Assembly (NCBI RefSeq): GCF_003334385.1
Contig: NZ_QOWN01000004.1
Strand: one strand, 5' to 3'
Origin: Escherichia coli
Lineage (GTDB): Bacteria > Pseudomonadota > Gammaproteobacteria > Enterobacterales > Enterobacteriaceae
Length of the DNA stretch: 64,000 nt
In this document: one piece after another, positions 1 to 64,000 of the stretch
How positions within the stretch are numbered: the first letter of the stretch is position 1
How the letters are laid out: each line of letters starts with the position of its first letter
Translations under genes and position numbers: made by a program
Notes under the pieces: generated by a model
What the model was told of the DNA's origin: nothing
The model's database searches: none
Seen by the model: the letters and a program-made list of their open reading frames with translations, nothing else

Positions 1-10696: not shown

Positions 10697-11893
10697 ATGG
10701 CTCATGTTATTAATGAAATGGATGTTCCGTCCCATTCGTTTGTTTTTCATGGTACAGGTGAGAGATATTTTCTTATTTGTGTGGTGAATGTGTTGTTAAC
10801 GATTATAACGCTAGGTATCTATTTACCATGGGCATTAATGAAATGTAAGCGTTATCTCTATGCTAATATGGAAGTTAACGGACAACGATTTTCTTATGGG
10901 ATTACCGGTGGGAATGTTTTTGTTAGTTGTCTTGTTTTTGTTTTTTTCTATTTCGCAATCTTAATGACAGTGTCAGCAGATATGCCGCTTGTTGACTGTG
11001 TTTTGACTTTGTCACTGTTGGTTTTGCTTATATTTATGGCAGCAAAAGGACTGCGTTATCAGGCCTTGATGACTAGTCTCAACGGCGTAAGATTTAGTTT
11101 TAATTGCTCTTTGAAAGGGTTCTGGTGGGTAACCTTTTTCTTGCCGATTTTAATGGCCATTGGGATGGGGACTGTTTTTTTTATCTCGACAAAGATGCTA
11201 CATGCCAATAGTTCAAGTAGTGTTATTATATCTGTGGTTCTGATGGCAATAGTTGGTATTGTTTCCATTGGTATTTTTAATGGTACTTTATATAGTCTGG
11301 TAATGAGTTTTCTCTGGAGCAATACCAGTTTCGGTATACATCGTTTCAAGGTGAAATTAGATACTACGTATTGTATAAAATATGCCATTCTCGCATTTTT
11401 AGCTTTATTACCTTTTCTCGCTGTTGCTGGTTATATTATCTTCGATCAAATATTAAATGCGTATGATAGTTTTGTGTATGCAAATGATGATATTGAGAAT
11501 TTACAGCAATTTATGGAAATGCAACGTAAAATGATAATCGCGCAGTTAATCTATTATTTTGGGATTGCTGTTAGCACCAGTTATTTAACGGTGTCGTTGC
11601 GAAATCATTTTATGAGCAACCTGTCACTGAATGATGGGCGTATTCGTTTTCGCTCAACTTTAACTTACCACGGTATGCTTTATCGCATGTGTGCGTTGGT
11701 AGTGATATCCGGGATTACGGGCGGTCTGGCTTATCCACTGCTGAAAATATGGATGATTGACTGGCAGGCAAAAAATACGTATTTGCTGGGCGATTTGGAT
11801 GACCTTCCTTTAATCAATAAAGAAGAACAACCAGATAAAGGCTTCTTAGCCAGTATTTCACGGGGAATTATGCCTTCTTTACCATTTCTGTAA
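10697..11893 (+). CDS. yjgN: Inner membrane protein YjgN (DUF898), ~398 aa
   Basis: Multi-pass hydrophobic protein; start taken at ATG 10697 (MAHVINEMDVPSH...) rather than the 9-codon upstream extension. Confidence 0.85.
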   Translation: MAHVINEMDVPSHSFVFHGTGERYFLICVVNVLLTIITLGIYLPWALMKCKRYLYANMEVNGQRFSYGITGGNVFVSCLVFVFFYFAILMTVSADMPLVDCVLTLSLLVLLIFMAAKGLRYQALMTSLNGVRFSFNCSLKGFWWVTFFLPILMAIGMGTVFFISTKMLHANSSSSVIISVVLMAIVGIVSIGIFNGTLYSLVMSFLWSNTSFGIHRFKVKLDTTYCIKYAILAFLALLPFLAVAGYIIFDQILNAYDSFVYANDDIENLQQFMEMQRKMIIAQLIYYFGIAVSTSYLTVSLRNHFMSNLSLNDGRIRFRSTLTYHGMLYRMCALVVISGITGGLAYPLLKIWMIDWQAKNTYLLGDLDDLPLINKEEQPDKGFLASISRGIMPSLPFL

Positions 11894-11900
11894 GAGATAA

Positions 11901-11934
11901 AAAAGGCCGGAGCATTCTCCGGCCTTCGTTTTCA
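11901..11934. terminator. Bidirectional rho-independent terminator shared by yjgN and valS
   Basis: Hairpin AAGGCCGGAGCATTCTCCGGCCTT flanked by an A-run upstream and a T-run downstream. Confidence 0.6.
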
Positions 11935-11946
11935 TCACGGTGTTGA

Positions 11947-14802
11947 TTACAGCGCGGCGATAACAGCCTGCTGTTCAATCAGCTTCGCTTTCGCTTCCGC
12001 ATAGCCTTCCAGCTTCTCACGCTCTTTCGCGATGACCGCTTCCGGTGCGCGGGCGACAAAGCCTTCATTCGCCAGCTTGTTCTCGATACGGCTGATTTCG
12101 CCTTCGATCTTCGCCACTTCTTTCGCCAGACGCGCCAGCTCATCTTCTTTGTTGATGAGGCCAGCCATCGGGATCAGCAGCTCTGCGCCGTCGATGATCT
12201 TCGTAACGGAAACCGGACCTTTGTCATCGGCAGGCAGCACGGTGATGCTTTCCAGACGCGCCAGGGTTTGCAGGAAGCCACGGTTTTCATTTACGCGACG
12301 TTCTGCATCCGCGCTGCAACCACGCAGCAGCAGCTCCAGCGGTTTGCCCGGCGCGATGTTCATTTCTGCACGGATGTTACGTACCGCAACGATCGCCTGT
12401 TTCAGCCATTCGGTGTCGGCCAGTGCGGCTTCATCAACCTGAGATGCATCGTACTGCGGGAACGGCTGCAGCATGATGGTGTCGGCAGTGATACCGCAAA
12501 GTACTTTCACACGCTGCCAGATGGTTTCGGTGATGAACGGAATGATCGGATGCGCGAGGCGCAGCAGACCTTCCAGTACAGTCACCAGCGTATGGCGAGT
12601 ACCGCGCAGTTCGGCTTCGGTGCCACCGTTCATTACCGGCTTGGTCAGCTCCAGATACCAGTCACAGAACTGGTTCCAGGTGAACTCATACAGAATGCCT
12701 GCAGCGATATCGAAGCGGAAGCTGTCCAGCGCTTCGCGGTACGCTTTGATGGTCTGGTTGAACTCTGCCAGAATCCAGCGGTCCGCCAGCGACAGTGTCA
12801 TTTCGCCGCCGTTAAAGCCGCAATCCTGACCTTCTGTGTTCATCAGCACAAAGCGGCTGGCGTTCCACAGCTTGTTACAGAAGTTACGGTAACCTTCCAG
12901 GCGCTTCATATCCCAGTTGATGTCACGACCGGTAGACGCCAGCGCCGCCAGGGTGAAGCGCAGGGCATCGGTGCCGTGCGGCTCAATGCCGTTCGGGAAC
13001 TGTTTCTCGGTGCGCTTACGGATTTTGTCCGCCAGCTGCGGCTGCATCATATTGCCGGTACGTTTTTCCAGCAGTTCTGGCAGCGAAATACCGTCAACCA
13101 TATCCAGCGGGTCGATAACGTTACCCTTGGATTTGGACATTTTCTGGCCTTCGTCGTCACGAATCAGACCGGTCATGTAAACAGTGTGGAACGGCACCTG
13201 CGGTTTGCCATTTTCATCTTTGATGAAGTGCATGGTCATCATGATCATGCGGGCAATCCAGAAGAAGATGATGTCGAAGCCGGATACCATCACGCTGGTT
13301 GGGTGGAACTGACGCAGGGCGTCGGTGTTTTCCGGCCAGCCAAGGGTAGAGAAGGTCCACAGCGCAGAAGAGAACCAGGTGTCGAGAACGTCTTCGTCCT
13401 GACGCAGGGCAACGTCGGCACCGAGGTTATTTTCCTTGCGCACTTCTTCTTCGTTGCGGCCAACATAAACATTACCCGCTTCGTCATACCATGCCGGGAT
13501 ACGGTGACCCCACCACAGCTGACGAGAGATACACCAGTCCTGAATATCGCGCATCCAGGAGAAATACATGTTTTCGTACTGCTTCGGTACGAACTGAATG
13601 TCGCCGTTCTCAACCGCTTCAACCGCCGGTTTCGCCAGTACATCGGCACGCACGTACCACTGGTCGGTCAGCATTGGTTCGATAACTACGCCGCCACGGT
13701 CGCCGTAAGGAACGGTCAGGTCGTGCGGTTTAATTTCTTCCAGCAGGCCGAGTGCGTCAACCGCAGCAACGACTGCTTTACGTGCGGCAAAACGCTCCAG
13801 TTTCTGGAATTCTGCCGGGATCTCGCTGGAATAAACGTCAGATTCGTTACCTTTGGTATCGAACACCTGGGCGCTTTCACGGATATCGCCGTCAAAGGTC
13901 AGGATGTTGATCATCGGCAGGGCGTGACGTTTACCGACTTCATAGTCGTTAAAGTCGTGCGCCGGGGTGATCTTCACGCAGCCGGTGCCTTTTTCCATGT
14001 CGGCGTGTTCGTCGCCAACGATCGGAATACGACGGTTAACCAGCGGTAGAATGACATATTTGCCAATCAGGTCTTTGTAACGCGGATCTTCCGGGTTAAC
14101 GGCTACACCGGTATCGCCCAGCAGGGTTTCCGGACGGGTAGTCGCAACCACCAGGTAATCTTTACCGTCTGCGGTTTTCGCACCGTCAGCCAGCGGATAG
14201 CGGATGTGCCACATCGAACCTTTCGATTCGCGGTTTTCCACTTCCAGGTCAGAGATAGCGGTGCGCAGTTTCGGGTCCCAGTTTACCAGGCGTTTGCCAC
14301 GGTAAATCAGGTCTTCTTTATACAGACGAACGAAAACTTCTTTCACCGCATTGGACAGGCCTTCGTCCATCGTGAAGCGTTCACGCTCCCAGTCCACGGA
14401 GTTGCCGAGACGGCGCATCTGACGGGTAATGGTGCCGCCGGATTCCGCTTTCCATTCCCAAATTTTGTCGATGAAAGCTTCGCGGCCGTAGTCGTGACGG
14501 GTTTTACCTTCTTCTGCGGCAATCTTGCGCTCAACGACCATCTGGGTAGCGATCCCGGCGTGGTCAGTACCGACCTGCCACAGGGTGTTTTTGCCCTGCA
14601 TGCGCTGATAGCGGATCATGGTATCCATGATGGTTTGCTGGAAGGCGTGACCCATATGCAAACTGCCGGTGACGTTCGGCGGCGGGATCATGATGCAGAA
14701 ACTTTCCTGGCTTTCATCGCCATTAGGCTTAAAGTAGCCCTGCTTTTCCCAGTGCTCGTAAAGCGGCTGTTCGATATCTTGTGGGTTATATGTCTTTTCC
14801 AT
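11947..14802 (-). CDS. valS: Valine--tRNA ligase ValS, 951 aa
   Basis: Class I aaRS HMGH motif (GSLHMGHAF) and KMSKS motif (KMSKSKGN), C-terminal coiled coil; length matches ValS. Confidence 0.97.
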
Positions 14803-15245
14803 TATTTCCAGGTTGCCGTATTCAGGTTGAAACCAGCCACGCGGTAGGCTTTATAGCGTTCGCGTGCCAGTTGTTTCAGAGAATCTTCATAAGGAACGAA
14901 GTCTACCACTTCTGTGAAAGCGGTGGCAAAATCTGCAAAGCTTGTTCGCAGACTAATCAATATATCGCGCGGGCTGCTGCTGCGTTTTTGCGGCCAGGCG
15001 ATCTCCACCGGCGCACCGCCGCGCGGTCCTTCTCCCGCTAAATTATGCGGAACAAAGCTTTCTGCCGGACGCGCCCACAGGGCTTCATCCAGCCGGTAAG
15101 CCTGCTTTTCATCTTCACAGGCGATGAGCACGCGCTTACCGCTGCGCCAACGTTCTGCGGCAATTTCACACACCAGTTGCTCAACGGCGCTTAAGCCATC
15201 GACGGTGGTGTCATTGTCCAGAAGGTAGAACGTCGCGTTTTTCAT
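14802..15245 (-). CDS. holC: DNA polymerase III chi subunit HolC, 147 aa
   Basis: Translation [33 protein letters not shown]...; stop overlaps the valS start by 1 nt, the conserved holC-valS arrangement. Confidence 0.95.
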
Positions 15246-15269
15246 ATATGGGGCTTCTTGTGGTGGATT

Positions 15270-17113
<1,844 letters not shown>

Positions 17114-17376
17114 CTACGCTCCTGAATCTTAAAGACAACGGCGGTGGCTACAGATAGAATTGCAAGCTTTCGTAACTCATGTCCGCTGTTGCGATGACTT
17201 CGTGTTAATCTTAACGTTATTACGGCATTGGCACGTCAGAACAAAATCTGAGAGGTGAATCCGTTGAGTATAATTATCTTAGCGACGATTTCGACGACTC
17301 AAGAGAATAAATGACGTTTAAGCCATGAAACAAGCTAAAATCCTGCAAAAGACGAGTTTTTACGGGCGTATTTAAA

Positions 17377-18477
17377 GTGATAATCATAAGATATCTGGTG
17401 CGGGAGACGCTCAAAAGCCAGCTGGCGATACTCTTCATCTTGCTTTTGATCTTCTTCTGTCAAAAGTTAGTGAGGATCCTCGGCGCAGCGGTTGACGGCG
17501 ATATTCCGGCGAATCTGGTGCTCTCCCTTCTCGGGTTGGGCGTGCCGGAAATGGCGCAGCTTATCCTGCCATTAAGCCTGTTCCTCGGGCTGCTGATGAC
17601 GCTGGGCAAACTGTATACCGAAAGTGAAATTACGGTAATGCATGCCTGCGGCCTGAGCAAAGCGGTTCTGGTGAAAGCGGCAATGATCCTTGCGGTATTC
17701 ACGGCAATCGTCGCGGCGGTTAACGTGATGTGGGCGGGACCGTGGTCATCGCGTCATCAGGATGAAGTGTTAGCAGAAGCGAAAGCGAACCCTGGCATGG
17801 CGGCGCTGGCGCAAGGGCAATTCCAGCAAGCGACTAATGGCAGCTCGGTGCTGTTCATCGAAAGCGTTGACGGCAGCGATTTCAAAGATGTGTTCCTCGC
17901 ACAAATTCGACCAAAAGGTAATGCACGTCCTTCTGTGGTGGTGGCCGATTCCGGACATTTAACCCAGCTGCGCGACGGCTCCCAGGTCGTCACTCTCAAC
18001 CAGGGAACGCGCTTCGAAGGCACTGCACTGTTACGTGATTTCCGCATTACGGATTTCCAGGATTATCAGGCGATCATTGGTCACCAGGCGGTGGCGCTCG
18101 ACCCGAACGATACCGACCAGATGGACATGTGCACATTGTGGAACACTGACACCGATCGTGCTCGCGCAGAACTGAACTGGCGTATCACGTTGGTATTCAC
18201 CGTGTTTATGATGGCACTTATGGTCGTACCGCTGAGCGTGGTTAACCCACGTCAGGGACGCGTACTGTCGATGCTGCCAGCCATGCTGCTGTATCTACTT
18301 TTCTTCCTGATCCAGACCTCCCTGAAATCGAACGGCGGTAAAGGTAAGCTGGACCCGACGCTGTGGATGTGGACCGTTAACCTGATTTATCTGGCTTTGG
18401 CGATTGTTCTCAACCTTTGGGACACCGTGCCGGTCCGCCGCCTGCGCGCCAGTTTTTCGCGTAAAGGAGCGGTGTGA
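17377..18477 (+). CDS. lptF: LPS export ABC transporter permease LptF, 366 aa (GTG start)
   Basis: Six-TM permease of the YjgP/YjgQ family; stop overlaps the lptG start (GTGATG). Confidence 0.9.
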   Translation: MIIIRYLVRETLKSQLAILFILLLIFFCQKLVRILGAAVDGDIPANLVLSLLGLGVPEMAQLILPLSLFLGLLMTLGKLYTESEITVMHACGLSKAVLVKAAMILAVFTAIVAAVNVMWAGPWSSRHQDEVLAEAKANPGMAALAQGQFQQATNGSSVLFIESVDGSDFKDVFLAQIRPKGNARPSVVVADSGHLTQLRDGSQVVTLNQGTRFEGTALLRDFRITDFQDYQAIIGHQAVALDPNDTDQMDMCTLWNTDTDRARAELNWRITLVFTVFMMALMVVPLSVVNPRQGRVLSMLPAMLLYLLFFLIQTSLKSNGGKGKLDPTLWMWTVNLIYLALAIVLNLWDTVPVRRLRASFSRKGAV

Positions 18478-19559
18478 TGCAACCTTTTGGCGTACTTGAC
18501 CGCTATATCGGTAAAACTATTTTCACCACCATCATGATGACGCTGTTCATGCTGGTGTCGCTGTCGGGCATTATCAAATTTGTCGATCAGTTGAAAAAAG
18601 CCGGGCAGGGGAGTTACGACGCGTTAGGCGCAGGAATGTATACCTTGCTGAGCGTGCCGAAAGATGTGCAAATCTTCTTCCCGATGGCGGCTCTGCTTGG
18701 GGCGTTGCTTGGTCTTGGGATGCTGGCGCAGCGCAGCGAACTGGTGGTGATGCAGGCTTCTGGTTTTACCCGTATGCAGGTGGCGCTGTCGGTGATGAAA
18801 ACCGCCATTCCGCTGGTCTTGCTGACGATGGCGATTGGCGAATGGGTCGCGCCGCAGGGCGAGCAGATGGCGCGTAACTACCGTGCGCAGGCGATGTACG
18901 GCGGCTCGTTGCTCTCTACCCAGCAAGGCTTATGGGCGAAAGATGGCAACAACTTCGTCTACATTGAGCGGGTTAAAGGTGACGAAGAGTTAGGTGGCAT
19001 CAGCATTTATGCCTTTAACGAAAATCGTCGTCTGCAATCCGTACGCTATGCCGCTACTGCGAAGTTTGACCCGGAACATAAAGTCTGGCGTCTGTCGCAG
19101 GTTGATGAATCTGATCTGACCAATCCGAAACAGATTACCGGTTCGCAGACGGTGAGCGGCACCTGGAAAACCAACCTCACGCCAGACAAACTGGGCGTGG
19201 TGGCGCTGGACCCGGATGCACTCTCAATCAGCGGTTTGCACAACTACGTGAAGTATCTGAAGTCGAGCGGTCAGGATGCCGGACGTTATCAGCTCAACAT
19301 GTGGAGCAAAATCTTCCAGCCGCTATCCGTGGCGGTGATGATGCTGATGGCGCTGTCGTTCATCTTTGGCCCACTGCGTAGCGTACCGATGGGCGTGCGT
19401 GTGGTCACCGGTATCAGCTTCGGTTTTGTCTTCTACGTACTGGACCAGATCTTCGGCCCGCTGACGTTGGTTTATGGCATCCCGCCGATCATCGGCGCAC
19501 TGTTGCCAAGCGCCAGCTTCTTCTTAATCAGCCTGTGGCTGTTAATGAGAAAATCGTAA
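18477..19559 (+). CDS. lptG: LPS export ABC transporter permease LptG, 360 aa
   Basis: Paralogue of LptF directly downstream, translationally coupled; start at ATG 18477. Confidence 0.9.
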   Translation: MQPFGVLDRYIGKTIFTTIMMTLFMLVSLSGIIKFVDQLKKAGQGSYDALGAGMYTLLSVPKDVQIFFPMAALLGALLGLGMLAQRSELVVMQASGFTRMQVALSVMKTAIPLVLLTMAIGEWVAPQGEQMARNYRAQAMYGGSLLSTQQGLWAKDGNNFVYIERVKGDEELGGISIYAFNENRRLQSVRYAATAKFDPEHKVWRLSQVDESDLTNPKQITGSQTVSGTWKTNLTPDKLGVVALDPDALSISGLHNYVKYLKSSGQDAGRYQLNMWSKIFQPLSVAVMMLMALSFIFGPLRSVPMGVRVVTGISFGFVFYVLDQIFGPLTLVYGIPPIIGALLPSASFFLISLWLLMRKS

Positions 19560-19567
19560 CCAAGCAA

Positions 19568-19586
19568 GGGAGCGAAAGCTCCCTTT
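19568..19586 (+). terminator. Putative terminator hairpin after lptG (GGGAGC-GAAA-GCTCCC + TTT)
   Basis: 6-bp GC stem with a GAAA tetraloop and a short T-run, 9 nt after the lptG stop. Confidence 0.4.
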
Positions 19587-19622
19587 CACATTGTTGATAA
19601 AGTCAAATACGAGTTCGATCGG

Positions 19623-19660
19623 TCCCCTCGCCCCTTTGGGGAGAGGGTTAGGGTGAGGGG
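19623..19660. repeat. GC-rich palindromic intergenic repeat (CCCCTCGCCCCTTTGGGGAGAGGGTTAGGGTGAGGGG)
   Basis: Imperfect palindrome between lptG and yjgR resembling dispersed enterobacterial repeats; family not verified. Confidence 0.35.
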
Positions 19661-19677
19661 CACAGACCGCACCTGAC

Positions 19678-21180
19678 TTACCTTCTTCTCCCCCCCAGCA
19701 AACTCCCCAACATCCCGCGTACAATCTGATTCGTCACCTGGCGGGCGGCGCTTTTCGCCATTGTTTGCACCACACCATCTTTCTTACCGCCGCGTGGTCC
19801 GGTAGTGCCGAACAAAATATCCTTCAATCCACCAAGAATGCCGTCATCCACCGCTACCTCTTTCCCTTTCGCGGGGGGATTATTTTGCTGCTCGGTACTG
19901 GCCTGAAAGCCTTTTTGCAACATCTCATAGGCGGATTCCCGGTCCACCTCATCCTCGTACTTGCCATACACCGGAGAGTGATTAATCAAGCCATTACGCT
20001 CATCTTCCGTCACCGGTCCCATCCGCGAACAAGGCGCAATCACCATCGCCCGTTCCACCACTGAAGGACTTCCTTTCACATCAAGAAACGAGATTAACGC
20101 CTCGCCGGTCCCCAGTTCCTGGATTGCCTTTTCGGTATCAAATGCCGGATTGGCCCGCATGGTTTGCGCCGCAGCTTTTACCGCTTTCTGATCTTTGGGC
20201 GTAAAAGCACGCAAAGCGTGTTGAACGCGATTACCGAGCTGCCCGAGCACATTATCCGGAATATCAGACGGGTTTTGCGAAACGAACCAGACGCCCACGC
20301 CTTTTGAGCGAATAAGCCGTATCACCTGCTCAATCTTATCCAGCAGTACCTGCGGTGCATCGTTAAACAGCAGATGTGCCTCGTCGAAGAAAAACACCAG
20401 TTTTGGTTTCTCCAGATCGCCCGCTTCCGGCAATTGTTCATACAACTCTGAAAGCATCCACAGCAGGCTGGCGGCGTACAGTTTCGGCATCTGATAAAGC
20501 TTCTCGGCGCTGAGGATATTGATAACGCCTTTACCGTTGGTATCGGTGCGCATCCAGTCTTTGATATCCAGCATCGGCTCGCCAAAGAAGTGTGCTGCGC
20601 CTTGCTGTTACAGCGACAACAGTCCGCGCTGGATGGCACCAACCGATGCGCTACTGATATTACCGTACTGATTCTGGAAAGATTTGGCGTTATCGCCGAT
20701 GTACTGGGTAATCGCCCGCAGATCTTTAAAGTCGAGCAGCAACAATCCCTGATCGTCCGCAATGCGGAAGATAATATTCAGCACGCCAGATTGCACATCG
20801 TTGAGATTCAACAGTCGTGCCAGCAACAGCGGCCCCAGATCCGAAACCGTCGCCCGCACCGGATGGCCTTTCTCGCCAAAGATATCCCACACCACCACCG
20901 GATTGGCATGCGGTTGCCAGTCGTTGACGCCGATATTTTTCAGTCTTGCGAGCAGTTTTTCCGACGCCGTTCCTGCCTGCGCGATGCCGGTCAGATCGCC
21001 TTTCACATCGGCCATAAACACCGGAACACCGATTTCCGACAATGACTCTGCCAGTTTTTGCAACGTGACAGTTTTACCCGTCCCCGTTGCGCCAGTAATC
21101 AGCCCGTGACGGTTAGCCATTCCCGGCAATAAAAACAGTTCTGTGTCCGGCGTGCGGGCAATTAACAGGGGTTCGCTCAT
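19678..21180 (-). pseudogene. yjgR: yjgR (DUF853 P-loop NTPase, HerA/FtsK-like) interrupted by an in-frame TAA
   Basis: Two same-frame ORFs (N-terminal 190 aa with Walker [10 protein letters not shown]-terminal 298 aa) separated by TAA (RC of tta at 20608-20610) and 11 sense codons: ...[24 protein letters not shown]...; the pieces sum to the 500 aa expected for YjgR. Confidence 0.75.
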
Positions 21181-21309
21181 GAGATATCCTCCAGTTTCCT
21201 GCCTGGAGTATAGGCAACGGCTGCGCACTCTTCACCGCTAAATTCAGCAGATTGCGAGATGCCTTCCAAAGAGATTTAAGTGCCGGGCGACAGGCACCCG
21301 GCAAAGGGA

Positions 21310-22329
21310 TCAGAAGTCGGCTTTCAGAACCACGCGGTAACGCGCCTTACCGTCGCGCACATGCTTGATGGCATCGTTAATTTTCGACATCGGGAACAGT
21401 TCGGTGGTCGGCGCAACCTTGCTGCGGGCGGCAAAGCGCATCAGCTTACGCAACTCATAAGGCGTGCCGGTAGCAGAGCCAGAGACACTGCGGTCGCCCG
21501 CAATTAACGTAAAGGCCGGAACAGACAGCGGCGTGAGAACCGCACCGACCGTATGGAAATTACCGCCATACGTCAGCGCCTCAAAATAAGGCTGCCAGTC
21601 GAGGCTGACGTTGACGGTGTTGATAATGAGATCGAACTGCCCCGCAAGTGTTTTCAGTGCCTGCGGATCGCGGCTATTCACCACTTTATCGGCACCCATC
21701 GCCAGTACTTCCTGCTCTTTCGCCGGATTAGAACTAAAGGCCGTCACCTCGCATCCCATTGCGTGCAGAAGTTTTATAGCGATATGCCCCAGCCCGCCAA
21801 TACCAATTACCCCAACGCGGCTGGTAGCAGTGATATGGTGCATCAACAGTGGTTTAAAGACCGTGATACCGCCGCACAACAGCGGCCCGGCGGACTCGAT
21901 ATCAATATTTTCTGGCAGTGGAATCACCCATTGCCAGTCCGCACGCAACTTCTCGGCAAAGCCACCGCGATTCATAATTGTTGGTACCGCACCTTGCTCA
22001 CAGTTGATCTGATTACCACTAATACAGGCGTCGCAGTGACCACAGCTACGCGCCGTCCAGCCAATCCCGACACGCTGACCGACCTGCAAACCTTTATCCT
22101 GTGCGGCGCTCCCGAGCGCCACTACGCGACCAATCACCTCATGCCCGGCAATCAGCGGATATTGTGAAAATCCCCATTCATTGTCGATCATCGATAGATC
22201 GGAATGGCAGATCCCGCAATAATCCACCTGCACTTCAATATCTTGTGGCCTCAGCTCACCGGGATCGTACTCATAAACTTCCAGTTCGCCGCCCGCTTCT
22301 TTTGCGGCATAGCTTCTTATCATCGACAT
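21310..22329 (-). CDS. ahr: NADPH-dependent aldehyde reductase Ahr (YjgB), zinc-type alcohol dehydrogenase, 339 aa
   Basis: Zn-ADH motifs ([15 protein letters not shown] structural zinc site, GIGGLGH Rossmann); start at the internal ATG (MSMIRSY...). Confidence 0.9.
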
Positions 22330-22524
22330 TTTTTGGTCCTTCTCTGGTGTTGTCTGGGAAGTGTAGAGCATGGCAGGGCGGGGTGCCTGGAGTGTGACAA
22401 AGGTTACACATCGCTGTATGCAATGCTGAAAATTTCAGCACTTAGCGAGGTGCGAGCAAGCTGGCGCTTGCATGGTGGCGTGCGACAGGTATAATCCACA
22501 ACGTTTTCCGCATACCTCTTCAGT

Positions 22525-22609
22525 GCCGAAGTGGCGAAATCGGTAGACGCAGTTGATTCAAAATCAACCGTAGAAATACGTGCCGGTTCGAGTCCGGCCT
22601 TCGGCACCA
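22525..22609 (+). tRNA. leuX: tRNA-Leu (anticodon CAA), leuX, 85 nt including CCA
   Basis: Sequence GCCGAAGTGGCGAAATCGGTAGACGCAGTTGATTCAAAATCAACCGTAGAAATACGTGCCGGTTCGAGTCCGGCCTTCGGCACCA folds as a type II tRNA with a long variable arm and anticodon CAA at 22559-22561. Confidence 0.92.
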
Positions 22610-22621
22610 TCGGAGCATCAA

Positions 22622-22647
22622 TAGACGTCAACGGACGTCTTTTTTTG
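22622..22647 (+). terminator. leuX rho-independent terminator (GACGTC-AACG-GACGTC + T7)
   Basis: Perfect 6-bp stem, 4-nt loop, followed by TTTTTTT about 13 nt after the tRNA 3' end. Confidence 0.6.
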
Positions 22648-22795
22648 TGCCTGAAATCCAGTATTTACCCATCATTCCCGCTATATTAACTCTCTCAAGG
22701 TCAACCGACTTCAACGTACATCTACCAACAGATGTTGGTACAGATGATGGTATTTCCGGTTCGATAATGCTTGTACCAACAGGGAGGGGATAAGC

Positions 22796-24040
22796 ATGGC
22801 TCTAACAGATATCAAAGTCAGAACAGCTAAGCCAACAGATAAGCAATACAAGTTAACTGATGGCAGTGGTATGCATCTTCTTGTCCACCCTAATGGTTCT
22901 AAGTACTGGCGTTTGCAGTACCGTTTTGACGGCAAGCAAAAGATGCTGGCTTTAGGTGTTTATCCTGACGTGTCGCTTGCCGATGCACGGACTCGCCGTG
23001 ACGACGCTCGTAATTTGTTGGCAAACAACATCGACCCGGGAGACAAAAAGAAAAGTGATAAAATTGAGCAAGAAGAAGCCCGCACTTTTGAACAACTCGC
23101 AGTTGAGTGGCATGCAACAAATAAAAAGTGGTCGGAAGAACATAGCAGGCGAGTACTGAAAAGCCTGGAGGATAATCTGTTTCCAGCTATTGGTAAGCGG
23201 AATATTGCGGATCTCAAAACCCGAGACCTGCTAGCCCCAATCAAAGCCGTTGAACTGTCAGGACGGCTTGAGGTTGCTTCACGATTACAACAGCGAACCA
23301 CGGCAATTATGCGCTATGCCGTGCAGAGTGGTTTACTGGACTATAACCCCGCGCAGGAGATGGTTGGCGCTGTTGCTTCAAGTAACAGACAGCATCGACC
23401 TGCTCTTCAGTTGAAGCGAATCCCAGAACTATTACGGCGCATAGATAGTTATACCGGTAGACCTCTTACTAGACTTGCCGTCGAACTCACGCTCCTGGTA
23501 TTCATTCGTTCAAGTGAACTACGCTTTGCTCGTTGGTCTGAGATCGATTTCGAAACATCAATGTGGACAATACCTGCAGAGCGCGAAGCTATTGACGGAG
23601 TAAAGCATTCACAGCGTGGTTCAAAAATGCGTACGCCTCATCTGGTGCCGCTTTCTCATCAAGCTTTAGCAATTCTTAAAGATGTTTACAAACTTAGTGG
23701 TGATCGCGATTTTGTTTTCATCGGCGATCATGACCATCGCAAACCGATGAGTGAAAACACGGTGAACAAGGCGCTGCGCGTTATGGGTTATGACACGAAG
23801 GTAGAGGTTTGTGGGCACGGTTTCAGGACAATGGCCTGTAGTTCATTGATCGAGTCTGGATTGTGGTCGAGGGATGCAGTGGAAAGGCAGATGAGCCATA
23901 TGGAACGTAACTCAGTACGCGCAGCTTACATTCATAAGGCCGAACATCTTGATGAACGGCGACTGATGCTGCAGTGGTGGGCTGATTTTTTGGATGCGAA
24001 TAGGGAAAGCGAAGTTAGCCCTTATGACTTTGGCAAATAG
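22796..24040 (+). CDS. P4-type tyrosine integrase (IntB-like), 414 aa, adjacent to leuX
   Basis: Tyrosine recombinase catalytic residues in the C-terminal half (R in MRTPHLVPL, HxxR in HGFRTM, Y in RAAYIHK); N-terminal MALTDIKVRTAKP... is typical of P4-family integrases, 187 bp downstream of a tRNA gene. Confidence 0.9.
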   Translation: MALTDIKVRTAKPTDKQYKLTDGSGMHLLVHPNGSKYWRLQYRFDGKQKMLALGVYPDVSLADARTRRDDARNLLANNIDPGDKKKSDKIEQEEARTFEQLAVEWHATNKKWSEEHSRRVLKSLEDNLFPAIGKRNIADLKTRDLLAPIKAVELSGRLEVASRLQQRTTAIMRYAVQSGLLDYNPAQEMVGAVASSNRQHRPALQLKRIPELLRRIDSYTGRPLTRLAVELTLLVFIRSSELRFARWSEIDFETSMWTIPAEREAIDGVKHSQRGSKMRTPHLVPLSHQALAILKDVYKLSGDRDFVFIGDHDHRKPMSENTVNKALRVMGYDTKVEVCGHGFRTMACSSLIESGLWSRDAVERQMSHMERNSVRAAYIHKAEHLDERRLMLQWWADFLDANRESEVSPYDFGK

Positions 24041-24142
24041 TCTAATTCCTGATGCTTGCTATGTTCGATTTTGAAAAGCCGGCTTGAACTATAACCTATA
24101 CTTTTTTATAACTGTATTATTCTGGCGACTCAGAGGTGCACT

Positions 24143-33722: not shown

Positions 33723-34621
33723 TGGCAATTACCAATAACGCTGCCGCAGGGAGCCAGATCCGTCTGCTGTGCATGATCGACCGGGTACTGAATCGGCGGA
33801 CCGGACAGGCGATCCCGATGGTAGATTTGATTGAATTACTGCGCCCGGAGATGCTGCCCGTCAGCGATGGCGCGAGAAAACGTCTGCCCGCCGAAGTCTC
33901 TTTCTGGACAAAAGAAGGGTTGTGGAAAAATGAGAGCGCTGGCCTGAGTCAACAGTCGCCGCTTTCCAGCGAACGTAATCTGCCCGCACGGGTTTTGCGT
34001 ACGCTAATTAACAGTGAGAAAACGACGCCGCTGCTGACTGGAACGCGCGGTCAGCCCTTGCTGATGTGTGTCACCTCCATGCTTGCACAGGAAAAATATA
34101 CGTTACGTGGAAGCACGCCGCTGACAAAAGAGGCGGTGCCGCTGGCCGTTGGCCCCATGATTAATAATAAATTAGCAGGTGAGGGGCGACGTAACCTCAA
34201 CGTCTCTAACGAAGCAGAATCCTTCCTGAATTACGCGTATTTTCTCGGTTTTACAGAACCTTATCTGAATGGCTGGGTGATGGACCCTACCCGCGCCATT
34301 GAAGGAATTTTGGATAACCTGGGGCTTACCGCCGGGATGCCAATTCAGGAGTTCCTCAGCCAACTGGCGGAGTTTCTGCCAATGCTGGATGGGGGAGCCT
34401 ACCGTCAGCAGGTAGAACCGATGATCTCTGCTGACAACTGGCAACCGCTGGAGAAACATATGATTAGTGCTTCTTTGAGCCAGGCGTTGTTTCGTCTTGA
34501 GCTGACTATGCAGTTGGTTTTCAGTTCGCGTTCTGATGACCTGGACGCCATGGTCCTGCAAGGTCCGGATGGCAGCCTGCGTCGTATCAGTACCGTTAGC
34601 CCTGGGGAGGCAAGAAAATGA
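33722..34621 (+). CDS. Hypothetical protein, 299 aa, operon member
   Basis: GTG start shares its G with the upstream TAG (TAGTG); stop overlaps the next start (ATGA). No recognisable motif. Confidence 0.6.
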   Translation: MAITNNAAAGSQIRLLCMIDRVLNRRTGQAIPMVDLIELLRPEMLPVSDGARKRLPAEVSFWTKEGLWKNESAGLSQQSPLSSERNLPARVLRTLINSEKTTPLLTGTRGQPLLMCVTSMLAQEKYTLRGSTPLTKEAVPLAVGPMINNKLAGEGRRNLNVSNEAESFLNYAYFLGFTEPYLNGWVMDPTRAIEGILDNLGLTAGMPIQEFLSQLAEFLPMLDGGAYRQQVEPMISADNWQPLEKHMISASLSQALFRLELTMQLVFSSRSDDLDAMVLQGPDGSLRRISTVSPGEARK

Positions 34622-37600
34622 GAATGATCGAATACTGGCCTTCCTTGAAAAACATCAATGAATGTATTCGCACCGAGGCGGAAGAGTTGGCGGAGTACAC
34701 CTTACTGGCCGTGCATCAACCGGTGAATTTGCTGCGTCGTGATAAAGACGGCAACAACCTCGGATATGCGAAAGAAGAGGATCTGCTCAACCACTTTCTG
34801 GAAACGCCGCGCCCAATCCCGGTAGTGGGTAAAGCTGGGGTGGGGAAATCGCACATCATCCGCTGGTTGGATGCGAAACTGCGATTGCGCCAGGAGTACA
34901 AAGACAAGAAGTGGCACATTGTTCGTATTCCCAAAAGTGCCAGCCTGCGTGAAGTTCTCACCTCAATGCTGGCTGGCCTGGAAGGCGAGATCTTCGACGA
35001 GGCGCGGGAAGACATCAATAAGGTGTCGGATAAACGCACTCCTCGCGAGATTGCTGAATGGCTACTGATGCTGATGGGGCAAGAGCTGCGCAACCTGCAT
35101 GAACGCAACAAGCAGGATATGGAAGCACTGAAAAAACAGATGGCGGGGAGTACTCCTGAGCAGTTAAAAGCCATGAAGCCTCAGGCGACACGGCTCCAGA
35201 AAATCCACATCCACGCTGAAGATAATGCATTGCCAACGCTGATTAACGATGCCTACTTCAAGCAGTTTTTGTTGAAAGAAGAGCACTGCCTCTATCGTCT
35301 TGCCAGCCGTCTGACCAACGGCGCAACCAGCAGCGATCTCGACGAAGGGGAACAGCAACTTCAGGCCAAAGACCTTGATTTCAGCTTTAACATCAATGAC
35401 CTCAGTCTGCCGGCGCGTCAGTATATTCAGAAAAGCCGCCTTAATACGCATGAGGACGGGCGCAAAGATGCCTCCGAGATCCTCAACCTGGTGCTGGGTA
35501 AAGCGACGCAGGCGCTGTTTAACCAGCTCTTCAACTTCCGTGGCCGCAGTTTCTCCGACCTGTTTACTCAGATTCGTCAGGCGCTACATGAAAAGCATAT
35601 GACGCTGATGGTGCTGGTAGAGGATATGTCGCTCATCACCGCGATCGAAGATGTGCTGATCGACAGCCTGGAAAGGGAAGGGATCCGAGACGGGAAAGAG
35701 GTGCTGTGCCCTGTGTGTTCAGCCATTGCCGTTACTGACGGTTATCAGGGGTATGCCCGCCGCCGTCAGGGGATGCTGGATCGCGCGAAGGGTGAATGGG
35801 TGATCGAAGAGGTAGGGAGCGGGCGCGAAGAGACGCGACTGCGTATTGTCGATTTTTGTGGTCGATACATCAACGCGGCCCGCTTTGGGAGCGAAGCCTT
35901 ATTACAGCGCTGGGAGCAAGCCGCCGATAAATCTCACTGGCCACCTGACTGGGAAGCCAGCGCAAACGGTGACGAAATGGCCGAAGTGTTTGGGCGAAGC
36001 GAGCAAGGTTTTTCTTTGTATCCCTTCAACGCTAGCGCTATCCATGCGTTGGCAGAGGCATTCTGCCGCGACGATCGCAACGAATTAAAATTCAACCCAC
36101 GTCAGATCATCAACCAGATACTGTTGCGTGTACTACAGCACTGTCGCCGTGATGCCGATGAGGGACGCTTTCCACCTCCGCGTCTTGGCGATATTGCTGC
36201 TCCGGCAGGGCTTCGAAGCTGGCTGTTCCGCCAGGGCTTTGCCGATACCGAGCGTGCCGAATCCGTGGTCGCGCTGTGGGGTTATCCCGCCGATTCCGAC
36301 GCCACTTTGGCCAGTACGCTGCCGCCTGACGTTGCGCGCAGTTTCGATCTGGAAGATCTGGCGCAGGTGCTGGAAAACACAAAAAGTGCCCCGCTAGTTG
36401 AACAATCGGTGATGCCAACGCGGGTGACCAAAGTTGAGCAGCAGGTTAAAAAAACCGTGCAGCCACCTAAACCAGTGAAACCCGTGCTCAAGGAGGATAA
36501 AGATACCTTGGCTATCCGCGCGCTGGATGCAGCGGTGGGCGACTGGATGCTAAAAGGCGCGCCGCTTGAGATCGATCCTGCACGATATATCAAAAGCTCC
36601 CTGGCCTTTTTCTTTGATAAGCGCGCCGTGGCGGAATGGGCGGGCAGCAGCTATCGGCCGACCCTTTGGTTGGGTAAATCCAACTTTGTTGCCGTTGAGT
36701 TACCTAACGCGCAGGGTAACCGTGGCGTACATGTGGTGAAATTTATTTCCCAGTCCGAATACGACAAGCGCTCGGTGCAATTAACGGATGCCGCGATGGC
36801 GCTGGCGCGGTTTGGCTACTACAGAGAAAACTCCTTAACTAAGACCGAGGACTGGAGCTACCCGGAGGGCAAAACGGATTACCTGATTATTCAGAGCTTC
36901 TGCGATCGCTGGGTTAACTATGCGCTGACGGAACTCGTTAAGCATAAGCGCAACGATCTGCCACTGCTTCTCAGCGAGCAGATTGCACTTGCCGATGCGC
37001 TGGGGGTGATTAAAACGGCCGATGGTCCGAAAGAGGTGCTTGGGCGACTGCTGCAAAACAGCAAAACGCTTTCTTCACAGTTCCGCACCGGGATCACGAA
37101 GGCAATTACCGAACTGCGAGGAGAGGCGTTAGCAAAGTGGGATGATGCCCAGGACGCATGGCTCAGCCTGGTGGCGCTAAACGATCATGCGCTGGAAGGC
37201 GATCTCCTGCTGAGTGCGATACAAAAGGTGTTAAAAAAACGCTCAAATAACACACACGCAGCCGTGGTGAAAAAGTCGCTCAGTGAAATCCGCCCCGCAC
37301 TGGATACTGCTGCTCTGTTTGCCGACTGTGAAAATGCGGATGATTTTTCCGAACTCGTCACCGGCCTGACTCAGTTGGTTAAATCCCTTGGGGATAGCGG
37401 TGATTATCCTGCGGATATGACACCCGACAGTAGTACGCTTGCGAACTCTCTGACTGGGTTAACGGAAGGTGGAGTCTGGTTGACGATCCTCAAGTTGCGA
37501 GGCATTACGCAATCTGAAGATCCGCTTCGCCAATGGCAGTTACTTTGCGAACTGGACGGTACTTTAATTAACCGACTCATATTCACAATCAGTGGCTGGC

Positions 37601-37767
37601 AGCAGGTCAACAAGCGGGTGCTAGCGAATATTACCGCCTACAACCATTCGCATGGCAGTCACCAGATCAGCGAATTTCGCACGCAGATTGAAAGCACGTT
37701 GCAGGAACTTCATCAGGTCCTCGACGCCATGCAGTCCGTCGCAGGGGAACAGTATGACAACGCTTAA
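34618..37767 (+). CDS. Large P-loop NTPase-like protein, 1049 aa
   Basis: Walker A-like PVVGKAGVGKSH near the N-terminus; the rest has no motifs I recognise. Confidence 0.65.
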   Translation: MRMIEYWPSLKNINECIRTEAEELAEYTLLAVHQPVNLLRRDKDGNNLGYAKEEDLLNHFLETPRPIPVVGKAGVGKSHIIRWLDAKLRLRQEYKDKKWHIVRIPKSASLREVLTSMLAGLEGEIFDEAREDINKVSDKRTPREIAEWLLMLMGQELRNLHERNKQDMEALKKQMAGSTPEQLKAMKPQATRLQKIHIHAEDNALPTLINDAYFKQFLLKEEHCLYRLASRLTNGATSSDLDEGEQQLQAKDLDFSFNINDLSLPARQYIQKSRLNTHEDGRKDASEILNLVLGKATQALFNQLFNFRGRSFSDLFTQIRQALHEKHMTLMVLVEDMSLITAIEDVLIDSLEREGIRDGKEVLCPVCSAIAVTDGYQGYARRRQGMLDRAKGEWVIEEVGSGREETRLRIVDFCGRYINAARFGSEALLQRWEQAADKSHWPPDWEASANGDEMAEVFGRSEQGFSLYPFNASAIHALAEAFCRDDRNELKFNPRQIINQILLRVLQHCRRDADEGRFPPPRLGDIAAPAGLRSWLFRQGFADTERAESVVALWGYPADSDATLASTLPPDVARSFDLEDLAQVLENTKSAPLVEQSVMPTRVTKVEQQVKKTVQPPKPVKPVLKEDKDTLAIRALDAAVGDWMLKGAPLEIDPARYIKSSLAFFFDKRAVAEWAGSSYRPTLWLGKSNFVAVELPNAQGNRGVHVVKFISQSEYDKRSVQLTDAAMALARFGYYRENSLTKTEDWSYPEGKTDYLIIQSFCDRWVNYALTELVKHKRNDLPLLLSEQIALADALGVIKTADGPKEVLGRLLQNSKTLSSQFRTGITKAITELRGEALAKWDDAQDAWLSLVALNDHALEGDLLLSAIQKVLKKRSNNTHAAVVKKSLSEIRPALDTAALFADCENADDFSELVTGLTQLVKSLGDSGDYPADMTPDSSTLANSLTGLTEGGVWLTILKLRGITQSEDPLRQWQLLCELDGTLINRLIFTISGWQQVNKRVLANITAYNHSHGSHQISEFRTQIESTLQELHQVLDAMQSVAGEQYDNA

Positions 37768-38488
37768 GACCCAACTTACGCAACTGCGGGAGCAGTATCA
37801 GATAAAACAGCAGGTTCAGTCGCTGGAAGAGGTCTACGATCGGTACCGCACCATTCGTGACGGCTTGCTGGATGTTGCCGAACCGCTGCAAAAAGCCCAA
37901 AAGCAACTTGAAGTGATCGGAACGCTACCGGAACCACACTCCGCTATCGATTTTTCGCAAGAGGCGGCGCTTTTCGGCGGTGCCAAAACGCAGTTGGATG
38001 CGCTGACGGCGCGCTTCAAAGAAAGTGGCGATAAAACCGAGCAGTGCGGGTTTTGGGAAACGGTGCGGGTTCTGAAGAGCGTACATGAAAGTATTGATGA
38101 TAAGGTGGATGCAACCTGGAAAGCGTTTGTTGCCGATCTTGAAGCGCGCGCAACGCTGGATCCCGTCTTTCTGGAACAACAGCGGACGCTGGGGAACGTG
38201 TTGGTGTATGACGATTATCGCAAAGCGCGCGATAACTTTAATCGGCAGAAGTTAAGCGGGCCAGACAGCCTGTCGGTGGTAAAAAACCTGCAGAAGTATA
38301 GCGATGAGATGATCGCGCTTAAACGTTCAATGGACCTGGATGCGCCAGACGATGTTCTGCGCTTTTTTGAGGCGCTGGACAGACATAATCATGCCTCGCT
38401 TACGCTGCTGACGCCGGGCGTGATTACCTGGCTGGAAGAAAAAGATATGCTGCCAGCGTTTAACGTGACACGTAAGAGAATGATTTAA
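37754..38488 (+). CDS. Hypothetical coiled-coil protein, ~245 aa
   Basis: Start placed at ATG 37754 (MTTLKTQLTQLREQYQ...), overlapping the upstream gene by 14 nt; the track ORF from 37652 is an in-frame extension inside the upstream CDS. Stop overlaps the next start (TAATG). Confidence 0.55.
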   Translation: MTTLKTQLTQLREQYQIKQQVQSLEEVYDRYRTIRDGLLDVAEPLQKAQKQLEVIGTLPEPHSAIDFSQEAALFGGAKTQLDALTARFKESGDKTEQCGFWETVRVLKSVHESIDDKVDATWKAFVADLEARATLDPVFLEQQRTLGNVLVYDDYRKARDNFNRQKLSGPDSLSVVKNLQKYSDEMIALKRSMDLDAPDDVLRFFEALDRHNHASLTLLTPGVITWLEEKDMLPAFNVTRKRMI

Positions 38489-41400
38489 TGAAGGGAATCG
38501 ATCTTTCGCTTTTGCAACGCGTGCTAGATGCACTGGAAGAACAAGAAAATGCGCTCCTGGTATGGGGTGACACGGGCGGCTTTTTTAATCTGGATGAACT
38601 TTTAAGCGTTATCGGACGGGTTTTACCTGACGAAGATGCCGAAGTGGTTCTGGATCAAATGCTAGAGGCCGCTATGCTGATCCAGGTGCCGCACGTCAGT
38701 GGCACGCCTGTCTGGCGAACCCGAATGGGGGAGACGGTCCATCTCATGCGCAACCTGCGCCAGTGGATGCATAAGCAAAAACTGGACCAGAGCAAAACGC
38801 TGGTATCGGACTATCGCTTTATTCGCCGGCCGCGCAGCTATCCCGACCGCGTTTACGAACCGGCAACGCTGATTAGCGGCTGGAAAAAACAGCTGAAATT
38901 AAGCGATCGCGTTTGTGACATCATGCGCCAGGCGCTGGCGTCAGATAAGCCCTTCCTTCTGGCGGGTTTTCAGGTGCGCGCTACCGAACGCATTATGCAG
39001 TGCTGGCAGGATCATCAGGTGAAAAGCAACACGGCCAGCGGGACCATTGTCTGTGCTGGCACCGGTAGCGGTAAAACGCTGTCGTTTTACCTGCCTGCGC
39101 TAACCCGTCTCGCTGAGGATATTTGCAACAACCCTGAGCGCAAGGTGCGCATTCTCGCCATCTATCCGCGAAAAGAGTTGCTCAAGGACCAGTTTGCCGA
39201 AACTTTTTCACAGTGCCGCAAGCTTGACGACTATATGCTCACGGCGGCCGGAAGAAAAATTCGTATCGGTGCCTTTTTTGGCGATACACCGGTGAAGGCG
39301 GAATGGTCTAAGGAAGACGTTAAGGGGAAGGTTGGTCTGCCGTTCGGGTTGATGAAATGCCAGCAGCCCCACCCGCATCATCCTAAGCAGAGGTGCGGAG
39401 GGGCTCTCATTTGGCGTCGTGAGGACGTATTTGGCGAGCGTGAGGTACTTACCTGTACGCAGTGCCAGCATCAGGTGGATCAGAGTGAAATCATGATCAC
39501 CCGTGATGCGCAGCAACATCGCGGCGACGCGCCGGACATTCTGTTTACCACAACGGAAATGTTGAACCTCCAGATGAACTCCACCTGGAGCAACCACCTG
39601 TTTGGCGTCGGCGAGGGCTATGGGCCGACGCTGGTTCTGCTCGATGAGGTCCACACCTACAGCGGAACCACCGGCGCGCAAACTGCGTTTCTGCTGCGGC
39701 GCTGGATGCAGCGCACCGATTGTTTGCCGCATTTTGTTGGCCTGTCTGCAACGCTTACCGACGCGCAGCACTTCTTTGCCAGGTTGGTGGGTGCCGCTGA
39801 GGAGCAGGTTGCGCTGATCCAGCCCTACATGGAAGATATGATCGAAGAGGGGGCCGAGTACCTGCTGGCGCTGCGCGGCGATCCGGTTTCTGAAACGGCA
39901 TTACTCTCCACCACCATCCAGGCCAGTATGCTAATGGCGCGCATGCTGGATAGCAAAGCGAATAAGTCGCAAGGTACGTGGGGCAAGAAGACCTTCATCT
40001 TCACCGACACTCTCGACGGTAACAACCGTTTGTACCATGACCTCAGCGATGCCGAAGGTTGGGAGACGGGCCCAGGGCACTCGCGCATTGATCACTCACC
40101 GTTGGCTGTGTTACGTAGCCCTTTTGATAATACTGCACCTGAGCGGTCTAAAACCGAACTGGGGCAAAACTGGAGGGCGGCCACGGATATTGGCCACGAC
40201 CTCGCGGAAAACAAAGTCATTTCCCGAACGTCGAGCCAGGATGCCGGCGTTGATGCATCAGCGGATGTCGTGGTCGCCACCTCTTCGCTCGAGGTGGGGT
40301 ATAACGATCCGCTGGTCGGTGCCGTTCTTCAGCATAAGGCGCCGAACGATGTCGCCTCCTATTTGCAGCGTAAAGGTCGTGCCGGACGTCCACGAGGCAT
40401 GCGTCCCTGGATGCTGGTGGTGCTCTCCGAGTTTGGCCGCGATCGCGTCGAGTTCCAGCGTTATGAAGGGCTAATGAGCCCGGAGATCAAACGTCAGGGT
40501 CTGCCGCTGGACAACCAGCACGTACAGAAAATGCAGGCAGCAATGGCAACCCTCGACTGGATCAGCAAAGTCGGTCAGTTCAAAGATCTCTGGAGCATGT
40601 TGAAAAAAGCTGAGCATAATCAGCTGAAATACAATCGAATGTATGGCCCGCTTATCAAACTGATTGAAGAGGTGCTGAGCGGCGGCAGGCGGTTGAACGA
40701 ATTGATGCGCTACCTTCAGGATGCTCTGCAATTATCTGATGGCGCGGTGCAGAATATCCTCTGGAGCCCGCCGCGCTCGATCATGTTTGAGTTTCTACCA
40801 ACCATACTGCGTAACCTCAGAACGCGCTGGTCGGTTAACGGCGTGGAGTGGGCCGGACTGCGTCCGAATCAGCCAAATAGCGAGGGCGAACAGCACCGGA
40901 GCAATTCACCCGTCCCGGAATACATCCCGCAGAACCTGTTTAGCGAGCTAAACTTGCCGGAACTGGACATTCGCCTGAAGCGTGGATTTGACGATGAAGA
41001 CCACTGGGAAACTCTCTCTTTCTGGCAGGGAATACGTGAATTTGCGCCTGGGCGACTCTCTAAACGCTATGCCGTCAAATCGAACAAAAGTACCGACTGG
41101 CTGGTGCCACAATCCTACGAGCCGATGGCAGGGGAAGGGCGGCAATTTGTTGATTTCCAGATAAGCGATGCGTTCGGCGATAGCTGGCAAAACGAGTATG
41201 AAGTTGACTATATGGGAAAAACCATCAAGGTTGTTAAACCGTCGAAGGTCATGACCACTCGGGCCGACATTCGCCGGATCAATGATAAAAGTAATGCGCA
41301 ACTGCAATGGGTGTTCAACGTCATTAACCCCGCTATTGCTACGCCAGACGAGGTGCCGAAGGGACCCTGGAAGCACACGCTGAGCGATGTCACGTTCTAC

Positions 41401-43002
41401 AACCACCAGCATATGACCCCGCTGGAACTGGTCCGCTTTTCTACTGGATCGCAGGCGTCGCTCCGGTTCAGGAATAAGGAACGGGCTCACGTTGATTTCA
41501 CCTGGGTTAATGGCGAGGAACAGGTTGGCGTAGGAAGTCGTCAATGGGTGGATGCAATGCGCCTGCGTTTTAACCTCACCTGTGATGATGTGCTTGGTCT
41601 GCTACATCAAGAAGAAATCCAGCGAGGCATGCGCCCCGTTTATTTTCAACATCTTGTAAGACAGTCGCCGGAATTTGAATTTGACAGCTTCAACGCGGAC
41701 TGGGCCATTGAGTGTTTTATGGCTCAGCTTGCGGAGACACTGGCAAACGGCGCTCACGCCTCGGTTGAGTCGGCATTACGAGAAATGGCCTCCGAAAAAG
41801 GGGGAGAAAGGCTGGCAGATATTCCGGCCAGCCTGTTCCAGCCGGATACCGACAATGAAACAGGCACTGATCAGGCGCTACAGATTGGCCTCAACAAACT
41901 TCTTCAGCGACCGGAAATACAGCAGTTGCTGCTGAACTGCGCGCAAGCGCTCTGGAAACCCCTGGATGAAATCGACGGTTTTGTTGAATGGGCACGCCAG
42001 GTATTAGCGGACACCCTGGCTGCGGGTGTGCAGCAAACGCTAAGCACGCTGCTTCCGGACGTTGATGAGCGAGCGGTAGTGACGGATTCCAGTTGGATGA
42101 GCGATCCCCGCAAGGGAGCAGAATGGCTGGAAATCTGGCTCTGTGAGATGGAGTCTGGCGGCAGCGGTATTCTGATTCGTTTACAGCAGAAGTGGGCTGA
42201 AGATCCTGTCTCCTTCCTCAATGTACTAGTGCGTAATCTTTCAGCCAGCGACTACGAGCAGATCGATTACGATCTGCGAACTGTGTTGCAGATGATGCAA
42301 ACGGATGACACGCTTCGTATGGCGATCTCAGCCGTACGTGAAGCCAGCAACATGGACGCCCGGCGGGAGGCTAACAAGAATCTGCATTTGCAGCTTTCAC
42401 AGCGCGGTATGCGCCTTTCCCACAGCTTTACCACGGTGCTGTACTCGCGGATTCTGCGGGCGGGCAGCGGCGAGCACACAGATACCCAGCTTTATCAGCT
42501 ACTGTCGGACTGGTCGTCGCTTGAAGCGAGCGCGGGTATTGAATTCAGTATGAACACCATGGCGCACGCGTTGGCGGTGAACTCGCTTGGCGTAGAAACT
42601 GATGCTTCCGTCGTGTTTGACGAGCAGTGCCGGAATCAAAACCTGCTCTGGCCACGAGGCTATACGATCCGACAGGCTGAGCTCGGCTTTTACAATATGT
42701 TTTGCTCGCGCAAAGTCACAACCGAGCGTCTGCTTGCTGGCGCGTTATTTAGCGAGCAAATCGAAAAGATCGCCCTTGACGATGACTGGCTTGGGCATTT
42801 GCATGCGGCGCTGCGTAAAGGCGGTCGTGCGGAACTGATCCTCACTCGCCAGCAGCGAAATCAATTACATCAGGTCATTACCACCGTGCAAATTGAACCC
42901 GTCGATCATTTGGGACTGCTGCTGTATCCGCGTCTCGGTGAAGTCCGCCGTGAGCAGGATGTGCTCATATTGCGTATTGAACTGGCAGAGGCGATGCAAT
43001 GA
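38488..43002 (+). CDS. Giant DExH-box helicase with zinc-ribbon insert, 1504 aa
   Basis: Motifs CAGTGSGKTLSF (I), VLLDEVHTY (II), GLSATL (III), VVATSSLEVGYND (V), QRKGRAGRPRG (VI); C4 cluster CQQPHPHHPKQRC...CTQC between motifs I and II; ~900-aa C-terminal extension without obvious motifs. Confidence 0.8.
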   Translation: MKGIDLSLLQRVLDALEEQENALLVWGDTGGFFNLDELLSVIGRVLPDEDAEVVLDQMLEAAMLIQVPHVSGTPVWRTRMGETVHLMRNLRQWMHKQKLDQSKTLVSDYRFIRRPRSYPDRVYEPATLISGWKKQLKLSDRVCDIMRQALASDKPFLLAGFQVRATERIMQCWQDHQVKSNTASGTIVCAGTGSGKTLSFYLPALTRLAEDICNNPERKVRILAIYPRKELLKDQFAETFSQCRKLDDYMLTAAGRKIRIGAFFGDTPVKAEWSKEDVKGKVGLPFGLMKCQQPHPHHPKQRCGGALIWRREDVFGEREVLTCTQCQHQVDQSEIMITRDAQQHRGDAPDILFTTTEMLNLQMNSTWSNHLFGVGEGYGPTLVLLDEVHTYSGTTGAQTAFLLRRWMQRTDCLPHFVGLSATLTDAQHFFARLVGAAEEQVALIQPYMEDMIEEGAEYLLALRGDPVSETALLSTTIQASMLMARMLDSKANKSQGTWGKKTFIFTDTLDGNNRLYHDLSDAEGWETGPGHSRIDHSPLAVLRSPFDNTAPERSKTELGQNWRAATDIGHDLAENKVISRTSSQDAGVDASADVVVATSSLEVGYNDPLVGAVLQHKAPNDVASYLQRKGRAGRPRGMRPWMLVVLSEFGRDRVEFQRYEGLMSPEIKRQGLPLDNQHVQKMQAAMATLDWISKVGQFKDLWSMLKKAEHNQLKYNRMYGPLIKLIEEVLSGGRRLNELMRYLQDALQLSDGAVQNILWSPPRSIMFEFLPTILRNLRTRWSVNGVEWAGLRPNQPNSEGEQHRSNSPVPEYIPQNLFSELNLPELDIRLKRGFDDEDHWETLSFWQGIREFAPGRLSKRYAVKSNKSTDWLVPQSYEPMAGEGRQFVDFQISDAFGDSWQNEYEVDYMGKTIKVVKPSKVMTTRADIRRINDKSNAQLQWVFNVINPAIATPDEVPKGPWKHTLSDVTFYNHQHMTPLELVRFSTGSQASLRFRNKERAHVDFTWVNGEEQVGVGSRQWVDAMRLRFNLTCDDVLGLLHQEEIQRGMRPVYFQHLVRQSPEFEFDSFNADWAIECFMAQLAETLANGAHASVESALREMASEKGGERLADIPASLFQPDTDNETGTDQALQIGLNKLLQRPEIQQLLLNCAQALWKPLDEIDGFVEWARQVLADTLAAGVQQTLSTLLPDVDERAVVTDSSWMSDPRKGAEWLEIWLCEMESGGSGILIRLQQKWAEDPVSFLNVLVRNLSASDYEQIDYDLRTVLQMMQTDDTLRMAISAVREASNMDARREANKNLHLQLSQRGMRLSHSFTTVLYSRILRAGSGEHTDTQLYQLLSDWSSLEASAGIEFSMNTMAHALAVNSLGVETDASVVFDEQCRNQNLLWPRGYTIRQAELGFYNMFCSRKVTTERLLAGALFSEQIEKIALDDDWLGHLHAALRKGGRAELILTRQQRNQLHQVITTVQIEPVDHLGLLLYPRLGEVRREQDVLILRIELAEAMQ

Positions 43003-43544
43003 TCGGACGTGCAAAACAGCGGCAGATTTTTTTACATGGCTCCGCAGGGCACCGGCAGTTGCGAGAAGTCCTCAGCGCCCAGGTTGTTGCTCTGATTATG
43101 CAGCCAGAGCCAATCTGGCTGGTTTCGCCGTGGGTGAGTAACTTCTCACTACTGGACAATCGCTCAGGCAATTGGGACAGCATTGATCCCGCGTGGGGAG
43201 GCCGGGAGGTGGATTTCATTGAGCTGTTAGCCTGTGCGGTGAATAACGGCGCGCCGCTTTCGCTGGTCACCCGCGACGAACCGATGAACCGTATCTTTGT
43301 AAAAGCGCTGGAAAAACGCCTGAGTAACTTTGCGACCTTTCGTTTGGAATGGCGTAACCAGTTGCATACAAAAGGTTTTCTGACGCCAAATTTTTTTCTC
43401 AAGGGCTCGATGAATTTTACCCGGAGCGGTGTTAATCGAAATGAAGAATTTGTCGAACTGAACTGCGATTCGCATATGATCGGTGAAGCGATGGCCGAAT
43501 TTGAAAGTCAGTATCTTTTTATTGGATCAAAGGAAGCGTTCTGA
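42999..43544 (+). CDS. Phospholipase D-family nuclease with a single HKD motif, 181 aa
   Basis: HTKGFLTPNFFLKGSMNFT fits HxK-x4-x-x6-GSxN of PLD/Nuc-family endonucleases; start overlaps the helicase stop (ATGA). Confidence 0.7.
   Translation: MIGRAKQRQIFLHGSAGHRQLREVLSAQVVALIMQPEPIWLVSPWVSNFSLLDNRSGNWDSIDPAWGGREVDFIELLACAVNNGAPLSLVTRDEPMNRIFVKALEKRLSNFATFRLEWRNQLHTKGFLTPNFFLKGSMNFTRSGVNRNEEFVELNCDSHMIGEAMAEFESQYLFIGSKEAF

Positions 43545-64000: not shown

Follow-up and report, generated by a model that had tools for sequence, protein, structure and literature searches.

The locus considered here raises the question of whether a stop codon inside yjgR, a gene found throughout Escherichia coli, reflects a true loss of the gene and, if it does, what kind of loss it is. 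The gene lies in a stretch of 64,000 nucleotides of chromosome (the window), whose coordinates are used throughout. On the minus strand, yjgR extends over 21180..19678, with its ATG at 21180 and its natural stop ending at 19678. Read in this direction, the sequence is ...CGC GGA CTG TTG TCG CTG TAA CAG CAA GGC..., and the TAA occupies 20610..20608. A preliminary description of this DNA had proposed that this triplet interrupts yjgR in place of a glutamate codon, given as GAA, and both parts of the proposal were borne out. For the alignment with a reference-strain gene that it had suggested as a check, strain 14EC001, in which yjgR is intact (L001, 20001-21503), was compared base by base. Of the 1,503 nt, a single one differed: gene position 571 is changed by G>T, which turns codon 191 from GAA into TAA and glutamate into a stop. 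The mutated base is window position 20610, C>A on the plus strand and G>T on the gene strand. Like 14EC001, all of the 21 distinct intact alleles compared have GAA at codon 191, and at least 40 complete genomes match the whole of yjgR with exactly this mismatch. The features of the locus are as follows.

20608..20610, minus strand: premature ochre stop TAA (E191*), the only mismatch to the yjgR of 14EC001
19678..21180, minus strand: the whole yjgR frame (500 codons and the natural stop), interpreted as a pseudogene (PF05872; PDB 11kk_A; RefSeq annotation of the orthologue)
20611..21180, minus strand: N-terminal fragment ORF of 190 aa, with the native ribosome-binding site and Walker A and without Walker B
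19678..20574, minus strand: residual C-terminal ORF of 298 aa from Met203, with Walker B and the HerA-core-like region
22525-22609: tRNA-Leu gene leuX, anticodon CAA

The two halves had been said to add up to 500 aa, and the count of 190 sense codons, the TAA and 309 sense codons agreed with this. The reading frames on both sides of the TAA encode the YjgR protein, a full-length match to PDB 11kk, and a chance break of an open reading frame at 20608-20610 is ruled out because both flanking frames are YjgR. The gene name given in the preliminary description also agreed with RefSeq, in which the orthologous gene between ahr and lptG is annotated as yjgR. The gene order is lptF-lptG on the plus strand, yjgR and ahr on the minus strand, the tRNA-Leu gene leuX, and then an integrase gene and a Dpd island. 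The order lptF-lptG-yjgR-ahr-leuX and the single mismatch in 1,503 nt to an annotated yjgR indicate orthology. In the window, the frame is not complete and uninterrupted, and at codon 191 it carries a premature stop where its relatives have a sense codon.

The consequence of the stop can be judged from the architecture of the protein. When the stop was reverted, YjgR matched the Pfam family HerA_C (PF05872, formerly DUF853) over residues 5-500 and model positions 3-502 of 502 (E = 6e-254), so that one domain spans the protein. It also matched PDB 11kk_A, the 'HerA like helicase YjgR', over its full length (1107 bits, ~99% identity over 500 residues); this structure was deposited with six chains. 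Both motifs of a P-loop NTPase are present in the reverted protein, Walker A (GATGTGKT) at residues 30-37 and Walker B (VFFFDE) at residues 262-267, and the stretch of residues ~250-376 can be aligned with the catalytic cores of the HerA structures 8wiv and 4d2i and with HerA profiles. E191* puts Walker A and Walker B on separate ORFs. The N-terminal piece keeps Walker A, as had been described, and the 309 codons past the stop hold Walker B. Since the stop falls between the two motifs of one HerA_C domain, a null allele is expected.

The G>T change at gene position 571 would thus act by placing an ochre stop at codon 191 of a core hexameric HerA-like P-loop ATPase. From the native start, only 190 residues would be translated, and the product would contain the P-loop and be devoid of Walker B, the catalytic glutamate and the remaining ATPase core. 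Judging from the positions of the motifs, this product should neither hydrolyse ATP nor build a normal hexamer, and the E191* allele is most likely null. As lptG is convergent with yjgR and no gene in the same orientation lies downstream, a polar effect is not expected.

YjgR of E. coli K-12 (b4263; PDB 11kk) is likewise encoded between ahr and lptG, and it agrees with the reverted protein in its motifs and its single-domain architecture. Its codon 191 is GAA, whereas the window allele has TAA and gives residues 1-190 only from the native start. The HerA/FtsK-superfamily hexameric ATPases, which include archaeal HerA, defence-system HerA, CedD and VirB4, have the P-loop ATPase core in common with YjgR, but the NCBIfam similarities are far under the family cut-offs. 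YjgR has no partner nuclease or defence genes adjacent in an operon and is a stand-alone core gene. Membership of a defence system was rejected, because PADLOC gave partial HerA and mad8 similarities only and there is no operon partner. Our literature search on yjgR, DUF853 and HerA-like proteins found incidental mentions only and no functional study of YjgR.

The gene is generally retained in the species. A yjgR match was found in 5,426 of 5,426 complete genomes, and the median dN/dS over 203 allele pairs was 0.044, pointing to strong purifying selection. On the other hand, the allele of the window is rare. The 81-mer around the TAA, tested on two haplotypes, had an exact match in none of the 5,426 complete RefSeq E. 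coli genomes. In a scan of public metagenome contigs, made with N at position 571 of the query, the base was G in 45 of 45 contigs. At the protein level, intact parental YjgR was found on at least 1,000 contigs, compared with 14 contigs for the 298-aa fragment and 21 for the 190-aa fragment, most of which just end at codon 190 and are not evidence for the TAA. The 190-aa product itself (P0016) is recorded, as an exact match, in both Logan and ENA.

This rarity, with the allele missing from all 45 metagenome contigs and, on the tested haplotypes, from all 5,426 complete RefSeq genomes, could be taken to mean that the true base is G, that codon 191 is GAA and that yjgR is intact, the stop being a sequencing or assembly error. 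G>T (C>A) substitutions are also a known class of oxidative-damage artefact. However, the identical base is present in the Logan de novo assembly of run ERR1948963 (L002/L014), in which a 29-kb contig carries the TAA with no graph break there; this is a separate assembly, but it would represent the same data if the window assembly came from ERR1948963. The 11,550 nt retrieved from this contig are 100% identical to window 19631-31180, including a lineage SNP at 28097, and the index lists the contig carrying the TAA for 2 samples and gives 5 additional similar places. The surrounding sequence also argues against an error. When window 8440-45000 (~36 kb) was compared with strains SCU-125 and GN06667, there were ~9 SNPs, the change at 20610 among them, and no indels, and the 21 other genes checked in this region were all intact. 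The differences from SCU-125 comprise 3 synonymous changes (yjgN, valS and holC), 2 intergenic changes and 3 missense changes (dpdG and dpdJ), and they look like natural variation rather than noise. Moreover, G571T is also found in SRR15732004 (L007), in which the haplotype is 3.5% divergent from that of the window. There, haplotype-specific SNPs 13 nt upstream and 29 nt downstream of position 571 flank the change, which indicates that E191* arose in that sample as an independent event. We therefore regard an erroneous base call as unlikely.

If the stop is real, the gene might still function in two pieces, the 190-aa fragment and a 298-aa fragment made by re-initiation at Met203 reassembling into an active ATPase. 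In favour of this, the in-frame ATG of Met203 starts 34 nt past the TAA, and gene callers predict the 298-aa ORF as a gene of its own. However, the predicted anti-SD pairing before Met203 is only -2.7 kcal/mol, against -9.3 at the native start, and residues 191-202 would be absent. The restart product would be without Walker A, and the break cuts one HerA_C domain, leaving Walker A on one side and Walker B on the other. The stop was found in 0 of the 5,426 complete genomes on the tested haplotypes, and other broken alleles break elsewhere. With a split that is not conserved and a weak ribosome-binding site for the second ORF, the locus does not resemble a naturally split two-ORF ATPase, and we find a working two-piece enzyme scarcely credible. 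Programmed recoding or suppression is not indicated either, since the TAA is not conserved among the orthologues. A suppressor tRNA was considered and rejected; leuX, the only tRNA gene in the window, has the normal CAA anticodon. A search of Rfam over 19000-23000 gave no family other than this tRNA. With no RNA family at the stop and unremarkable antisense ORFs, an overlapping or antisense feature at this place was likewise rejected.

The second occurrence of E191* raises the further possibility that loss around codons 191-193 is positively selected, in some niche or in culture, or that position 571 is hypermutable. Besides the two haplotypes with E191*, the stop Q193*, two codons off, occurs in two samples, and position 570 is the precise end of many Logan contigs. 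A study of mutator lines in range expansion (bioRxiv 10.1101/355404) lists yjgR among the genes in which loss of function was linked to larger colonies, which is a weak lead for adaptive loss. Against this, the ascertainable stretch offers 22 possible nonsense SNPs, and with ~6 events the probability of at least one coincidence is ~0.5; the second E191* fits chance recurrence. The lesions of all types are spread over codons 25-193, the metagenome contigs, an unbiased set, have G in 45 of 45 cases, and the hairpin at the site does not exceed shuffled sequences in stability (z = -0.39). The median dN/dS given above points to general retention. The contig ends are also not informative: the look-up by exact protein in a very large collection selects contigs of this kind, and contigs likewise start at 606/607. 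For this reason, seven Logan contigs ending at position 570 were rejected as evidence of graph branches at 571.

Two local mechanisms were examined at the same site. A hairpin-templated or quasi-palindrome mutation was rejected, as the fold is unremarkable by the same z score and is unchanged by the mutation. In the CTGTT/AACAG inverted repeat, inspected by eye, perfecting the repeat would need G>C and not G>T. Taken together, a selective or mutational hotspot at codons 191-193 seems a most improbable explanation of the window allele. The broader claim that selection or a mutational preference repeatedly truncates YjgR near these codons in independent lineages of E. coli is also, in our estimate, very unlikely to be correct; if it were true, losing YjgR, or having a fragment with Walker A only, would be advantageous in some niche or during culture.

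The public data contain other losses of the gene. There are ~15 other sporadic knock-out alleles of yjgR, including the nonsense alleles Q159*, Q169* and Q193* in public assemblies, a 5-nt deletion at 513, single-base indels at 441, 457, 461, 467, 504, 543 and 558, some of which may be sequencing errors, and the larger lesions of a 26-nt duplication and a 20-nt deletion. Like E191*, these pseudogenes are restricted to lineages, hit the N-terminal half of the gene and are rare compared with the intact allele, and they also leave the 298-aa C-terminal ORF, but the positions and types of the lesions differ. One of them, an insertion of T after nt 409 (codon 137), is carried by one haplotype in many samples (represented by six retrieved sequences) and was found in at least 12 places. 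This seems to be a pseudogene lineage that has become established and is more widespread than E191*, and it is indexed for more places (11 further similar places). Apart from these alleles, a run of 7 G lies at the 3' end of yjgR (window ~19690-19700, gene positions 1485-1491). In the two metagenome contigs L051 and L057 it is read as G8 or as G9, a difference that would affect the last few residues only and that reflects either a tract prone to slippage or an error of assembly.

Several observations were made in the surroundings of the gene. The intergenic region between yjgR and lptG (19560-19677) contains a GC-rich, imperfect palindromic repeat-like element (…CCCTCACCCTAACCCTCTCCCCAAAGGGGCGAGGGGAC…) with no Rfam match, which we take to resemble the boxC-type intergenic repeats of E. 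coli. Adjoining leuX is a complete-looking Dpd (7-deazaguanine DNA modification) island (window ~22525-49000) with a tyrosine integrase gene and the genes dpdA, dpdB, dpdE-K and dpdD. Window 8001-33000 is covered to at least 80% in one place by 44 of the 5,426 complete genomes, which indicates that the island is accessory. In dpdG, the lineage of the window carries two missense changes private to it, A244E and L257F. Over window 1-8227, the identity to the nearest relatives, SCU-125 and GN06667, is 97.35%, and past that stretch it rises to 99.9%. The two parts meet at an indel-rich junction (8228-8440) a short way downstream of argF, and this sharp step in divergence is probably a recombination boundary. 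Window 45001-64000 is ~100% identical to several complete genomes, in which the match is broken into two parts by a mobile element, a group II intron ltrA or IS66, that is absent from the window.

Considering these results, we hold it highly probable that E191* is a genuine and recent point mutation confined to one E. coli lineage, that it inactivates yjgR, and that it joins the many sporadic knock-outs that public data show for this non-essential gene. The yjgR of the window has no second defect, which suggests that the inactivation is evolutionarily very young. The loss of yjgR would appear to carry no strong fitness cost. On the basis of the sequence comparisons, yjgR in this lineage can most probably be regarded as a real, rare and ordinary pseudogene.

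For annotation, it means that a single yjgR pseudogene with an internal stop (E191*) is the appropriate label for the locus in this lineage, and not two short 'HerA-like' genes. Beyond this and its use as a natural knock-out, E191* matters little. As a knock-out, it would be a natural yjgR null allele in a near-isogenic background and could form a ready-made comparison pair with strains such as SCU-125 and GN06667. Such a comparison could help to find the function of YjgR, a core ATPase with a solved structure.

Follow-up and report, generated by a model that had tools for sequence, protein, structure and literature searches.

What are the repeated TG(T/A)TGGTA motifs that stand between the leuX tRNA gene and the integrase gene of an Escherichia coli genomic island? 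We addressed this question in a 64,000-nucleotide stretch of contig NZ_QOWN01000004.1, referred to below as the window. A preliminary description had listed three motif copies here, two of them forming a perfect palindrome, and had proposed that they are integrase arm-type or autoregulatory binding sites. We find four copies, which are highly likely, on the strength of sequence comparison, to be the arm-type (P'-arm) sites in attL at which the island's own P4-family integrase binds. The features on which the argument draws are as follows, in window coordinates unless a locus is named (L001, phage P4); A1 to A4 denote alignments.

22525..22609, plus strand: leuX, tRNA-Leu(CAA), the integration target (ARAGORN; Rfam tRNA, 59 bits)
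22590..22609, plus strand: attL core-type region GAGTCCGGCCTTCGGCACCA, identical to the 20-bp P4 attP core (L001 718-737; A1)
22623..22647, plus strand: terminator-like hairpin and T-run 3' of leuX, on the island side of the core; hairpin proper 22623-22640
22655..22667, plus strand: putative IHF-like site AATCCAGTATTTA in the core-to-arm interval; one mismatch to WATCAANNNNTTR, aligned with P4 AAAATCAATGCTT (A1)
22722..22730, minus strand: site 1, TGTTGGTAG, left half of the palindrome; a lineage-specific extra copy
22733..22741, plus strand: site 2, TGTTGGTAC, first member of the 12-bp tandem; homologous in position to P4 L001 850-861 (A1, A2)
22745..22753, plus strand: site 3, TGATGGTAT, second tandem copy; homologue of P4 L001 862-873
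22756..22765, plus strand: CCGGTTCGAT box between sites 3 and 4; invariant A2 columns T71, T72, C73, and A75
22773..22781, minus strand: site 4, TGTTGGTAC, inverted, 15 nt 5' of the ATG; homologous to the inverted P4 repeat L001 889-900
22796..24040, plus strand: int, P4-family tyrosine integrase of 414 aa (open reading frame; arm DNA-binding, central, and catalytic domains)

Four Motif Copies Lie between leuX and int

The four TG(T/A)TGGTA copies occur in one register within 60 bp (22722-22781), 15-74 bp 5' of int. The hairpin-to-int stretch reads CTACCAACAGATGTTGGTACAGATGATGGTAT...CTTGTACCAACAGGG, with CTACCAACAGATGTTGGTACAG at 22722-22743 and TTGTACCAACAGGG at 22771-22784 by direct reading. 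A repeat search returned several overlapping relationships within it. The first two copies form an inverted repeat whose 8-nt arms, TACCAACA (22723-22730) and TGTTGGTA (22733-22740), are 100% complementary across a 2-nt spacer. A 12-nt tandem, ACAGATGTTGGT/ACAGATGATGGT (22728-22751), comprises TGTTGGTAC at 22733-22741 and the degenerate TGATGGTAT at 22745-22753, and site 2 is fully complementary to site 4 across 10 nt. The direct 9-mer TACCAACAG begins at 22723 and again at 22774, its only two exact occurrences on either strand of the 64-kb window; the later copy (22774-22782) stops at an RBS-like GGGAGGGG (22782-22789), followed by the int ATG at 22796.

This local density exceeds that of shuffled sequence: G[AT]TGGTA matches four times within 60 bp, against a maximum of two in 300 window shuffles, and the tandem pair plus inverted copy is found with two mismatches, against a best of three in 500 shuffles of the 110 nt 5' of int. 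The motif is not present in the core GAGTCCGGCCTTCGGCACCA, from which the four copies lie 113-172 bp away, and the 64-kb window holds neither a second motif cluster (P arm) nor another leuX 3' end and core. Two partial matches inside int, CCAACAGAT (22832-22840) and TACCAATAG (23187-23195), were judged coincidental or coding-driven; their positions differ from that of the P4 intragenic repeat, and they have no counterpart in the displayed int starts of other motif classes.

The three copies of the preliminary description are therefore real, and all were located in the sequence. Its span, 22727-22780, marks the right region but clips a few bases at either end, and it overlooked the fourth, degenerate copy at 22745-22753. 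The perfect palindrome is present, with 8-nt arms, but is not what is conserved: its left half (22722-22730) belongs to this lineage only. What the alignments show to be conserved is the pair of tandem copies at 12 bp together with a single inverted copy.

The Copies Occupy the Arm-Repeat Positions of Phage P4

Arm repeats of P4 were taken as annotated features in GenBank records. The P4 record labels an "attP arm sequence repeat" at L001 850-861 and 862-873 (the tandem ATTGGGGGCATA/ATTGGGGGCATC) and at 889-900 (inverted, abutting the int ATG), and also annotates a tandem pair beyond the far side of the core. In A1 and A2, window sites 2 and 3 align column for column with the int-side P4 tandem, and site 4 with the inverted P4 copy. 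Distances agree as well, with 113 bp from core end to first repeat in P4 vs. 114 bp in the window. The window lineage carries the P4-type attP layout of an int-side tandem with an inverted copy and an opposite-side tandem (A1, A2, and A4, read with the P4 annotation). Comparison with the att regions of related P4-type islands, which the preliminary description had named as a check, thus gave a positive result: the motif layout is conserved.

In the P4 records, the int ATG lies inside the inverted arm repeat (ATGTGCCCCCAA, L001 889-903), and all relatives align from the next ATG, 12 nt downstream; to judge from this alignment, the annotated P4 int start may be four codons too early.

Motif Copies Change Jointly across Related Elements

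An IMG/VR scan with the integrase yielded 31 loci at 36-85% identity, to which we added E. coli genomes and a Salmonella houtenae contig. In some 30 related elements, a (G)GTTCGAT box separates a pair of direct copies, spaced at 12 nt, from a single inverted copy that precedes the ATG by 9-46 nt. A 12-nt tandem spacing scored best in 35 of 36 upstream regions; the exception, L040, is the remotest locus and gave a poor 11-nt fit. The motif itself is lineage-specific and changes jointly in all three positions, falling into the classes TGWTGGTA, TGCGGGTA, TGAGTATA, TGCTGGTAA (elements at tRNA-Asn, the target that ARAGORN identified for L021/L022), and TGGGGGCA (P4). Representative copies are:

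Window, K-12 intB, UPEC 536, L010: TGTTGGTAC / TGATGGTAT / TGTTGGTAC (sites 2/3/4)
OkiPb, SK1: TGCGGGTAC / TGCGGGTAT / TGTGGGTAC (sites 2/3/4)
L015: TGAGTATAC / TGAGTATAT / TGAGTATAC (sites 2/3/4)
tRNA-Asn elements L021, L025: TGCTGGTAA
P4: TGGGGGCAT

Sites 2 and 3 agree at 7.8 of 9 positions within an element vs. 6.4 when elements are permuted (0 of 5000 permutations; 8 of 5040 with one representative per class). Site 1 follows a narrower distribution. It is present in the window, K-12, PCN033, UPEC 536, and L010, with a near-match in S. houtenae (AGTTGGTAT), and absent from P4, OkiPb, L015, L019, L021, and others.

The (G)GTTCGAT / GGTTCGAT box is the best-conserved stretch upstream of int in all lineages, P4 and the tRNA-Asn elements included, even though their arm motifs differ. 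A 9-mer within it, CCGGTTCGA, equals the leuX T-arm at 22583-22591, immediately 5' of the core, and the CCGGTTCGAT box overlaps the best -10 candidate, GATAAT (22763-22768). The box might be a pseudo-core half-site, a site for another factor, or part of that -10 element. Just 5' of the arm sites, the direct repeats GTCAACCGAC/TTCAACGTAC (22701-22715) place TCAAC twice at a 10-bp interval; these are kept in most leuX lineages (A1 consensus GTCAACCGAnTTCAACGTACATC) and are candidate sites for a recombination directionality factor (RDF) or for IHF/Fis, or a candidate -35 element.

The Motif Recurs at the Far End of the Island

Arm-type sites are expected to flank the attP core on either side, and hence to lie near the attR of an integrated element as well. 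The window holds the attL side only, so that the opposite arm was read in related islands. In strain GE3, the leuX-int region (attL) is 100% identical to the window, and the far island end lies about 45 kb outside it. At that end, 89 kb away in GE3, 55 nt of AT-rich DNA separate CGTGTTGGTATCTGTGTTGGTATA from the leuX-core repeat. PAI II of UPEC 536, whose attL is 91% identical to the window, ends in the same arrangement: At the attR of both islands, about 55 nt separate the leuX-core direct repeat from two tandem copies of TGTTGGTAT, which align with the P4 P-arm repeats (A4). A third lineage, an island of about 16 kb on an IMG/VR contig, has TGAGTATA sites 5' of its int (L052) and, at attR (L051), the tandem TTGAGTATAC/AAGTGAGTATAT, about 55 nt, and the core repeat. 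The motif is accordingly found on both attP arms in three lineages. A second, putative IHF-like sequence, AATCATGAGGTTA, was read by eye in the P arm from the attR sequences of UPEC 536 and GE3.

The GE3 attR core repeat (L042 39560-39600) contains the octamer CCTTCGCA in triplicate (TTTGAGTCCGGCCTTCGCACCTTCGCACCTTCGCACCA), followed by an attL-like remnant of another island. On the IMG/VR contig, the far end of the 16-kb TGAGTATA-class island is directly adjoined by a second island's attL, of class TGCGGGTA.

Motif Class Follows Residues of the Integrase Arm Domain

Int is 59% identical to P4 Int and contains PF13356 at residues 3-87 (1e-27) together with PF22022 and PF00589. Its N-terminal 96 residues match PDB 3JU0 (E = 2e-39), which the citation of Szwagierczak 2009 in PMC8138268 gives as the HAI7 integrase arm-type binding domain; the HPI arm domain (3JTZ/3RMP) is also homologous to the Int N-domain (3e-25). 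The cognate integrase of the motif copies carries a separate N-terminal arm DNA-binding domain (PF13356, 3JU0).

Domain-by-domain identity to the window Int is as follows for selected loci:

L033, L034: N-domain 76-77%, central 29-33%, catalytic 41-42%; same motif (TGWTGGTA)
L013, L030: N-domain 74%, central 80-84%, catalytic 85%; different motif (TGCGGGTA)
L020: N-domain 59%, central 81%, catalytic 85%; different motif (TGAGTATA)

Motif class follows specific arm-domain residues, not the catalytic domain, in a descriptive comparison that is uncorrected for phylogeny. In the N-domain alignment (A3), the TGWTGGTA class alone has H27 and Q41, the TG(C/T)GGGTA class alone has E48, and the TGAGTATA class alone has S19, F42, and H50. 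Only such specific residues separate the classes well; overall N-domain identity does so poorly, at 76% for the same class vs. 74% for a different one.

The IMG/VR loci L033, L034, and L039 all combine the window's motif and an arm domain of 76-77% identity with the diverged central and catalytic domains listed above, and no tRNA was detected within 1.5 kb upstream of them. They appear, from these identities, to be domain mosaics in which modules of arm domain plus arm sites have been exchanged between integrases of unrelated core specificity. The reverse combination is seen on IMG/VR contig 2859744465_000002 (L051/L052, L020/L030), where two tandem islands at a leuX-type core bear motifs TGAGTATA and TGCGGGTA, and the L020 and L030 catalytic domains are each 85% identical to the window's. 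Their sequences suggest that co-resident tandem islands have orthogonal arm specificities.

A broader proposition is possible, though we hold it to be doubtful: that integrases sharing one leuX core, with catalytic domains that are nearly identical, have diversified the arm motif and two to four arm-domain residues into mutually orthogonal classes, allowing independent tandem islands. If so, tandem islands at one tRNA would be integrated, excised, and autoregulated independently; the natural co-variation would amount to a readable recognition code for the PF13356 domain; and the lineage-specific fourth site, which completes the palindrome, would be an added operator that tightens autorepression and stabilizes the island.

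Alternative Explanations of the Repeats

The copies could instead be operators for another DNA-binding protein, either an RDF of the Vis/AlpA/Xis type or a host regulator, a reading that we consider improbable. The int region is a target of P4 Vis and of KplE1 TorI (PMC2951348), and PMC7498355 describes RDF sites as typically direct repeats about one helical turn apart, a description that the 12-bp tandem resembles. Set against this, motif class goes with particular signature residues in the N-domain of the integrase even where the catalytic domains are unrelated, and the motif stands on both arms in the P4 arm-repeat layout. No RDF gene was recognized beside int in the window, although one elsewhere in the 89-kb island is possible, and the TCAAC direct repeats at 22701-22715 are the better RDF candidates.

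An RNA or single-stranded DNA stem is less probable still. Here the inverted copies would pair in the int leader—as a hairpin of sites 1 and 2, or as a 10-bp stem of sites 2 and 4 near the RBS—and control int translation or transcription, with co-variation reflecting compensatory helix change. The fold is a good one: Positions 22700-22800 reach -31.1 kcal/mol (z = -3.1; 0 of 200 shuffles as good). The site 2/site 4 complementarity also holds across lineages, in that sites 2 and 4, treated as a formal helix, change on both sides at 6 of 9 positions and remain 94.9% complementary, a value reached by 0 of 500 shuffles. A stem, however, predicts neither the direct tandem copy, which co-varies too, nor the tandem copies on the far arm, which lie 16-100 kb away and have no inverted partner. 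In most lineages the site 1/site 2 hairpin is missing; the annotated P4 -10 lies within the tandem, so those copies would go untranscribed; and an Rfam scan of 22400-23000 at a permissive threshold returned only the tRNA. We therefore rejected a hairpin as the main explanation, since direct and far-arm copies carry the motif.

Chance repeats or a functionless by-product of local duplication have a negligible probability: The motifs are short (8-9 nt) and the TACCAACAG 9-mer with one mismatch shows no excess over the whole window (13 observed vs. 10.2 expected), yet local clustering is far above shuffles, and a co-varying layout conserved among elements with integrases 36-60% identical effectively refutes this reading.

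Arm-type sites of the island integrase are the reading that we retain. It is backed by direct observations: the repeats themselves, their positional homology to P4, the layout common to some 30 elements and the co-variation of its copies, the motif on both arms, and an arm domain with class-specific residues. Physical binding by Int, a role for IHF, and autorepression go beyond these observations and are inferred.

A Model for Intasome Assembly and Control of int

Under the arm-site reading, the N-terminal arm domain of Int (residues ~3-87) would bind the motif copies, leaving the core in the leuX 3' end to the central and catalytic domains. DNA bending, probably by IHF at 22655-22667, would bridge arm and core; the P4 int regulatory region contains a high-affinity IHF site (PMC7286903). 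The P' sites, together with the matching P-arm tandem at the island's far end, would form the intasome for integration and excision.

The same sites may also control int. The terminator-like hairpin 3' of leuX (22623-22647) implies that int needs a promoter of its own downstream, and would confine any such promoter to ~22648-22790, where the sites lie. The terminator stem differs by island lineage through compensatory changes (AGACGTC/GACGTCT in the window vs. AGACCTC/GAGGTCT in UPEC 536 and AR_0104; A1) and lies on the island side, which indicates that each island brings its own leuX terminator. A standard scan found no sigma-70 promoter on the plus strand upstream of int. A relaxed scan gave weak candidates only, the best being TACAGA-18-GATAAT (22739/22763; 8 of 12). 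In P4, record X05947 places a sigma-70 -10 (CATAAT) at the junction of the two int-side tandem repeats; the P4 -35/-10 geometry is lost in the window because site 1 adds about 6 bp.

With all sites no more than 75 bp from the int start and past the leuX terminator, bound Int would mask the int promoter and repress the gene that encodes it. P4 Int represses int through direct DNA binding near the transcription start, as PMC2951348 reports in citing Piazzolla 2006, and integrase genes adjacent to a tRNA with a promoter overlapping attL are generally autorepressed (PMC2951348). The terminator-confined promoter stretch, the P4 precedent, and this generality make autoregulation of int through the sites plausible by analogy, in line with the second function that had been proposed for them.

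Island Context and Significance

The cargo beside int (~25500-46000) includes a complete dpd cluster (dpdA, dpdB, dpdE-K, and dpdD, plus queD), to go by how RefSeq annotates the near-identical region of GE3. This cluster specifies 7-deazaguanine DNA modification and restriction, and its dpdA open reading frame spans 25485-26756. Beyond it lie IS fragments, a gene for phosphorothioate-dependent restriction, and metabolic genes. At 49847-49876 a 15-nt stretch, CATTTGACTGGAACC, is perfectly duplicated in tandem, and a 114-nt repeat (48861-48974 and 63593-63706; 81% identical) is probably IS debris. Window 22448-64000 and GE3 (L009) are not collinear throughout, GE3 being ~2.4 kb longer between the same end points; this difference is probably an IS insertion or deletion. 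The leuX locus is known as "hotspot 37" for defence islands (PMC12707154).

The 111-bp arm segment is found in 2440 of 5426 complete E. coli genomes, K-12 (upstream of intB) included. The analysis marks the functional attL limits for an island family that ranks among the commonest in E. coli. Arm sites tell which islands may remain mobilizable—those with int, P' sites, and an attR with P sites—and aid the delimiting of tandem or decayed islands. Orthogonal P4-family integrases could be engineered with the help of the motif classes and the N-domain residues that go with them; our understanding of such elements is unchanged. A full-text literature search found no name for the TGTTGGTA motif, with Piazzolla 2006, Pierson & Kahn 1987, and the PAI II536 att study outside its coverage.

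Comparison with Known Systems

Very probably, this is the ordinary, expected att architecture of a P4-family mobile island. What is mildly new is only that arm-domain/arm-site pairs appear to have diversified and been exchanged as modules among integrases with one tRNA target in common.

In phage lambda, the Int sites P1, P2, and P'1-P'3 are likewise short non-core repeats on both arms, read by a separate N-terminal domain (PMC2951348, PMC8138268), and IHF-like sites lie between core and arms in both systems. The two differ in the family of the arm domain, which in the window is PF13356/DUF4102 (the IntSXT subgroup of PMC8138268), and in the P' sites, which in the window include an inverted copy and stand farther from the core. 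The window resembles KplE1 IntS/attL (Panis et al. 2010, PMC2951348) in having tRNA and int in the same orientation with arm sites between them; self-repression through the arm sites was shown experimentally for IntS, whereas for the window int it is suggested by analogy. The HPI and HAI7 integrases possess a homologous N-terminal domain but serve other elements.

The closest matches share the leuX target. K-12 KpLE2 (intB) has an attL arm region 94.6% identical to the window, with all four sites; PAI II of UPEC 536 likewise has all four sites, in addition to its matching attR P-arm tandem. The cargo of both is unlike that of the window island.

P4 provides the reference layout. It and the window have the same 20-bp core, integrases of one family, and a tandem 113-114 bp from the core, and P4 and the window lineage both have an inverted copy immediately 5' of the int ATG and an other-arm tandem about 55 bp from the core. 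The recognition motif differs, TG(T/A)TGGTA in the window vs. TTGGGGGCA in P4; site 1, which makes the palindrome, is an extra of the window that P4 lacks, and the P4 -35/-10 spacing is not kept. Cargo differs too: The window island carries defence functions in its dpd cluster, whereas P4 is a satellite phage.

What the first reader, a model, noticed from the sequence alone, without database searches (positions are those of the whole stretch)
38488..43002. 1504-aa DExH helicase with a C4 zinc ribbon between motifs I and II and a ~900-aa uncharacterised C-terminal region
Helicase motifs I-VI occupy roughly the first 600 residues; a CQQPHPHHPKQRC...CTQC cluster (about nt 39350-39480) is inserted in the first RecA-like domain, and the remaining ~900 residues have no motifs I can recognise. 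This is where a modification-sensing or nuclease-recruiting domain would be expected.
Basis: partly seen in the sequence, partly recalled or inferred. Interest (0 to 1): 0.6.

Follow-up and report, generated by a model that had tools for sequence, protein, structure and literature searches.

The report
DpdJ helicase of 7-deazaguanine restriction system
The 1504-residue ORF is DpdJ, the already named and annotated helicase of the Dpd (7-deazaguanine DNA modification/restriction) island of E. coli; its zinc ribbon and long C-terminal region are real, but a 2025 preprint already described them as a divergent MrfA/DISARM-type DNA-clamping "canopy" plus an Alba-like domain, so this is a known protein whose biochemistry is still untested.

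The parts
38488..43002 (+). dpdJ CDS, 1504 aa
   Evidence: ORF. PADLOC PDLC02896 E=0, 2199 bits, 1-1504 against 1-1487/1487. NCBIfam NF041067 equivalog 1739.6 bits against cut-off 800. 100% identical to RefSeq dpdJ WP_000675892.1.
38488..38937 (+). N-terminal domain, residues 1-150: three helices plus a beta-wing (winged-helix-like), then a conserved Arg-rich strand LVSDxRFxRRPRxYPxR (105-121)
38965..39822 (+). RecA1 domain, about residues 160-445, with motifs I, Ia, II and III
   Evidence: Motif positions. Pfam DEAD split 185-244 and 341-425. Foldseek best hits MrfA 6znp 1e-18 and DrmA 7s9v 1.1e-18.
39334..39492 (+). Zinc-ribbon module inserted in RecA1, residues 283-335; Cys 291, 303, 323, 326 at nt 39358-39465
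   Evidence: Four Cys invariant in 121 homologues. Usual spacing C-x4-C-x19-C-x2-C (31/47); here C-x11-C with a Q/P/H-rich loop shared only with Klebsiella, Yersinia and Serratia. Beta-hairpins at pLDDT ~90. Zinc binding itself was not tested.
39835..40482 (+). RecA2 domain, about residues 450-665, with motif VI QRKGRAGR
   Evidence: Pfam Helicase_C 590-635, motif VI 627-634, most conserved stretch of the protein at 0.88 for residues 601-650.
40516..40824 (+). Helical (HTH-like) domain after RecA2, residues 677-779
40960..41571 (+). Beta-rich block, residues 825-1028: OB fold plus CON sheet of the YprA-type canopy
41581..42051 (+). Helical insertion 1, residues 1032-1188, DpdJ-specific
42076..42168 (+). 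Remnant of the DUF1998/MZB/HAR core, residues 1197-1227: beta-hairpin plus invariant E1220-x3-G1224-G1225-x-G1227; the four-Cys site is lost
   Evidence: Invariant motif. In distant homologues Cys occupy the aligned positions ~892, 915, 1185 and 1189: all four in 8 of 130 and partial in many, while E. coli has -/V/L/L. Pfam DUF1998 hits 0 of 60.
42169..42747 (+). Helical block 2, residues 1228-1420, DpdJ-specific
   Evidence: AF2 all-helical, pLDDT >90. No structural match listed.
42766..42981 (+). C-terminal Alba-like alpha/beta domain, residues 1427-1498
42999..43544 (+). dpdK, 181-aa single-motif PLD nuclease; its ATG overlaps the dpdJ stop (ATGA)
   Evidence: NCBIfam NF041068 186.7 bits against cut-off 100. 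H123-x-K125 and G-S-x-N present. Overlap. DpdK follows DpdJ in L002, L003 and L004.
37652..38488 (+). dpdI (RefSeq start corresponds to window 37754); its stop TAA overlaps the dpdJ ATG (TAATG)
   Evidence: PADLOC DpdI E 4e-170 from residue 35, NCBIfam NF041066, overlap.
24476..27886 (+). Modification module dpdC (24476-25432), dpdA (25485-26756), dpdB (26753-27886)
   Evidence: PADLOC DpdC E 1.3e-159. NCBIfam DpdA 580 bits and DpdB 474 bits.
28203..37767 (+). dpdE (28203-31259), dpdF (31272-33722), dpdG (33722-34621), dpdH (34618-37767)
   Evidence: PADLOC, E=0 or 4.9e-158, all full length.
43544..45715 (+). dpdD
   Evidence: PADLOC E=0. NCBIfam NF041061 595 bits.

Best explanation
The ORF is DpdJ, the YprA/MrfA-family superfamily-2 helicase of the Dpd restriction-modification island. 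In that system DpdA/B/C place dPreQ0/dADG (7-deazaguanine bases) in host DNA and DpdD-K restrict DNA that lacks them. Shown here: family identity; an intact ATPase/helicase motif set; one invariant four-Cys zinc ribbon inserted in RecA1; and a C-terminal half made of a helical domain, an OB-CON-DUF1998-type canopy that has lost its zinc site and gained two helical insertions, and an Alba-like terminal domain. Inferred mechanism, by analogy with MrfA and DISARM DrmAB: DpdJ loads on single-stranded DNA or an ssDNA end of incoming DNA. The canopy closes over the strand held by the two RecA domains. ATP hydrolysis drives translocation and unwinding. The translationally coupled PLD nuclease DpdK, which has a single HxK motif and so probably acts as a dimer, cuts the DNA that DpdJ exposes. 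The zinc ribbon is most likely a structural or DNA-contacting brace on RecA1. The N-terminal winged helix and the C-terminal Alba-like domain are extra nucleic-acid-binding surfaces. Where the 7-deazaguanine mark is read is not known.
Against: [quoted passage not shown] The canopy assignment rests on predicted structure only. Pfam DUF1998 hits 0 of 60 DpdJ-like sequences, and the C-terminal region gives no DrmB or DruE PADLOC hit even at E<=10. The Foldseek E-values for the C-terminus are weak (2e-3 and 2.7e-2). In DISARM the PLD nuclease DrmC is reported as non-essential, so DpdK may not be the key effector. The operon has two other helicases (DpdE, DpdF) and a BrxC-like DpdH/I that could supply the motor or sensor functions. 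Zinc binding, polarity, substrate and any DpdJ-DpdK contact are untested.
Confidence: 0.6

Rival explanations
1. DpdJ is itself the self/non-self sensor. The ssDNA channel between the RecA domains and the canopy, or the Alba-like or winged-helix domains or the DpdJ-specific helical insertions, reads dPreQ0/dADG, so the helicase stalls or is released on modified host DNA and activates restriction only on unmodified DNA.
For: For DISARM, a conformational activation of DrmAB on loading unmethylated DNA has been proposed (PMC9142583). DpdJ has about 350 residues of family-specific helical insertions and two extra predicted nucleic-acid-binding domains of unknown role. The region is conserved as one unit in 797 cluster representatives.
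Confidence: 0.2
2. DpdJ is mainly a scaffold or regulatory subunit of a large BREX-like DpdE-K assembly. Its ATPase remodels the complex or the DNA, and DNA destruction is carried out by another component rather than by a DpdJ-DpdK pair.
For: The operon encodes BREX-like factors, DpdE/BrxHII-like and DpdH-I/BrxC-like (preprint Supplementary Figure S1 legend; PADLOC cross-hits to BrxHI/BrxHII). DrmC is dispensable in DISARM. All eight restriction genes keep a fixed order over wide divergence.
Against: All helicase motifs are invariant, which argues for a working motor. The dpdJ-dpdK start/stop overlap and strict adjacency suggest a specific pair. DpdK keeps its catalytic H-x-K and G-S-x-N.
Confidence: 0.15
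3. It is a housekeeping MrfA-like DNA-repair helicase that merely sits in the island.
For: The best structural match is the repair helicase MrfA.
Against: It is an accessory gene, present in 47 of 5426 E. coli genomes, inside an integrase-bearing island at tRNA-Leu. It is always embedded in dpd operons, including distant ones. No MrfB-type exonuclease partner is present. The preprint's phylogeny places it in the defence branch of the family.
Confidence: 0.02

Closest known systems
DpdJ of the Salmonella Montevideo / E. coli Dpd system (NCBIfam NF041067; PADLOC DpdJ; architecture in Bell et al., bioRxiv 10.1101/2025.09.15.676423)
   Same: The same protein family at full length, the same operon position between dpdI and dpdK, and the same domain order: wHTH, RecA1 with one zinc module, RecA2, helical domain, OB-CON-degenerate DUF1998 with two helical insertions, Alba-like domain. 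I reproduced all of these independently apart from the MukF match for the wHTH.
   Different: Nothing essential. Small additions from this work: the enterobacterial clade has widened the first zinc knuckle from C-x4-C to C-x11-C, and the loss of the DUF1998 cysteines is graded across DpdJ-like proteins that still sit in canonical dpd operons.
MrfA/YprA of Bacillus subtilis (PDB 6znp), a DUF1998 DNA-repair helicase
   Different: MrfA is about 750 aa, has an intact four-Cys zinc site, no zinc ribbon in RecA1, no large helical insertions and no Alba-like or N-terminal wHTH domain. It partners with the exonuclease MrfB in mitomycin repair, not with a PLD nuclease in defence. Sequence identity is 6-15%.
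DISARM DrmA + DrmB (+ DrmC PLD nuclease) (PDB 7s9v/7s9w)
   Different: In DISARM the helicase and canopy are two proteins; in DpdJ they are fused. DrmB keeps the four-Cys cluster plus extra metal sites, whereas DpdJ has lost it. DrmA has an EVE-like domain and a trigger loop, and DpdJ has a wHTH instead. DrmC has a Cas11-like four-helix bundle that DpdK lacks. The mark is methylation, not 7-deazaguanine.
Druantia DruE / ARMADA ArmC helicases
   Same: Large defence helicases of the YprA family. PADLOC DruE models cross-hit the DpdJ helicase core (E 1e-18).
   Different: They belong to the other defence clade. They have a BrxA-like domain, a beta-barrel zinc module and a MarR-like domain in RecA2, and a nuclease fused at the C-terminus. 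DpdJ has none of these.

Membership tests
DpdJ (NCBIfam NF041067, equivalog) | Whole-protein score above the curated cut-off, with full-length coverage | tested here: met
   1739.6 bits against cut-off 800; residues 13-1504 align to 1-1482/1482. PADLOC PDLC02896 1-1504 against 1-1487/1487, E=0.
DpdJ (Dpd system) | Encoded in a dpd cluster with dpdA (TGT paralogue), dpdB, dpdC and the dpdD-K restriction genes | tested here: met
   dpdC-A-B-E-F-G-H-I-J-K-D, all with strong model hits. RefSeq annotation agrees.
DpdJ (Dpd system) | Contributes to restriction of DNA lacking dPreQ0/dADG | not testable with these tools
   Genetic evidence exists for dpdD-K as a group in S. Montevideo (PMC10164549; PMC5699537), but not for this E. 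coli allele or for DpdJ alone.
Superfamily 2 DExH helicase | Motifs I, Ia, II (DExH), III and VI in two RecA-like domains | tested here: met
   GSGKT 193, PRKEL 227, DEVH 386, SAT 420, QRKGRAGR 627. Pfam DEAD and Helicase_C. Confident RecA1/RecA2 model.
YprA/MrfA-like (DUF1998) helicases | OB-CON-DUF1998 canopy fold C-terminal to the helicase core | tested here: met
YprA/MrfA-like (DUF1998) helicases | Four-cysteine zinc cluster of the DUF1998/MZB domain | tested here: not met
   E. coli DpdJ has gap/V/L/L at the four aligned positions. All four Cys occur in only 8 of 130 DpdJ-like sequences. The preprint reports the same loss.
YprA/MrfA-like (DUF1998) helicases | Sequence match to Pfam DUF1998 (PF09369) or to DrmB/DruE C-terminal models | tested here: not met
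   0 of 60 sequences hit at E<=0.1. No DrmB or DruE PADLOC hit for the C-terminal region at E<=10, including two CCCC-retaining homologues.
Zinc ribbon (C4) | Two Cys knuckles on beta-hairpins, conserved across the family | tested here: met
   C291, C303, C323 and C326 are invariant in 121 sequences. Typical spacing C-x4-C-x19-C-x2-C. Strands 283-290, 306-310 and 321-323 at pLDDT ~90.
Zinc ribbon (C4) | Binds zinc | not testable with these tools
   Needs metal analysis of purified protein.
Alba (IF3-C-like fold) domain | Beta-alpha-beta-alpha-beta-beta fold superposable on Alba | tested here: met
Alba (IF3-C-like fold) domain | Sequence homology to Alba, and nucleic-acid binding | tested here: not met
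MukF-like winged helix (N-terminal domain) | wHTH fold matching MukF | tested here: inconclusive
DISARM | Separate DrmA and DrmB genes with a DrmMI/DrmMII methyltransferase | tested here: not met
   Helicase and canopy are fused in one ORF. No methyltransferase is present. The modification module is dpdC-A-B.

The most novel reading that the evidence does not exclude
The ~350 residues of DpdJ-specific helical insertions in the canopy (1032-1188 and 1228-1420), together with the Alba-like tail, form a previously unrecognised module. It would either read 7-deazaguanine (dPreQ0/dADG) in the translocating strand or dock and gate the DpdK PLD dimer, functionally replacing the lost DUF1998 zinc site. 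That would make DpdJ the self/non-self switch of the Dpd system.
Probability: 0.15. Interest if true: 0.6.

Novelty: already known. Interest (0 to 1): 0.22.

Why it matters
Dpd is the only known restriction-modification system that marks host DNA with 7-deazaguanine bases borrowed from the queuosine tRNA pathway. Its modification half (DpdA/B/C) has been reconstituted, but the restriction half (DpdD-K) is still a black box. DpdJ is its largest protein and links it evolutionarily to DISARM and Druantia. For this scan the value is mainly negative: the flagged gene is a named, RefSeq-annotated family member whose zinc ribbon and C-terminal domains have already been described computationally. The open question is experimental (substrate, polarity, partner nuclease, and where the modification is read). 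This window gives a clean, complete E. coli allele on which to test it.

Tried and rejected
(1) I first thought the island lacked dpdC, because there was no NCBIfam hit and RefSeq says 'hypothetical'. I rejected this when PADLOC gave a full-length DpdC hit at E 1.3e-159 for ORF 24476-25432. Run in two halves, it found nothing beyond the helicase core. (3) A sequence search of the PDB with the full protein matched only short helicase-core stretches, and no DpdJ structure exists. (4) Profile-versus-PDB searches for the Alba-like domain (A5) and the N-terminal domain (A6) gave only chance-level hits. (5) Pfam DUF1998 was sought in 60 DpdJ-like sequences, including deep-branching ones, and none hit. 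(6) The C-terminal region alone, scanned against PADLOC at E<=10, gave no DrmB or DruE hit. (7) The first C-terminal alignments were too large and were rebuilt with 60 sequences. (8) Thiaville et al. 2016 (PMC4801273) is not held, so the restriction phenotype is cited through later papers. (9) I looked for a modification-reader fold among the structural matches and found none. (10) Model coordinates are not exposed, so I could not measure Cys-Cys distances in the zinc ribbon, the spatial proximity of the four ex-cysteine positions, or which residues align to MrfA and DrmB.

Full report
OBSERVATION. The ORF at 38488-43002 (+) is real, starts with ATG and encodes 1504 aa. Direct motif search places motif I GSGKT at 193-197 (nt 39064-39078), Ia PRKEL at 227-231, II DEVH at 386-389 (nt 39643-39654), III SAT at 420-422 and VI QRKGRAGR at 627-634. 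The helicase core therefore occupies about residues 160-660. The cysteine cluster is C291-x11-C303 ... C323-x2-C326 (nt 39358-39465), inside the stated range and between motifs Ia/Ib and Ic/II. Pfam sees a DEAD domain split by the insertion (185-244 and 341-425) and Helicase_C (590-635), and nothing at all in 601-1504.

IDENTITY. All eight co-directional ORFs from 28203 to 45715 hit PADLOC Dpd models at E=0 or close to it, in the order dpdE-F-G-H-I-J-K-D. The target is a full-length DpdJ: PDLC02896, 2199 bits, 1-1504 against 1-1487. NCBIfam's equivalog NF041067 gives 1739.6 bits against a cut-off of 800. The DNA is 100% identical to genes that RefSeq annotates as dpdJ (WP_000675892.1) in E. 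coli chromosomes, and it occurs in 47 of 5426 complete genomes. The island lies next to tRNA-Leu and a tyrosine integrase. It also carries dpdA, dpdB and queD and a full-length dpdC at 24476-25432, which RefSeq leaves as 'hypothetical' (PADLOC E 1.3e-159). The dpdI stop overlaps the dpdJ start (TAATG), and the dpdK start overlaps the dpdJ stop (ATGA).

ZINC RIBBON. In alignments of 47 and 121 DpdJ homologues (42-94% identity) the four cysteines are invariant, while surrounding columns average 0.53 top-residue frequency. Of the 16 cysteines in the protein only these four and C189 are invariant; the other 11 are Cys in 2 to 46 of 47 homologues. The usual spacing is C-x4-C-x19-C-x2-C (31 of 47). 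The E. coli, Klebsiella, Yersinia and Serratia clade has widened the first knuckle to C-x11-C with a Gln/Pro/His-rich loop. An AlphaFold2 model of residues 1-700 (pLDDT 89.8, pTM 0.86) puts the cysteines on short beta-hairpins (strands 283-290, 306-310, 321-323) at pLDDT ~90, inserted between RecA1 strands 260-263 and 351-355. Zinc binding itself could not be tested.

HELICASE FAMILY. Foldseek of the 1-700 model against the PDB ranks MrfA (6znp, 1e-18) and DISARM DrmA (7s9v, 1.1e-18, TM 0.59) first, ahead of Brr2, Hel308, RecQ and DEAD-box helicases. No DpdJ structure has been solved.

C-TERMINAL REGION. An exhaustive phmmer search with residues 651-1504 against 1.84 billion cluster representatives found 797 proteins at E<=1e-3. 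Nearly all of the best 150 align end to end, mostly within proteins of about 1500 aa, so the region is one conserved, DpdJ-specific unit. An AF2 model built on 60 diverse sequences is confident (pLDDT 89.3, pTM 0.84). In full-protein numbering it shows:
- a helical domain at 677-779
- a disordered linker at 794-821
- a beta-rich block at 825-1028
- a helical block at 1032-1188
- a beta-hairpin at 1197-1220 that ends in the invariant E1220-x3-GG-x-G1227 motif
- a second helical block at 1228-1420
- a small beta-alpha-beta-alpha-beta-beta domain at 1427-1498

At the sequence level the relationship is invisible. Pfam DUF1998 hits 0 of 60 sequences. No DrmB or DruE model hits the region at E<=10. 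Profiles of the Alba-like and N-terminal domains find nothing in the PDB.

DECAYED DUF1998 ZINC SITE. In a 130-sequence alignment reaching 25% identity, cysteines are frequent at four aligned positions (an insertion column after about residue 892, then 915, 1185 and 1189). All four are Cys in 8 sequences and one to three of them in many others. E. coli DpdJ has gap/V/L/L. Two of the CCCC-retaining proteins (P0133, P0160) still sit in canonical dpdE-F-G-H-I-J-K-D operons.

MECHANISM (inferred). By analogy with MrfA and with DrmAB, which binds ssDNA in a channel formed by the RecA domains and the DUF1998 protein (PMC9142583), DpdJ is most likely an ATP-driven ssDNA translocase/helicase whose canopy clamps the strand. 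The start/stop overlap with dpdK, the conserved J-K adjacency and DpdK's intact H-x-K and G-S-x-N motifs suggest that it works with a DpdK dimer as the nuclease. The zinc ribbon is probably a structural or DNA-contacting brace. No modification-reader fold was found, so where dPreQ0/dADG is read remains open. DpdJ's channel, its insertions, and the other Dpd proteins are all candidates.

VERDICT. The feature is an already named, annotated and computationally dissected protein. Its novelty is therefore 'already known', with modest residual interest because the restriction mechanism of Dpd is still unsolved.

Noticed in passing
window 24476-25432 (+): This ORF is a full-length DpdC by PADLOC (E 1.3e-159, model 1-318/319 covered from the GTG start). 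RefSeq annotates it as 'hypothetical protein' with a start 34 codons further in, and NCBIfam has no model that hits it. This looks like an annotation gap, and possibly a mis-called start.
   Followed up: partly
window 48997-49833 (-): About 3 kb beyond the dpd island lies a phosphorothioated-DNA-binding restriction endonuclease (NCBIfam NF045808, E 6e-124). That is a second modification-related defence gene, and no dnd genes were seen in the ORFs I examined.
   Followed up: no
window 39358-39396 (DpdJ residues 291-303): The first zinc knuckle is C-x11-C with a QQPHPHHPKQR loop in E. coli, Klebsiella, Yersinia and Serratia (C-x9-C in one relative), against C-x4-C in most DpdJ. The extra histidines are not conserved even within the clade, so they are unlikely to be ligands.
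   Followed up: partly
DpdJ residue ~878 (window ~41120): PADLOC carries half-length DpdJ models (1-876 and 880-1504, plus a 1-504 model). This implies that some genomes have dpdJ split or frameshifted inside the beta-rich (OB) block, which is not at the DrmA/DrmB-like boundary.
   Followed up: no
L003 10001-14620 and L004 2646-7283: Deep-branching DpdJ proteins that retain all four DUF1998-site cysteines still sit in canonical dpdE-F-G-H-I-J-K-D operons. The zinc site therefore decayed gradually within Dpd rather than at its origin.
   Followed up: partly
L002 17737-22837 and L003 17810-21292: In Acinetobacter and in a metagenomic locus, the modification module has two DndB-family genes flanking the TGT (dpdA) gene, a different layout from the E. 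coli dpdC-dpdA-dpdB. In L002, dpdH and dpdD each appear as two ORFs.
   Followed up: no
window ~47250-52100 versus L001 28770-33616: The window differs from strain AR_0017 downstream of queD. AR_0017 has a group II intron (ltrA) and IS fragments between the IS30 remnant and the PT-dependent endonuclease, which the window appears to lack (an offset of about 2.3 kb).
   Followed up: no
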